DNA from: an uncultured delta proteobacterium
GTDB taxonomy: Bacteria; Desulfobacterota; RBG-13-43-22
Length of the DNA: 64,000 bases
Direction: 5' to 3'
Assembly: GCA_963843145.1 (NCBI GenBank)
Contig: CAWJJC010000020.1
Span: 224,001-288,000 of the forward strand
Numbering within the stretch: the stretch's first letter is position 1; each line of letters starts with the position of its first letter. A program made the translations under genes and the position numbers. Of this stretch, positions 1 through 64,000 are shown piece after piece. The notes beneath the pieces are model-generated. The model did no database searches. It was not told where the DNA came from and saw only the letters and a program-made list of their open reading frames with translations.

Positions 1-155
1 TACTCAAATCTTTTGTTTCCGGGACCACCGGATGTTTGGCTCCCCCCATCCCAATAGACCAGCCGGATGAAAAGCTCTCCCACGGCTAAGGCTAGGACCA
101 CGGGAATGAGGAAAAAAATCGCCTGTTGAAAAAAGGTATGTTTCCCTGTAGTCAA
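1..155 (-). CDS. Partial (runs off window) membrane-anchored protein, possibly SGNH/GDSL-type
   Basis: Manual translation from TTG at 155 (AGGTGA just upstream) gives MTTGKHTFFQQAIFFLIPVVLALAVGELFIRLVYWDGG. A TM helix ending in E-xx-xRL is typical of SGNH proteins near carbamoyltransferase cassettes. Confidence 0.45.
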   Translation of the reverse strand, partial: MTTGKHTFFQQAIFFLIPVVLALAVGELFIRLVYWDGGSQTSGGPGNKRFE

Positions 156-369
156 AATTCACCTGACTTGAAGAGATCTAAAACCCTGGTCCTTACAAAA
201 GGGGATCGTAGATTCTATTTCCAAAATTTAGTCAAAATGATTATTAACCAGTTAATTTTAATAACAAAAGCCGAGCTAATGTCAACAAAATTTATTATCC
301 AAGATTTCCTATTGATAGCCGATTTTTCCTATGTTAACATTCAAAAAATACGCCGAATGAAATACTTTC

Positions 370-1182
370 ATGAAAAAATATCAGATAGGTTTTGTTTTTT
401 TTCTATTCCTGTTTCTTATATTCGAAAACAGCACTACGGCCCAAGAGCATAGGCTCTATTTACCTTTAATTTTCCAGGATTATTGTGGTGAGGATTTGGT
501 CTTTTCGGCCTTTGGGGATAGCATTACCTCCTGCTACTTCGATTCAAAGATGGAGAATTTTCCCTCCTGCGGATATCCACAGCGGCTCTATAACAGGCTT
601 ACCTCTCAATTTAAAAAGAATTATGCGTTCTTTAATAATGGTATTGGTGGGGAAATAACTTCGAAGGGCTTGGTTCGTTTTGAAGAGACGATTAACTATC
701 CTAAGCAATATTGCGTTAATCCCGACCATCCCGACCGTTCCGGTGATTGCCTCTATTCCCCTAATTTATCAAATCCCATTCTCGATCTGATAATAATAAT
801 GGAGGGCACGGACGATCTAGATCAAGGAACCTCCTATGATTTGATTGAAGAAAACATCCGCGCCATGGTCCAAATTGCGCGCCAGCACGGGCTAAAAGTA
901 ATCATCACCACCATTTCACCCGTTACAGGAGCAAATCGAGAGCTGGATGCCCAACGAATAGCCGAATTTAATCCCCGGATTTGGCAAATCGGCTACGATT
1001 ATCAAATACCGGTGGCGGATATTTATACCGCCTTTTTGAATTTTCCGAATTGGGAAAATATTTTGATCACCGAAGACGGCCTCCATCCCAATGATCAAGG
1101 GTTTGAGGTAATGGCCGAGGCTTTTTTTCAGACCATCCTTTCCCATATGTCTCGAACGGGTTGTTATCTTTCTTATTATTAA
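370..1182 (+). CDS. Secreted SGNH/GDSL hydrolase family protein
   Basis: Signal peptide, FGDSIT block I, NNGIGG block II, EGTDD block III variant and DGLHPN block V. Confidence 0.88.
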   Translation: MKKYQIGFVFFLFLFLIFENSTTAQEHRLYLPLIFQDYCGEDLVFSAFGDSITSCYFDSKMENFPSCGYPQRLYNRLTSQFKKNYAFFNNGIGGEITSKGLVRFEETINYPKQYCVNPDHPDRSGDCLYSPNLSNPILDLIIIMEGTDDLDQGTSYDLIEENIRAMVQIARQHGLKVIITTISPVTGANRELDAQRIAEFNPRIWQIGYDYQIPVADIYTAFLNFPNWENILITEDGLHPNDQGFEVMAEAFFQTILSHMSRTGCYLSYY

Positions 1183-1298
1183 AATCGAAGACATTAGACT
1201 TGGGTAACGAAGCCCTGGGGGGAAAAGACCGGCGAAAGGAAACGATTCCAGCCGTTCTCAAATATTCGCGAGACCTATAATTTGGAGGATTACAGGTA

Positions 1299-3116
1299 GT
1301 GCATATTTTAGGCATTTCCGCTTTCTATCACGACAGTGCAGCAAGCCTGGTGCGTGATGGGGAGATCATGGCAGCGGCACAAGAAGAACGTTTCACTAGG
1401 AAGAAACACGATTTTAACTTCCCTTCGAATGCCATTCAATACTGTCTTAACTCCGCTAATATTCGAGGAAGCGATCTGGATTATGTAGCTTTCTACGATA
1501 AGCCCTTTCTAAAATTCGAGAGGCTGTTGGAGACGTACCTATCTTTCGCACCAGTTGGAATCAGGTCCTTCTGGAAAGCTATTCCATTATGGATCAGACA
1601 AAAGCTATGGATAGCCGACATCATTAAGAAGGAACTTAATTATGAAGGGAAGATAATATTTCCGGAGCATCATGAATCTCATGCCGCCAGCGCCTTTTTC
1701 CCTTCCCCATTTCAGCGAGCCGCATTTCTAACCATGGACGGAGTGGGGGAGTGGACAACGACGAGCTTTGGCGTAGGCCATGATAACCTGGTTATTATTG
1801 ATTCGGAGATTCACTTCCCCCATTCACTTGGTTTGCTGTATTCTGCTTTTACCTACTACACAGGCTTCAAGGTGAATTCAGGAGAATATAAGATCATGGG
1901 ACTGGCACCCTATGGTGAGCCTAAATATGTAAATACAATCATCAAGGAGTTAATGGATTTAAAAGAAGACGGATCGTTTCGGCTGAACATGGATTATTTC
2001 AATTTTGCCGTTGGACTGACTATGACCAACAGTAAGTTTGACCGACTGTTCGGCGGTCCTCCTCGAAAACCAGAATCCAAGCTTAGGCAGAAGGAGATGG
2101 ATCTCGCTCGGTCTATCCAAGTGGTAACAGAAGAAGTGATGCTCAGGACTACCCAGCACATTTATCGGGTCACTGGTGAACGAAATCTGTGCCTTGCAGG
2201 CGGGGTGGCTCTCAACTGCGTTGGCAATGGGCGAATTTTGCGGGAAGGCCATTTTGAGAACATTTGGATTCAACCGGCTGCTGGAGACGCCGGCGGTGCG
2301 TTGGGCGCCGCCCTTTTCACTTGGTACCAGGTTCTAGGGAACAAGAGGTTTGTGAACGGAAATCAGGACTTGCAAAAGGGATCGTTTCTTGGTCCTTCCT
2401 TTACTTCGGATCAAATTAAGGATTTTCTGGATACCGGCGGAATCTCCTTCGATGAAATAGCTCCGGATCAGATTCCCCCCAAGGTCGCGGGACTAATTTC
2501 GGAAGGAAAAGTGGTCGGATGGTTTCAGGGCCGAATGGAATTCGGTCCCCGCGCTCTAGGTGCGCGAAGCATTGTTGGCGATGCGAGATCACCCAAGATG
2601 CAATCCGTGATGAATCTAAAGATCAAGTTTCGAGAAAGTTTTAGACCCTTCGCTCCTTCTGTCCTCTGGGAGCATGTCTCAGAGTATTTTGAGATTGATC
2701 GGCCAAGCCCTTATATGCTTCTCGTGGCCTATGTAAATCCAAATAAAAGACGAAAAATAACAGAGGCCGAACAAAGCCGATGGGGCATTGAACAGCTTAA
2801 CATTGTTCGTTCCGACATTCCCGCCATTACCCATGTCGACTACTCTGCCCGTATTCAAACTGTACACGAGGAGACAAACCCAACCTATCACAAAATGATA
2901 AAATCTTTCTATGAAATGACTGGCTGCCCGATCATTGTCAACACTTCATTCAATGTGCGTGGCGAACCGATCGTTTGTTCGCCAAAGGATGCTTACGCGT
3001 GTTTTATGAGAACGGAGATGGATTACCTGGTCATGGAGAACATCATTCTCGACAAGAAGGAGCAGAAAGCGTTCCTAGTGGATATTGATTGGAGAAAGAA
3101 ATTTGAGTTAGACTGA
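1299..3116 (+). CDS. Carbamoyltransferase (NodU/CmcH family, SxtI-like)
   Basis: ILGISAFYHDSAA, EERFTRKKHD, HHESHAASAF, GRMEFGPRALG and NTSFNVRGEPIV motifs. Confidence 0.95.
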   Translation: MHILGISAFYHDSAASLVRDGEIMAAAQEERFTRKKHDFNFPSNAIQYCLNSANIRGSDLDYVAFYDKPFLKFERLLETYLSFAPVGIRSFWKAIPLWIRQKLWIADIIKKELNYEGKIIFPEHHESHAASAFFPSPFQRAAFLTMDGVGEWTTTSFGVGHDNLVIIDSEIHFPHSLGLLYSAFTYYTGFKVNSGEYKIMGLAPYGEPKYVNTIIKELMDLKEDGSFRLNMDYFNFAVGLTMTNSKFDRLFGGPPRKPESKLRQKEMDLARSIQVVTEEVMLRTTQHIYRVTGERNLCLAGGVALNCVGNGRILREGHFENIWIQPAAGDAGGALGAALFTWYQVLGNKRFVNGNQDLQKGSFLGPSFTSDQIKDFLDTGGISFDEIAPDQIPPKVAGLISEGKVVGWFQGRMEFGPRALGARSIVGDARSPKMQSVMNLKIKFRESFRPFAPSVLWEHVSEYFEIDRPSPYMLLVAYVNPNKRRKITEAEQSRWGIEQLNIVRSDIPAITHVDYSARIQTVHEETNPTYHKMIKSFYEMTGCPIIVNTSFNVRGEPIVCSPKDAYACFMRTEMDYLVMENIILDKKEQKAFLVDIDWRKKFELD

Positions 3117-3125
3117 GAGGGCATT

Positions 3126-3527
3126 ATGAGCAAAAAGAAAGCCGACATTAAAGAACTTCAAAAATTTGCAATAATCTTATTCCTAGCTTTGGGGGTTTGG
3201 GGAGGCATTCTTCTCTGGCGAAAACGCGACATCGGATTTGTACTTTGGGGAGTCGGCTCGGCAACTTTGCTGATCGCCTGGATCCAACCGAGGTTTTTGA
3301 GCCCAGTGTACAATTTCTGGATGAAACTGACTTTAATCCTAGGATTCATTAGCAGTCATCTGATTTTGGCACTATTGTATTACTTGGTCTTGACCCCTAT
3401 GGGACTTCTCATGCGAATATTTGGCAAGACTCCACTTAGTTTACAGCTTGATGATAAGGCGATAACTTATTGGAAAAAAAGGAAAAATAGCAAACATGAT
3501 AACTACTGTCCTGAAAGGATGTTTTAA
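3126..3527 (+). CDS. SxtJ family membrane protein
   Basis: Three TM segments, a YYLVLTPMGLLMRIFGK motif and a TYW..RMF tail; directly after the carbamoyltransferase. Confidence 0.85.
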   Translation: MSKKKADIKELQKFAIILFLALGVWGGILLWRKRDIGFVLWGVGSATLLIAWIQPRFLSPVYNFWMKLTLILGFISSHLILALLYYLVLTPMGLLMRIFGKTPLSLQLDDKAITYWKKRKNSKHDNYCPERMF

Positions 3528-3544
3528 CCAGAAGGGAAATTGTG

Positions 3545-3703
3545 ATGAGTAAAATAGCTATTGCATCTGAATTTTGGATGTTTCTAAAAACGAGAAAAAA
3601 GTATTGGTTGCTTCCGATAGTATTTATGCTGCTGGTTCTTGGAGCCCTGATGATTCTCACAGAAGGTAGTGCGCTGGCGCCATTCATCTACGCGCTTTTT
3701 TAG
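3545..3703 (+). CDS. DUF5989 / SxtK-like small membrane protein (52 aa; below the ORF-track cutoff)
   Basis: MSKIAIASEFWMFLKTRKKYWLLPIVFMLLVLGALMILTEGSALAPFIYALF has the RKKxWLxP and APFIY-LF signature. Confidence 0.9.
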   Translation: MSKIAIASEFWMFLKTRKKYWLLPIVFMLLVLGALMILTEGSALAPFIYALF

Positions 3704-3795
3704 CTCAGATCCCCAACACAAAGAAATGAGTTCGTGAAGATTCCTAGTTGAAAGATAGAAATATCATCTTCCAATCAAAGGCCGGGACGGTCCGA

Positions 3796-3966
3796 TCAAC
3801 CGCAACCGCAGGCACAGCTTTCGCCGCAGAGGCTTACCAGGGGTTTTTCCGTTTTCTCCTCTTTCTTCGATCTCCTGGTCGGAAAACTTCATCGCCTGGT
3901 CTCGGACCAGCCGGGCGATGGACCGGCAGAGCTTCAGATCCTTCTCCGTCGCTTTGTTTCTTTCAT
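3796..3966 (-). pseudogene. Possible small protein with Cys-rich tail (CGESCACGCG), broken by two compensating frameshifts
   Basis: G-rich SD precedes ATG 3966, which is in frame with TGA 3796-3798. The middle has GC3-rich codons only in a shifted frame (KATEKDLKLCRSIARLVRDQAMKFSDQEIE). Confidence 0.3.
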
Positions 3967-4153
3967 CGTCCTTCCCCCCTCAAGTGTTTTTGTTTGGTAA
4001 GACGGAGAGGCCGTTGGAAAAGTTACACTATCTAAATAGTGCTAAAAAATAGTAGAATAGACCTTAAAGCAACCTCCGGCCGAACCGGACCGGCAAGTCC
4101 CCCGCAGGAACCCAATAAGGCAAAACAAACAACTTTAAGTCCAGGAGGTTTTT

Positions 4154-4489
4154 ATGGCTGAAAAACAAATCCCCATCAAACATTACCAGGAGCTGGAAAG
4201 AAACTTTCCCGGAGTCATCGCCGCGGTGGAAAACTTGGGTTCGGCCATTCGCCAGGCCGGCCCGATCCTGGAAAAGACGGCTGAACTCATCCAATTGGCC
4301 GGGGCCGCGGCCGCCCAGTTAGAGGGCTCGGTTCATTCCCACACCCGGAGGGCGGTCAAGGCTGGGGCCACCCGGGAGGAGATCTATCAAACCCTGCTGT
4401 TGCTCATCTCGACGATCGGATTTCCCAAAGTCTCCGCGGCCATTATGTGGGCCCAGGATATTTTAAACCGCGGGAAAAAGGAGAATTAG
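4154..4489 (+). CDS. Carboxymuconolactone decarboxylase (CMD/AhpD-like) family protein
   Basis: ELIQLAGAAA..HSHTRRAVKAGATREEI..GFP pattern, AGGAGG SD, no CxxC. Confidence 0.85.
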   Translation: MAEKQIPIKHYQELERNFPGVIAAVENLGSAIRQAGPILEKTAELIQLAGAAAAQLEGSVHSHTRRAVKAGATREEIYQTLLLLISTIGFPKVSAAIMWAQDILNRGKKEN

Positions 4490-4514
4490 GATTTGACGGT
4501 TTCTTAATCGAAAT

Positions 4515-5157
4515 ATGAAACACCTCACTCCGAATCCCGCGGGGAAATGGGATGTGATCGTAGCTGGAGCCGGCCCGAGTGGCGCCGCGGCCTCCAAGCG
4601 CTGCGCCGAGGCCGGTTTACGGACGCCGGTCCTGGAAAAGCGCGCCCTGCCCCGGGATAAGGTCTGCTCCGGAATGATTATGGGCCCTTGGGCTCAGGAA
4701 ATCATCCGAAACCATTTCGGCCCTATTCCCCGGGAGGTACTGGTTCCACCCCGGGTGCTCAAGGGCCACCGGTTTCATGTTCCCGGCGCCTGCCCCGAGG
4801 ATCTGGCCTGGGAGACGCCCCTGGCCTGGCGAAAAGATCTGGATTCCTGGCTGATCCAAAAAGCGGAAGCGGTCGGTGTGGAAGTCCGGGATCGGGTGAA
4901 GTTGATCCGGATAGAATCCGCTTGAAGGGATCGGCTCGGCTCTCAAAAGCGGAATTCTGGCGGCGGAGGCTGTCCGGCAGTCCGCGGCAGCGGACCGCGC
5001 GGCCGCCGGCCATTACCCAAGCCTGCTTTAACCGGTCCTACAGGTCATTGAAACGCTCCTGACCAGCCAGGAAAACCTGATCGAGTCCAACCCGCCGACC
5101 CGCCCGGAACCACAGTTCTTGGCCCAGATGCTCAAGGAGGCTTACAAAAAACCCTAG
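4515..5157 (+). pseudogene. Geranylgeranyl reductase-family FAD oxidoreductase, internally deleted
   Basis: The N-terminal DVIVAGAGPSG..EK..PRDKVCSG part (4515-4925) is joined out of frame at ~4924 to the C-terminal motif EGIGSALKSGILAAEAV. A further stop lies at 5029-5031. Confidence 0.75.
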
Positions 5158-5213
5158 AAATAGCCTAACCGGATGCGGATCAAGATTTAACCGGAGAGGA
5201 GGCATTCTTTGCC

Positions 5214-6360
5214 ATGATTTTTTCAGGACTGATTAATAATATCACCCTCATCATTTCCCTGAGCATTTTATATAGTTTTATCATTCGTAGATGGAAATAT
5301 GGGTCGCGCATCGGCCAAGCGATCTCCGGTTTTCTATTTGGCGCGGTTGCCGTGGTCGGCATGATGAATCCACTCACTATTTCACCGGGCCTTATTTTTG
5401 ACGGCCGCTCCATTATCATCAGTATGGCGGGTTTCATCGGTGGCTGGGTCACCGCCCTGATTGCCTCCCTGATGGGCATAATCTATCGAGCTTGGCTTGG
5501 CGGACCGGGGGAAATTATGGGAGTTTCTGTAATTGCTTCGTCTGGAGCCCGATCTGTTGAACATCTCCGGATCTTCCCTCCATCTGGAGAAAACGTTGTT
5601 CAATCTGGCTTCCAATGCCTTTGAGGCCATGCCGAAGGGCGGCGACCTGACCATCAAAACCACCAATCGGTATCTGGATAAACCTATTCAGGGATATGAC
5701 CATATCCGCGAAGGCGATTATGTGGTGCTTTCCGTATCCGATACGGGGGAAGGAATCTCGGCTGCCGACCTGAAACGCATCTTTGAACCTTTCTATACGA
5801 AAAAGATTATGGGCCGGAGCGGGACAGGATTAGGTTTGGCGGTGGTCTGGGGAACCGTGAAGGATCATAACGGATATATTGATGTTCAGAGCGAAGAAGG
5901 AAAGGGAACCGGCTTCACCCTTTATCTTCCGGTGGCGAGGGAGGAAATCACGACGGAAGCCTCTTCGGTATTAATGGCTGAATACCTGGGCCGGGGAGAA
6001 GTCATTCTGGTAGTGGATGATGTCAAGGGTCAGCGAGATCTGGCGGCGGCCATGCTGAGGAAGCTGAATTACCGCGTGGCGAGTGCTTCCAGCGGTGAGG
6101 CGGCCATCGAATATTTAAGAGAGCAGGAAGTGGATTTACTGGTGCTGGATATGATTATGGAGCCCGGCCTGGACGGACTGGACACGTATAAGCGTATATT
6201 GGAAATCCATCCCCAACAGAAGGCGATCATCGCCAGCGGCTTTTCGGAGTCGGATCGGGTGACGGCCGCCCAGGCCTGGGGCGCGGGCGAATATGTGAAA
6301 AAGCCCTATGTCCTAGAGAAACTGGGACTGGCCGTGAGGAAAGAGTTGGATAAAACGTAG
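5214..6360 (+). pseudogene. Hybrid sensor histidine kinase (5TM LytS-type ... HATPase-REC), internally deleted and out of frame
   Basis: 5214-~5550 encodes a LytS/YhcK-like membrane domain (IFDGRS). From ~5541 another frame encodes HATPase (NLASNAFEAM, DTGEGI, GTGLGL) plus REC. The HisKA and PAS parts are missing. Confidence 0.75.
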
Positions 6361-6475
6361 TGTGTTGAATTATTGCAACACGCCGGACCAAAGAAAGACT
6401 GGAAAAGAGCAGGACGAGAACTGTTGACGGTTTATTAGGTTAACGCGCAATCGGACGACAACAAGGATAATCTTT

Positions 6476-8725
6476 ATGGATGCTGCATCCTTTCTCGGTC
6501 TGGTTCAAAATGCCGCATTGTTGCTGGCAGTGGCTTTCATCTTTGACTTAGCCGCGAGTCGATCGCCTACAGGGCAATCATTTTTCCAGCAGGTGCCTCT
6601 TGGTCTCGCTATCGGCGCAATTGGTATCACCGTTATGATGACGCCTTGGGTACTAATGCCTGGAATCGTATTTGATACGCGTTCTGTGCTGATCGGTATA
6701 TCCGGACTCTTCTTTGGTTCGCTTTCCGTCGCCATTGCGCTATCGATGACAGCAGCATTTCGTTTTTATCAGGGAGGAACGGGTAGCTGGACCGGCGTTG
6801 CTGTGATCCTCACCTCAGGATTGATCGGAATCGCCTGGCGGCACTTTCGTCGTCGGCCCCTGGCGGAGATTTCCTGGCAGGAACTCTACCTTTTCGGCCT
6901 GGTGATTCATCTGGCCATGCTGGGTCTGATGCTCACCCTGCCGTGGGTGAAAGCCCTGCAAGTACTTTCAAGCATCGCTCTGCCAGTCATATTGATCTAT
7001 CCCCTGGGAACCGTCTTGCTGGGAGTGTTGATGGTCAACCGACTGCAGCACGAGCGTGTAGAGGAAGCGCTGAAGGAGAGCGAAGTCAAGTTCAGGACTT
7101 TGGTCGAACATTTGCCTCAGCGAATCTTTATGAAAGACAGAAATTCGGTTTATATCACCTGCAACCGGCCCTATTCCCATGACCTAAGAATCGAGGTCGA
7201 AGCGATTGCGGGGAAAACGGATTTCGAATTTTACCCTAGAGAAAGGGCAGATCAATACAGGTCGGATGACCGGCGAGTCATCACCTCCGGCACTATCGAG
7301 ACGTTCGAGGAGAAAAGCATCCGCTTCGGACAAGAGAGCTGGGTGCATACCACCAGGGTGCCCTACCGCGACGAATCTGGAAATATCTTGGGCGTGATTG
7401 GAATCATTGAAGACATCACCGAACGCAAGCAAGCGGAACAGACGCTGGTATTCAACAATATCATCCTCCGTACCCAGCAGATGGCATCCATCGATGGAAT
7501 ACTTGTGGTGGATGAGCATGGTAAAATATTATCATTCAATCAGCGCTTTGTTGACTTGTGGGGTATCCCTCCTGAAGTGATAGAATCAAAATCCGATGAG
7601 CGGGCACTACGTTCGGTGGTGGATCAACTGGTAACTCCTGAAGAATTCATCCTCAAAGTGAAACACCTCTACGAATTCAGGGATGAATTAAGCAGGGAAG
7701 AGATCTTTCTGAAAGACGGCAGGTCGTTCGACCGTTACTCGGCCCCGATGCTTGGTGCAGACGGAAAATATTATGGCCGGGTGTGGTATTTCCGGGATAT
7801 CACCGAACGCAAGCGGGCGGAGGAGGCTTTGAAGGAAAGTGAACAAAAATATCGCCTGCTGGCCGATAATGTCACTGACGTCATTTTCGTTTTGGATATG
7901 AGTCTGAATTACACCTATATCAGCCCTTCCGTAAAAACCCTTAGGGGATATGAACCGGTAGAGGCGTTGAAACAACAACCTTTCGAGATATTGACTCCCT
8001 CCTCCAGGGATCTGGCCATGAGGACCTTATCTGAGGTCATGGAGTTGGAAAAATCCGGACCTAGAGACATGCCCATATCCCGGACGCTCCAGTTGGAAGT
8101 GAGGCGAAAAGACGGAACCACCGTGTGGACGGAGATGAAGCTTTCCTTTATCAAAGATGAAAATCAGCAACTACGGGGCATTCTTGGAGTAACCCGTGAT
8201 ATCACCGAACGCAAGCGCTATCAGGAGAACTTGGAATATTTCGCTGTACACGATGTTCTCACCGGGCTTTTGAACAGACGTTCCCTTGAGGACATGCTCA
8301 ACCGCGCCATCGCCAGGGCCAAACGAGGAGTGCTGAGTTCACTCCTGTACATGGACCTCGACAATTTCAAGGAGGTGAACGACAATCTCGGCCACAATGT
8401 CGGAGACGAAGTCCTGATCGCCCTGTCCGGCCTCCTCAAAAAAACGTTACGGGCCGAAGACGTTCTCTTTCGGCTGGGAGGCGATGAATTCGCTATTCTC
8501 CTTGAAGGGCTTTACGGCAAAGAGGCTTTCCCCGCCGCGGAACGTCTGCGTCTGGCCGTAGAGGCGCATCCTTTTGATTTGGAAGGAAGCAGCTTCCCTC
8601 TGACTCTCAGCATCGGACTCATCCAGATCGACGGAATTCTGATTACCAGCGAGCTACTATCTCAGGCCGACGCGGCCATGTATAGGGCCAAGGAGCAAGG
8701 GAAGAACCGGATTGTGCTGGCCTAA
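6476..8725 (+). CDS. Diguanylate cyclase with 5TM LytS-type membrane domain and three PAS domains
   Basis: VFDTRS membrane domain, three DITERK PAS-PAC ends, DLDNFKEVND and RLGGDEF. Confidence 0.93.
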   Translation: MDAASFLGLVQNAALLLAVAFIFDLAASRSPTGQSFFQQVPLGLAIGAIGITVMMTPWVLMPGIVFDTRSVLIGISGLFFGSLSVAIALSMTAAFRFYQGGTGSWTGVAVILTSGLIGIAWRHFRRRPLAEISWQELYLFGLVIHLAMLGLMLTLPWVKALQVLSSIALPVILIYPLGTVLLGVLMVNRLQHERVEEALKESEVKFRTLVEHLPQRIFMKDRNSVYITCNRPYSHDLRIEVEAIAGKTDFEFYPRERADQYRSDDRRVITSGTIETFEEKSIRFGQESWVHTTRVPYRDESGNILGVIGIIEDITERKQAEQTLVFNNIILRTQQMASIDGILVVDEHGKILSFNQRFVDLWGIPPEVIESKSDERALRSVVDQLVTPEEFILKVKHLYEFRDELSREEIFLKDGRSFDRYSAPMLGADGKYYGRVWYFRDITERKRAEEALKESEQKYRLLADNVTDVIFVLDMSLNYTYISPSVKTLRGYEPVEALKQQPFEILTPSSRDLAMRTLSEVMELEKSGPRDMPISRTLQLEVRRKDGTTVWTEMKLSFIKDENQQLRGILGVTRDITERKRYQENLEYFAVHDVLTGLLNRRSLEDMLNRAIARAKRGVLSSLLYMDLDNFKEVNDNLGHNVGDEVLIALSGLLKKTLRAEDVLFRLGGDEFAILLEGLYGKEAFPAAERLRLAVEAHPFDLEGSSFPLTLSIGLIQIDGILITSELLSQADAAMYRAKEQGKNRIVLA

Positions 8726-9110
8726 AGTGCAGTTAAAGAGGAAGAACGGTGAATTGATTTCACAGGTCAGAGTAAGGGGACTCCCGCCAAGATATCTTCC
8801 ATAATACCCAGCAGCAGGTCTGGCCGACCGTTTGCCCGAATAGTTGTATGGACAAGTCCTGGACCAGGGTACTACCCCATTTTTTTTGTCTTTAAAATCA
8901 TACAAAATAGGTCATCAATAGGGAAAATGCAGAATAGATATTTGAATTATTCCTTATTTCTCCATAAGTTACTCTATCTGGCCTCTTGCTTGCATTTATA
9001 TAGGTTCAACCTCAAACAATCTTTCCTTTCCCACTTTCAGAACCCCCAACCACACCTTGCCGAAAAAATTTGACCTAGGTGCTTCAGGGGGAGAAAGGAT
9101 TAAAAGAATT

Positions 9111-9446
9111 ATGCCAAAAAAAATAGCTCTTTTCCTGCTGCCGTTGCTGTTGATATTCTTTTTTGCCGGACCCTCCACGGTCTTCGGGGCCATCGACCCG
9201 ATGAACGCGGCGAATTTCCCTGTTTCCCCTGGTCGCGGGGAGGAAATTTCCCTGATCCTCAAGGTCCTGGAGAACAAAATGGGGAATCAGAAAATCCCGC
9301 AAAAAGCCCTGAATAAATTGCTCAGCCTAAATGATGAGCAGATCGGTCTGATCGCTTCCCTTTCCCAACGGATAGCGGACAACACCCAAACCGTTGGGGC
9401 CGATGTGGCCTTTCTAATGATCACCGCCATTTTGGTATGGTCCTGA
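9111..9446 (+). CDS. Hypothetical exported/membrane protein
   Basis: Signal peptide from ATG 9111 and a hydrophobic C-terminal helix. Confidence 0.6.
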   Translation: MPKKIALFLLPLLLIFFFAGPSTVFGAIDPMNAANFPVSPGRGEEISLILKVLENKMGNQKIPQKALNKLLSLNDEQIGLIASLSQRIADNTQTVGADVAFLMITAILVWS

Positions 9447-9480
9447 CCTATCCCATCTTTGGTCCGTTGCCTCTGGCGGG

Positions 9481-10386
9481 ATGAATAGGATCGTTATGAA
9501 TAGACTTCTGAAACTGGCTGAAAGAGTCACGGGCCGGCTTAAGGGCACGGCACACCTTTTTTACCATATCGTCATCATCGTCCTCAGCGCCGGAATAGTA
9601 TTTTCTCTGCATCATTGGGTTTCCTTGATCGCTCAATATTTTTTAACCGTCTGGTCCTTCATCGCCGACGAAAAAATATTCCTTACTTCCATTGAAATCG
9701 TTCTGGCCGTACTGCTCATCCTCTTTTTTAACTACCTGGGCCGGATGTGGTCCGATAGGAAGTTGGCCCGGATGTCCCGGAATGCCGGGATGGTCCACCT
9801 GTTTCCTGCCCGCGGCTTCCTGGCCCGACGACGAATCAGGAAATTAAAAGAGAAAACGGGTTATGCCCGGGAGGTCTTGGGGATCTTTTCCAGCGGTTTT
9901 CAGACGCTGGTGGAACCCACCGGTGACATGCACGGCGTCATCCAGAACTGCCGCGAGGCCAAGATCATGCTCCAAAATCCGGAAGGCAAAGCAGCCACGG
10001 CCCGGTCCAAAATTTTACTCGATCCGGAGATCCCCCCCGAAAGGACCCGGGAACAACTGGCCAAAACCATCGACTTTCTCCGGGGGCTCAAGACACTTCA
10101 GAAAGGCGTCCGGCTGAAACTCTACCCTGAGGCCCCTTTTCTCAAATTGGCCGTTCTGGGAGACACCCTCTGGCTGAGGCATTACTATCCCCGTTTCGAC
10201 ATGCCAAATATGCCGGAATACGTCTTTTGCAACAATCAGAACAACGGCAGTCTTTTTATGACCTTCTACCAGTATTTTCTTTTACGCTGGAACGACCCGG
10301 CCATACCTGAATTTGATTTTGAAACCGCTGAGCTGGTTTTCCGGGACGGATCCGGGAATACGACCAGGAGGGAAACCTTTAGGTAA
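9481..10386 (+). CDS. Hypothetical membrane protein (2 TM plus soluble domain)
   Basis: 301-aa ORF with coding-like codon bias and two TM segments. Confidence 0.65.
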   Translation: MNRIVMNRLLKLAERVTGRLKGTAHLFYHIVIIVLSAGIVFSLHHWVSLIAQYFLTVWSFIADEKIFLTSIEIVLAVLLILFFNYLGRMWSDRKLARMSRNAGMVHLFPARGFLARRRIRKLKEKTGYAREVLGIFSSGFQTLVEPTGDMHGVIQNCREAKIMLQNPEGKAATARSKILLDPEIPPERTREQLAKTIDFLRGLKTLQKGVRLKLYPEAPFLKLAVLGDTLWLRHYYPRFDMPNMPEYVFCNNQNNGSLFMTFYQYFLLRWNDPAIPEFDFETAELVFRDGSGNTTRRETFR

Positions 10387-10449
10387 ACTCGAGAATCGGG
10401 ATCGGTAGGATCTGAACAGCGGGGCGTGCATCCTCCGGGCGTTTAGGGA

Positions 10450-10731
10450 TCAGGGCACCACTTCCACTCCTTTCCCGAAGGCCACATAATTCCTGATTTG
10501 TCGGGCCGCTTTTTTAGGATCAGGATAATACCAGGCGGCATCCGGGTTAATTTCTCCGGCCACCACCAGATCGTAATAGCCGGCCTCTCCTTTCCAAGGG
10601 CATGTGGTCCGGGTACCGCTTTCCCGCAGATAATCCTTTTTCACCGAATGGGGAGGGAAGTAGTGTCTCCCCTCTATGACCAGGGTCTCCTGGCTCTCGG
10701 CCAGCAGGGTATTTTTCCATTGGGCCTTCAT
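10450..10731 (-). CDS. DUF427 domain protein
   Basis: EGRHYFP, TTCPWKGEAGYY, AAWYYPDP motifs. Confidence 0.92.
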   Translation of the reverse strand: MKAQWKNTLLAESQETLVIEGRHYFPPHSVKKDYLRESGTRTTCPWKGEAGYYDLVVAGEINPDAAWYYPDPKKAARQIRNYVAFGKGVEVVP

Positions 10732-10815
10732 CGCTTAATGGGTGCCCCCCCTCATGATCAGGTCAATTGTGACAGTTGTCGGGTCGGTGGTCAAAGCCAC
10801 TATATTCCAGGTTAG

Positions 10816-10856
10816 ATCCAGACCGACTCGGTTTTCGAAACCGAGTCGGTCTGGAT
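10816..10856. repeat. Perfect 19-bp inverted repeat (3-nt loop)
   Basis: ATCCAGACCGACTCGGTTT-TCG-AAACCGAGTCGGTCTGGAT. Confidence 0.9.
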
Positions 10857-11120
10857 GCCTTCGGCTTAATATTATCAGATACTAAGGCTTCCAACCAGGA
10901 TAATTACGGTATCGATTTAACCTGCTTATTTCGGCCCCCTTACCCTTGACTGATTAGGCCAAAACCCCTTACTTAATTCTGCTTTTTCTCCTTGCTCCTT
11001 TATTGCGCCTATTCTATACTCGGCACATTCCATTGGAAACGACGGCCTGTAGTGCCTTGATCAAAAAACCTGTGGGGAAGGAAACCTATTCTCGGGGCAT
11101 TTAAACGTAAAGAGGCGATA

Positions 11121-12166
11121 ATGAGCGAAGGAATGGGGCGTAGAGAGTTTCTCAAATTTTCCAGGGCCACCGCGGCGCACTGCTCGCGACCGGGAAGGCC
11201 CTGAAAGGAGGCCCGATGGCCCAGGAGATCGGAAAAATAATCGAGGTGGACAAACTGACGATCTGGGTACTGACCGACAACTATTTCGACACGTTGCGAC
11301 CGGACAACAAAATTACCAGGCGCTACCGGGTGGTGCCCGGAAAATCGATCCACGCCGAACACGGCCTGGCCTATTACCTGGAAACGGTCGTCGATGGAAA
11401 GGCGAACGCCTGCATGTTCGACTACGGGCTCGACCCGGTCGGAGTGATGAACAATATCGCACTTCTTGGACTGGATGTGGGGAAAACCCGGGCCTTCGGG
11501 CTGAGCCACGGCCATTTCGATCATTTCATGGCCGCCATCGAAATCCTGAAGAGCAACCAGGCGCGGATCGCCAAAGGGACTCCCTTCTACGTGGGCGATG
11601 AGACCTTTTACCGAAGATATTTACTTCGGCCCGAAGGCGGCGAGGCGATGGATATCGGCCAATTGAAAAAAGAGGACATCGAAGCCCTGGGGCTCAAGGT
11701 GGTGGAAGTCAAATCCTCGACCCAGATTATTCCGGGAGCTTATTTCACCGGCAACATCGAACGGGTCACGGACTATGAAAAAGTCCCACCGAGTCTGCTG
11801 ATCAAACGGGGTGAACAACCGGAACCCGACGACTTTCGCGGAGAACAGGCTTTCTTCTTCAAGCTGAAAGGAAAAGGACTGGTAATCCTTTCCGGCTGCG
11901 CCCATGCCGGCATCGTCAACACGGTCAAACACGCTCAGAAAATTTCCAGCAGCGAAAAAATCCACGCTGTCCTGGGAGGGTTTCACCTCATTAACGCCAA
12001 ACCGGAAATCATTCAAAAAACCGTGGCCGACATCAAGGCCCTGAAACCGGACTATGTGGTACCCACTCACTGCACGGGCTTTGAAGCCATCGTGGCCTTC
12101 AAACAGGAAATGCCCGAAGAATTTATTATCAACACGGCCGGGACACAATATTCTTTCGTGGCCTAA
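11121..12166 (+). CDS. MBL-fold metallo-hydrolase with Tat signal peptide separated by a 1-nt frameshift (~11165-11175)
   Basis: AEHGL, LSHGHFDH, SGCAHAG, GGFHL and HCTG motifs. ATG 11121 gives MSEGMGRREFLKFS and lies 95 nt (not 96) before ATG 11216, whose frame reads GALLATGKALKGGPMAQE upstream. Confidence 0.85.
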
Positions 12167-12395
12167 GCAGAACCTTCGGGACCAAGGCGCAAAGGATTCT
12201 GATTTGAGTTCTCGGCGGCGGTGTTCAAAAAGGAAGTCTCTAGGCAGCTTGCATCCACACCTTCGCGACCGGACGTTGTGGGCTTCGAGAGCAGGTCGCT
12301 CTAAAGAAAGGAGAAGGAAATGCATGCCCATACCACCAGACTCATCGCGTCGCTGGTCCTGGCGCTTTTCTGCCTTTAATTTTAAAATAATTGGC

Positions 12396-12465
12396 GCTTC
12401 GCCCTTTTGGGTGGGTACCCCCCGGATCCGGTCTGGCCGTGGGGTCTCGGCGAATTGGTTTTCCA
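12396..12465 (+). repeat. Dispersed repeat family A, copy 1 (partial)
   Basis: GCTTCGCCCTTTTGGGTGGGTACCCCCC..GGTCTGGCCGTGGGGTCTCGG..GTTTTCCA, matching the other copies. Confidence 0.85.
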
Positions 12466-12684
12466 GAAGAATTCTCCTATTTCTAGAAAATCAAAGGGAT
12501 CGGACCAAAATTTCAAAAAAGAGTAAGAATGAAGGTCACATTTATTGGATTAGGAAGAGAAGATTTTTCAGCGATTTATAAGTCCTTAAGCAAGTACCAG
12601 AACAAGCCCTGACCAACTCAGGATTGGGACCTTCCTGAAAGGGCATAAAAATCCGTTGTCAAGAATCGCGGAAGGAGAACCAAA

Positions 12685-12963
12685 ATGGCCAAAGATCCAG
12701 AGATCGGATATCGAGTAGCAGCTACCATCACCGGGGTAAAGGGAAAATGCAATGCGGCCCATCAGGTGGGAGAAAATTTTGAAATCAGTTGTCATAATCC
12801 CGGTGGGTTGTGCGGCTTCTTCTATCATGACCTCTTTCCCAACTTGATGACCTTTCAGTTTGGGGGGAAGCTCCCCTGGTGGGAAGGCGACACCATAGAA
12901 GTGCAATGCCCCGATCCGTACAACCTCGTGACCATGAAGCTGGAACGATCAAAGCGAGCCTGA
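12685..12963 (+). CDS. TIGR04076 family Cys-containing protein
   Basis: VKGKC..HQVG..GLC...CPDP pattern. Confidence 0.8.
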   Translation: MAKDPEIGYRVAATITGVKGKCNAAHQVGENFEISCHNPGGLCGFFYHDLFPNLMTFQFGGKLPWWEGDTIEVQCPDPYNLVTMKLERSKRA

Positions 12964-12987
12964 TAACAATTTCATAAGGAGCCGGCG

Positions 12988-13572
12988 ATGGATAAAAAGC
13001 CCCTGGGGGCCGGTAATAGCAGTTTCGATCTGATCGACCCCGAACTATTTTTCTCTGCCTTGGGCCTCCAGGAAGATACCCTTTTTCTTGATGCCGCCTG
13101 CGGCCGCGGGGCTTACTCGCTGGCGGCCGCACAATATGTCGGGCCGGCGGGCCGGATTTATGCCTTCGACCTTTGGGAGGAAGGAATCGAAGCGCTACAA
13201 AAGGATATCCACTACAAAAGAGGAACTCCTATTGTCGCCCAGGTAGTCGATGTCAGCCGACAGATCCCGCTGGAAGATCAATCCGTTGATGTCTGCCTGC
13301 TGGCTACGGTCTTACACGATCTTATTCAAGACCGGACGGAAACGGGCGCCCTAAGAGAGATCGGGCGCGTTTTAAAACCACGGGGGACCTTGGCCGTCAT
13401 CGAGTTCAAAAAGATCGAGGGGCCACCCGGGCCGCCGATCCGAATTCGGATCGCTCCGGAAGAGGTGGAAGAACGGCTTCAGCCCCATTCTTTCAGCCTC
13501 CTCCGGGTGTTGGACCTTGGCCCGTTCAACTACCTGGCTCTTTTTAAGCGAAAAGAAATTTCGACAGGTTGA
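12988..13572 (+). CDS. Class I SAM-dependent methyltransferase
   Basis: LDAACGRG motif I, VLHDL, RVLKPRG, GPP..IR. Confidence 0.9.
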   Translation: MDKKPLGAGNSSFDLIDPELFFSALGLQEDTLFLDAACGRGAYSLAAAQYVGPAGRIYAFDLWEEGIEALQKDIHYKRGTPIVAQVVDVSRQIPLEDQSVDVCLLATVLHDLIQDRTETGALREIGRVLKPRGTLAVIEFKKIEGPPGPPIRIRIAPEEVEERLQPHSFSLLRVLDLGPFNYLALFKRKEISTG

Positions 13573-13606
13573 ATTTTCATAAAGCCTGCAACCGGGGAGA
13601 GGCACC

Positions 13607-15033
13607 ATGAACATTGCCGTGGTCGGGGGAGGAACGCGCTGCCTGAAATTGATCGAGTTGGTCGAAACCTACCGTTCCAGGAAATAACACCCAAAATCGT
13701 GGCGGTGGCCGATATTCAAGACGAGGCCCCCGGCCTCGTTAAAGCCCAGGAAATAGGCCTCTATGTGACCAACGATTATCACGACTTTTTCAATAGAGAT
13801 GACCTGGATTTGATCATGGAACTGACGGGCGATATGGATATTTTCAACGATATCCTGACCCAAAAAAGATCGTCCGTCCGTCTCATCGGCCATTCTTCCG
13901 CGGTGTTTCTCTGGGAAATTGCGCGCGCCTACGCCATACAGGAGGAAACCAACCAGAAGCTCAGGGAAACCATGGCCAAGTATGATGTGATTACCAATGA
14001 ATTCATCCATGAAAATGTCATGGTCATTGGACCGGATTACCGGATTTTGGATGCCAACGAAAGCCTGCTGAATAGTTTTAACATCCGGCGGGATCAGGCC
14101 GTCGGCCAACCTTGTTATACCGTTACGCGCTTCAGAGAAAGCCCCTGCACCGAAAAGGACACCCCTTGCCCGTTGGCCATGGCCCTCGAAACCCGGAAAC
14201 CGTCCCAGGTCACTTATACCCTTCAGGACGAGGAAAACAAGCCTCGCTATTATGCCGTTTCCTGTTATCCGCTTTTTGAAAATGAAAAACTGGTTCGGGT
14301 GATCCATATTTCCCGAGAAATCACCAAGGATATCAATTTTCAGAAAGCCATGATGCAACAGGAAAAGCTGGCCTCCATCGGTCGCCTCTCCGCCGGGGTG
14401 GCCCACGAAATCAACAATCCCCTGACCACGATTTTAACCTCGGCGATGCTGATTCAGGAGGAAATGGACTCGGATAATCCCCTCTATCAGGACATGAAGA
14501 CCATTTCCGACGAGGCGCTCCGCTGCCGGCGTATTGTGGCCAGTCTCCTGAATTTTGCCCGGCAGACCATGCCGTCCAAACGGTCGAATGACCTGAATGA
14601 AATCGTCAAGGACAGCTTTATGCTGACCAAAAAGCAGGCGACCTTTCAGGACATCACGATCAACCTTGGTCTGGCCCAGGACTTGCCCCAAATCAATGTG
14701 GACAAGGACCAGATTCAGCAGTGTCTGATTAACTTGACGCTGAATGCCATAGAAGCCACGGAAGCCGGTGGGCAGATCACGCTGACCACCCGAGGGGACG
14801 CCGGAGCGGACACCCTTGAAATTGCGGTGTCCGACACCGGAAGGGGCATCCCGTCTGAAAATATGAACAAGATTTTCGACCCTTTCTTTACAACCACCAA
14901 GGGCGGGACCGGTCTGGGGCTGGCCGTAACCCATGGTATTATCGAACACCACGGCGGCACCATTCAGGTGGAAAGCACCCTGGGGCAGGGGACCTGCTTT
15001 ACGATTCGATTGCCGCTCGAAAAGGAACCATGA
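13607..15033 (+). CDS. PAS sensor histidine kinase with N-terminal Rossmann-like domain; 1-nt frameshift near 13676
   Basis: ATG 13607 (GGAGAGG SD) gives MNIAVVGGGTRC and continues one base out of frame into QEITPKIVAVAD. AHEINNPL H-box; DTGRGI and GTGLGL. Confidence 0.88.
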
Positions 15034-15034
15034 G

Positions 15035-16474
15035 ATGCCCGCCGTTCCCCCACCCCGCATTCTGATTATCGACGATGAGCCGACCATTTGCCGTAATGGC
15101 CTAAAGATATTATCCAAATTGAACTGTGAGGCGGCCTGCGCGCTCAGTGGCTTCGACGGGTTGCGGCTGATGGCTGAAAAACCGTTCGACGTGGTGGTCA
15201 CGGACTTGAAGATGCAGGCTCTAGGGGGCATGGAGGTCCTTCGGCGGATCAAGGAGGCCTATCCGCAAACCATGGTGATCGTCATGACCGGATATGCCAG
15301 CATTTCTTCGGCCGTGGAGGTCATGAAACTGGGCGCCCTGGACTATCTGCCCAAGCCCTTTACCCCGGAAGAGTTCCGCGCCGCGGTGCTTCAGGCCCTG
15401 GAAGAAAAAACACGGCTCGAAAAAAACAGGGAATGGATGGACTTGAAGCGGACGCCGCAGGCCACGGTCCACCAGCTTATCGGAACCAGTCCGAAAATCA
15501 AACAGGTCATCCGGATGATTGAGAAGGTGGCGCCCACGGACTCCACCGTCTTGATCTATGGGGAAAGCGGAACCGGAAAGGAGCTGGTGGCCCGGGCCAT
15601 TTACGCCAACAGCCGGCAGAAGGACGGCCCCTTCTTTGCAATCGATTGCGGAACCCTGTCGAGCAGCCTCTTGGAAAGCGAGCTGTTTGGACATACCCGG
15701 GGGGCTTTCACCGGAGCCCATAAGGACAAGGAGGGCATTTTCAAGCTGGCCCAGGGGGGAACCGTATTTCTCGATGAGATCGGAAATATCAGCCTGGAAA
15801 TTCAAAGCAAGCTGCTGCGGGTCCTGGAGACGAGGGAATTCTTACCCGTCGGCGCTGTCAAGACGGTCAAGGTGAACATCCGGCTGATTCTGGCCACCAA
15901 TCAAAATTTAGAGGAACGGGTGGCGGTAGGCTCCTTTCGGGAAGATTTTTATTATCGCATTTATGTGGTTCCGATCATGATCCCTCCCTTACGGGACAGG
16001 GCCCTGGATATTCCGCCCATCGCCTATCATTTTCTGGCCCAATTCAACCAGACCATGGGCCGCCGGATCACCGGATTCAGTGCGGATGCCTTGAAACGCT
16101 TGACCGCCTTTGAATGGCCGGGGAATATCAGACAACTGCGCAACGTCGTCGAGCGGGCCGTCATCTCTTGTGAAGGCAACCTGATCACCATCAAGGATTT
16201 GCCCCTTTTGAGCGCCGGCGAGGACCGGGAGGCGACGGCCGAATCGGTCCCGGCCACCAATGAGGATTTCAAGCGTTGCAAAAAAGACATTCGAAAAAAG
16301 GCCGTGAACCGTATGGAGAGGGAATTCGTTTTGAACGCGCTCAGCAGAAACGACTGGAACGTAACCCGGGCGGCCAGGCAGGTCGGGTTGCAGCGGACCA
16401 ACTTCCAGGGACTCATGAAGAAACATGACCTCAGGTTGCCGGGAACCCACCGGGAGGATAAAAATGAAGCCTGA
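15035..16474 (+). CDS. Sigma54-dependent response regulator (NtrC/AtoC family)
   Basis: REC domain, GESGTGKE, ESELFGH..GAFTGA, WPGNIRQL and a Fis-type HTH; start at ATG 15035, just after the kinase stop. Confidence 0.95.
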   Translation: MPAVPPPRILIIDDEPTICRNGLKILSKLNCEAACALSGFDGLRLMAEKPFDVVVTDLKMQALGGMEVLRRIKEAYPQTMVIVMTGYASISSAVEVMKLGALDYLPKPFTPEEFRAAVLQALEEKTRLEKNREWMDLKRTPQATVHQLIGTSPKIKQVIRMIEKVAPTDSTVLIYGESGTGKELVARAIYANSRQKDGPFFAIDCGTLSSSLLESELFGHTRGAFTGAHKDKEGIFKLAQGGTVFLDEIGNISLEIQSKLLRVLETREFLPVGAVKTVKVNIRLILATNQNLEERVAVGSFREDFYYRIYVVPIMIPPLRDRALDIPPIAYHFLAQFNQTMGRRITGFSADALKRLTAFEWPGNIRQLRNVVERAVISCEGNLITIKDLPLLSAGEDREATAESVPATNEDFKRCKKDIRKKAVNRMEREFVLNALSRNDWNVTRAARQVGLQRTNFQGLMKKHDLRLPGTHREDKNEA

Positions 16475-16580
16475 GAAAAAAGAATACACTGTATATTTAT
16501 TTTATACTATTCGACTGGGCCGCGCCCCCTTGAGCTAAAAAATATATAATGATTTCAATTAGTTTTTTTCAAGTGGCCAT

Positions 16581-16596
16581 TGGCACATATTTTGAT
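16581..16596 (+). promoter_or_regulatory. Putative sigma54 (-24/-12) promoter
   Basis: TGGCAC-ATATT-TTGAT has correct spacing but GA instead of GC at -12; it follows a sigma54 activator gene. Confidence 0.5.
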
Positions 16597-16653
16597 TATA
16601 AGTTTCATTGTTGAAGCCAATTGACGGAAACTTTTAAGATGAAGGGAGTGGCC

Positions 16654-17923
16654 ATGAAGAGAACCGCGAGGATTATGATTGTCGATGACGAACAGCCTAT
16701 CTGTCAAAATGTCGTCAAGATTCTGGAGAATCAAGATTACGAGGTCGTTCAGGCCGCGAGCGCGGAGGAAGCCCTGAAAAAAATGGCCGAGCAATCGTTT
16801 TCTTTGCTGATTTCCGACATCGTCATGCCGGGAATGAATGGGCTGGAGCTCCTCAAGCTCGTCAAAAATCAATGGCCGCTGACCAAAGCCGTCATGATTA
16901 CCGGTTATGCCTCCACGGATACGGCGGCCAAAGCCATTCGGTTGGGCGCCCTCGATTACCTCCCCAAGCCGTTTACCCCGGCCGAATTGCGAGAGATGGT
17001 CGAACTGGCCCTGGAAGAAAAGCTGGTGGTAGCGTCGTTTCCGGATGCGGAAAGGCAGGCCCTGGCTGCGAAGGGAACTAGACCCCTTCCGGCACGATCG
17101 ATTATCGATGTGGATATGCCCTTTGATCGGGCGGAGGTCGAGGAGGCCGTCGGCGAATCGTATGCCCGGGCGCTCGGCCCTTCGGATCGGCCGATAGTCG
17201 AACAACCGGTCCCGGAAACGCTGGAGAGCTATTGCTCGGTGGGGAATATCTTCTGTGACCTGTTCAAAAAAATCGACGCCACCTGCAAAGTCGGGAGGAA
17301 AAGCGGCGAGTGCCCCAAGAAAAAGGCCCAGGAGAAAAAGGGCGTCCGGGGAAGGGAAGGCCTTCGAGGCCCGAGAACTCATTGGGATCGACATCCCCTT
17401 CAACTACCGGGAAGTGGTTTCGGTTACCGGACCGGAATATGTCACCTACCTGAACCGCGATGGAATGTCGTTCATTCCTTATGAAGAATTGAAAAGGCGG
17501 CTGACCTCGCCCGGGCAGGCGGAAGCCGACCTGCCCGAGGTTCCAAAAACGCCGGCCTCCAAAACCATACTGGTGATCGATGATGAACCCGCGGTCAACA
17601 ACAATATCCGAAAAATTCTCCGGAAAAATGGATATGCCGTGGATCAGGCCTTGACCAAACAGGAAGCGCTGAAACAGATCGAAGGAGGATCCTATCCAGT
17701 GATCCTGCTCGACCTGAAAATCCCGGGGGTAAACGGCCTGGAGCTTTTAGGGGCTATCCGCCAAAAAAGCCCAGACAGTCGGGTGATCATAATTACCGGG
17801 TACGCCACCATTGAAACGGCCAAGGAAACCGCGCGTCTGGGGGCCGTCGATTACCTGGCCAAACCCTTTACTCCCGAGGAAATCCGAAGGTCGACGGAAA
17901 CGGCCTTTCGGTATGCCGCCTAA
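16654..17923 (+). CDS. Double-receiver protein (REC - repeat/4-Cys linker - REC); +1 frameshift at ~17341
   Basis: Two REC domains in ORFs 16621-17484 and 17255-17923 join if one G at 17341 is removed (KKAQEKK|ASGEGKAF). Confidence 0.8.
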
Positions 17924-17960
17924 TCAGCGTTTGGGGCTGCTTTAAGTAAAATTTGTAAGT

Positions 17961-18060
17961 TAGGCCCCGATGCGGAGTCCGGAGTACCTTTGGAAAACTC
18001 TTTTGCCGAGACCCGACGGCCGTGCCAGATCTGGGGGGTTCCCACCTAAAAGGGCGAAGC
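17961..18060 (-). repeat. Dispersed repeat family A, copy 2
   Basis: Reverse complement reads GCTTCGCCCTTTTAGGTGGGAACCCCCCAGATCTGGCACGGCCGTCGGGTCTCGGCAAAAGAGTTTTCCAAAGGTACTCCGGACTCCGCATCGGGGCCTA. Confidence 0.88.
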
Positions 18061-18086
18061 GTCTAAAATTCAGAGGAGGAAATTTC

Positions 18087-18398
18087 GTGAAAGTCTTGTT
18101 CATTATTTCGACCGACGACGGCGAAACCATTTTCAACGCCATGCGATTGGCCAATGTGGGCGTTGAAAAGGGCGATGAGGTGAGTGTTTTTATGCTGGGG
18201 AAGGGGGTACTGTTCGAGAAAAGCGGCAACGAACAATTCAACGTCATGGCCCAGATGGAAAAATTTGAGGGCGATTTCTATGTCTGAGGAGTCTGCCTGA
18301 AATCCCACGGTCTGGTGGGATCGAGCACTTGCCCCATTGCCTGGATGGATGATCTCTATACCCTGGCCATGGAGGCCGATAAAGTTATGACCTTTTAA
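18087..18398 (+). CDS. DsrE/DsrF-like family selenoprotein (UxxC; UGA 18285-18287 = Sec67)
   Basis: GAGGAGG SD and GTG start. The frame continues through TGA as FYV-U-GVCLKSHG..STCPIAWMDDLYTLAMEADKVMTF*, a typical DsrE C-terminus. A SECIS-like hairpin lies downstream. Confidence 0.88.
18302..18321 (+). promoter_or_regulatory. Putative bacterial SECIS for the DsrE gene
   Basis: AUCCCAC-GGUCUG-GUGGGAU, a 7-bp stem starting 14 nt after UGA. Confidence 0.75.
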
Positions 18399-18625
18399 AA
18401 CACGGTCGAAAGAAAAGGGCTGGGTATTTCAGGTGTGGAACGTCTGCCGCCTTTCTTCGGGCAACGACGCCTTAAGGTTTTACTCCGTCTGGGCGTCGTT
18501 TTCCCAGACAAATTATGTAGTCCGCCCATTTTTTTCCTTGACATCCCTGAAATCCTTTTCCTAAAATAGAGGTCAACTCTAACGAGAAAAATTTCATTTT
18601 TCAGATCCCCTTCACACGCCACCGG

Positions 18626-18982
18626 GTGAGACGGCGCGTCGTAGTGTTGGATCACCCCATCGGCAATCTGGAGCGCTGCCGAGAATGCAACGCCGAATGC
18701 TGCCGCTCGTTTCCCGCCGTAAACATTACCTGGACTGAATACAACAAACTGAGGGAACTGGGCGCCACCCGCCTTTCATTTTCCCTATCCGGCCGTTGCA
18801 AGCTGATCATCGAAAACGGCTGTGAATTCCTTTTGAATGGCCGGTGTTCCATTTATGAAGATCGGCCGGACATCTGCAGACGCTTCCTCTGCGCGGATTA
18901 TCTGCCCGGAGAGAAAAGGTCCTTTTTCCCGCACTGGCCGATCCGCCACCGTGAACCCAGACCGTTAATAACCGTCCCATAA
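18626..18982 (+). CDS. YkgJ family Cys-cluster (Fe-S/Zn) protein
   Basis: CRECNAECC ... CEFL..GRCSIYEDRPDICRRF; start codon uncertain. Confidence 0.8.
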   Translation: MRRRVVVLDHPIGNLERCRECNAECCRSFPAVNITWTEYNKLRELGATRLSFSLSGRCKLIIENGCEFLLNGRCSIYEDRPDICRRFLCADYLPGEKRSFFPHWPIRHREPRPLITVP

Positions 18983-19002
18983 AAGTGTTTACCTGGGGTG
19001 TT

Positions 19003-19123
19003 CTTTTTATCTCTCGCCCGCTGCGCTCGAGTTCGCAGAGGATACAGAGAAAGATAAATTGATTTTTTGAAAAATCGCTGAAATGCCGATTTTTCAAAAG
19101 AACTCACGCCTCCGGCGGGGTCT
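19003..19123 (+). repeat. Dispersed repeat family B, copy 1
   Basis: ~120 bp that match the reverse complement of 53854-53973 and contain internal hairpins (AAAAATCG..CGATTTTT). Confidence 0.88.
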
Positions 19124-19131
19124 TATCCGCT

Positions 19132-20595
19132 TTAATCGTACACTATTTCCCATTTCCAATCGAAAGGGGCGTCTTCGGGTGTAAACCGCAACGATCGCGT
19201 GGGGCCTGTGCCCGGCGCCCGTCCCTCCCCCAGAAGCCACAAACGCAAATCGATGGTCGGGATCGTCTGCTCCTGGGAGGAGGCGCGCTCCTGCCAGATC
19301 TCTTTCTCTTCGATCACTTTCCACAAGGAACCGTTCTCCTTAAAACGGATCCGCTCCCCCACGTGCGGCAGCCCCAACCGTTCCCGGATGTCGCGAAACC
19401 GAAAGGCCGGACGCTTCCCTTCCGCCAAAATCCGTTCCCCCAGCCACTTGATCCCCATGGCCCCCAAAGGGGCAGTGATTACAATGGAGAGCACGGCCAC
19501 CGCCAGGATCACTTCGCCGCCGGGAACGCCGGCCATCAGGGGAATAGCCCCGATGGCCGCCTGGACCGTGGCCTTGGGGACATAGGCCACTACGGCAAAC
19601 AGCTTTTCCGCCCGGGTCAGGTCAGTAGCCAGCAGGGAAAGATAGACGCCCAGGCTGCGAAAGACCAAGGCGCCCCCGATGACCAGGGTGCCGGCCAACC
19701 CCGCCTTCCAGGCCACCTGGATATTGACCTGGGCCCCCACCAACACAAAGAGCAGCAGTTCGGCCACCACCCAGAGGTTCTTGAGCTTCCGGGAAATCAG
19801 ATGGGCGATGGCCTCTTCCTTTTCCAGGATAATGAACCCGATGGCCATGACCGCCAGCAGGCCCGACAACGGCACCAAGCCATGCAGGACCTTTTCCAGC
19901 CAGACGATGCCGATGGCCGTGCCCAAAACGATGATGGTCCGACGCGGCGGCCGGAGATCATAACGGCGGAACAGGCGGTAAAGGAAATAGCCCAGGATGA
20001 GACCGGCCAGGATTCCCAGGATGATGGATACGGGGATATTCCCCAACTGCCACCACCAGTGGGCCGAGCCGCCGCCGGACATGCCCAGCAGGATGGTAAA
20101 AATCACGATGACAAAGACGTCGTCAATGGAGGAGGCGGCCAAGAGCAGGGTCGGGATCCCTTTGTCCTCTCCTTTGCCTCTTTCCATGAAGTCAATCATC
20201 AGGGGAACGACGACGGCCGGGGAAACGGCCCCGAGAATACAACCCAGCAGGGCCGCCTCCAGGATCGAGAGGCCCAGCAGCGGGGGAGCCAGCAGAATCA
20301 CCCCGCCGATCTCGAACAGGGCCGGGACGCAACTCATGGTCAGGGCCGCCGCGCCCACCCGGTTGAGGGTGTCCCGGCGGAGTTCGAACCCGGCCCGGAG
20401 CAGGATCACGATCAGGGCCATGGATCGAAAATCCCCGGAAACCCGGAGCATATTCGGAGAGAGCCAGTTGAGGACATAAGGCCCCACCAGCACGCCGGCC
20501 AGCAGCATGCCGACCAAGCCCGGAAGGTTCAGACGGCGAAACAGGAAATCCGCCAGCAATCCCAATCCAATAATCAAAGCAAAACTTTCCGCCAT
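19132..20595 (-). CDS. Cation:proton antiporter (CPA1/NhaP-like) with extra C-terminal soluble domain
   Basis: Many TM helices, AVSPAVVVP, ASSIDDV and PKATVQAA motifs; ATG 20595 with GGAGG SD. Confidence 0.9.
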   Translation of the reverse strand: MAESFALIIGLGLLADFLFRRLNLPGLVGMLLAGVLVGPYVLNWLSPNMLRVSGDFRSMALIVILLRAGFELRRDTLNRVGAAALTMSCVPALFEIGGVILLAPPLLGLSILEAALLGCILGAVSPAVVVPLMIDFMERGKGEDKGIPTLLLAASSIDDVFVIVIFTILLGMSGGGSAHWWWQLGNIPVSIILGILAGLILGYFLYRLFRRYDLRPPRRTIIVLGTAIGIVWLEKVLHGLVPLSGLLAVMAIGFIILEKEEAIAHLISRKLKNLWVVAELLLFVLVGAQVNIQVAWKAGLAGTLVIGGALVFRSLGVYLSLLATDLTRAEKLFAVVAYVPKATVQAAIGAIPLMAGVPGGEVILAVAVLSIVITAPLGAMGIKWLGERILAEGKRPAFRFRDIRERLGLPHVGERIRFKENGSLWKVIEEKEIWQERASSQEQTIPTIDLRLWLLGEGRAPGTGPTRSLRFTPEDAPFDWKWEIVYD

Positions 20596-20635
20596 GGATC
20601 GCCTCCACACCTTTTAAGGAAAATAAAGAGCCCCT

Positions 20636-20670
20636 AAACAAGAAAACTCCTGCCACATAGTGACAGGAGT
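20636..20670 (-). terminator. Intrinsic terminator (expression platform of the fluoride riboswitch)
   Basis: ACUCCUGUCAC-UAU-GUGGCAGGAGU followed by UUUCUUGUUU; the 5' arm overlaps the aptamer 3' end. Confidence 0.85.
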
Positions 20671-20711
20671 CATTGGCCATAAACGGCAGTTACCGGGTGG
20701 ACTCCACCACC
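20663..20711 (-). ncRNA. Fluoride riboswitch (crcB motif)
   Basis: GGUGGUGGAGUCCACC-CGGU-AACUGCC-GUUUAU-GGCCAAUGACUCCUGU fits the GGnGAUGGnGUYCRCC..AACYGC..GCnRAUGACUCCUR consensus, with a GGAGU/ACUCC pseudoknot. Confidence 0.88.
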
Positions 20712-20732
20712 CTGGATAGTGCTAGCACAGCT

Positions 20733-20760
20733 ATTATACAAAAAGAACCGGGTGGAGCAA
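20733..20760 (-). promoter_or_regulatory. Putative sigma70 promoter for the riboswitch-antiporter transcript
   Basis: TTGCTC-16 nt-TATAAT on the minus strand, ~22 nt upstream of the aptamer. Confidence 0.55.
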
Positions 20761-20972
20761 GAGAAATCGCCCCGCCGGAGGCCGTCAAGGGGAAAAGCCA
20801 GGATTCGGAGCGGAAAATGCCGCTTTGGTGGCCGAAGAGGCCTTTAAACACTTTCCAGAAATTGGAAGCCTTTTAGGGGACAGGGCTCTTTAAATTATGA
20901 ATTTTGGAAAATGGGGGGCCTGATAAAAGCCATTAAATATATAACTAATTGAAATTGCATATAAAAATTTTT

Positions 20973-20988
20973 TGGCATGATAAATGCT
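20973..20988 (+). promoter_or_regulatory. Putative sigma54 promoter
   Basis: TGGCATGATAAATGCT with GG/GC at -24/-12 spacing in AT-rich DNA. Confidence 0.65.
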
Positions 20989-21072
20989 TACATAAGATCT
21001 ATATCTCTACATTATGTAGAGAAAGATTTGAAAGTCTTTTTATAGAAATTATAAGTAGGGAGGTGAATTTAA

Positions 21073-21390
21073 ATGAAAAAGATCATCGTTTGGACTATGG
21101 CTTTGGTATTTGCCCTGTCTGTTTCTATGGCTTTTGCCGCTGATGAAAAGGCTACTCCTGCCGAAAAAAAGGCCGCGCAAAAAGTTGAAAAGGCTGGGAC
21201 AAAGGCTGCCGAAAAGGTGGACATGACTGCAGTACCGGCTGCCGAAAAGGTTCAAAAGGCTGAAGAAAAGGCTGTCGAAAAGGTTGATAAGACCGCCGTA
21301 AAGGCCAAGAAGAAGGTAAAGAAAGCCAAGAAAGCAGCGGTAAAGAAGGTGCAAGAAAAGAAAGACGAGATGAAAGAAGAAAAGAAATAA
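21073..21390 (+). CDS. Small secreted Lys/Ala/Glu-rich low-complexity protein
   Basis: Signal peptide ending AFA, repeated AAEKV/KAEEK units, GGAGG SD and a terminator. Confidence 0.85.
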   Translation: MKKIIVWTMALVFALSVSMAFAADEKATPAEKKAAQKVEKAGTKAAEKVDMTAVPAAEKVQKAEEKAVEKVDKTAVKAKKKVKKAKKAAVKKVQEKKDEMKEEKK

Positions 21391-21412
21391 TCTTCTTATC
21401 TTACTGCCCGAT

Positions 21413-21456
21413 AAAAAGGGGTGAAATCGGGTTATCCGGTTTCACCTTTTTTATTT
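21413..21456 (+). terminator. Rho-independent terminator
   Basis: GGTGAAATCGG-GTTAT-CCGGTTTCACC followed by a T tract. Confidence 0.8.
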
Positions 21457-21759
21457 ATACCCCTCATTATACCTCTCCCGCACTGATGAAATTGTAAAAG
21501 CTACGGAATTCATCCGGCGTCCCTCAAGGTTCCCCTCAATCATTATTTGGATAATTACGGGCCCCATCTTCAAATTCAGTGATACCTGGCAACTGGTTAT
21601 AAATACTGGAACTACTATTGTGACTTTTCTTATGGTGTTCTTAATTCAGATCCCGTTTCACCTTCCCTAATCAACGCCGAATGATCGATCCTTCTTATTT
21701 ATCGAGCACCTCTTCTATCTGATCAATATTCCCTCCTCCTAAATCAATTCAATCGAACG

Positions 21760-22293
21760 TTAACTCCCAGGAAGAAACCGTTCTTTTTCGCTAAAGACGC
21801 AGCCGCAGTAGGGCTGCCGGTAGAGGCCCAGGGCCTTGGACTCCTTGACCCCCTCGTTCCAGCCGCTCCGAAAATCCTGGTAATAAAAGGGGATCTCATA
21901 GCGGTTGCTGATTTCCTCCCCCACTTCCCGGATCCAGTCATGTTTTTGGTAGCGGCTGTAAAGCAGGGTGGTGGTGAAGGCCTCGAAGGATTGCGCTCGG
22001 GCTTCCTGCGCGGCAGCCGTGAGCCGCATCCGGTAGCAGACCCGACAGCGGTCCGGCCCCCAGGGACGGGTTTGGGATAGAAATTCCTCGAGGTCGTAGC
22101 TCGGATCAAAATGAACTTTCAGGTCCGCTTTTTGGGCGTACTCCTCCAGCGTGGCTTTTCGCCTGATAAATTCGCGGTAGGGATGGATGTTGGGATTGTA
22201 GAAAAACCCGGCGACCTGGTGGTTCTGTTCCCGCAGAACCTTCAGCGGGTAGATGGTGCAGGGGGCGCAGCAGGTGTGCAGCAGTAGTTTCAT
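21760..22293 (-). CDS. queH: Epoxyqueuosine reductase QueH (DUF208)
   Basis: LLLHTCCAPC, YNPNIHP, RCxxCY, LYRQPYCGC. Confidence 0.93.
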   Translation of the reverse strand: MKLLLHTCCAPCTIYPLKVLREQNHQVAGFFYNPNIHPYREFIRRKATLEEYAQKADLKVHFDPSYDLEEFLSQTRPWGPDRCRVCYRMRLTAAAQEARAQSFEAFTTTLLYSRYQKHDWIREVGEEISNRYEIPFYYQDFRSGWNEGVKESKALGLYRQPYCGCVFSEKERFLPGS

Positions 22294-22321
22294 ACGGCTA
22301 GAAAATCCGGAAAAGACTATT

Positions 22322-22422
22322 CACCGCAAAGACGCTAAGGACGCAAAGGAGATTTTTTGCTCCGCCACGGCGGAGCAAGATAAAATTTCTTCAATCTTTG
22401 CGTCCTTTGCGCCTTTGCGGTG
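22322..22422. repeat. Nested palindromic intergenic element
   Basis: CACCGCAAAGACGC..GGACGCAAAG / CTTTGCGTCC..GCGCCTTTGCGGTG arms around an inner TTGCTCCGCC-AC-GGCGGAGCAA hairpin. Confidence 0.8.
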
Positions 22423-22435
22423 GATATTGATTTTT

Positions 22436-23305
22436 TTACCCCATCAACTCCTTGACGGCCTCTCCCACTTTGGTCAGGTCCACCACCACCCGGATGCCGG
22501 CAGCCTTCAGCACGGCCATTTTTTCCTGGGCGGTTCCTGATTTCCCGGAGATGATGGCTCCGGCGTGGCCCATGCGGCGTCCGGGAGGGGCCGTCTGGCC
22601 GGCAATGAAGGTCACCACCGGTTTGGGAAAATGCTCCTTAATGAAAGCGGCGGCCTCTTCTTCGGCGGTCCCGCCGATCTCGCCGATCAGGACCACCCCA
22701 CTGGTCTGACCATCCTCGGCAAACAACTTTAATAGATCGATAAAGTTCAACCCGATAATCGGGTCTCCGCCGATCCCCAGGCAGGTGGACTGGCCCAGAC
22801 CCTGTTTGCTGATCTGATCCACCACCTCGTAGGTCAGGGTGCCGCTGCGGGAGATGACGCCGACAGATCCCGGCTGAAAGATATACCCCGGCATGATCCC
22901 CAGCTTGCAGGCCCCGGGGGTGATGATCCCCGGGCAGTTGGGCCCGATCAGGACCGACGAGCGGCCTTTCAAATAATGCTTCACCCGGACCATATCCAGG
23001 GTGGGCAACCCTTCGGTGATACAGGCAATAACCCCGATCCCCGCGGCCGCGGCCTCCATAATGGTATCGGGAGCAAAAGCGGGAGGCACGAAGATGATGG
23101 AAACGTTGGCCCCCTGTTCAGCCACCGCGTCCGCCACCGTATGGTAAACCGGCACCCCTTCCAGTTTTTGGCCGGCCTTGCCCGGCGTCACCCCGGCCAC
23201 CACTTGGGTGCCGTATTCCAGCATTTGTCTGGTGTGGAAGCTCCCTTCCTTTCCGGTGACCCCTTGAACCACAACCCGGCTTTTCTTGTCGACCAAAATG
23301 CTCAC
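22436..23305 (-). CDS. sucD: Succinyl-CoA synthetase alpha subunit
   Basis: [30 protein letters not shown]; GTG start at 23305 with GAGGAGG SD. Confidence 0.95.
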
Positions 23306-23318
23306 GGCAGCCTCCTCA

Positions 23319-24485
23319 TCAATTCCGTTGGACCAGTTGGCCGACCTTTTTCGCGGCCTCGGCCATGGTAGGGGAAACAATAAAATCCAGCCCGGATTGA
23401 TTCAACAGCTCCCGACCCCGGTCCACATTGGTCCCCTCCAGGCGGATAATCAGGGGTACCCGAAGGACCACCTTCCGGGCTGCTTCGATCAGCCCCTCGG
23501 CCAGGACATCGCACCGGAGGATGCCCCCAAATATGTTGACCAGCACGGCCTTGACCCGTTCATCGGAAAGGATGATCCGGAAGCCGTTGGCGATCGTCTC
23601 CGCGCTGGCCCCTCCGCCCACGTCCAGGAAATTGGCGGGCTCCCCGCCGTAGAGCTTGATTAAGTCCATGGTAGCCATGGCCAGGCCGGCGCCATTGACC
23701 ATCACCCCGATGTTGCCATTCAGACGGATATAATTCAGATTGTATTTATTCGCCTCCAGCTCCAGGGGGTCCTGTTCACTGGGATCCATCAGCTCCAGCA
23801 ATTCCTTATGGCGGAAAAGGGCGTTGTCGTCAAAATTCACCTTGCCGTCCAGGGCCATCAGTCGGTCGTCCCGGGTGACCACCAGGGGGTTGATCTCCAC
23901 CAGGGAACAATCGAGTTGTTCAAAGAGCTTTACTAAGTTGGTAATCAGGGCTATCCCGGATTTAACCGACCCGGCGGGCAATCCCAGGCTGTAAATAATA
24001 TTCCGGGCCTGGAAGGCCTGGAAGCCGACGGCCGGATCGATCCACTCCCGGTGGATCAGGTGGGGCGTCTTTTCGGCCACCTCCTCAATATCCATGCCCC
24101 CTGACCGGCTGGCCATGATCGCCGGACAGGCCCTGGCCCGGTCCACGACGATCCCCAGGTACAATTCCTGGGCGATCGGCACCCCCTCTTCGATCAGCAC
24201 TTTGAGCACTTGTTTACCTTCCGGGCCGGTCTGATGGGTAACCAGGGTCATGCCCAATATTTCGCTGACCCGGCTTCGGAATTCATCCAAGGTCTGGGCC
24301 ACCTTGACCCCGCCACCCTTTCCCCGGCCCCCGGCGTGAATCTGGGCCTTAACCACATAAGGAGGCGCCCCCAAGGCCTGAGCGGCCTCCAGGGCTTCCG
24401 GGGAGGAAAACACCGCCTGTCCCTTGGGAATGGGAATCCCGTACTGGGCAAAAAGGGCCTTGGCCTGGTATTCGTGAATCTTCAT
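23319..24485 (-). CDS. sucC: Succinyl-CoA synthetase beta subunit
   Basis: [41 protein letters not shown]. Confidence 0.96.
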
Positions 24486-24582
24486 GGATGCGCCCCCTGT
24501 TCAGGAATTTTCTCAACTTACCCAAAGGGTTTTTAGGTGTCAATTAAAAATGACGGATTCTGTCGAAGCCGTCATAAATCAA

Positions 24583-24638
24583 AGCCCCCTCACCCTTCCT
24601 CTCCCCCGATCGGGAGGAGAGATAAGGATGAGGGGGCT
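24583..24638. repeat. REP-like imperfect palindrome
   Basis: AGCCCCCTCACCCTT..CTCTCC..GGAGAG..AAGGATGAGGGGGCT. Confidence 0.65.
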
Positions 24639-24673
24639 GTAACCGCTAAAAATATAACTGGAATAATTCTTAC

Positions 24674-25978
24674 TTACTTCTGGCGTTCGTCGATGACCCT
24701 CTTGGCCTTGCCTTCGCTGCGGGTGATGGTCCCCGGGGCCACCAATCGTACCCGGATGCCGATACCGATCATCCCTTTTATATGATTCTCTATTTTTTGC
24801 TCGGCTCCTTTAATCGTTTCCGCACCGGCTTCGTAGATCGCCGGTTTGGCCTCCACATGCACCTCCAGGGTGTCCAGATAGCCCCTCTTCTTCACGATAA
24901 TGACGTACTGGGGCTCCACCTCTTTCTGGTCCAACAGCAGGCTTTCGATCTGGGAAGGGAAAATATTGACCCCGCTGATGATCAGCATATCGTCGCTGCG
25001 CCCGTAGACCTTTTCCATTTTTACCAAAGTGCGGCCGCAGGCGCATTTTTCCCGTTTGATAGAGGTGATATCCCGGGTGCGGTAGCGTAAGAGCGGCATG
25101 GCCTGGCGCTGGATGGCGGTAAAAACCAATTCCCCTTTTTGACCCAGGGGCAGAACTTCCCCGGTGACGGGATCGATAATTTCAATCAGGATATGGTCTT
25201 CATTGACGTGCAGGTAGCCGTCCTGAGCTTCGCAGTCGAAGGCCACCCCCGGCCCCCCCAATTCGGTCAGTCCATAAGCCTCATGGGCCTTGATGCCCAT
25301 CCGTTCCTCGATTTCCTTGCGCATCTCCTGGGTCCAGGGCTCGGCCCCGAAGACCCCTACCCGGAGAGGCAGGGATTTCATATCCACACCCATCTGAGCG
25401 GCCTTTTCGGCAATCGTCAGGGCATAGGAGGGGGTGGAGAAGAGAACGGTGCTTCGAAAATCCTGCATGATGGTAATCTGCCGTTCCGTCTGGCCGGAAG
25501 AGGTGGGGACTACCGTGGCCCCGATTTTGGTGGCTCCCTGGTGGAAGCCGAGTCCGCCGGTGAACAATCCATACCCGTAGGCGTTCTGAATGATGTCATT
25601 GGACCGTACCCCGGCCGCCGTCATGTTTCGGGCCATGCAATCGGTCCACTGTTCCAGATCGTCCGCCGTATAAGGACCGGTGATGGGTTTGCCGGTGGTG
25701 CCGGAGGAGGCGTGGACCCGGACCAGATCTTGGACGGGAATGGCACAGAGGCCAAAAGGATAATTGTCCCGCAGGTCGTTTTTGACGGTGAAGGGCAGTT
25801 TGGCCAAGTCAGTCAATGATTTGATATCCGCAGGTTTTACCCCCAGGTCCTCCAGCTTGTTTTTATAAAAAGGGATTTTCTCATAAACCCATTGGACCGT
25901 TTTCTTCAACTGATTGAGCTGGAAATCCTGCATGGCTTCCACCGACATGGTCTCGAACTTTTCGTCCCAGTACTTCAT
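24674..25978 (-). CDS. paaK: Phenylacetate-CoA ligase family protein
   Basis: HASSGTTGKP, YGYGLFTGGLG, YGLTE, RYRTRD, GRSDDM, EGKAKRVID. Confidence 0.9.
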   Translation of the reverse strand: MKYWDEKFETMSVEAMQDFQLNQLKKTVQWVYEKIPFYKNKLEDLGVKPADIKSLTDLAKLPFTVKNDLRDNYPFGLCAIPVQDLVRVHASSGTTGKPITGPYTADDLEQWTDCMARNMTAAGVRSNDIIQNAYGYGLFTGGLGFHQGATKIGATVVPTSSGQTERQITIMQDFRSTVLFSTPSYALTIAEKAAQMGVDMKSLPLRVGVFGAEPWTQEMRKEIEERMGIKAHEAYGLTELGGPGVAFDCEAQDGYLHVNEDHILIEIIDPVTGEVLPLGQKGELVFTAIQRQAMPLLRYRTRDITSIKREKCACGRTLVKMEKVYGRSDDMLIISGVNIFPSQIESLLLDQKEVEPQYVIIVKKRGYLDTLEVHVEAKPAIYEAGAETIKGAEQKIENHIKGMIGIGIRVRLVAPGTITRSEGKAKRVIDERQK

Positions 25979-26138
25979 AACGCCCTCCTTAAAATAGTAT
26001 TAGCTCCACCGATGCCCGCCGCTGGCTAAGGGGTACTCCGTAACTACGATGTGATTATAATATAATTAAAATTAAAATACGGTTATCAGGGAACCATAGG
26101 CCTGTCAAGCGATTTCTTGACCGGATCCGGTCGGCGGT

Positions 26139-26369
26139 TTAATCCTTTTTGGGGAGGGTTTTTTTGACCTGTTCGAGATGGGCTTCAAATTCGGGGAACA
26201 GATCGGAAATGAAACGGACTCCTTGTTTGGTGAAGCCGGTATAGGTGTCGGAAACCACGTACTTGCGAAGGTCTATATAGCTCTTGCCCTTATACTCCTT
26301 CACCGAAAACAAGAGGTAGTCGGTGGGGTTCAGTTGCATTCGGGCGATTTCTCCGTCTTCTTTTTCCAT
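26139..26369 (-). CDS. PC4/YdbC-like ssDNA-binding protein
   Basis: EYKGKSYIDLRKY..TKQGV motif. Confidence 0.75.
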   Translation of the reverse strand: MEKEDGEIARMQLNPTDYLLFSVKEYKGKSYIDLRKYVVSDTYTGFTKQGVRFISDLFPEFEAHLEQVKKTLPKKD

Positions 26370-26503
26370 GGAAACCCTCTCTCGTTTAATAAAAATGAAA
26401 TGTCTTTCAAGTCTTTACTTCTATGCTCTGCCCTTCCTCTCTGTCAAGGGAAAAATGGGGGGAATCCCATACTTTTCAAGGCCATAGAAAATCCTAAAAA
26501 TTC

Positions 26504-26560
26504 TTGACATCAATTAGGCGGTATGATAGAAGCGGTTGGACTCTGTAAAAATATTCACAA
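26504..26560 (+). promoter_or_regulatory. sigma70 promoter plus Rex-like operator upstream of hppA
   Basis: TTGACA-17-TAGAAG with TGn; CTGTAAAAATATTCACAA (26543-26560) is two mismatches from TTGTGAAnnnnTTCACAA. Confidence 0.5.
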
Positions 26561-26723
26561 GTCATCAAACACCTTCCATTTTTTAAAATTGGGCAGTACT
26601 AAAACAAAGGGATTATCCTAAATTGCGTAAAAAGGAGGTGGGGCCGGGAACCGCGCCGGGATTCACGTAACGCCACTGATTTTCTAGTATTTTCAACCTT
26701 AAGGAGGAGAGGAGAGAACGTTT

Positions 26724-28817
26724 ATGGACATTATCGTATTTGCGCTTATCTGCGGCGCCGCCGGGGTGGTGTACGCCCTCGTGACCGCGGCCTGGGTGTC
26801 CAAGCAAGACGCCGGGTCCACACGTATGCAGGATATCTCGAACGCGGTCAAAGAAGGCGCTTACGCCTTTCTGGCCCGTGAATACAAGACCGTGGCCATA
26901 GTGGCCGTGATTCTGCTGATCATCATTGCCGTGGTCCCGGCCCTCGGCCCCTGGACGGCCCTCGGCTTCATTATCGGGACGGCCGGCTCGGCCTTTGCCG
27001 GCTTTGTCGGCATGTGGGTGACGGTCCGGGCCAACGTCCGGACGACCCAGGCGGCCACCAAGGGGATCCAGGCCGCGCTGACCCTGTCATTCAAGGGCGG
27101 TTCGGTCACGGGCATCATGGTGGTGGGTCTGGGCATCATCGGGTTGGCGGGGTATTTCGCCATTGCCCGGGCTTATGCCGGAGAGGAGGCCTTCCGGGCC
27201 CTTATCGGCCTCGGCTTCGGCTGCTCCCTGATGAGCGTCTTCGCCCGGATCGCCGGCGGTATCTACACCAAGGCGGCCGACGTGGGCGCCGACCTGGTCG
27301 GTAAGGTGGAAGCCGGCATCCCGGAAGACGACCCTCGCAACCCGGCGGTTATCGCCGACAACGTGGGCGACAACGTGGGCGACTGCGCCGGAATGGCAGC
27401 CGACTTGTATGAAACCTATACGGTAACGCTGGTAGCCGCCATGCTGCTGGCCAAGTCGGTTTTCGGCGCCGATAGCCCCTGGGTCGAATTCCCGCTGCTC
27501 CTGGGCGGTGTTTCGATTATTGCCTCGATCATCGGCACCTACTTCGTGAAGCTCGGCGCCAAGCAGTACATTATGGGCGCGCTGTATAAGGGCCTGGCCG
27601 TCTCGGGTGTGCTCGCAGCCATCGCCTTTTATGCGGTAACGGTCTGGTTCATGGGAGGCCTCGGCGACAAGACCGGCGGCTTCACCCCCGCGAGCATCTT
27701 CGGTACGGCCTTAATCGGCCTGGTCCTGACCGGCCTCATCGTCGTGATTACGGAGTACTATACCGCCAATCAGTTCCGGCCGGTAAAGACCATCGCCAAA
27801 GCCAGTCTGACCGGCCACGGCACCAATGTGATCGCCGGCCTGGCCATGAGTATGGAAGCGACGGCATTGCCGGCGCTGGTTATCGTGGGCGCCATTCTTG
27901 GTTCGTATGCCCTCGGGGGGGGATTCAGCGGCAATGAGGGCGGCGTGAGCAGCGGGCTCTTCGCCATCGCCCTTTCCGCGGTTTCGATGCTCTCCATGAC
28001 CGGCATCGTGGTGGCCATCGACTCCTATGGACCGATCACGGACAACGCCGGCGGCATCGCCGAAATGGCCGAGCTTCCTCCGGAAGTGCGGGCGATTACC
28101 GATCCGCTCGATGCGGTCGGCAATACCACCAAGGCGGTCACCAAAGGCTATGCCATCGGTTCCGCCGCTCTGGCCGCATTGGTGCTTTTTGCCGAATATG
28201 CCCGGGAACTCGCCAAGGGGATGAGCGAAGTTAAATTCGATCTTTCCGATCCCATGGTCATTGCCGGCCTCTTTATCGGCGGGCTGATTCCCTACTACTA
28301 CGGCAGCCGGTTGATGCTGGCGGTCGGCCGGGCGGCGGGCGGCGTCGTTGAAGAGGTCCGCCGGCAGTTCCGGGAAATCAAGGGCATCATGGAAGGCACC
28401 GCCAAACCGGAGTACGGCAAGTGCGTGGACATCGTCACCAAGTCGGCCATCAAGGAGATGATGGTGCCGGCCCTTCTCCCGATCGTGGCCCCTATCCTGG
28501 TCGGCGTGTTCCTTGGGCCGAAGGCCCTCGGCGGTCTTCTGATCGGCTGTATCCTGACCGGCCTCTTCCAGGCTATCGCCATGACCTCCGGCGGCGGCGC
28601 CTGGGACAACGCCAAAAAATCCTTTGAAGACGGCGTCACGGACGATAAAGGCGTCGTGCATAAAAAGGGCAGTGAGGGGCATAAGGCGTCGGTCACCGGC
28701 GATACCGTCGGCGACCCCTATAAGGATACCGCCGGCCCGGCCATCAACCCGATGATCAAGGTTATGAACATCGTGGCCTTGTTGATTGTCCCTATCGTCA
28801 TTTCCTTGTGGAAATAG
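26724..28817 (+). CDS. hppA: Membrane pyrophosphatase, K+-independent H+-pumping type
   Basis: [30 protein letters not shown]; GNTTKA carries the Lys signature of K+-independent enzymes. Confidence 0.95.
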
Positions 28818-28939
28818 TTTTCAGATACCCATAATCCAATTCATTCTATGCTGTGACTGGAGGGAACGGGGACAGGCCTCGTTCCCTCTTTTTTCCCCGG
28901 CGCCCCGCTCCCGGCCCTTTTTCGGTCCAACCTTCCTTC

Positions 28940-29065
28940 ATTTAATTCCCGCTTCGCCCTTTTGGGTGAATACCCCCATTATCTGGTAGGGCCACCGAGG
29001 CTTGGGTTCGGGTGATCTACTATATTTGTCGCCACCCACCCAAAAGGGCGAAGCGAGAATTAAAT
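28940..29065. mobile_element. MITE-like element with ~29-bp terminal inverted repeats (repeat family A, copy 3)
   Basis: ATTTAATTCCCGCTTCGCCCTTTTGGGTG ... CACCCAAAAGGGCGAAGCGAGAATTAAAT (1 mismatch). Confidence 0.75.
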
Positions 29066-29132
29066 AAGGCTTGACAGAAAACCTTCCCTGTGGTTTAAAT
29101 TAAGTTTAACCTTATTAAGGAGCGGTTTTTCC

Positions 29133-29267
29133 ATGAAAAGAACATTTCAGCCCAGCAATATTAAACGCGCCCGGACCCACGGTTTCCTGGTACGCATGAG
29201 TACCCGGGCCGGGAGGAACGTCATTAACCGTCGCCGGGCCAAGGGACGAAAACGATTAGCGGTCTAA
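29133..29267 (+). CDS. rpmH: 50S ribosomal protein L34 (not in ORF track)
   Basis: [44 protein letters not shown]. Confidence 0.97.
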
Positions 29268-29297
29268 CAGCCGCTTTCCATTGCGAGGGATTCAGTA

Positions 29298-29639
29298 TTG
29301 GAGGTTGCGGTAGCCCAAACCTTTCGACCGGAAGATCGGGTCCGAAAACATCGCGATTTTGTGCAACGATCGCCGCAAACCCAAAAACTGCGCCTGGCCC
29401 ACTTTTTAGTCGTAATTAAACCGAACACCTGGGAACGCCCCCGGTTGGGATTGTCCGTAGGAAAAGAACGGGGAGGGGCCGTCGAACGCAACCGGATCAA
29501 ACGGCGGTTGCGGGAATTTTTTCGCCGGAATAAAGGCCGTCTCCCGCCTTCCCGGGACATCATCATTATCGCCTTAAAAGGATCGAGCCCATTAACATAC
29601 CATCAGGTTGTCGAAGAGTTGACCCCCCTATTGGTTTGA
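29298..29639 (+). CDS. rnpA: Ribonuclease P protein component
   Basis: RLGLSVGK..GAVERNRIKRRLRE motif and synteny. Confidence 0.93.
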   Translation: MEVAVAQTFRPEDRVRKHRDFVQRSPQTQKLRLAHFLVVIKPNTWERPRLGLSVGKERGGAVERNRIKRRLREFFRRNKGRLPPSRDIIIIALKGSSPLTYHQVVEELTPLLV

Positions 29640-29869
29640 TCAGGTTAGGGTACGGCCTCATTAGGAGCTTTTTTATAATAGGGATCCGAGGGTATCAGTG
29701 GGTAATTTCTCCCTTGTTCCCCTCCTCCTGCCGTTTTTATCCCACCTGTTCGGAATATGCTATCCAGGCCATTCAAACCTATGGTCTCTGCCGGGGGATA
29801 GCCCTGTCCTTGAAAAGGATAGGGCGCTGCCACCCTTTCTCACCTGGTGGGTTTGACCCCATCCGTTAA
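29636..29869 (+). CDS. yidD: Membrane protein insertion efficiency factor
   Basis: YQWVISP..CRFYPTCSEY..RCHPFSPGGFDP. Confidence 0.95.
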   Translation: MIRLGYGLIRSFFIIGIRGYQWVISPLFPSSCRFYPTCSEYAIQAIQTYGLCRGIALSLKRIGRCHPFSPGGFDPIR

Positions 29870-29909
29870 GGGCCGGTAATTCGACATTGACCCGGAGCCG
29901 ATCGACATT

Positions 29910-31562
29910 ATGATGGATAAAAAAGTTATCTTGGCCTTTGCCCTGTCTGTGGCGGTTTTTGTCCTCTACTCTTTTTTTCTCGGACCCAAAGAACCGGTTA
30001 AACCGCCAACTTCCAAACCCGGACAGCCGTCCAGCACGCCGATCGCTGAATCCCAGGCCGTTGCCCCTCCCGTAACGGCCGCCGCGGACGCTCCCACGAC
30101 GTCCTCGGCCCCGTCCTCCGCCAAGCCGGCTAAAGACATCACCGTTAAAACCAAATGGTATCAGGCCGTCTTTTCCGAAAGGGGAGGGAGCCTGAAAAGT
30201 TTTAAATTAACCGCCTACAAAGAACGGTTGGGGGATAAAGCCCTCAAGGAATTGATCGAGGTCCGGGAGGCCGACCAGTATCCCCTGCAACTGGAATGGA
30301 TTAAGAAAACCCAGCCCCCCTTAAACCAGGCCTTCTTTCAAGCCGATCGCACCTCCCTGGAATTGACCCCCCAGCAACCTCAGGGTATCCTGAATTTTCG
30401 TTTCGTCTCCGATCAAGGAATTAGCGTAATCAAGACCTTTACCTTTTCTTATGATTCCTACCGCATCGGCCTGGGGTTGAAGGTCATTAACGGCGCTTCA
30501 AAACCCCTGGATGACAATTTAGCCATTTTGCTGGAAAATAGTTTTCCGAAAACCGACAGAGCCGCCGCCGCCTTCCAAGGTGAACTGAGTTTAGTCAATG
30601 GCAAATTTGAATCAAAAAATATCAGCAAGTTCGATAAGGAATCGGTTCAGACCGGAAAAATCGAATGGGGTGCGCTCTCCGACACCTATTTCATGGGCGC
30701 CCTCGCGCCCGTGGATAGCGAGGGGATCGTCAGCCTGAAGACCAGCCGGCCCGCCCCGGATCAGTTGATGTCGACTTTTATCCTGCCCCCGATCAATCTG
30801 CCGTCCGGTGCGGAAAAAACCCTTCAGTATGCCCTCTATTTCGGCCCGCGGGATCTCAATATCTTGACACCCCTGAACCTGCAATTGGAAAAGGCCGTCA
30901 ATTTCGGGTTCTTTGACATTGTCTCCAAGCCCTTGCTTTGGGTACTGAATTTCTTTTACGGGTATCTCCATAATTATGGCTGGGCCATTATCCTCTTGAC
31001 CATCCTGGTGAAAATCGTCTTCTGGCCCTTGACCCATAAAAGCTACAAGTCCATGAAGGACATGCAAAAACTGCAGCCCAAGATGGCTAAGATCCGGGAA
31101 AAACATAAAGACAACAAAGAACAAATGAACCAGGAAATGATGGCCTTGTATAAAACCTACAAGGTTAATCCCATGGGGGGCTGTCTGCCCATGGTGATCC
31201 AGATACCGGTCTTTTTCGCCCTCTACAGCCTCTTGGGGTACGCCATCGAACTTCGGCACGCCCCATTTTTACTTTGGATCACTGACCTGGCGGCGCCGGA
31301 TCGCCTGCCGATCGGGGTCCCGATCCCCTATGTCGGCGAAGGGATTCCGGTATTGACCCTGCTCATGGGGGTCTCCATGTTCATTCAACAAAAAATGACT
31401 CCGACCACAGGCGATCCGACTCAGGCCAAAATCATGCTCTTTCTGCCGGTGGTCTTTACTTTCATGTTTATCAATTTTGCGGCGGGGTTGGTTTTGTACT
31501 GGCTGGTCAATAACGTCCTATCCATAGGTCAACAATACTATATCAACAAGTATGTGAATTGA
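29910..31562 (+). CDS. yidC: Membrane protein insertase YidC
   Basis: NYGWAII, GGCLPMVIQIPVFFALY, GLVLYWLVNN. Confidence 0.96.
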   Translation: MMDKKVILAFALSVAVFVLYSFFLGPKEPVKPPTSKPGQPSSTPIAESQAVAPPVTAAADAPTTSSAPSSAKPAKDITVKTKWYQAVFSERGGSLKSFKLTAYKERLGDKALKELIEVREADQYPLQLEWIKKTQPPLNQAFFQADRTSLELTPQQPQGILNFRFVSDQGISVIKTFTFSYDSYRIGLGLKVINGASKPLDDNLAILLENSFPKTDRAAAAFQGELSLVNGKFESKNISKFDKESVQTGKIEWGALSDTYFMGALAPVDSEGIVSLKTSRPAPDQLMSTFILPPINLPSGAEKTLQYALYFGPRDLNILTPLNLQLEKAVNFGFFDIVSKPLLWVLNFFYGYLHNYGWAIILLTILVKIVFWPLTHKSYKSMKDMQKLQPKMAKIREKHKDNKEQMNQEMMALYKTYKVNPMGGCLPMVIQIPVFFALYSLLGYAIELRHAPFLLWITDLAAPDRLPIGVPIPYVGEGIPVLTLLMGVSMFIQQKMTPTTGDPTQAKIMLFLPVVFTFMFINFAAGLVLYWLVNNVLSIGQQYYINKYVN

Positions 31563-31584
31563 TTCAGGCTACGGGGGGGTACCT

Positions 31585-32313
31585 ATGGCTCTGCTTGAGG
31601 TTGAAGGAAAAACGGTCGAAGAGGCCATTGAAATCGCCTGCCGGGAACTCAAGGTTTCCCGGGATAAACTGGAAATAGAGGTCCTCTCGGCCGGATCCAC
31701 CGGCATTTTTGGTATTGTGGGCACCAAAAAGGCGAAAATCAAAGCCCTCCTGGTGGAAGAAAAGACCGAACCGGCTTTGGAGGAGGAATCCAGCCCCGTT
31801 GCTATCCCCGAACGGAGGGAGCAGGCCGACCTGGCCAGGGAGATGGAGACCATCGCCGGGAAAATCCTGGAGTTGATGGAACTGGAAGCTCAGGTGAAGG
31901 TGAAAACCGAGGGTAATACCATTACCCTTGTCGTGGAGGGCGAAAAGAGCGGCTTGTTGATCGGCCGCCAGGGCCAAACGATCGATGCCCTGCAATATAT
32001 TTTAAGCCGGATCCTTTCCCGCCTGACCCCGGATAAAATCAAACTGGTCCTGGACAGCGGCGGGTACCGGGAGCGGCGGAAAAAGTATTTATCCACCCTG
32101 GCCTTACGACTGGCCGAAAAATCCAAAAAAACCGGGAAACCGGTGGTGATGAGCCCCTTGAACGCCCACGACCGGAGGATCGTTCACGTGGCCCTGGAAA
32201 AAGATAAATCCCTGAAAACCATCAGTCGGGGTGAAGGGGCGATGAAGAAAATCATTATCTCCTCGACCAACAAAAAACCCCCGGCGGCGGAGACCCCTCC
32301 CCCGGAAGAATAG
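31585..32313 (+). CDS. jag: RNA-binding protein Jag/EloR (KhpB)
   Basis: Jag_N (GKTVEEAI), KH (LIGRQGQTIDALQ) and R3H (RRIVH) domains. Confidence 0.93.
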   Translation: MALLEVEGKTVEEAIEIACRELKVSRDKLEIEVLSAGSTGIFGIVGTKKAKIKALLVEEKTEPALEEESSPVAIPERREQADLAREMETIAGKILELMELEAQVKVKTEGNTITLVVEGEKSGLLIGRQGQTIDALQYILSRILSRLTPDKIKLVLDSGGYRERRKKYLSTLALRLAEKSKKTGKPVVMSPLNAHDRRIVHVALEKDKSLKTISRGEGAMKKIIISSTNKKPPAAETPPPEE

Positions 32314-32323
32314 TCAAAGGACA

Positions 32324-32375
32324 ACCTCGCAAGAAGTCGCCAGGACGGTCCTGGCGACTTTTTGCGAGACCATCA
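32324..32375. repeat. Short copy of MITE family C (palindromic)
   Basis: ACCTCGCAAGAAGTCGCCAGGAC-G-GTCCTGGCGACTTTTTGCGAGACCATCA has the same ends as 57412-57537. Confidence 0.75.
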
Positions 32376-32398
32376 ATACTGACTCCCCACCTAATTTA

Positions 32399-33781
32399 AT
32401 GGAGAATCGTGAAACCATCGCGGCCGTTTCCACACCCTTGGGGATCGGGGGGATTGGAATTATCCGTTTAAGCGGTCCCCGGGCCTGGTCCATCGCTCGA
32501 AAATTGTTTATTCCTCACCGGCCTGTTTCCAGAATAAAAACCCATCATCTGTACCTGGGTCGGATTTTAGACCCCGCCACCCACCAGTCTTTGGACGAGG
32601 TTTTCCTTAGCTACATGGCCGCTCCGAAGACCTATACCCGCGAAGACCTGGTGGAGATCAACTGTCACAGCGGTTCCCTGGTCCTGAAAAAGATCCTGAA
32701 TCTGGTCTTGAGCCAGGGAGCCCGTCTGGCCGAACCCGGCGAATTTACCCTTCGGGCCTTCCTGAACGGCCGCATCGATCTGACCCAGGCCGAAGGGGTC
32801 ATTGAACTGCTCCGGGCCCAAAGTGATCAGGCCCTTTTTCAGGCCAACAAGCTGCTGAAAGGTGAACTCCAGAAAACCATAGTCGCCATTCAAGACGAGC
32901 TGCTTTCTCTGCTGGCTCAACTGGAGGCCGCTATCGATTTCCCCGAAGAGGAATTGGAAATCATCAACCCTCAGGACTGGAAGCAACAACTGGCTCAACA
33001 GGTCATACAACCCCTGGAAATTTTAATTCAAGCCTACGAAGACGGACAAATCTTTCGGGAGGGGATTACCCTGGTCATCGTGGGTAAACCGAATGTGGGC
33101 AAGTCCAGCCTGCTCAACCGCCTCCTGCAGGAAGAACGGGCTATCGTTACCGCCGTTCCCGGGACTACCCGGGACACGATCGAGGAACCCCTGACGATCC
33201 AAGGCATACCCTTCCGACTGATTGATACGGCCGGAATCCATCAGGCCCGGGAAGAAGTCGAACAGGCCGGTATTGCCCGAAGCCGCCAAAAAATGAATGA
33301 GGCCCACCTGGTCCTGTTTATGTTGGATCGTTCCTCCCCCCTTGATGGAAAAGACCTGGACCTTTATGAGGAGATCAAGGACCGGCCGCATTTTATCCTC
33401 CTCAACAAAATGGATTTGCCCGCCGGGTTAAAGGAAGAGGAACTCTTCAGGACTTTCCCCGACGACCGACGACTGACCCTCTCCGCCAGGACCGGAGAAG
33501 GGTTGGAGGATTTGAAAAAACAGGTGGTGGTCTGGTTTCTCCAGGACCATCCCCTGGAAACCGCCCCGGCCCTGGTCCCTACCCTCCGTCAGAATATCAT
33601 TTTGGAGAAAACCCGGGAGGTCCTTCTTGAAGCGTACCGCGAAGTGAGCCAAAAGGTATCGGCGGAATTCATCGCCGTTCCCGTTCAGGAGGCCCTGAAC
33701 GAGTTGGGATCCCTGGTGGGCAAGACGACCAGCGAGGATGTATTGGAAAAAATTTTCAGCCGGTTCTGTGTTGGGAAGTGA
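32399..33781 (+). CDS. mnmE: tRNA modification GTPase MnmE
   Basis: GKPNVGKSS, GTTRD, DTAG, NKMD, FSRFCVGK. Confidence 0.96.
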   Translation: MENRETIAAVSTPLGIGGIGIIRLSGPRAWSIARKLFIPHRPVSRIKTHHLYLGRILDPATHQSLDEVFLSYMAAPKTYTREDLVEINCHSGSLVLKKILNLVLSQGARLAEPGEFTLRAFLNGRIDLTQAEGVIELLRAQSDQALFQANKLLKGELQKTIVAIQDELLSLLAQLEAAIDFPEEELEIINPQDWKQQLAQQVIQPLEILIQAYEDGQIFREGITLVIVGKPNVGKSSLLNRLLQEERAIVTAVPGTTRDTIEEPLTIQGIPFRLIDTAGIHQAREEVEQAGIARSRQKMNEAHLVLFMLDRSSPLDGKDLDLYEEIKDRPHFILLNKMDLPAGLKEEELFRTFPDDRRLTLSARTGEGLEDLKKQVVVWFLQDHPLETAPALVPTLRQNIILEKTREVLLEAYREVSQKVSAEFIAVPVQEALNELGSLVGKTTSEDVLEKIFSRFCVGK

Positions 33782-33938
33782 ATCAGAAAGCTGTTTACAT
33801 AAAGGAACGTCCAACATTGGATGTTCGACGTTCAACTTTTCAGTAACCCTTTCGCGGTCCATCCAACGCAAAAATAACTTACCGTTTTTTTGGGGGGGGT
33901 GAGAGGGTTCTCGGTAGGTAGCGGCTATTTTTTTACCA

Positions 33939-34646
33939 ATGAATAAACCACCAAACAAAAAATTGGACCGGAATCTCGATCCGACGGAAGCCCGCACTCT
34001 TCTGGAGCTCGGTACCCGGGCACTGGACCTGAACCTCGTCCCGGGACAGATAAACCAGTTCCTGGCCTACCTGGATCTGCTGCTCAAATGGAACCAGAAA
34101 ATGAACCTGACCGCCCTTCGGGCGCCGCGGGAAATCATCATTCACCATTTCCTGGATTCTCTTCTCCTCTTGCCCTATTTGCCGGATACCGGGTACCTGC
34201 TGGACCTGGGTTCCGGCGCCGGTTTCCCCGGGATCCCGCTGAAGATCGTCCGCCCCGGCCTGACCGTCGATTTAGCGGAGGCCACCGCCAAAAAAGTCAG
34301 TTTTTTGAAGGAAGCCCTCCGTCGCCTGGGATTGTCCGCTATGAACGTCATTCCCGTCTATCTGGGGAAAGAACCGGTGTCTCTCCCGCTGGAAGTATCC
34401 TGGGACTTCTTTGTCAGTCGGGGAGTGAAATTGGAGGCCGTCCTGAGGGCGGTAAACCCTTTTTGGGGTCCGGCACAGCGCCTGCTGCTGATGAAGGGAC
34501 CGAACTGGCGCGAAGAAATTGAAAGACTTCAAGCATCGCTCAAAAAACAGCAGGTAGGGGTGGAAAGGACCATCCCTTTAGCAAACCCCTTGTCCGCAAA
34601 ACGATGGGTGCTGGTGATTTTAGGTAAGACCGGCCGGCCTGGGTAA
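33939..34646 (+). CDS. rsmG: 16S rRNA m7G527 methyltransferase
   Basis: WNQKMNLT, HFLDSL, DLGSGAGFPGIPL, SRG, MKG. Confidence 0.92.
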   Translation: MNKPPNKKLDRNLDPTEARTLLELGTRALDLNLVPGQINQFLAYLDLLLKWNQKMNLTALRAPREIIIHHFLDSLLLLPYLPDTGYLLDLGSGAGFPGIPLKIVRPGLTVDLAEATAKKVSFLKEALRRLGLSAMNVIPVYLGKEPVSLPLEVSWDFFVSRGVKLEAVLRAVNPFWGPAQRLLLMKGPNWREEIERLQASLKKQQVGVERTIPLANPLSAKRWVLVILGKTGRPG

Positions 34647-34805
34647 TTCACGATGTCCATTGATCGTTCGTCGGGGTTTTAAAAGAACATGGCCGTCGAT
34701 CAATCCAAGGCCTCGAAGATTTTTTTTGCCGGTTGTCCCTTGATCAGCAGATGACCGGAGAAGTCATATAGCTCTTTTATTTAACATTCGAAAGGGGATA
34801 ATGTC

Positions 34806-36599
34806 ATGTCTAAACCAATAGGCGACGGGAAAAATAGGGTAAAACCGGTCGCGGAACGTCCGGTTGAAAACAGCAGGGGAACTAAATCATCGATACCGGT
34901 GGCCGGCGGAAGCGCCGGGAAGCCGGCGACAGCGTCGCCTGCTTCAGGGAGGAAATCCAAAAAGGAGATTATGATTCGGCTTCCTCTTGGTATTGCGGTA
35001 TTACGGGATCCGGCCTTTAATAAAGGCTCGGCCTTCAGCGAAGCGGAGCGGGATGCCTTAGGCATTCGTGGCCTGTTGCCGCCCCGGATCCAAACCATAG
35101 AGGGTCAGCTTATCCGGGTTCTCGGAAACGTGAGGAGAAAGCCCACCAACCTTGATCGGTATATCTTTCTCGCGGGCCTTCAAGACCGGAACATGACCCT
35201 GTTTTACCGACTGATTCTGGAGAATATTGAAGAGCTGATGCCCATTGTCTACACCCCTACGGTCGGACAGGCCTGCCTGGAATACAGCTATATTATGCGA
35301 AGACCTCATGGTGTGTTCATTACAGCGAACGACCGGGGGAACATCGTTGGTCTGCTACGGCACGCACGCATCCAAGATATTCGTATCATTGTAGTAACCG
35401 ATGGGGAGCGCATCCTCGGCCTGGGAGACATCGGGGCGCACGGCATGGGCATCCCCTCAGGGAAGCTCTCCCTCTATACCGCCTGCGGAGGGATTCATCC
35501 CTTTCACGGTCTTCCGGTGACCATTGATGTGGGCACGGAAAACGAAGACCTGCTCAATGATCCGCTCTATATCGGCCTCAGACAGCGACGGCTACGTGGA
35601 GCGCCGTATAATGAGCTGATCGACGAGTTTATTGTCGCGGCGCAGGAGATGTTTCCCGGCGTTCTCATCCAGTTTGAGGATTTTGCCAACCACAATGCCT
35701 TTCGCCTCTTGCAGAAATATCAGAACCGGATTTGCTGCTTCAATGACGACATTCAGGGAACGGCTTCCGTAACGCTGGCCGGGATTTATGCCGCCACGCA
35801 CATCACCGGAGGAAAGCTCAAAGATCAGAAGATCCTCTTTCTTGGCGCGGGTGAGGCGGGAATCGGAACCAGCAATCTGATGGTTACGGCCATGGTGGAT
35901 GAGGGGCTTACCGAAGAAGAGGCCCGGGAGCGATGCTGGTTTGTAGATTCCAAGGGCCTGGTCGTGAAGTCCCGTACCGACCTGCGCGGGGGCAAACTCT
36001 CCTATGCCCATGATTATGAGTTCATCCCGGACTTTCTCGGGTGCGTTGAAGCCCTCAAGCCCACGGCTATCATCGGGGTCTCAGGAAAGCCCGGCATGTT
36101 CACGCAACCAGTGCTGGAAGCCATGGCCAGGATCAACGAAAGGCCCATCGTCTTCTCCCTTTCCAATCCGACTTCCAAAACCGAGTGCACGGCGCACGAC
36201 GCCTACACTTGGACGAAAGGCCGCGCCATCTTTGCCAGCGGCAGCCCCTTTGATCCGGTCACGGTCAACAACCAAACATTTGTTCCTGCTCAAGGGAATA
36301 ACGTTTACATCTTTCCAGGTGTGGGGTTGGGTGTCATCGCCTCCGCTGCCGCGCACGTCACGGACGAAATGTTCCTGGTTGCCGCCCGGACCCTGGCACG
36401 ACACGTGTCTTACGCTGATCTGGCCCAGGGAAGTCTCTACCCTCCTTTGCCCAAGATCCGGGACGTCTCCACAGCGATCGCCGTCGAGGTGGCCGAAACG
36501 GCATACCAGCGAGGGCTGGCGCGCGGGCCGCGACCTGACGATTTGGCGTCCTATGTCAAGTCACTCATGTATTATCCGGAATACCAGCGTTTTGCCTGA
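34806..36599 (+). CDS. maeA: NAD(P)-dependent malic enzyme (large MaeA/SfcA type)
   Basis: FNKGSAF, VYTPTVG, TDGERILGLGD, FNDDIQGT, GAGEAG, LSNPT, NNVYIFPG; start may be further downstream. Confidence 0.93.
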   Translation: MSKPIGDGKNRVKPVAERPVENSRGTKSSIPVAGGSAGKPATASPASGRKSKKEIMIRLPLGIAVLRDPAFNKGSAFSEAERDALGIRGLLPPRIQTIEGQLIRVLGNVRRKPTNLDRYIFLAGLQDRNMTLFYRLILENIEELMPIVYTPTVGQACLEYSYIMRRPHGVFITANDRGNIVGLLRHARIQDIRIIVVTDGERILGLGDIGAHGMGIPSGKLSLYTACGGIHPFHGLPVTIDVGTENEDLLNDPLYIGLRQRRLRGAPYNELIDEFIVAAQEMFPGVLIQFEDFANHNAFRLLQKYQNRICCFNDDIQGTASVTLAGIYAATHITGGKLKDQKILFLGAGEAGIGTSNLMVTAMVDEGLTEEEARERCWFVDSKGLVVKSRTDLRGGKLSYAHDYEFIPDFLGCVEALKPTAIIGVSGKPGMFTQPVLEAMARINERPIVFSLSNPTSKTECTAHDAYTWTKGRAIFASGSPFDPVTVNNQTFVPAQGNNVYIFPGVGLGVIASAAAHVTDEMFLVAARTLARHVSYADLAQGSLYPPLPKIRDVSTAIAVEVAETAYQRGLARGPRPDDLASYVKSLMYYPEYQRFA

Positions 36600-36657
36600 C
36601 ACTCCGGCTTCAGTCTTCTTCGGAATCGAATGGACCGGAAACAAGGGCATCGCTTTC

Positions 36658-37413
36658 TCAAGATAAATCTCCTTCCACTTTTCCTTCCGGCCGGGTCGCC
36701 TCCTTTTCTTGCCGGTGTTTCTCAAGGGCTTTCCAGTGGTGATGGTCTCGATGCCGGCGGATAGCGGCCTCCAGCCTGGGGCGCAGGAAAAAAGCCCCCC
36801 CCAGAAGCAAAAGGGAGATCCCGATCATGATCCCCAGGGCCAGGTAATTTTTTTCCCGGGCCAGATGACCCTGGAAGCTCAAGAAAGCCGTTCCCAAAAA
36901 TCGCCCGGCCGTGGAGATAATCAAAAAGGTTTTTAAATCCATATGGCCCAGCCCCAGGAGGTAACAGAGATAATCTTTGGGAAATCCGGGAATTAAAAAA
37001 AGGAGAAAGGCGATCCAGGTCCCCTTGTGGGCCATCAGATAATCATAGCGCTCCATGGTTTTAGGTTTGATGATTCGTTCGACCAGCGGGCGGCCGACCC
37101 AGCGGGCAAAAATAAAGGCCAGCCAGGAACCTATGCCCAGCCCGATGGTGGAATACAGGAGTCCGAAAAAGTTACCGTAGATGAACCCGCCCAGAAACCC
37201 GGTAACCTCTCCGGGAATGGGGGCGAAAAGGACTTGAAAAACTTGAAGACCAATGAAGATGAGCGGGGAGACACTCCCGAAAGATTTAATAAAGCGGGCT
37301 AACCGCTGGCGGTCAAAAAAAAAGGAATAGAATTCGCTCTGGTTAACGATCAAGTAGAGCAGGATGGAAAAAAGGACCAGCAGTCCCAGGCTGATTCCGA
37401 TGGTCTTCTTCAT
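36658..37413 (-). CDS. TVP38/TMEM64 (DedA/VTT) membrane protein
   Basis: QVLFAPIPGE, LFLIPGFPKDYLCY. Confidence 0.9.
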   Translation of the reverse strand: MKKTIGISLGLLVLFSILLYLIVNQSEFYSFFFDRQRLARFIKSFGSVSPLIFIGLQVFQVLFAPIPGEVTGFLGGFIYGNFFGLLYSTIGLGIGSWLAFIFARWVGRPLVERIIKPKTMERYDYLMAHKGTWIAFLLFLIPGFPKDYLCYLLGLGHMDLKTFLIISTAGRFLGTAFLSFQGHLAREKNYLALGIMIGISLLLLGGAFFLRPRLEAAIRRHRDHHHWKALEKHRQEKEATRPEGKVEGDLS

Positions 37414-39371
37414 TTTCGGGGAAGTTGTTGGACGATGAGCTGATGGAGTTCGGCCAACTCCTCCAGGAGGGTGGCGGCCAGGGAGGATTGTTCCTGGTGA
37501 GCTTGAACCAGCGGCCCATACTGTTGATAAACCTGCCTGGCCTGACCGGCCAACCCATCCACCAGTTGTTTTTGTTCTTCCAGGGTCTGGTTCATCCTTT
37601 TAGCCGTACCATCGATTTTTCCGGCCGCCTCCTGCAGGCGGATCTGCCGCCGGCCTTGGGTCGGCAGGAGGCGTTCCAAATTCTCCCAGAAGGCCCGCAA
37701 GCCCTCCATCTCTTTCACCAGTTGTTCTCCCTTGGTTCCCTGGATTAATAATTCATGACCCTGAGAATCGATGAATTCCCTCATCTCTTCCAATTGATTC
37801 GAAAGGGTCCGAAAGCCCCCCAGCCCGGACTCCTGAAAGATCTTCCGGAGGGGCCTGATCTGTGACCAGACGTTTTGCAGGTTTTGATTCAATTCCCGCA
37901 GTTGGATCCCCTGAAATTCGGCCAGCTTTTGCAGCCGTCGGGCAATCGAAGGACTGGTCGAGGAGGCCCGAGGGAGCGAACCCGCCGTCCAAGTCTGATC
38001 CTGAAACAGAACCATCAAACCCTGGCCTTGGGTCAAGATCCGCGTCAGGTCATCCAGCATTTTTTCGCCGAGACCTTTCTGTTCCGCCAGCCCCCTTTTC
38101 CATTGATCGATGGCCGGCCAGGCCGATTCCAGAGCCGCCAACAGGTTACTCCATTCTTGCAGTGAGGACTCCCAGGGTGGATTTTTCTCCGTTTTCAGGC
38201 TTTGATCGGCAGCCGCAACGGCCTCGGTCGGCGGTGAAACAGCAGGGACTTTCCGGCCTTCCGCCAGGGGAACAAGAATTTGATTCACCTGTCCGCTGAG
38301 ACCGCGAATTTCTTCCATCACCTTGATCAGGTCCTCTGGTGTTTTCCCCTTGTGAAAGGCATTGAGCGAGGCCTTTAAGGCCAAAAGGGTAATCTTTTCA
38401 TTCAAGGCCAGCAGGGATTCCCAAGGACCGTGCGAATCCGAATCCCCACCGGACCTGGTTCCCATTGAACCGGAGGTTTCCTCTCGCCGCTTCAGGTTTT
38501 GTTTAAGCTCCTCCAGGGTTCGCCGGCCAGGAGCTATCGCTGCGGCCACCTGATCCCATTGCCCCCCCCCCGGTCCGGAGTTCAGGGCTCGGAGTCCCTG
38601 ATGCATTCGAGACAAGTCCTGCGCAGTTTCCTGAGCGGCCTCGGAAAGATTTTGGAGATAAGCCGATACCCGCTTATAAAACCCATCCCGATTTTCAGCG
38701 TTTCCGGTCTCCGGGGAATGGCTCCGCCCCAACTCCCCCAGCAGACGGGCCAGGTCTTCTTGGGTCTTGAGGAGTTCCTTTAACTGTTCCTGGTGATGGT
38801 CTCCGAAAAAAAACCCGGGGTTCATCTGTTCCAGGACCGCCAGCAACTCCTGATCCTTATTTTCCATCGTCCGGACCGCCTCCTGGACAGTCCCGGACAG
38901 CGACTCCTGCCGACGTTTTAGATTTTGGGTGCGGGCCGCTATTTCCCTGGTCAACCCGGTCACCCGGGTCAGGATCGCTTTTCTCCCCTGGAGCGTATCT
39001 TCCACGGCCAGCCTCAGGGCATTGATCTCCTCCGTCAGATCTTTCAAAGCCCCGTAGGAGCTGGCCAGTTGGCGTTCCTGTCCGGCCAGGGCATCGGCCT
39101 GGCCGTCCAATTCGGACAACGATCGGGCCAGGTCTTCCGCCACCCGGGAAAACCCCCTTACCCGGCGCGCGGACTCCGGAAAAATCCCCGGGTCCTCCGG
39201 GGGCCCCGTTTCCAGCGCTTTCCGAAAACTTCCGGGAAGGCTGTTTCCCAGCCAAAGTTCGACGAACCCCCGCAGGGCGACGGCTTGCCGAACCAGCTCA
39301 TCGGCACGAAGCCGGAGGGTGGCCAGTCTTTTCTCAAAACCATCCTGGAAAGGAAACCGCGGGTCTTCCAT
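37410..39371 (-). CDS. Cytoplasmic coiled-coil protein with degenerate MCP signalling hairpin
   Basis: NEKITLLALKASLNAFHKGK..VMEEIRGLS resembles the MCP tip QTNLLALNAAIEAARAG..VAEEVRKLA; no TM segments. Confidence 0.6.
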   Translation of the reverse strand: MEDPRFPFQDGFEKRLATLRLRADELVRQAVALRGFVELWLGNSLPGSFRKALETGPPEDPGIFPESARRVRGFSRVAEDLARSLSELDGQADALAGQERQLASSYGALKDLTEEINALRLAVEDTLQGRKAILTRVTGLTREIAARTQNLKRRQESLSGTVQEAVRTMENKDQELLAVLEQMNPGFFFGDHHQEQLKELLKTQEDLARLLGELGRSHSPETGNAENRDGFYKRVSAYLQNLSEAAQETAQDLSRMHQGLRALNSGPGGGQWDQVAAAIAPGRRTLEELKQNLKRREETSGSMGTRSGGDSDSHGPWESLLALNEKITLLALKASLNAFHKGKTPEDLIKVMEEIRGLSGQVNQILVPLAEGRKVPAVSPPTEAVAAADQSLKTEKNPPWESSLQEWSNLLAALESAWPAIDQWKRGLAEQKGLGEKMLDDLTRILTQGQGLMVLFQDQTWTAGSLPRASSTSPSIARRLQKLAEFQGIQLRELNQNLQNVWSQIRPLRKIFQESGLGGFRTLSNQLEEMREFIDSQGHELLIQGTKGEQLVKEMEGLRAFWENLERLLPTQGRRQIRLQEAAGKIDGTAKRMNQTLEEQKQLVDGLAGQARQVYQQYGPLVQAHQEQSSLAATLLEELAELHQLIVQQLPRK

Positions 39372-39387
39372 AGCTGCTCCTTCATCC

Positions 39388-40563
39388 TCACTTCAGGCAA
39401 GCGATGATTTTTTCCACATCCCACACATAGAGAAATCGATCTTTTACTTGGATCAACCGATCCCGAAAAGGTTTCCGGCTTAGCGCCGGGTCGGAGGGCA
39501 GCGGATAGCCATCGGCAGCGGCGGAAGTCGTCAACTCACGAACCGCATCGACCAGCAACCCGGCGGCCACCCCTTTGGTCTCCACCAGGATCAAGCGCCC
39601 GGTTTCACCGGGAGGCACTTTTTCCAACTTTCCCCAACGCCTTAAATCGATTATCGGTACCCGACGCTGATTGATGTCGGACAGCCCCACGAGGGGTTGA
39701 TACTCCCGGGGCAATTGGATCAGAGGGGCTTGATCTTCGACGCTCAAGACCTGATCCGCGGGAAGGGCGTAGAGTTCCTTTTGGATTTCAAAAAGGAGAT
39801 AATAGGCGGCCGCCTCTGGAAAAGGCCCCAAAACCTTCCGGACTTTAAAAGTCGGATCCTGTTGGCCGGGACCGCTATCTTTTTCCTCCCCCTCCAGACA
39901 GTGCTGAAGGGAAAGATAATGAGCCTCAAGGGTCGTCAGGTCTTCCCGCAGCTTCTCTATGATTTCAGAAATGCTCTGAACCGCGGGTGGCCGGTCGGCC
40001 GTTCCCGAAGCTGATTTGGATGGCTCAAAAAGAGGGGATTCCCTCTTCATTCTGCGCGGTTCGGAGGGTCCTTCCGCGGGCCGGGCGGATTCGGGTTCCC
40101 CGGACCATAATCCTCCGGGCGAAGGCTTATCAACGGGGGGAATGAAATCCTTCCCGTCTCGACCACCCGGTGAATTCGGTTGATGCGGTTTCTTTGACTC
40201 TTCCTGGACTATTAGGTAGTCGATTAATGAAAAAATTTTCTGCCCGAACTCCGACTTGGAGATAAACCCTTCGGCGCCCGCTTCCTTAGCGGCCAGACGG
40301 TATTCGGGGTAATCCTGGGGGCTGAGCATTATAACCTTGGGCGGGTTTGGCTGTTCGCTGATCCGCCGGCTGACATCCAAACCGTTTACACCGGACAGGC
40401 TCCAATTTATCAATACCAGTTCCGGACACAGCGCCTGGGTCCGATCAACCGCTTCCTCTCCGGAACTGGCGTATCCGACGACTTCCAGGTGAGGAGCCAG
40501 CGCAAGAAGACGTTCGGCCGCCGTCAGGAATTCCGGATTGTCGTCCACCAGGAGAACGCGCAT
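39388..40563 (-). CDS. Receiver (REC)-linker-CheW domain protein
   Basis: N-terminal REC (VLLVDD, GFISK) with Asn at the phospho-Asp position; C-terminal CheW (VPIIDL, GLLVDAV). Confidence 0.75.
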   Translation of the reverse strand: MRVLLVDDNPEFLTAAERLLALAPHLEVVGYASSGEEAVDRTQALCPELVLINWSLSGVNGLDVSRRISEQPNPPKVIMLSPQDYPEYRLAAKEAGAEGFISKSEFGQKIFSLIDYLIVQEESKKPHQPNSPGGRDGKDFIPPVDKPSPGGLWSGEPESARPAEGPSEPRRMKRESPLFEPSKSASGTADRPPAVQSISEIIEKLREDLTTLEAHYLSLQHCLEGEEKDSGPGQQDPTFKVRKVLGPFPEAAAYYLLFEIQKELYALPADQVLSVEDQAPLIQLPREYQPLVGLSDINQRRVPIIDLRRWGKLEKVPPGETGRLILVETKGVAAGLLVDAVRELTTSAAADGYPLPSDPALSRKPFRDRLIQVKDRFLYVWDVEKIIACLK

Positions 40564-40756
40564 GGATTAATGGACCCTATCTAACCCGAAAAATTTAGAA
40601 AAGATTTTTCCCGCAGACAACTGAGGGTGCGGGATAACCCCTATCCGTGAATCCCCGTTCCCGTCAGCTCAGCCCGCATTAAACCCCAAATAACAATAAA
40701 AAACAATCCCATAGTTGTCTGGACCGGGTGCAAAGGATAAAAATCAATCTCTTTGG

Positions 40757-41629
40757 TTAGGCCCGGCGATAAAGACCGGCCGACTGGATGACCTCCCCGG
40801 AGCGAACCAGGCGTTCCAGTTGCTTTTCCAAATGGATCTGTTCAAACCAGCGGATCAGAAATTGAGGTTCCGGGTAATGGGGATAGAAAAAGTTTTTGCC
40901 CAAAAAAAAATCCAGGGGGTGTGGTTCGGATAATTCCTGCAGCAACAGCCGGTCCCGTTGGTAAATCACCTCTTCAAAAGCCAAAAGACGTTCCGCCGAT
41001 TGATCGAAAAAGGGACCGGCGTGCCCGGTGGCCAGCCGTTTGGCCGGCACCTTTCTCAAGGAGCGGATGGACTGAATAAAACCATCGATATCGGCAAAAT
41101 CATGCCCGTAAAAGGGGCCGAAGGGGGTTAAATCAATATCAGCGGTAAAAAGAAACTCGGCCTCGGGGACAAAAAAAGCCAGATGTCCGGGGGTGTGCCC
41201 GGGGGTGGGCAACATCTCCAAAGTCAGCCCGCCCAGGTCCAATTGCTCCCTGGTTTCGATTTTTTTTTGGACCTTGATTAAGGGTACCTCGATGCCCGGG
41301 AAGATCTTCTCCAGATTGAAGCCTCCGCGGTCGAAACCGACCGCTTTCCGAAAATAGGGAAGATCTTCCAGATAAGAAGCTTCCTTTTCATGGGCCCAGA
41401 CCGGGACCTCGGGGATCGAGGCCGCGGAAAGGCGGTGGTCAATATGGCAGTGGCTTAGAATCAGTAAGTCCAGTCCTTCCCGACGGCAGGCTCGAACGGC
41501 CGACTTCCCCATACCGGCATCGATCAGGACCCGCAGCTTCTTACCCCGCAAATAAAGACCGTTGCAATAGGGAAAGCGGGCCCTGTTTTTCCCGGGGATT
41601 AAAAAAACGCGTCGACAAAGTTCGATCAT
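40757..41629 (-). CDS. MBL-fold metallo-hydrolase
   Basis: SHCHIDH, TPGHTPGH, ADID, TGH. Confidence 0.88.
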   Translation of the reverse strand: MIELCRRVFLIPGKNRARFPYCNGLYLRGKKLRVLIDAGMGKSAVRACRREGLDLLILSHCHIDHRLSAASIPEVPVWAHEKEASYLEDLPYFRKAVGFDRGGFNLEKIFPGIEVPLIKVQKKIETREQLDLGGLTLEMLPTPGHTPGHLAFFVPEAEFLFTADIDLTPFGPFYGHDFADIDGFIQSIRSLRKVPAKRLATGHAGPFFDQSAERLLAFEEVIYQRDRLLLQELSEPHPLDFFLGKNFFYPHYPEPQFLIRWFEQIHLEKQLERLVRSGEVIQSAGLYRRA

Positions 41630-41632
41630 CTA

Positions 41633-42814
41633 TTAAAGCAGCGTTGCCGGACGTACGGCTTGGGAGCCGAATTTTTCCTGAATGACGTCCAAGGCCTGGT
41701 TGAGATGATTGCCGGACGCCGGGCGGTCTTCGGAATTAAAAATGGAAAGCTGCTGACTCTGATCTGGGCGGTCCGGGTGGGAAACGGATATTCCCAATAG
41801 ACGGATGGGCCGGCGGCCGGCCTCGGTTTTGGACAGCAACTCACAAACCTGTCGATAAACGGTCCGTCCGTCGTTGGTGGTTTCCGGCAAGGTCAGGGAC
41901 CGGGTGATTTGCCGGAAATCCTGGTACTTCACTTTCAGCGTAATGGTTCGGCCGGCAAAACCGCAGCGGCGCATCCGCCGAGTCACTCGCTGGGCCAAAG
42001 ATAAGAGGGCTTTTTTTAAAACGTCCAGCTCCAGCAAGTCCAGGTCGAAGGTCTCTTCCTGGCCCACGGATTTAATCTCGTGGTCCGTTTGAACCTCCCG
42101 GTCATCAATTCCCCGAGCCAGTTCATACAGGTGGCGGCCATGTTCCCCGAATTTTTTCTCCAACAGGGATAGGGGCAAACGGCTCAGGTCTCCGATGGTC
42201 ATCACGTTAAACAAAGCTAAGACGTTTCGGGTGGCCTCTCCCACCCCCCAGAGCCTGCCGATCGGCAAGGGGTCCAAGAACGCCCGGACCCCCTCAGGGG
42301 GTACCACGGTCAGGCCGTCCGGTTTGTGGAGCGCTGAGGCGATCTTGGCCAGGAACTTGTTCGGGGCCACTCCGGCCGACAGGCTCAGACCGGTATTCTC
42401 TCGGATTAGCGCTTTAATCTTTCGGGCCATCTCTTCCGGAGGCCCAAAAAGCCGAGTGGAGGCGGTGATGTCCAGAAAGGCCTCATCAATGGACAACGGT
42501 TCGACCAGGGGAGTGAAAAAACGAAAAAGGGAAAAGATTTGCTTAGAGATTTCCTGGTAGCGTGTCATGCGGACCGGAAGAAATACCCCCTGGGGGCAGA
42601 GGCGACGGGCAGTGGCTATGGGCTGCGCCGAATGGACACCAAAGGCCCGGGCCTCATAGGAGGCCGCCGAGACCACGCCCCTCCGATAATCCCCCCCCAC
42701 GATTACCGGCCTCCCTTTTAGCGAAGGATCGTCCAGCATCTCCACGGAGGCATAGAAGGCATCCATATCCAAATGGACAATTCGGCGACTTTTGCCGGCG
42801 ACTTCCTGAAGCAC
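41633..42814 (-). CDS. dinB: DNA polymerase IV
   Basis: HLDMDAFYASVE, SYEARAFGV, SIDEAFLD, KPDG. Confidence 0.95.
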   Translation of the reverse strand: MLQEVAGKSRRIVHLDMDAFYASVEMLDDPSLKGRPVIVGGDYRRGVVSAASYEARAFGVHSAQPIATARRLCPQGVFLPVRMTRYQEISKQIFSLFRFFTPLVEPLSIDEAFLDITASTRLFGPPEEMARKIKALIRENTGLSLSAGVAPNKFLAKIASALHKPDGLTVVPPEGVRAFLDPLPIGRLWGVGEATRNVLALFNVMTIGDLSRLPLSLLEKKFGEHGRHLYELARGIDDREVQTDHEIKSVGQEETFDLDLLELDVLKKALLSLAQRVTRRMRRCGFAGRTITLKVKYQDFRQITRSLTLPETTNDGRTVYRQVCELLSKTEAGRRPIRLLGISVSHPDRPDQSQQLSIFNSEDRPASGNHLNQALDVIQEKFGSQAVRPATLL

Positions 42815-42857
42815 GATTACGCTGGCCTTTCGAAGAAGAAATCAAAACGGGCTGCGG

Positions 42858-43508
42858 TTATTTTTTATCGGGTACCAGAAAAACCCGAAAATCGGAAGTG
42901 CGAAAAAGATCCCGGATTGTTTTTTCCAGGAGAGTATTCAACACCATCTGGCTGCTCGGGGTAAAGGTGTCCGGGCTGAAGGGGATGCGCTCCTCCCGAT
43001 GCCCGATTTTCTTGCTCCAGATCGTATCTCCGGTGGAAGGCCGGATGATAAAGGCTTCGATCTCCACATCGGCCACAAAACGTACTTTTTGATGGGCAAA
43101 AAAATGGGAAATCGCCCCCCCGACTAAATAATCTACCTGGGTATACGGTATTTTTTTTAAGAGCGTCCGAATATCATGGCGGCCGATCTGGATGGTATAG
43201 ATCTCATCGCTGCTGAGTTCATACCCGCTGGCCTCGATCTCTTTTTTTACCGATCGGGTAACCATTTGCGAAATACTGGCGGCCCCTACCAGCTTCTCCC
43301 CATATAAACTGGCCTGCCCCACCCACTGGTTATCTTCCTGTCCGTTCCAGGTAGTATCTTCAAAGGGCAGCACCGCCACCCGGACCGGTTTACTCGGCTT
43401 CGGCGATGCCTTTCCGGGGAGGTATTCCAGTTCCACCGTCCGGGTCATGATGCAGCCAACCAGCAACAAAGGCAATAAACTCCACCAGGGGAAACGGTGG
43501 CTCTTCAT
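42858..43508 (-). CDS. Putative lipoprotein
   Basis: LLVGC lipobox; RVAVLPFED motif like CsgG/YajG-type lipoproteins. Confidence 0.7.
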   Translation of the reverse strand: MKSHRFPWWSLLPLLLVGCIMTRTVELEYLPGKASPKPSKPVRVAVLPFEDTTWNGQEDNQWVGQASLYGEKLVGAASISQMVTRSVKKEIEASGYELSSDEIYTIQIGRHDIRTLLKKIPYTQVDYLVGGAISHFFAHQKVRFVADVEIEAFIIRPSTGDTIWSKKIGHREERIPFSPDTFTPSSQMVLNTLLEKTIRDLFRTSDFRVFLVPDKK

Positions 43509-44870
43509 CTAAACCTCCTTTGGGGACTGTTCCTCCCAGGCCTTATCGGCTAAAAGGCCATAGGCCTCGGCGAAACGATCCATGGCCGGGGCCAGGTCGG
43601 TAAACAGGGCCTCGGCTCCGGGATGGGTAAAATGGGCGCCGGTCTCCAAGGCCAGGCGGCGGCCCAATTCGGGTTTGTCCACCAGCAGACAGGGACGGAG
43701 CAAATTTTCATGCACCGGCTGTTCGGAACGAATGCCTTTAAACAGGGGAGAGTTCAAGGCCACCTTTAAAGACGTCTCCTTGATATTGTGCGTGGCGAAA
43801 TGGCAGAAGACGCAGGGCTCCACATCCCCATTAGCGTTTATGTGAAAATATTTGCGGCCCCCGGAAATACAGCCGCCGACCACCGGACCATCGTTCCAGA
43901 AATCACCGACCAGAATCGGCTTAGCGGCCCGAACCCGGGTCAACCAGCTCCTCAGACCGTCCCGCTGGTCGGGGCTGGGCATCAACTCGACCTGCGGCTC
44001 CCGGCCGACCGGAACGTACATGAAATACCAGCCCAACAGGCATCCCTGTTCGATCAGGAAATCGATAAAGGCCTCGCTGGTGAGGGTTTCATGATTTCTG
44101 CTGGTTTGGGTGGCGGAAAATCCGAAAATAATCCCGGCCTCCTTCAAATACTTCATGGCCCGCACGACCCGGTCGAAATGACCCGGTCCCCGACGTCGGT
44201 CGGTATCTTCCTGGAAACCCTCGAGGCTGATGGCCGGGATGATATTCCCGCACCGGGCTATCCGCTCCGCCAGGGCCTGGTCTATCAATCCACCGTGGGT
44301 ATAGATATGAAAAATCATATCCCGGTGTTGTTCAAAAATATCAAAAATATCCTTCTTGAAAAAAGGTTCTCCCCCCGAAACCACGCAAAAATACATGCCC
44401 ATTTCCTTGGCCTCGTCCAGGGCTCGGTGAATGGTCTCCAGGGACAATTCCGCCTCCCGGGTGTAGCTGCCGGCATAACACCCGAAGCAGCGGAGATTGC
44501 ATTGCATGGTCGGGCTGATGACCAAAAAAGCGGGAGGATAGAATCCGCCCTCCTGCTCGGAAAAGGCCTTGCGCCGGTTGGTCCCGACCAGTAACTGGTT
44601 GATGATCAAGGTCTGGATGATGGTTTTTCGGTGGTGGGGATTGGTCCGGTAGAGAATTTTCTTGGTAACTTCCAGGGACGGGTGATCCTGGTCGAATAGA
44701 TCCTGGATCCACTGGATCTTGGACACATAATAATCTTTGCGGGCCAACAGGGTGGCCAGTCGAGCGATCTGGGTGTAGGTCCAGCGGAATTTTTTTTCAT
44801 CCCTGGTGTGCGCCAGGGCCGCCAGCAATAAATTAATACTATTGGCCAGGGCCTGATTTCTCAAGGACAT
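43509..44870 (-). CDS. Radical SAM protein with SPASM/twitch domain
   Basis: CNLRCFGC (CxxxCxxC), SGGEP, GCISGGRKYFHINANGDVEPCVF, RPC. Confidence 0.92.
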   Translation of the reverse strand: MSLRNQALANSINLLLAALAHTRDEKKFRWTYTQIARLATLLARKDYYVSKIQWIQDLFDQDHPSLEVTKKILYRTNPHHRKTIIQTLIINQLLVGTNRRKAFSEQEGGFYPPAFLVISPTMQCNLRCFGCYAGSYTREAELSLETIHRALDEAKEMGMYFCVVSGGEPFFKKDIFDIFEQHRDMIFHIYTHGGLIDQALAERIARCGNIIPAISLEGFQEDTDRRRGPGHFDRVVRAMKYLKEAGIIFGFSATQTSRNHETLTSEAFIDFLIEQGCLLGWYFMYVPVGREPQVELMPSPDQRDGLRSWLTRVRAAKPILVGDFWNDGPVVGGCISGGRKYFHINANGDVEPCVFCHFATHNIKETSLKVALNSPLFKGIRSEQPVHENLLRPCLLVDKPELGRRLALETGAHFTHPGAEALFTDLAPAMDRFAEAYGLLADKAWEEQSPKEV

Positions 44871-44886
44871 CGGTTGTTCCCTTTAA

Positions 44887-45360
44887 TCAAGGCCATAAGC
44901 GCCCGAGGGTTTCTCCCAGTCCCAACAACAGGAGACAGCCGGCCACCGAACCGCCAATTAGGATCGGGTAAGAGGCCCGTTTAGGAATTTTCAGCGAAAA
45001 AGCCATCAGGACGCCGCTCCACATCCCCCCGCCCTTGACCGGCACCAGGGTGATGAGGAATACCCCCAAGCCCTTCCAGGCCGACCAGATCCGCCAGATC
45101 CTGGACTGTTGGACGCCCTCCCGGCGCCGTTCCATCCAGGGTTTGACCCGATGAAGAAAAGACAGCCGCAGGAGTCCCTCGTAGGCCAGATAAAACAAGG
45201 GAATTTGCGCGATATCCAGGAGTACTACCAGGGGAAAAAAGAAGAGCAGGCTCTGACCTAACCACTGAGCGCTCAATAGGGCGGCCGTCCGTCCTCCAAA
45301 GATATAAAGGACAAAGAAATTAACAAAATAATACTCCTTAAGCCAATCCACCCATCCCAT
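44887..45360 (-). CDS. Small membrane protein (COG2426 small multi-drug export-like)
   Basis: GG..A, LVPVKGGGMWSG motif, four TM segments. Confidence 0.65.
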   Translation of the reverse strand: MGWVDWLKEYYFVNFFVLYIFGGRTAALLSAQWLGQSLLFFFPLVVLLDIAQIPLFYLAYEGLLRLSFLHRVKPWMERRREGVQQSRIWRIWSAWKGLGVFLITLVPVKGGGMWSGVLMAFSLKIPKRASYPILIGGSVAGCLLLLGLGETLGRLWP

Positions 45361-45435
45361 GCTTGCTATTCTGCACCCCCAGCCGGTCTTTTATCTTAGA
45401 AGAATGTAGCGCGTTTTGCAATAAGATTTGCTGAC

Positions 45436-45529
45436 GCTTCGCCCTTTTGGGTGGGTGGTCGCAATATAGGGCAGATTAACTTAAAGTCGGGCCTCCTTGG
45501 CCGACGGGTCTCCGAGAAAGGGTTTTCCA
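45436..45529 (+). repeat. Dispersed repeat family A, copy 4 (mosaic)
   Basis: Starts GCTTCGCCCTTTTGGGTGGGTGG like the right end of copy 3, then TGGCCGACGGGTCTCCGAGAAAGGGTTTTCCA. Confidence 0.85.
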
Positions 45530-45648
45530 TATTGGTTTATGGGTTCTAACCCGGCCCCCGTGTTTTCAACTCTTCCTGGAGGCAGGGCCAGCCGGGGAGG
45601 CATCAAAAGACTCTGAGTATGGGCCTGCTATAAATTAAATTAGCGACT

Positions 45649-45748
45649 TAGGCCCGGATTCGAAGTCCGGAGTCCCTTTGGAAAAACCTTTCTCGGAGAC
45701 CCGTCGGCCATACCAGATAGGCGGGGGTACCCACCTGAAAGGGAGAAC
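45649..45748 (-). repeat. Dispersed repeat family A, copy 5
   Basis: Collinear with copy 2; 45679-45710 is a 31/32 inverted match to 45498-45529. Confidence 0.87.
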
Positions 45749-45758
45749 AACCTATTGG

Positions 45759-46991
45759 CTATCCTCTGGTTCGATCCTTCAGCAGCCGTTTCATATCCCG
45801 ATCGTAGAGCAGGGTGAAGAGGGTCAGCACCCGGCCCAGGGCCGGTCCGGGATCGGACCAGGAAAAGAAATCATGGGCCGTATTTTTATCGAAAAACCGA
45901 AAAAAAGAAGGCGTCATTTGAAATCGCCTGGGATTCTTGAAAAAATGGAGGAGGTCTCCCGGGAGTATCCAGCGGCAGCGTTTCCCCAGGGGATACTTCT
46001 GGGCCTCGGGGATCGGCCAATCCCTGGCCAGACAATAGAGCCAATACGGGAAATCCACTCCGGCGTAGACCGCCAGGGGCAGAGAACCCCAAAACCGGGG
46101 ATTGATTTCCATCAGCTTGGGCAACCCGTCCCGGGGGTCGTAGCGAAACTCCACCATGGCCACTCCGAACCAATCCAGTGCCCGAAGGAGAATTTCCGCC
46201 ATTTTTTCGACCTGCGGGTCGGCAATGCTCTCCCGTAAGGTGCTCGGCCCTCCGCTGATCGGATACTCCCGAATTCTCTGGTGGGTAAAGCGGGCTAAGG
46301 GCTCGTGGTCCTTACTGAAAAGAAAGGAAACTCCCACCGCGGCCCCTCCCGGGGGAATGTACTCCTGAATCAAGGGCCAGGGGTAACGGCCATGGACCCG
46401 CTGAAAGGCGGGCCAAAGGTCCTTTCGTTCGCGGACATAAGTAACCCCGGTGGAACCCGATCCCAGGCGAGGTTTAATAACTGCCGGACAGGGTAATTCC
46501 GGCAGCAGGTCCTGCACTTCTTCCAATTGCCTGGGGAAGTAGGTCCGCGGCGTAGGGATCCCTAGCTTCCCGGCTAATTTCAGGACTTCATCCTTCCGCC
46601 GGGCCCGGTCCAGAAAGGCCTCCTCGTGCACCGGCAGGCGGGTATATTTTTCCACCTCTTTTCTGTTTCGGGCCAACAACAGCATGGTCCGTTCTTCCAT
46701 GGGGATCAGCGCCTCATAGGTCCGCCGCCGAAGTTCGCGAACCACCTCTTCCAGAAAAGCCTCAGGTTGGAAATAGGGCGATGGATACACCCAGCGACGA
46801 TCACAAAAACGGGAGAAAAACGTAGTGGCGATCCAGGTGCTTTCCCCCACGGTCACCCGAAGCCCTTTTTTGCCCAAGGATCGAGCCGCGGCCAGGGTCT
46901 TGGCCCAATGGCCGTCGGTCAGCAACACCCGGGGGGGGAGCCTTTTCCGGGTCAGGAAAGAGGTCTTATTGGGGCTTGAAGGAATCCGCAT
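45759..46991 (-). CDS. ATP-grasp domain protein (amide/carboxylate-amine ligase)
   Basis: VIKPRLGSGS, IQEYIP, AMVEFR, MEINPRFWGS. Confidence 0.9.
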   Translation of the reverse strand: MRIPSSPNKTSFLTRKRLPPRVLLTDGHWAKTLAAARSLGKKGLRVTVGESTWIATTFFSRFCDRRWVYPSPYFQPEAFLEEVVRELRRRTYEALIPMEERTMLLLARNRKEVEKYTRLPVHEEAFLDRARRKDEVLKLAGKLGIPTPRTYFPRQLEEVQDLLPELPCPAVIKPRLGSGSTGVTYVRERKDLWPAFQRVHGRYPWPLIQEYIPPGGAAVGVSFLFSKDHEPLARFTHQRIREYPISGGPSTLRESIADPQVEKMAEILLRALDWFGVAMVEFRYDPRDGLPKLMEINPRFWGSLPLAVYAGVDFPYWLYCLARDWPIPEAQKYPLGKRCRWILPGDLLHFFKNPRRFQMTPSFFRFFDKNTAHDFFSWSDPGPALGRVLTLFTLLYDRDMKRLLKDRTRG

Positions 46992-47014
46992 AATATGTTA
47001 AACAACTTATTGTT

Positions 47015-47108
47015 GCTTCGCCCTGTTGGGTGAGTACCCTGAATTGCTGGTCTGGCCGCCTGGGTCTCTTGGAAAGGGTTTTCCAAGGGCCATCCGGACT
47101 TCGAATCC
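47015..47108 (+). repeat. Dispersed repeat family A, copy 6
   Basis: GCTTCGCCCTGTTGGGTGAGTACCC..GGTCTGGCCG..GGGTCTC..GGTTTTCCAAGGG..TCCGGACTTCGAATCC. Confidence 0.85.
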
Positions 47109-47164
47109 TGTTCTAAGATATCAACTTTACCTTACTAAAAATACGCGCTAAGGGGTACCATTTA

Positions 47165-47950
47165 TTGGACCGGGGGCTCTCGGAGACGCTCTTCCCTTAT
47201 TTCCAGTCCGGTGAATTCCGACAGCGGGCCGCCCTGGTGACGGGCGGTTCCCGGGGAATCGGCCGGGCCATCGCTCGGGGTTTGGCGTTGCTGGGAGCGG
47301 ATTTGGTCGTGGGCTACCATCAGGATCGGCCTTCGGCCCTGATCCTGCAAAAAGAGATCTTGGAACAGGGGGGGCATTGCCTTTTGGTTCAAGGCGATGT
47401 CTCGGACCAATCGACCCTGAAGGAAATGGCCGGACAGGCCCTGGATCATTTCGGACGAATCGATATCTTGATCAACAACGCCGGACTGTTGCGGGATAAG
47501 TTGTTTCTCTTCCTCCAGGAAGAGGACTGGGATCGGGTAGTGAACGTGAATCTGAAAGGGGTCTATTGGGGCTGCCAGGCCGTAGTGAAAACCATGATCG
47601 GGCAGCGCTTCGGCCGGATCATCAACCTGACCTCCCCGAGCGCCTTGTTAGGACGGGCCGCGCAGACCAATTACGCCGCCGCCAAAGGAGGCGTAGTCAG
47701 TTTCACCCGCTCCCTGGCCCGTGAGTTGGCCCATAGCTGCATCACGGTTAACGCCCTTTTACCGGGAGTCATTCAAACCGAAATGTTCGCGGGTTTACCG
47801 GAGAAGGTGCAAGAGGAACTGGAGCATCAAATCCCTATGGGGCGACCGGGGAGCCCCGTAGAAGTGGTCGGGGCGGCGCTTTTTCTGGCCTCTCCCCGGT
47901 CCGGGTACATTACCGGTCAAATCATGGCCGTAGACGGAGGATTAACCTGA
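47165..47950 (+). CDS. fabG: 3-oxoacyl-ACP reductase (SDR)
   Basis: TGGSRGIG, NNAG, YAAAK, PGVIQT, VDGG. Confidence 0.85.
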   Translation: MDRGLSETLFPYFQSGEFRQRAALVTGGSRGIGRAIARGLALLGADLVVGYHQDRPSALILQKEILEQGGHCLLVQGDVSDQSTLKEMAGQALDHFGRIDILINNAGLLRDKLFLFLQEEDWDRVVNVNLKGVYWGCQAVVKTMIGQRFGRIINLTSPSALLGRAAQTNYAAAKGGVVSFTRSLARELAHSCITVNALLPGVIQTEMFAGLPEKVQEELEHQIPMGRPGSPVEVVGAALFLASPRSGYITGQIMAVDGGLT

Positions 47951-47958
47951 AAATAATT

Positions 47959-48252
47959 ATGGAAAAATATTCTTTGGAAGATATAGCAGACACTCCGCGG
48001 TTGATGGACTTCCTGCGCCGGATGATCATCGAGTCCTTAAAATTGGAAGACCTGGATCCGGCCGAGATCCAAGAGGACGAACCCTTGTTTGGCGAAGGCC
48101 TGGGACTCGATTCCCTGGACGCCCTGGAATTGGTGGTGGCCATCGAAAAACTCTTCGGGGTGGTCATTGAAAACGAGGACCAGGGGAAGGAGGCCTTTGT
48201 CTCCCTGAGGGCGCTGGCCCTTTATATCCAGCAAGAGGTCGGCCGACCTTGA
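47959..48252 (+). CDS. Acyl carrier protein
   Basis: GLGLDSLDALEL phosphopantetheine site. Confidence 0.92.
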   Translation: MEKYSLEDIADTPRLMDFLRRMIIESLKLEDLDPAEIQEDEPLFGEGLGLDSLDALELVVAIEKLFGVVIENEDQGKEAFVSLRALALYIQQEVGRP

Positions 48253-48680
48253 AACAATGGATTGACGCCGAGGTCAGAGTCCGTTTCGAGGAGGTGGATC
48301 CCTGGCAGATCGTCTGGTATGGACGCTACCTCTCCTATTTTGAGGTGGCCCGGACGGTCCTGATGGAGCAATTCGACCTCCTGGCGGATCGCATTGTCTT
48401 CCTGGGCTATCGGACCCCGATCGTGTCCCTGCACTGCCAATTCAAGGCCCCGGCCCGCTTCAACGACCTCCTGCAGGTCCGCGCCACCGTCAAGGTCCCG
48501 GAGACGGCCTCCCTGACCTTCCTGTTTGAAATCCATCGTCCGCAGGACAAAGCGCTGATTGCCGTGGGAGAGACGACCCATGTGCTCCTGTCGGAGAAAG
48601 GGCAGATGATCTACAAGATCTCCGGGCCGCTTCGGGAACGGATCGACCGGATGGTGGCCTTTTGTAATCCCTCCTCCTGA
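48249..48680 (+). CDS. Acyl-CoA/ACP thioesterase (hotdog, YbgC/4HBT family)
   Basis: VRFEEVD..IVWYGRYLSYFEVAR. Confidence 0.9.
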   Translation: MKQWIDAEVRVRFEEVDPWQIVWYGRYLSYFEVARTVLMEQFDLLADRIVFLGYRTPIVSLHCQFKAPARFNDLLQVRATVKVPETASLTFLFEIHRPQDKALIAVGETTHVLLSEKGQMIYKISGPLRERIDRMVAFCNPSS

Positions 48681-48690
48681 AAGGTGTCCG

Positions 48691-49944
48691 GTGCGTTCTT
48701 TTTTTGCTCTCCTGCGTCTCTCCGCCCTCCAACTGAGGTATTATAAAACACGCTATCTGATCATGGGTCTGCTGCTGGTCCTGGGTTCCGGCTTCTTATT
48801 CATCTCTTTAGCCTATTTGCATTCCATTGAAAAATCCCTGGAGCAAGGGCTCATTACCCGGCTTTCCGGTCACCTGCAGGTCTATCCCCCACAGGTCAAG
48901 GAGATCTCCTTTTATCAGGACCCGACCGGTCAAACCCCCTGGATTCAGGATCCTCGGCCTCTGGAAAAGGGCCTTCAGTCCCTACCCGGCTTATTGGGTT
49001 ATACCCGGAGGATCCTGACCGGGGGATTGATTCAAAAAGGGGAAAAATCCATGGGGGTCCTGATCGCCGGGATGGAAATGGGGAAAGAACAGGCCTTGCG
49101 AAACCGAGTGTCGCCCCGCCTGCCCACGGGCGTCGTCCCTTTATCCGACCAGGAAGTCTTAGTGGGCCGGGGGGTGGCCAAAGTCCTGAAGATCATCCCG
49201 GGCGATCGGATACCCCTGCTGGTGCCCAACGAATCCGGTTTTATCAGCGGTCGACGGTTTCTGGTCAAAGGGCTTTTCAGCACCCCCGGGCTCGACCCCA
49301 TCGCCGAGTTATTTATCTACCTCAATCTATCCGCCCTTCAGCCTTTGCTCGGACTGGACCAAGAAATCGGTCATCTGGTCCTGTTTACTTCCGAGGGAAC
49401 GGATCTGGACCTTTTCAAAGAACAGGTGGCCCGGAAGTTCAAGTCCCTGGGGTTGACGGCCAGTCTGTTCACCTGGGAGGAGGTGGGGCGTCCATTCCTG
49501 GGGATCTTAAGCCTCAGTCGAATCTTTCTGGGCCTGACCAACCTCTTAATCATCCTCATCATTTCCTTGTCCATTACCAATTCCACTTTGATGAGTCTCT
49601 TTGACCGGACGCCGGAATTGGGAACGCTGCTCATTCTGGGGACCCGGCGCGGGGTCCTCTTTCGGCTGCTGTGGGGAGAATTGCTGCTTTTCGGTCTGAT
49701 CACCTTGTCTCTGGGTTTATTGTTAGGCTGGTTCCTGGCTTCCATCCTGGGGCGGGTGGGGATCCCGGCCTTAAACCCGGCCATGGCCATGGCCTTCGGT
49801 CAGGAACGTCTTTATTTCTCAACCGACGGCCGGACCTGGATTCTGGCTTTTTCCATTTCATTGATCACCCTCTTCCTGGCCTCCCTCTGGCCCATCCTCC
49901 GCACCTGCCGGATGAATCCGGCCCAGGTCCTGAAAGAGCGCTAG
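48691..49944 (+). CDS. ABC transporter permease (FtsX/LolE/MacB type)
   Basis: TM, then periplasmic domain (SGHLQV), then 3 TM with RTPELGTLLILG. Confidence 0.88.
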   Translation: MRSFFALLRLSALQLRYYKTRYLIMGLLLVLGSGFLFISLAYLHSIEKSLEQGLITRLSGHLQVYPPQVKEISFYQDPTGQTPWIQDPRPLEKGLQSLPGLLGYTRRILTGGLIQKGEKSMGVLIAGMEMGKEQALRNRVSPRLPTGVVPLSDQEVLVGRGVAKVLKIIPGDRIPLLVPNESGFISGRRFLVKGLFSTPGLDPIAELFIYLNLSALQPLLGLDQEIGHLVLFTSEGTDLDLFKEQVARKFKSLGLTASLFTWEEVGRPFLGILSLSRIFLGLTNLLIILIISLSITNSTLMSLFDRTPELGTLLILGTRRGVLFRLLWGELLLFGLITLSLGLLLGWFLASILGRVGIPALNPAMAMAFGQERLYFSTDGRTWILAFSISLITLFLASLWPILRTCRMNPAQVLKER

Positions 49945-49958
49945 GCGGAAGGTTATCC

Positions 49959-51197
49959 ATGATGAAATTTCTGCTTTTTTTTCAATTGGCTTTTAAAAAT
50001 CTCCGACGCTTTCGCCGGCGGACCCTCTTGGTGGGTTCAACGGTTATCCTCTGCGCCACTGTCCTGGTCTTTAACAATTCCCTGGGCAACGGGATCGAAG
50101 ACCAACTGCTGAAAAACCTGATAGCCTTGCAAACCGGACACCTCCAGTTAACCCCTCTACCGACCGCGACTTCCGGGGCCGCCCCGATCTATTGGCAATC
50201 CGTTCCGCCGGCGCTCCTGGAATTTCTCACTAATCATCCGGACCGGTTAGACTTTCATCCGCGTCTGGAAACGGCGGTGATGATTCAAGCCCGGGGGCAT
50301 ACCATTACCCGGGCTTATCTGATGGGTCTGGAACCGGTCAAGGAATCTCCCTTCCTGGACTCCCTCCTCCCTATCCGGGAAGGCCGCCCTTTCTCGGCCC
50401 TGAAGGCCGGGGCCATTGTGCTGAGTGAAGAATATGCCCGCCGCTTAAACGTTTCCCCCGGGGAAACCGTAACGGTGACTGTTCATACCCCTTCGAGCGG
50501 AACCCGGATAATGGACCTTCGACTTTCCGGCATTTTCAAAAAAACCAGCCCCTGGCAGGAATTTTTTCTGTTCGCCTCTCTCTCCTCGGTACAGGAACTC
50601 ATGGAGGCCCCCGGCCAGGTCAGCTCCCTCAGGGTGGTGTTGAAAGACCCGGGGCGGATAGACCGGATGAAGGCCGAGCTTCAGAAAGTAATCGACCTTC
50701 ATCAGCTTTCCTGGGGGGTGAAGGATTTTCGGGAAACAGGCGGTTTTTCGCTGGGCATTATCCAGGCCAACCATTTTTCCATTTTGCTGATGGATACCCT
50801 GCTGCTGGCCGTTACCGCCATTGGGATCAGCCTGCTGATCCTTTTATCGCTCCAGTTGCGACTGCCCGAGTTGCGGATCTTAAGCCTCCTGGGCACTTCA
50901 CCGGGTTGGATCCGCATCATGGTGCTTCAGGAGGCGCTGCTTTTGGGCCTGATCTTCGGATTCACCGGCGCCTTACTGGGCCTGGGCTTTTCCGCCTATT
51001 TTCATTCCCAGGGGATTACGGTCCATTCCCTGCCCCTCACCTATCTCCTGGGAAGCAGCCAACTGATCCCGGCGATTCGGCCCTTCGGGATCGCCCGAGT
51101 GTTGCTCCTGATCTTAGGCTTATGCGTCCTTTCCGCCTTGATCCCCATCTGGAGCATCCAACGCTACAATCTGGGGAAAAGGAGGCGTTATGCCTAA
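49959..51197 (+). CDS. Second ABC transporter permease (FtsX/LolE type)
   Basis: LAFKNLRRFRRRT, TGHLQL, RLPELRILSLLG; start at ATG 49959. Confidence 0.87.
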   Translation: MMKFLLFFQLAFKNLRRFRRRTLLVGSTVILCATVLVFNNSLGNGIEDQLLKNLIALQTGHLQLTPLPTATSGAAPIYWQSVPPALLEFLTNHPDRLDFHPRLETAVMIQARGHTITRAYLMGLEPVKESPFLDSLLPIREGRPFSALKAGAIVLSEEYARRLNVSPGETVTVTVHTPSSGTRIMDLRLSGIFKKTSPWQEFFLFASLSSVQELMEAPGQVSSLRVVLKDPGRIDRMKAELQKVIDLHQLSWGVKDFRETGGFSLGIIQANHFSILLMDTLLLAVTAIGISLLILLSLQLRLPELRILSLLGTSPGWIRIMVLQEALLLGLIFGFTGALLGLGFSAYFHSQGITVHSLPLTYLLGSSQLIPAIRPFGIARVLLLILGLCVLSALIPIWSIQRYNLGKRRRYA

Positions 51198-51947
51198 GGG
51201 GTTTATTAAAACCCGACAGATCGTTTTCTGCTTCTTCTGGGCACTGGTTTCTTTGGCGGGGATCCCGACGGCCTCCGCCCAGGAAGGGACATTGAATCCC
51301 GAAGCCCTGATCCTCAAATACAAGCCGGTCCTGGCTCCGGAGACCTTCATCGCCCATCTTAGCTGGAACTGGAGCGATCGGGCCGACCGGCGAAGCATTA
51401 TCAAGTTGCCCTGTGGCAGAAAAATCCGGGGCTGGTCAGGCTCCTTTTTGAAGCCCCGCCTTCCGAGAAAGGCAAAATCTTGCTCAAGAAAAAGGATAAA
51501 TATTTTCTGGCCCTCCCTGATTTGGGAGAAGTGATCCCACTTCCCCCCTCCCAGATAAGCGACTGGGGCTTTTTCTATGCGGAGAACCTCTTTCCCTTTT
51601 ATTTTCATAAAGACCTGGATTGGGGCCCGGTTCAGCCTAAGGGCGATCAGTGGACCCTCTCGATTAAACGAAAATCCGATTCAGCCCCCTGGATATCCTG
51701 CACGTTGGCCGGCCCGGAAGGACCCTTAACCCGGGTGTCCCTTTTCGATCCCTCGGGAAAAAGAATGAGAACCATTTCCATCGACTGGGAGGGGACCCCG
51801 CCCCATGAACGTCCGAAGCGGATGGAAGTGGAAAATGTTTTCCCGGAGCCCTATCGGGCCCGGATCCGCATTGAGGACCTGCGGCTCAAACCGATCTTCC
51901 CGGCCCGGGCCTTTGAAATCGATCTCCCCGGGTCGACGGAAAAATAG
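51190..51947 (+). CDS. LolA-like outer-membrane lipoprotein-sorting protein; 1-nt frameshift at ~51363
   Basis: The signal peptide ORF (51190) continues one base out of frame into ELERSGRPAKHYQV..LLFEAPPSEKGKILLK, which is in frame with ORF 51480-51947. Confidence 0.7.
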
Positions 51948-51949
51948 CC

Positions 51950-52639
51950 ATGGAAATCCTGCGGCTGGAAAAAGCCACTAAAGAGTACCTGCTGAAAGGG
52001 GAAACCATCCGGGTCCTGCGGGCCATTGATCTGGTTCTGGAGGCGGGTGAATTTGTGGCCCTCATGGGGCCCTCGGGAAGCGGGAAAACGACCTTGCTGC
52101 ACCTGATGGGGGGGATCGATCCCCCCACCTCGGGAAAGATCTTTCTGGGCGACCGGGAAATCTCCGGCCTGTCCCCGGGAGAATTATCCCAGGTCCGTTT
52201 GTACCGGTTAGGCTTTATCTTCCAGGCCTATAACCTCCTGCCGGCCATGACCGTCCTGGATAATTGCGCCTACCCGCTGATCCTGCAGGGAATTTCCAGC
52301 GGGGAACGGAGGAGGAGGACCGAGGAGATGCTGGCCAGGGTGGGGATGAGCCACCGTCTCCGGCATCACCCGGAGGACCTCTCCGGGGGAGAGCAGCAGC
52401 GGGTGGCCATTGCCCGGGCCTTGATCACCCGGCCTTTGCTGGTCCTGGCCGATGAACCCACCGCCCACCTGGACGCTGAAACCGGCCGGGAAATCATTGA
52501 GCTCATGCACCGACTCAACCAGGAGGAAGGCACCACTTTTTTATTCGCCACCCACGACCCGGCCCTCATCCGGCAAACCCAGCGTATCCTGCGCCTGCAG
52601 GGGGGCCGTATCGTCGAGAACGAACCTTTAGCCTCTTAG
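51950..52639 (+). CDS. ABC transporter ATP-binding protein (LolD/MacB type)
   Basis: GPSGSGKT, LSGGEQQRVAIARAL, LADEPT, ATHD. Confidence 0.95.
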   Translation: MEILRLEKATKEYLLKGETIRVLRAIDLVLEAGEFVALMGPSGSGKTTLLHLMGGIDPPTSGKIFLGDREISGLSPGELSQVRLYRLGFIFQAYNLLPAMTVLDNCAYPLILQGISSGERRRRTEEMLARVGMSHRLRHHPEDLSGGEQQRVAIARALITRPLLVLADEPTAHLDAETGREIIELMHRLNQEEGTTFLFATHDPALIRQTQRILRLQGGRIVENEPLAS

Positions 52640-53097
52640 TATGAAAATAGAACCCGGCATGCCACTCGGGCATTCATCAATCGAATTAATAATGAACAGT
52701 TGATGATTATTAATTATTAATGTCAAAAACTTAGGCTTATGTCTGCCCCTTTATTTGCTCGAGCAGGCATGCGTTTAGTAAAACAGTCCTGCATAGTGTC
52801 ATTGGGCGGCGATTTGCTCGAAAGGATGTAGCTTTTATGCCGTCATTCTCCTCAATGACCCCATGGGCGGGAATTTTAATTTTCGTGCCGGCATGGGCCT
52901 TAACGTCATTGAACCTGCCGAACTCCCCACATCGAACGATTAATGGGAAGACTGAAAAATCAGAAATAGGTATTACAGACAATTATGAGATCCGTAATAA
53001 TATGGTTCTTCGTCTTTTCCATTCGAGATTCGATGTTGGGCGTTCGATGTTCGATGTTCATTTTCTTTCTTCGGGGTCCCCGCCCCGGCCACAGGGG

Positions 53098-53580
53098 TTA
53101 TTCTCCGCAAACAGGCGCCTGTTCATGGAAGACCCAGATGCGGGTATTCCAGCCGGGGATATGCTGCGCCCGGCCGTACTTTTGTCGATATTCGGGATTT
53201 TCGGTTAACCCCAGGGCGTGGTTGGAGTACTTCTTGTTATAGTGCCCCAGGTTTTCCAGGGCCAAATAATACCCGCCCCGGCCGTTGGGATGCACCTCGT
53301 AATCCACATTCCAAGCTTCTTCCCATTGAATATACTTCGGACTCAGCCCCGGCGGGGCATGGTTGTCGATCCCGTCCGGCGGGTAGCAGCCGCCATGGTC
53401 CCGGGCATAGGCTTCCAGTGCCTGGCTGATCCGGGCCGCCTGGGAGGCGAATTCCTTAAAAGGGGCCTCCCGGCTTCTGATGGTCTGGACAATGGCCAAG
53501 ACGGTGATAACCACCATCAAGACCCCGATAATCCACCATTCCCCGGAAGACATCCCCAGATACGTTTTTCGAGTTTCCAT
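53098..53580 (-). CDS. Pilin/pseudopilin-like protein
   Basis: Degenerate prepilin site G|MSSGE plus hydrophobic helix; ALEAYARDHGGCYP resembles GspG. Confidence 0.55.
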   Translation of the reverse strand: METRKTYLGMSSGEWWIIGVLMVVITVLAIVQTIRSREAPFKEFASQAARISQALEAYARDHGGCYPPDGIDNHAPPGLSPKYIQWEEAWNVDYEVHPNGRGGYYLALENLGHYNKKYSNHALGLTENPEYRQKYGRAQHIPGWNTRIWVFHEQAPVCGE

Positions 53581-53717
53581 GGCCCGATGATACTAAACGC
53601 GGATGATTTAAAAAGTCAAGCGGGCTCTTGGCCTCCTTGACCGCGACGTCCTTCCCCGTCAAGAGATTTATTGACACTTTGAATGATTTAAGTAGGATAG
53701 GGTATATCAGTATGGAA

Positions 53718-53826
53718 ATAAACGAAGCCCTGCGACCTAACGCCTTGTCACTCGCCTCCAGGGGCGATTGGGGCTGACTATCTCGAAGGAGACCGAGCCC
53801 TGACCCCACCGTTGAGAGGCCGGCAA
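53718..53826 (+). ncRNA. Candidate structured non-coding RNA of unknown class
   Basis: GC-rich multi-hairpin stretch downstream of TTGACA-16-TAGGAT (53671-53698), with no convincing ORF. Confidence 0.35.
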
Positions 53827-53853
53827 TCAAAAAAGTCTCCCGCTCCGCGAATT

Positions 53854-53973
53854 AGACCCCGCCGGAGGCGTGAGTTCTTTTGAAAAATCGGCGTCTCCGC
53901 GATTTTTAAAAAATAAATTCGTCTTTCTCTGCGACCTCGGCGAACTCGAGCGAAGCGGGCGAGAGATAAAAAG
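53854..53973 (-). repeat. Dispersed repeat family B, copy 2
   Basis: Inverted copy of 19003-19123. Confidence 0.88.
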
Positions 53974-54023
53974 CACACCTGTCCTGGTGAAGTACTAACA
54001 GACACCTCGAAAAAGGAGAACCC

Positions 54024-54428
54024 ATGAAACAGAAATCCATCGCGTTGGGCTGGAGCACTTTTTTTTCAACCTTCCTGACGATCCTGCTGGTTACCACTGC
54101 GAATGCGCAAGGAACCGCTCCCGTCGATCAAGTCGCAGTGGCCTTAAGGGCCTATGGTCCAGGCGGCCCGGCACCGGCTATGCGGGAATCGGCCTGGGCC
54201 GGTGATCCCAGCTACGATGCCTGGCTCATCTGGACCATCTGGCAAAAAGAGAATCCCGTTGCCGCCGATCTGATCCCTACTGAGCCGGAGCTTACCATCT
54301 ATCGCTCCTGCGGCGTTGCGATTACCAATCGTTCGAAGCGAAAGGCCCTGGCCAAGGAATTTGCCGATTTCCTGCAATCCGCCGAGGGACAGGAAATTTT
54401 CCTGAAATGGGGCTGGATGAAACCCTAG
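54024..54428 (+). pseudogene. AcfC-like / ModA-superfamily substrate-binding protein with in-frame internal deletion
   Basis: The N-terminal YGPGGPAPAM motif is fused directly to C-terminal DAWLIWTIW..IYR..FLQSAEGQEIFLKWGW; only 134 aa. Confidence 0.7.
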
Positions 54429-54510
54429 ACGGCGCCGCTTCGTTCATTTTTAAGAAAGGGTTCATTGCCATTTTCGTTGGATATATGATTTTGATAAAAG
54501 ATGCGCGGCC

Positions 54511-54708
54511 ATGAGAACTACTTTAGACATAGATGATGGCTTGTTTGAAAGGGCATCCGAATTGACCGGCATCAAGGAAAAAACAACGTTGGTAAAACTG
54601 GGACTGGAAGCCTTGATCGCCAAGGAGAGCGCCAAACGGCTGGCGAAACTCGGCGGAACCGAGAGGCAATTGAAGGCCGTGCCAAGGGGAAGGACAGCAG
54701 TGCATTGA
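54511..54708 (+). CDS. vapB: VapB-type antitoxin
   Basis: MRTTLDIDD.L...A.ELTGIKEKT.LV..GLEALI..ESA.RLA.LGG. Confidence 0.85.
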   Translation: MRTTLDIDDGLFERASELTGIKEKTTLVKLGLEALIAKESAKRLAKLGGTERQLKAVPRGRTAVH

Positions 54709-54860
54709 ATATGGTTCTGGTTGACACTTCAATCTGGGTCCGTAATTTCTGGGAGGGCGACCCGAATATGGAACGGCTGCGGGATGCCCGAGAAGTGCTT
54801 TGCCACACGTTCATTGTCGGCGAGCCGGCCTGTGACAATCTCAAGAACCCGCAGGAAATC
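54705..54860 (+). pseudogene. vapC: Truncated, degenerate VapC (PIN) toxin N-terminus
   Basis: VLVDTSIWV..VLCHTFIVGEPACDNLKN; the rest of the PIN domain is absent. Confidence 0.75.
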
Positions 54861-55721
54861 ATGAGGATATCCTTAAGTGTCATACTTGCTTTAGCCGTCT
54901 GCACAGTAATTGCATCTGGTCTTCTCGTATCTTGGTGGGTAGCACTGGCGGTAGGCCTTCTGTTTCTTGGATCTGTCGGCTACGTTGAAAAGATATTCAA
55001 TGTGGAAGTTCCAAAAAAACCGAGAATACTGTTCCTGGTCATCTTCGTTTTTCTGTCTCTTGGTAGCTTGATCTATTCTCAGTACAAAGAAAAAGTCGGC
55101 GAGAAAGCGAGTAGAGCTTCAAAGGGCCAGATTGCTGACCTGACAAAGAAGGAGAGCGACTTACGACATAAAATACAGCAGAATGAAGGGGACTTAGAGT
55201 CGGCCAAACGTCAGATTGCCGACTTAACTGAAAAGAACGACCACTTGCAGCAACAATCAAAAGAGGCTCAAGATGCTGCTGCAGTAGCGAAGGCTGAGAC
55301 TAAGGCGTTTGCGGAATACGGGAAAGTAGCGACCTACACCTTTAACGGTCTCCAACAATCAGGGCAATTCCTTTCTCCATTTACGCCGGTCAGTAAGTGG
55401 ACTGAGGGTTACCTCACTGTGAGGAATAATAAGTATTGGTTCAAGTGCACTCCTGATTCAATCCGGCACTACCAGGATTTAATTAATGAAAGTCCCAAGT
55501 TTCCATTTCCATACCTCGCATTGTCCCAATGTCTCCTAAGAATTGGAGATTCTTCGTGGGGAAAATATGCCAGTAAGGCCCAAGCGATATTGAGAAAAAC
55601 AACAAAAATACCACTCCACTCCAAAGACCATGACGGATGGTTGGAGCAAGTAACTAAATTATTAGACCCTGCTCAGATGAAAAACGTCGTTGTGGAAGGG
55701 AAAATTCATAAATCTGAATGA
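54861..55721 (+). CDS. Hypothetical membrane protein with coiled coil and TPR-like C-terminus, in frame with the vapC remnant
   Basis: Three hydrophobic segments, a repeated QIADLT.K coiled coil and AT-richer codon usage. Confidence 0.6.
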   Translation: MRISLSVILALAVCTVIASGLLVSWWVALAVGLLFLGSVGYVEKIFNVEVPKKPRILFLVIFVFLSLGSLIYSQYKEKVGEKASRASKGQIADLTKKESDLRHKIQQNEGDLESAKRQIADLTEKNDHLQQQSKEAQDAAAVAKAETKAFAEYGKVATYTFNGLQQSGQFLSPFTPVSKWTEGYLTVRNNKYWFKCTPDSIRHYQDLINESPKFPFPYLALSQCLLRIGDSSWGKYASKAQAILRKTTKIPLHSKDHDGWLEQVTKLLDPAQMKNVVVEGKIHKSE

Positions 55722-56017
55722 TCGGCATAACCATAATTTTTAGGCCATTAGAGGTAGACGGAAGACAGTGACGTGGAGTGAACAGAATAGAGAGCAGAGG
55801 GGAGGGGCAGACCAAACAAAAGAATCGAAATCTATTGGGTCCTGAAACTGCCCTTATTACCCATAAAAAGAAGATTATAAGGGGAGCGGGGATTCCGCGG
55901 ACCAACCGACAATTCCTTCTTGATCATATCCATGGTTGGTCTGGACTGACTCTATTTCTCCAATAGGAACCCAAAACATTATGAAGTCGTTTACCCTAAA
56001 GAAAGGAGGACGTTCCC

Positions 56018-56723
56018 ATGACCGAAACCAGCAGAATGGATAAGACTTTTAACATTATTATGAAAACTTTGGTGGAGACGGGGCAGGCGCCCCACTACAC
56101 GGAGATTGCCGCCGCCTTAGGAGTCTCAACCGAAGAGGGGCGAAAGGCTGTTCAGGAGCTCTTTTCGCTGCCCATGTTCCCCGGATGGCTTTATCCGAAC
56201 ACCGATACCATCACTTCCTTTCCGCCGTTCAATAATCTTCCCACCCAGTACCGCATCACCGTTGACGGCCGGCAGAAATGGTTCGGGCAGTGAGGGTTTG
56301 AATCGCTGGCGGTCTGCTGGCTTTTTCCTGGGAAAACGGTCCGGATCGAGGCGCCCTGTCTGGATTGCGGCTTGCCGATTCGAGTGGAAATGAAGGACGG
56401 GGTTTTGCTCAGCACGGAACCCGAAGGACTGGTCGCCTATACCCCCGTCCCTCTTCGAGAATGGTTCAAAGACATTCCCTATTCCTGAAGCACCATGAAT
56501 CTCTTCCGGTCGGAAGAGGATGTTCGCAACTGGAGCGGTTTCAAGCCCGGCACCGAGGAAGGGATCGTCCCGCTGCCGGATATGGCCCAGGCCTTTTCCG
56601 GGAATTTTTTCCGGAGACGCCTGGACCCGGATTATGTTTCCCACCTGCGCGCAATATATGAAGGAAATGGTCGGTGCCTTACACGGCCGGGGTTCCTTCT
56701 GGCAGATTCCTCCGCGCGCCTAG
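56018..56723 (+). CDS. MerB (alkylmercury lyase)-like protein with two selenocysteines (UGA 56291-93, 56486-88); probable +1 indel at ~56650
   Basis: AGGAGG SD and N-terminal HTH. One frame continues through both TGAs: WFGQ-U-GFESL, APCLDCG, IPYS-U-STMNLFRSEE. These align with MerB YAWC96ALD99, C117 and FC159CHVHFF. Both TGAs have SECIS-like hairpins. Confidence 0.85.
56305..56321 (+). promoter_or_regulatory. Putative SECIS 1
   Basis: GCUGGC-GGUCU-GCUGGC (6 bp including G-U pairs), 11 nt after UGA. Confidence 0.7.
56500..56519 (+). promoter_or_regulatory. Putative SECIS 2
   Basis: UCUCUUCC-GGUC-GGAAGAGG, 11 nt after UGA. Confidence 0.78.
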
Positions 56724-56762
56724 CAGAGGTCGAAACCAACAATCAACCGGAGAGAAAACCAA

Positions 56763-57386
56763 ATGAAGCCGTCTCAAAAGGAATTGCCCAAGTGGGCCGA
56801 TCAAATCCCGGAGGCTTTGTGGATCGACCTGGGTAATCGTTCTCCTCAACAAGCCGCGGAGGCGGTTGGCGCGATCTGGGATGGGACCACCTTCCAAGTC
56901 CCCTTAGTCGGTCGCGATTATACCCTCGATCCCGCTCAGCGACGAATTACAGAGACCCGCCTTCCCGATCAGCCGGTCAGCTTTCAGGCCGGGGTGGTGT
57001 TGCTCACCACCTTGGCCATTTCCAAAGGGGTGCCGCCGAGCGGCCGGATGGTTGTGCCGCAGGAACTTCCCGGCGGCCGGGCGTTCTTTACCGGTGCCCA
57101 TGCGGTAGCTACCGGCCCGTTGGCCAAAGGCTTCGAAGAGGATCCCGCCCGATTGATCGATCGGGCAATGGGATTTGGCGGTGAACGGATCGAGGGGGCC
57201 GACGTTGCGATTCGGGTACCGGGGTTGCCCTATGTCCCTTTATACGTTTTACTGTGGCGGGGCGATCCGGAGTGTCCGGTAAGGGCGGTCATCGGAATTG
57301 ATGCCCGGGCGCATTTCCACCTGGATTTGGGAAGCGTCTTAGCCTTGACCAACTTACTGGCCTATCGTCTTTGTAAAGCTGGCTGA
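56763..57386 (+). CDS. DUF3786 domain protein
   Basis: ELPGGRAFFTGAH, LPYVPLYVLLWRGD.E.P..A.I..D pattern. Confidence 0.8.
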   Translation: MKPSQKELPKWADQIPEALWIDLGNRSPQQAAEAVGAIWDGTTFQVPLVGRDYTLDPAQRRITETRLPDQPVSFQAGVVLLTTLAISKGVPPSGRMVVPQELPGGRAFFTGAHAVATGPLAKGFEEDPARLIDRAMGFGGERIEGADVAIRVPGLPYVPLYVLLWRGDPECPVRAVIGIDARAHFHLDLGSVLALTNLLAYRLCKAG

Positions 57387-57411
57387 AAGGCGAATCCGGT
57401 AACATCAATTA

Positions 57412-57537
57412 TGATGACCTCGCAAAAAGTCAAAACACGACTGTCTGCTCGGCGGGGGAGGGCTTCCCCTACCCTAGCCCGGCGTTCTTGGAATGCCGCG
57501 CTTCGGGCTGTTGAGCGGACTTTTTGCGAAACCATCA
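57412..57537. mobile_element. MITE (family C) with 20-bp TIRs and 4-bp ATTA target-site duplication
   Basis: ATTA-TGATGACCTCGCAAAAAGTC ... GACTTTTTGCGAAACCATCA-ATTA (17/20 TIR match). Confidence 0.75.
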
Positions 57538-57672
57538 ATTATGAGTCAACGATCCCTACGTTTTACCCCCTTGGTAACATTTAATATGATGCAATTCCTA
57601 GAAAAACGTCATATTTGACATCGTTTGTAATATAATATACTATAAATAGTAAATACAAATTGGAGTCATTTT

Positions 57673-57909
57673 ATGAATACCATAACCGTCCGATTGCCGG
57701 ATCATCTCTTTAAGGAATTGGATGACCAATCAAAAAAATTAAAAATTTCAAGGGCTTTTTATGTCCGGAAAGCTTTGGAACACCTGAATCAGGAAATTAA
57801 CGCCCAAAACCGTCGAGAACGATTAAAAAAAGTAAGTCTAAAAGTACGAAGTGAAAGCATGAAAGTGAACGCCGAATTCAGCGAGGTAGAGGAGGCCCCG
57901 GATGCTTAG
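57673..57909 (+). CDS. Ribbon-helix-helix antitoxin
   Basis: TITVRLPD.L..ELD...SR..YVRKAL; overlaps the toxin start; TTGACA-17-TACTAT promoter at 57615-57643. Confidence 0.85.
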   Translation: MNTITVRLPDHLFKELDDQSKKLKISRAFYVRKALEHLNQEINAQNRRERLKKVSLKVRSESMKVNAEFSEVEEAPDA

Positions 57910-58258
57910 ACGCGGAGAAATCTGGTGGGCCAATCTGAATCCGGGAAGCGGCACTGAACCGGGCAAGATCAGACCCGTCCTGATACTCCAAAACGAAGCG
58001 TTGTTGGAAGCCCGGCATCCCTCAACGATCATCATTCCTTTGACCACGAATCTGGTGGAAGATGCCGAGCCCTTAAGGATCAGAATACCCGCCCAGGGAT
58101 TGTTGGAGAAAGACTCGGACCTGCTGATCGACCAGGCCCGAGCCATAGACAATCAGCGATTAATTAAAGGCCCGCTGCTTCACCTCGATGCCGATTCCCT
58201 CCAAAACGTAGAAAAAGCCGTCATTGAAGTATTGGGAATATCCTCAGCGCCTATTTGA
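57902..58258 (+). CDS. mazF: PemK/MazF family toxin
   Basis: RGEIWWANL.P..G.EPGKIRPVLILQ, IPLTT, DQARAID..RL. Confidence 0.9.
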   Translation: MLRRGEIWWANLNPGSGTEPGKIRPVLILQNEALLEARHPSTIIIPLTTNLVEDAEPLRIRIPAQGLLEKDSDLLIDQARAIDNQRLIKGPLLHLDADSLQNVEKAVIEVLGISSAPI

Positions 58259-58394
58259 TCTTGTATTTTTCACGCGTGGCCCAATAAAGGGAGACATCAC
58301 CTGGGTCAGTAAATAATTTATTGAAAGATCCGGTAGACTGTGGCACTTAACTAAACCACAAAAAAAAATAACCGGAAGGATTGAAAACGTCCCC

Positions 58395-59693
58395 TTGTTC
58401 CAAACATCCTCCTATTTCCCCGGACCGATAAGGCTGGTCCGATCTCAAGAAATCCCCCATTTTTGCAATCTGGGGCCCATCTATGAATGGGTGGACCGGC
58501 AGGCTTATCTGATCATCGACCGGGTCAGTTTCCGGGAGCAAAAGGGCGCCCTGCTGGTCTATAACAATCCCCCGGTCCATCAGGTGGCCACCCCGGGCCT
58601 GCACGCCTTTCTGGAGGGGATCGAAGAGGTCGGCCGGCAGGCGGCGGACCTGGAATACCTGATTCTTTACGACTCCAATGACCCCCTGCATGCCGGAGGG
58701 GATCTTAAGGAGAGTTTGCGGAATCTGGAAATATCCCTGGCAAAGAAAAAACTAAAAAAGGCGGCCGGGGCCGCTGCCCGGGAGATCGACGCCTTGTTCG
58801 GCTGGGGCGAGGAGCGCCTGCGAAAAGGGGTGACCCTATATCAAAAAATCCGGGACCTGGCGCAACGGATGCGCGTGCTGGCCGTTTGCGGAGGGGGAAT
58901 GCGCTTCGGCGGGTCGGCGGAAATCCCGCTGATGGCCGATGTCCTCATCGGGGATTCCCGGGGGGGCATGTGTTTCAGCGAGGCCCTGATCGGGATTATT
59001 CCCGGCTGGGGAGGAATTACCCGGGTTCTAATTAAGGCCGGCCCGGCCAACGCGGCCTTTATGTCCATGACGGCCAGGGAAATATCCGCTTCTGACCTGA
59101 AGGAGATCGGGGTTTATAATGAGGTGGTGCCGATCCCCTTTCCTTTCCCCAAGCGGGTCCGAACCTCCGATCCCCAAAACGACAGTAAACAATACCAGGA
59201 GGATCTGGAAGAGGGCAACCAAAGGGCGGGCCGGCTTCTCCTGCCCCGGGCCCTGGAGCTGGCCGTCTGTCCCCCGGCGGAAATCCCCTCTCTGGCTGAC
59301 GATAAAAAGAGAAACCTGGCCACCCTGGAAGAAATAGCCGAGGAAGTGGAACGGCGGGTGGACCCGCTTAATTATGCGCCTGTCTGGAACAGGCCGTTAC
59401 GGGAGGTGAAGGAGGAAATGGGAAAGAATCGGCCGACCCCTGGCCGCCCAATCCCTAACGGCCCTGGAGAAGCTCCTGGCGGAATACGATCCCCATTCCT
59501 TCGTTGAACAGGAATTTGTGAACCAAGGAATTAGAGGCCGATGCGGCCTTATACCGGCATCCGAATTTTCTGGAAGGGCTTAAAGGCCACTCTCGAACAG
59601 CGGGTTCCTGATTTCAGAAGCCCCTTGACCCGGATGGAAGACGATCTGGAAACGACCACCGAAAGAAAGTATAAAATTGGAGAAAAGAAATGA
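58395..59693 (+). CDS. Enoyl-CoA hydratase/isomerase (crotonase) family protein; apparent +1 indels near 59425, 59524 and 59583
   Basis: AGGDL, GGSAE, EALIGIIPGWGG. The C-terminus IGRPLA..EADAALYRHPNFLEGL..LEQRVPDF is recovered across three frames and ends in an ATGA overlap. Confidence 0.75.
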
Positions 59694-60826
59694 GTGCGAA
59701 CGATTTATTTGCCCTTCATCAACGCATGCCCCGCAAAGTCAGGCTGGCCGATATTACGGTACGGGACGGATTTCAACATGAGGAAACCTGGATCCCCACG
59801 GAAGCCAAGATTTATTACCTGCAGGAACTGGCCGCGGCCGGGGTCAAGCGGCTGGAAGCCACCAATCTGGGAAATCCCCGTGTCATGCCCCAGTTCAAAG
59901 ACGCCGAGGAGGTCCTGAAGGCCATCCGCTCCGAAAATTTCTGTAAAAAGCTCAGTCGGAAGGGAATCGATCCCCAAGCCATCGAATGGACGGCCATTAC
60001 CATCCGGGAATCGGCCGTGGATCGCGCCCTGTCCCTGAAGGAACAGGGGGTTGGCCCCGATCGGGTCCTGATGATGGTCTCCACCGATGAAGAACATCAT
60101 TTTGCCAACAGCGCCCTGACCCTGCCCCAATACTGGAAAGAGGCTGAACGGTGCATAAAAAAATGCCATGACCGGGGGGTCAAGCTCTGCGGCACGATCA
60201 GTACCATCTGGGGGAGTCCCATCTCCGGACCTACGGATTTAAAAAGTGCCCTGGAATTCACCCGCCGCTGGTTGGACATCGGCGCCGACGATATCGAACA
60301 CGCCGATCATGACGGTTCCGCCCCTCCGGATCAGGTCTACCGCTATTTTTCCATGATCCTGGATGCCTTCCCCGATCCGAATCTCCACGTGGCCCATTTT
60401 CATGTGACCCGGGGCTGGGGATCGGCCAATGTGCTGGCCGCTTTGCAGGCCGGAATCAACATCTTTGAAGGGACCCTGGGCGGTATCGGCGGCCAGCCGG
60501 CCAATTTTCTGGATCGGACTCCTGTTCCGGGCACCGGCGCTTATTATTACCGGGACCCGAACATCGTCGGCCTGGTTTCCCTGGAGGATCTGTGCGTGAT
60601 GCTCGATGAAATGGGCATCGATCTGGACGGCATCGACATCAACCGGGTGCTGGAACTGGGCACTCTGATGGAAAGGACCGTCGGCCGGCGGCTTCGATCC
60701 GAGTCCATTTTAAGCGGCCGGATCCCGAAGACACCCCGCGAGGAATACCGCCGGCCCCAGTTGGCGGGGCTGAAGCAGAAAATGGGAGAACGACCCGGCC
60801 AGATCCTTCCGGATGAGTGGAGGTAA
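59690..60826 (+). CDS. HMG-CoA lyase-like DRE-TIM metallolyase
   Basis: DITVRDGFQHE, AHFHVTRG, GGIGG. Confidence 0.85.
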   Translation: MSANDLFALHQRMPRKVRLADITVRDGFQHEETWIPTEAKIYYLQELAAAGVKRLEATNLGNPRVMPQFKDAEEVLKAIRSENFCKKLSRKGIDPQAIEWTAITIRESAVDRALSLKEQGVGPDRVLMMVSTDEEHHFANSALTLPQYWKEAERCIKKCHDRGVKLCGTISTIWGSPISGPTDLKSALEFTRRWLDIGADDIEHADHDGSAPPDQVYRYFSMILDAFPDPNLHVAHFHVTRGWGSANVLAALQAGINIFEGTLGGIGGQPANFLDRTPVPGTGAYYYRDPNIVGLVSLEDLCVMLDEMGIDLDGIDINRVLELGTLMERTVGRRLRSESILSGRIPKTPREEYRRPQLAGLKQKMGERPGQILPDEWR

Positions 60827-61866
60827 AGGAGATTAACGTGCCGCCCGATTTATGGTCCCTTTATGGGCTTATGCTGAAAAGCCGCTTGTTCGAAGAAGCC
60901 ATTGCCAAACTGTGGCACGACGGCTTGATCTCCGGGGAGATGCATCTGGGAACGGGCGAAGAAGCCATCATCGCGGGGGTGGTTGCTAACCTAAAGGAAG
61001 CTGATGCCCTGGCTTTGGATCATCGGGGCACCGCCGCCTTGCTCATGCGGGGCGTAGACCCTGTCCTGGTGGCCCGCGAAATGCTCGGTTATGCCGACGG
61101 ATTGTGCGGCGGGATGGGAGGGCATATGCATCTTTTTTCCAAAGAGTACTTGGCCGCCTCTTCCGGTATTGTTGGGGCGGAAGGGCCGGCAGCCGCGGGC
61201 TTTGCGCTGGCAGCCCAGTACTCCCAACCCGGTGCGGTCGCCGTTGCCTTTTTCGGTGACGGGGCCATGAACCAAGGCATGTTGCTGGAATCGATAAATC
61301 TGGCCGCGGTTTGGAATCTGCCCATATTGTTTGTCTGCAAGGATGACGGCTGGGCCATTACCACCCCATCCGTCAAGATGACGGGCGGGGATTTAAATGA
61401 ACGGGCGCAAGGTTTGGGCGTCTCGGCTGTTGAAGTGGACGGTCGCGAGGTATCCGCGGTCTGGGAGGCGGCCCACGCCGCCATTGAAAGGGCCCGTTCC
61501 GGACGAGGGCCGACCTTCCTCCATGCCCGCTGCGTCCATTTGGAAGGTCATTTTTTGGGCTTCCAATTGGTCCGGATCGTGAACGATCCGCTTCGAGAAA
61601 TGCCCGGAATTGCCATTCCGCTCACAAAGTCCCTCTTGTCTCCTGGAGGGGCTGCCTGGCGCGATCGTCTGGCAGGGTTAAGAGCCGTTATGGCGTCGGT
61701 CCTCTCTTCGATGCGGGACCCGCGCCGGGATGCAGCTAATGATCCGGTCGCGCTTGCGCGCGCCACCCTGCAGTCGGACCCGGTGCGCTTGCAGGAACTG
61801 GAAAACCGGGTTGAGAAAGAAATCAGCGACGTGCTTTCATCTGCCCTGGCGGAGGTCCCGTCATGA
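60817..61866 (+). CDS. TPP-dependent 2-oxoacid/acetoin dehydrogenase E1 alpha
   Basis: HLGTGEEA, GGHMH, GDGAMNQG TPP motif; alternative GTG start at 60838. Confidence 0.9.
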   Translation: MEVKEINVPPDLWSLYGLMLKSRLFEEAIAKLWHDGLISGEMHLGTGEEAIIAGVVANLKEADALALDHRGTAALLMRGVDPVLVAREMLGYADGLCGGMGGHMHLFSKEYLAASSGIVGAEGPAAAGFALAAQYSQPGAVAVAFFGDGAMNQGMLLESINLAAVWNLPILFVCKDDGWAITTPSVKMTGGDLNERAQGLGVSAVEVDGREVSAVWEAAHAAIERARSGRGPTFLHARCVHLEGHFLGFQLVRIVNDPLREMPGIAIPLTKSLLSPGGAAWRDRLAGLRAVMASVLSSMRDPRRDAANDPVALARATLQSDPVRLQELENRVEKEISDVLSSALAEVPS

Positions 61867-62873
61867 GAACCATGTTTTTCACCCAGGCCGTTGATGACGC
61901 CCTGGCCCAGGCCATGGCGGAAGACCCACGCATTATCCTCTTTGGTGAAGATATTCCTTTATTGCGGCGTAACCTGCTGGTCCGCTTCGGGCCCGAACGC
62001 GTGCGAGGCACTCCCATCAGTGAAAGCGCGTTTCTGGGAGCCGGCGTGGCTGCCGCCATGGCCGGACTGCGTCCGGTGGTTGAAATGTATATGGTGGATT
62101 TTCTCGGAGTTTGCCTGGATGCCCTGCTCAATCATGCGGCCAAGGTCGAGGCATTCTCAGGCGGCCAATGGACTGCGCCCGTGGTGGTGCGTGCGCCTTG
62201 CGGCGGCGGTTACGGCGACGGCGGGCAGCACGAACAGTCTTTGTGGGGCTGGCTGGCGCACATTCCGGGGCTGACCGTACTGGTTCCCTCTACACCCGCC
62301 GACGCGGGCGGCCTCATGCTGGCGGCGTTACGGCACGATGGTCCGGTCATCTTCCATGAGCATAAACTCCTTTCGGAGACCTGGCTTGAATTCCTGGGTT
62401 CAGGAGCGCGGCGCACGGTTCAGTATGATGTTCCGGCAGACGGGGCCAAAGGCGCGGTACCTCAACATTGGGAACCCCTCCCTATCGGCCAAGCCGTCCT
62501 TCGCCGGGCAGGGGGTGATGTAATTATCGTCAGCCTGGGCGTGGGTGTCCACCGCGCGCTGGAGGCCGCGCAGGCCCTGGAGACGGAAGGGATTTCCGCA
62601 GGGGTGCTGGACTTGCGAACCGTCTCTCCGCTGGATAAAACAGCCGTCTGCGAGGCGGTCGCCCGGAGTGGGCGTCTGTTAGTGGTAGACGAAGACTACG
62701 AGGGCTTTGGTCTCTCAGGTGAATTGTCGGCGGTGGTCTTGGAGGCCGGCCTATCTTGCAAGTATGCCCGCGTCTGCACCCAGACGACCATTCCTTATGC
62801 CCGTCACCTGGAAGACCAGTGTCTCCCCAACAAACAGCGCATCTGTGCCGGAGTTAGACAGTTGATGCGGTGA
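61863..62873 (+). CDS. TPP-dependent dehydrogenase E1 beta
   Basis: GEDI, TPISE, GLRPVVE, QHEQ, EHKLL, DLRTVSPLD. Confidence 0.9.
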   Translation: MRTMFFTQAVDDALAQAMAEDPRIILFGEDIPLLRRNLLVRFGPERVRGTPISESAFLGAGVAAAMAGLRPVVEMYMVDFLGVCLDALLNHAAKVEAFSGGQWTAPVVVRAPCGGGYGDGGQHEQSLWGWLAHIPGLTVLVPSTPADAGGLMLAALRHDGPVIFHEHKLLSETWLEFLGSGARRTVQYDVPADGAKGAVPQHWEPLPIGQAVLRRAGGDVIIVSLGVGVHRALEAAQALETEGISAGVLDLRTVSPLDKTAVCEAVARSGRLLVVDEDYEGFGLSGELSAVVLEAGLSCKYARVCTQTTIPYARHLEDQCLPNKQRICAGVRQLMR

Positions 62874-62932
62874 TTGTCAATAGTAGGCGAGGACCTGGGC
62901 TCGCAACGTGATCCCGCCCATTGCCCCAAGGG

Positions 62933-63025
62933 GGGCATAAGCGCTAACTTAAAAAGATTGTCATTCCGGCGAAAGCCGGAATGACAACATAGAAATCGTC
63001 ACCTTTTAAGTTAGCGCGTATGCCC
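62933..63025. repeat. Nested palindrome (REP-like) between convergent genes
   Basis: GGGCATAAGCGCTAACTTAAAA ... TTTTAAGTTAGCGCGTATGCCC encloses TTGTCATTCCGGC-GAAA-GCCGGAATGACAA. Confidence 0.8.
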
Positions 63026-63102
63026 AAGGGCGGGCTCAGATTGATCGTCGCGTTTCGCATGGCCACATAGCGAGGAATCGCGGCGCTGGGTTCGTCCCGC
63101 GC

Positions 63103-63672
63103 TTAGCCTTCTGCTACCTTTTTAAGCAGCCAGGCCATTCGTTGCCCCAGTGTTTTTACCATCTGTATTCCCTCTTCATCCTTTTCGACCTCCCCGATAT
63201 TCCTGCCGATCCCGATCCCTCTCCCGACAATGACCATTTGCCCGGCCAGAAAAAAGTGGTTCATCGAATCAAGGGTATGTATTCCCCCGGTCCGACGCAA
63301 AGCGACGACCGAAGCCCCGACTTTATTCTTAAACAGGCCGCCGTTGGCCATGGATACAAATCCGGCCCGATCGATCAGGGCCTTCATCTCGGCGGTAACG
63401 TCGGCGAAATAGACCGGCGATCCCAGGATAATCCCGTCGGCAGCAATCATTTTTTCAATACATTCGTTGGCCAGGTCATCTTTGACGGCACACCGCTGAT
63501 CCTTATTGTCGAAACACTGGTAACAGGCAATGCAGCCGTGAATCTTCTTCCCGGAGAACTGGACCAACTCGGTTTCCAGCCCTTCATTTTCAAGCTCGCG
63601 GAGAATATGGTTAATGAGGATAGCGGTATTACCATCTTTCCTGGGACTTCCGTTGAAGGCTAAAACTTTCAT
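63103..63672 (-). CDS. Flavodoxin-family iron-sulfur flavoprotein (Isf-like)
   Basis: GSPRKDGNT, CIACYQC..RC, GSPVYF, MKALIDR. Confidence 0.92.
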   Translation of the reverse strand: MKVLAFNGSPRKDGNTAILINHILRELENEGLETELVQFSGKKIHGCIACYQCFDNKDQRCAVKDDLANECIEKMIAADGIILGSPVYFADVTAEMKALIDRAGFVSMANGGLFKNKVGASVVALRRTGGIHTLDSMNHFFLAGQMVIVGRGIGIGRNIGEVEKDEEGIQMVKTLGQRMAWLLKKVAEG

Positions 63673-63802
63673 GCGCTTTCCTTTCTTTCAGATCTGTTAA
63701 TTAAGATAGTTTCATAGATCGAGGGCTAGATAGAGACCTTTTCAAGAAGTACCGAACCAGATTAATTTTTTTAAAGTAGTTTTTATTACAGCCAAAAAAA
63801 AT

Positions 63803-64000
63803 TCAATTTTTCTTGGCTAGGCTTTTAAGAAAGCTTAAATATTTTCCCGCAGTTTCCTTCGGCTTTTCCAGCATGGGCCAATGGCCGCAATCTTTAATAA
63901 TCACCGTTTGATGATTTCTTAAGCCCATTTCAAAAACCGGGACGCTGGAAACATCAAGGACCTGGTCCCGATCGCCCCAGAGAATCAATGTCGGGGCATT
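63803..64000 (-). CDS. Alpha/beta hydrolase, C-terminal part (gene starts outside window)
   Basis: PTLILWGDRDQV ... CGHWPMLEKP catalytic Asp/His region. Confidence 0.85.
   Translation of the reverse strand, partial: NAPTLILWGDRDQVLDVSSVPVFEMGLRNHQTVIIKDCGHWPMLEKPKETAGKYLSFLKSLAKKN

What the first reader, a model, noticed from the sequence alone, without database searches (positions are those of the whole stretch)
56018..56723. Hidden MerB-like organometal lyase with both catalytic cysteine positions encoded by UGA (two selenocysteines)
Seen: the ORF track splits this locus into 56018-56293, a gap and 56495-56836, but all share one frame interrupted only by TGA at codons 92 and 157. Each TGA is followed exactly 11 nt later by a hairpin with a GGUC(U) loop. 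Established: MerB cleaves C-Hg bonds with Cys96, Asp99 and Cys159, and the E. coli fdhF SECIS upper hairpin starts 11 nt after UGA and carries GGUCU in its loop. Here U92-G-F-E95 maps to C96-x-x-D99, C114xxC117 maps near MerB C117, and U157 maps to C159 (65 vs 63 residues apart). Inference: a ~234-aa lyase with a Sec/Glu/Sec active site (after removing one base near 56650, giving ..YMKEMVGALHGRGSFWQIPPRA*). Given the high Hg affinity of selenolates, it could demethylate methylmercury or other organometals in an anaerobe. No merA, merR or merT is in the window, so it is not a classical mer operon. From memory, a Sec-containing MerB-like family (SaoL) has been described in clostridia, so the novelty of this two-Sec form must be checked.
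Basis: partly seen in the sequence, partly recalled or inferred. Interest (0 to 1): 0.92.

Follow-up and report, generated by a model that had tools for sequence, protein, structure and literature searches.

The report
Two-selenocysteine MerB-like lyase gene
This is a real gene for a relative of the enzyme that cuts mercury-carbon bonds, in which both metal-holding cysteines are replaced by selenocysteine, and it belongs to a large family in sediment bacteria that standard annotation does not name.

Summary
Confirmed. Window 56018-56723(+) is one gene, interrupted only by TGA at codons 92 and 157. It matches Pfam MerB (73.9 bits, cut-off 27). The two TGAs align to MerB Cys96 and Cys159, and Glu95 aligns to Asp99.

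Homologous loci keep both TGAs: 25 of 25 near-full-length matches in relatives, 78 of 80 species-genome loci, 78 of 80 metagenome loci, and 45 of 46 family-level matches in a 401-genome phylum sample. Protein identity falls to 42%, and conservation runs through both codons to residue ~230. Cys replaces Sec in rare members (TGC/TGC in L109, TGT/TGA in L197).

Each TGA is followed by a conserved GGUC-loop hairpin. Synonymous variation collapses there (Arg164 CGG 89/89, Ser165 TCG 88/88). The genome has tRNA-Sec, selA, selB and selD.

It is not SaoL (36.8 bits against a cut-off of 140, no CU motif, no SAO locus) and not canonical MerB. No NCBIfam model or searched paper describes it.

The window copy carries one extra C near 56652. 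All three compared relatives and every environmental contig crossing the site lack it, so it is probably an assembly error.

Function is inferred only: a Sec/Glu/Sec organometal lyase, possibly a methylmercury lyase. There are no mer genes and no conserved neighbours.

The parts
56018..56723 (+). MerB-like selenoprotein gene. About 234 aa once the extra base near 56652 is discounted. As assembled, the frame runs on to 56836 (272 aa).
   Evidence: Pfam MerB 73.9 bits over residues 73-191. Relatives are 230-235 aa.
56004..56010 (+). Shine-Dalgarno sequence AAGGAGG, 8 nt before the ATG
   Evidence: Read directly from the sequence.
56291..56293 (+). UGA codon 92, read as Sec; equivalent to MerB Cys96
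   Evidence: TGA in 89 of 89 unique U/U family sequences. TGC in L109 and TGT in L197.
56300..56326 (+). SECIS element 1. Upper stem 56305-56310 pairs with 56316-56321, loop GGUCU. A lower 3-bp stem flanks it.
   Evidence: 98.5% of cells paired, against 28-62% when the partner is slid. Codons 96-99 show almost no synonymous variation.
56300..56302 (+). Glu95 codon; equivalent to the MerB proton donor Asp99
   Evidence: alignment. Glu in 89 of 89.
56357..56368 (+). C114-L-D-C117 motif. C114 aligns to MerB Cys117; C117 is an additional cysteine.
   Evidence: Both Cys in 89 of 89, with free TGT/TGC use.
56486..56488 (+). UGA codon 157, read as Sec; equivalent to MerB Cys159
   Evidence: TGA in 89 of 89. 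TGC in L109.
56501..56518 (+). SECIS element 2: CUCUUCC-GGUC-GGAAGAG
   Evidence: 97.5% paired against 42-59% when slid. Phe163 TTC 89/89, Arg164 CGG 89/89, Ser165 TCG 88/88.
56652..56652 (+). Extra C that shifts the frame for the last ~21 codons. Its exact position within the GCGCGC run is ambiguous.
   Evidence: absent in L002, L003 and L004; absent from all contigs crossing the site in X1, X4 and X15.
56763..57386 (+). Downstream DUF3786 gene. It is linked only in the closest relatives and is not a family-wide partner.
   Evidence: PF12654, 115 bits; present next to the gene in 2 of 80 loci.

Best explanation
The locus encodes a cytoplasmic MerB-fold enzyme of about 234 aa. Its mRNA carries two in-frame UGA codons. 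Each is recoded to selenocysteine by SelB and tRNA-Sec, guided by its own stem-loop placed 11-12 nt downstream.

The two selenolates (Sec92, Sec157) and Glu95 sit where MerB has Cys96, Cys159 and Asp99. The most likely chemistry is therefore MerB-type protonolysis of a carbon-metal bond: the two Sec residues bind the metal of an organometal substrate, and Glu95 protonates the leaving carbon. The invariant C114xxC117 pair may help to unload the tightly held metal; this is inferred.

Methylmercury is the leading candidate substrate, because the host is a putative mercury methylator living in sediment. Other organometal(loid)s are not excluded.

Shown here: the gene, the fold, the Sec recoding signature, and the breadth of the family. 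Inferred: the substrate, the catalysis and the product release.
For: - Domain and fold: Pfam MerB 73.9 bits against a cut-off of 27. The AlphaFold2 model of the intact relative L003 has pLDDT 83.3, and its 11 best PDB matches are all MerB or MerB2 (E 1e-7 to 3e-5, TM 0.50-0.66).
- Active-site columns align to Cys96, Asp99 and Cys159.
- Both TGAs are conserved: 25 of 25 near-full-length matches in 41 related genomes; 78 of 80 species-genome loci, the other two being one Cys/Cys locus and one broken fragment; 45 of 46 family-level matches in 401 phylum genomes; 78 of 80 metagenome loci.
- Protein conservation continues after each TGA. Invariant columns reach residue 227.
- Cys alternates with Sec at both columns: L109 is TGC/TGC and has lost both hairpins; L197 is TGT/TGA.
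- Hairpins are kept in 98.5% and 97.5% of cells.
- Normalised synonymous entropy is 0.56 and 0.34 in the SECIS codons against 0.87 elsewhere (Mann-Whitney p = 4.5e-6).
- The Sec machinery is present: tRNA-Sec, selB 368.8 bits, selA 609.4 bits, selD 395.3 bits with a TGA of its own.
- TGA is an ordinary stop next door. The DUF3786 gene ends at TGA 57384-57386 with its Pfam profile complete.
- No variant at either TGA in the environmental contigs laid on the locus.
- An HgcA-like gene is present in the genome.
Against: - There is no biochemical evidence of any kind.
- No mer genes: no MerA over the cut-off in the genome (best 325.7 bits against 454).
- No conserved neighbour hints at a pathway. 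The largest neighbour cluster occurs in 8 of 80 loci.
- A bis-selenolate site should hold Hg(II) extremely tightly, so turnover needs an unloading route that has not been identified.
- Asp99 is replaced by Glu.
- The link with HgcA is only partial: 20 of 38 carrier genomes against 101 of 363 non-carriers, odds ratio 2.9, not corrected for shared ancestry.
- The hairpins are supported by conservation rather than covariation. Site 1 has no double changes. Site 2 has 4 cells, in one pair.
- The window's own copy is frameshifted in its last ~21 codons as assembled.
Confidence: 0.9

Rival explanations
1. The two-Sec MerB fold is real, but it is not an organomercurial lyase. It could act on another organometal(loid), such as As, Sn, Pb, Sb, Te or Se-carbon compounds. 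It could instead use a Sec92-Sec157 diselenide, with the CxxC pair, as a redox or metal-sequestering site.
For: No mer context. Gene neighbourhoods vary. 18 of 38 carrier genomes had no HgcA detected. The invariant extra CxxC motif is in 89 of 89 sequences. Haft and Gwadz argue the same uncertainty for the Sec-bearing SaoL (passages read).
Against: The catalytic geometry columns of MerB are all kept in chemically equivalent form, including the acid at +3. The fold match is specific to MerB.
Confidence: 0.4
2. The TGAs are true stops. The locus would then be a decayed gene or three small ORFs, and nothing is read through.
For: Table 11 ORF calling splits the locus. The window copy also carries a frameshift. 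A few decayed copies exist: L129 has a TAA and Val at site 2, L046 is a fragment, and L171 and L173 are frameshifted.
Against: Both TGAs sit at the same columns in more than 200 loci, down to 42% identity, with the frame and protein conservation intact beyond them. Cys codons stand at those columns in rare homologues. The hairpins are under synonymous-site constraint. The Sec machinery is complete.
Confidence: 0.03
3. The organism reads TGA as a sense codon throughout (code 4 or 25), so the residues are Trp or Gly and not Sec.
For: Many database gene calls for family members show W at both sites (about 49 of the 120 best hits). Some pipelines evidently chose table 4 for short contigs.
Against: TGA ends neighbouring genes whose Pfam profiles are complete. 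selA, selB and HgcA matches have no internal TGA. Only these two columns carry TGA, they alternate with Cys rather than Trp, and each is followed by a SECIS-like hairpin.
Confidence: 0.01

Closest known systems
SaoL, MerB-like organometallic lyase of the SAO system (NCBIfam NF040728; Haft and Gwadz, bioRxiv 10.1101/2022.07.06.499078, passages read)
   Same: It has the MerB fold and is a selenoprotein. Sec stands at the column of MerB Cys159. It occurs in anaerobes, including Deltaproteobacteria, and is routinely truncated in databases.
   Different: SaoL has one Sec, in a CU dipeptide, and keeps Cys at the Cys96 column and Asp at the Asp99 column. It marks a nine-gene SAO operon. Here both columns are Sec, the acid is Glu, the motif is Y-[AS]-U-S, the score is 36.8-41.6 bits against a cut-off of 140, and there is no SAO neighbourhood.
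MerB organomercurial lyase (EC 4.99.1.2; PDB 3F0O, 3F0P, 1S6L) and MerB2 (PDB 5C17)
   Same: Same Pfam family and same fold. The three catalytic columns are occupied by chemically analogous residues. C114 aligns to Cys117.
   Different: About 20% identity. The scores are 34.9 and 28.9 bits against NCBIfam cut-offs of 193 and 200. The active site is Sec/Glu/Sec instead of Cys/Asp/Cys. There is no Cys160 equivalent (Ser158 instead), and there is an extra CxxC cysteine. It is not in a mer operon and the genome has no MerA over the cut-off.
Bacterial SECIS as in E. coli fdhF (the details of fdhF are recalled, not retrieved here)
   Same: A hairpin lies within the coding sequence 11-12 nt after the UGA, with an apical loop carrying GGUC(U). 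One element serves each UGA.
   Different: Two elements lie in one short ORF, 195 nt apart. The stems are short (6-7 bp). No Rfam family matches.

Membership tests
Pfam MerB (PF03243) | Score above the gathering threshold | tested here: met
   73.9 bits against 27, residues 73-191. 57.7 bits in the six-frame genome search.
MerB fold | A predicted structure superposes on solved MerB | tested here: met
   The model has pLDDT 83.3. The top 11 PDB hits are all MerB or MerB2, TM 0.50-0.66. The next hits have E > 0.3.
Organomercurial lyase MerB (NCBIfam NF009710 / NF033555 equivalogs) | Score above the curated cut-off | tested here: not met
   34.9 against 193 and 28.9 against 200. 41.2 and 31.8 for the intact relative.
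Organomercurial lyase MerB | Cys96 / Asp99 / Cys159 catalytic residues | tested here: not met
   The columns hold Sec, Glu and Sec. These are chemically analogous but not the defining residues.
Organomercurial lyase MerB | Cleaves Hg-C bonds | not testable with these tools
   This needs an enzyme assay.
Organomercurial lyase MerB | mer operon context (merA, merR, merT, merP) | tested here: not met
   No MerA over the cut-off in the genome. No mer genes among the window ORFs scanned across 48.7-61.9 kb. merR, merT and merP were not searched genome-wide.
SaoL (NF040728) | Score above the curated cut-off of 140 bits | tested here: not met
   36.8 bits and 41.6 bits.
SaoL | CU dipeptide with a single Sec | tested here: not met
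   The motif is Y-S-U-S, with a second Sec at codon 92.
SaoL | Lies in the nine-gene SAO locus | tested here: not met
   The upstream ABC transporter is of Lol/MacB type. No neighbour is shared by more than 8 of 80 loci.
Bacterial selenoprotein | In-frame UGA aligned with Cys in homologues | tested here: met
   L109 has TGC at both sites. L197 has TGT at site 1. Further database proteins show C at these columns, but their DNA was not seen.
Bacterial selenoprotein | SECIS hairpin just downstream of each UGA, conserved | tested here: met
   In the one Cys/Cys locus whose DNA was seen, both hairpins are lost.
Bacterial selenoprotein | The genome encodes selA, selB, selD and tRNA-Sec | tested here: met
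   all protein matches are over the curated cut-offs.
Bacterial selenoprotein | Selenium is actually incorporated | not testable with these tools
   This needs 75Se labelling or mass spectrometry.

The most novel reading that the evidence does not exclude
This is a previously unrecognised, widespread bis-selenocysteine organometal lyase of anaerobic Desulfobacterota, many of which also carry hgcA. It would be the mer-independent methylmercury demethylase of anoxic sediments. Two selenolates would let it capture methylmercury at trace, sulfide-buffered concentrations where Cys-based MerB cannot compete. A second, diverged two-Sec MerB-like clade in the same genomes suggests a small enzyme repertoire for different organometals.
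Probability: 0.25. Interest if true: 0.9.

Novelty: new variant of a known kind. Interest (0 to 1): 0.72.

Why it matters
Net methylmercury in sediments, wetlands and rice paddies is a balance of methylation and demethylation. The genetics of anaerobic, mer-independent demethylation remain unknown (my own knowledge, not from a call).

A MerB-fold enzyme with both metal ligands upgraded to selenocysteine gives a concrete, testable candidate. It is present in roughly a tenth of sampled Desulfobacterota genomes (38 of 401) and is enriched among hgcA carriers.

The family is invisible to routine annotation. Under table 11 the gene breaks into three pieces, or it is mis-called with Trp under table 4. 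Surveys of merB in metagenomes will therefore have missed it.

It would also add a clear case to the short list of bacterial proteins with two Sec residues, each with its own in-ORF SECIS. It links selenium availability to mercury or organometal cycling.

Tried and rejected
- SAO locus membership: rejected.
- Conserved operon partner: none found. DUF3786 lies next to the gene in only 2 of 80 loci. The top neighbour clusters are unrelated: PAS kinase, molybdopterin oxidoreductase, acyl-CoA dehydrogenase, TPR, ferredoxin, ComEC, adenosine kinase, AMP-ligase, methyltransferase and DUF169.
- Rfam scan of 55900-56900: only a chance NiCo match (E 5.6). No SECIS family matched.
- The selD SECIS of the same genome has a different loop (CGGGC), so GGUC is not a genome-wide rule.
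- Single-sequence folding of 60 nt after each UGA is not more stable than shuffles (z = +1.18 and -1.24). The support comes from conservation, not energy.
- Sequencing runs: no run held more than 0.32 of the words. The raw-read run X21 laid nothing (no test). The contigs laid are mostly from relatives, so they cannot settle whether the extra C is an assembly error in this genome. The metatranscriptome X15 holds related contigs, but DNA carry-over cannot be excluded.
- The 155-aa database proteins with C at site 1 (64 of the 120 best hits): DNA could be checked for only one (P0067 = L197, TGT). A 97%-identical locus (L142) to another (P0057) carries TGA, so how common true Cys/Sec forms are remains open.
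- The residue-residue distance between Sec92 and Sec157 in the model could not be measured, because coordinates are not exposed.
- Supplementary files of papers were not consulted. The supplementary tables of Haft and Gwadz, and of the selenoproteome reviews, could list further MerB-like forms that I could not see.

Full report
**Observation**

Window 56018-56836(+) is a single reading frame broken only by TGA at codon 92 (56291-56293) and codon 157 (56486-56488). A strong AAGGAGG ribosome-binding site precedes the ATG. Table 11 ORF calling splits the locus into 56018-56293 and later pieces.

The read-through product matches Pfam MerB at 73.9 bits against a gathering score of 27. It is far below the curated cut-offs of NCBIfam SaoL (36.8 against 140) and of the two MerB equivalogs (34.9 against 193; 28.9 against 200).

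HMMER alignments to solved MerB chains put U92 on Cys96, E95 on Asp99, C114 on Cys117 and U157 on Cys159.

**Is the read-through real?**

The same protein searched in six frames gave the following:

- 41 related genomes: 25 near-full-length matches, all with exactly two TGAs, at 42-92% identity and up to four paralogues per genome.
- One genome per GTDB species: 471 relatives. Of the best 80 loci, 78 have TGA at both columns, one (L109) has TGC at both, and one (L046) is a broken fragment (and inspection of its output). The named records are almost all Desulfobacterota MAGs: Desulfobacterales, Syntrophales, Desulfatiglandales, Desulfomonilaceae, Syntrophobacteraceae and Desulfarculales. One is a Dehalococcoidia bin.
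- An evenly drawn sample of 401 genomes of the phylum: 38 genomes carry at least one two-TGA copy, giving 45 such matches. One further copy (G335) is decayed, with a TAA early in the gene and Val at site 2. More distant MerB-like hits (29-35% identity) have no stops.
- A metagenome scan: 532 relatives. Of the best 80, 78 are TGA/TGA, one is TGT/TGA (L197) and one could not be resolved.

The proteins are 230-235 aa, and invariant columns continue to residue 227. In 89 unique U/U sequences, Glu95, Cys114 and Cys117 are invariant while their codons vary freely. For this count I dropped L109, L046 and the window copy with its shifted tail.

**SECIS elements**

After the first UGA the stem GCUGGC starts 11 nt downstream, with loop GGUCU. 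After the second UGA, CUCUUCC-GGUC-GGAAGAG starts 12 nt downstream.

Across 77 sequences the proposed pairs are formed in 98.5% and 97.5% of cells. When the 3' partner is slid, the figures are 28-62% and 42-59%.

Covariation is scarce because the sequence itself is nearly frozen. Site 1 has no double changes. Site 2 has four cells of C-G to U-A in its outer pair. Four relatives carry UGCUUCC...GGAAGC(A/G).

The stronger argument is synonymous-site constraint. Normalised codon entropy at conserved degenerate codons is 0.56 (site 1 zone) and 0.34 (site 2 zone), against 0.87 in the rest of the gene (Mann-Whitney p = 4.5e-6). Arg164 is CGG in 89 of 89, Ser165 is TCG in 88 of 88, and Phe163 is TTC in 89 of 89.

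In the one Cys/Cys locus whose DNA I could see (L109), both hairpins are gone. In the one Cys/Sec locus (L197) the site 1 hairpin is still present, as expected for a recent TGA-to-TGT change.

Rfam has no matching family.

**Sec machinery and genetic code**

The genome (97.9% complete, 6.9% contamination) has tRNA-Sec. It has selB at 368.8 bits and selA at 609.4 bits. Its selD scores 395.3 bits and itself carries a TGA. All protein matches are above the curated cut-offs.

TGA serves as an ordinary stop for the neighbouring DUF3786 gene, whose Pfam profile is complete. That excludes a TGA-sense code.

**Frameshift**

Relative to three close relatives, the window has one extra C in a GCGCGC run at about 56652. 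Without it the protein ends ...HLREYMKEMVGALHGRGSFWQIPPRA, identical to L003.

All contigs crossing the site in three public runs lack the base: X1 29.1 of 29.1 depth; X4 2.61 of 2.61; X15 12.05 of 12.1. No variant was listed at either TGA, where the depths were 64/68 (X1), 2.4/2.7 (X4) and 61/21 (X15).

Those contigs are mostly from relatives. An assembly error is therefore likely but not proven.

**Fold**

An AlphaFold2 model of the intact relative (pLDDT 83.3, pTM 0.80) has MerB or MerB2 as its 11 best PDB matches. Nothing else scores below E 0.3.

**Context and function**

No partner gene is conserved. The upstream ABC system is of Lol/MacB type and not SAO. No MerA passes the cut-off in the genome.

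The genome has an HgcA-like gene (the motif used to find it is recalled, not from a call). In the phylum sample a strong HgcA match occurs in 20 of 38 carriers against 101 of 363 non-carriers. The odds ratio is 2.9 and Fisher p = 0.0026, uncorrected for shared ancestry. This is an association, not a coupling.

The mechanism I commit to is MerB-type protonolysis, with two selenolate ligands and Glu95 as the proton donor. Methylmercury is the leading substrate, and product release is unexplained. This part is inference.

**Comparison with the literature**

I read passages of Haft and Gwadz (bioRxiv 10.1101/2022.07.06.499078). They describe SaoL with a single Sec in a CU motif at the Cys159 column and Cys at the Cys96 column, inside a nine-gene SAO operon.

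I also read passages of two selenoproteome reviews. PMC9312934 was read. PMC13188914, of May 2026, covers 119 families and subfamilies and was read. Both list only that MerB-like entry. In the 2026 table the SaoL row reads 'CU, 1'; I take the 1 to be the number of Sec residues, but I did not see the column heading.

Other searches found nothing on a two-Sec MerB:

- 'alkylmercury lyase' + selenocysteine: 3 papers.
- 'organomercurial lyase' + selenocysteine: 7 papers.
- MerB / selenoprotein / Syntrophobacter: 64 papers.
- 'MerB-like' + Sec: 3 papers.
- deep-Sep, BSepDB and the 2016 ISME paper have no MerB, mercury or lyase term in their main text.

Supplements could not be read. NCBIfam release 20.0 has no model that claims the protein.

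**Verdict**

This is a genuine, widespread, unannotated two-selenocysteine branch of the MerB family. It is a new variant of a known kind, with untested but well-motivated organometal lyase chemistry.

Noticed in passing
G000:C28:400112-400858 (+), loci L141 / L222 (outside the window): A second, diverged MerB-like gene in the same genome also has two in-frame TGAs, here in a U-A-V-D ... F-U-K-K-S-V-F-F-R-S-E-E arrangement that keeps Asp at +3. A MarR-type regulator gene lies upstream. Its second UGA is followed by the same UUCUUCC-GGUC-GGAAGAA hairpin. Eight of the relatives searched keep two TGAs at 51-77% identity.
   Followed up: partly
G000:C12:64263-65339 (+), locus L139: An HgcA-like ORF (358 aa) with an NVWCAAGK cap-helix motif and a C-terminal membrane domain. 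The host is therefore a putative mercury methylator. hgcB was not checked.
   Followed up: partly
window 56305-56331: The SECIS-1 hairpin is followed directly by UUUUUCC, and the simple scan scores it as an intrinsic-terminator-like site. The U-run is conserved as Leu-Phe-Pro codons. Whether it pauses or terminates transcription when Sec insertion stalls is unknown.
   Followed up: no
database proteins P0001-P0051: Many public gene calls for this family are full-length only because the caller used a TGA=Trp code, which gives W at both Sec columns. Such entries would mislead alignments and active-site inference.
   Followed up: partly
window 57673-58258 (+): A MazF/PemK toxin gene (PF02452, 89.6 bits) is preceded by a small ORF (57673-57909) that overlaps its start. 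This is probably a type II toxin-antitoxin pair just downstream of the DUF3786 gene.
   Followed up: no
window 52640-54430: This stretch between the LolD-like ATPase gene and the next genes has only short ORFs without family matches. It also holds a 134-aa ORF that matches only the C-terminal third of a solute-binding protein domain (SBP_bac_11, profile positions 150-226 of 227). It may be a gene remnant.
   Followed up: no
L046 and L018 (relatives): Poly-G/poly-T runs, translated as GGGGGG.../FFFFF, interrupt or flank family copies in one relative genome. These look like assembly artefacts.
   Followed up: no
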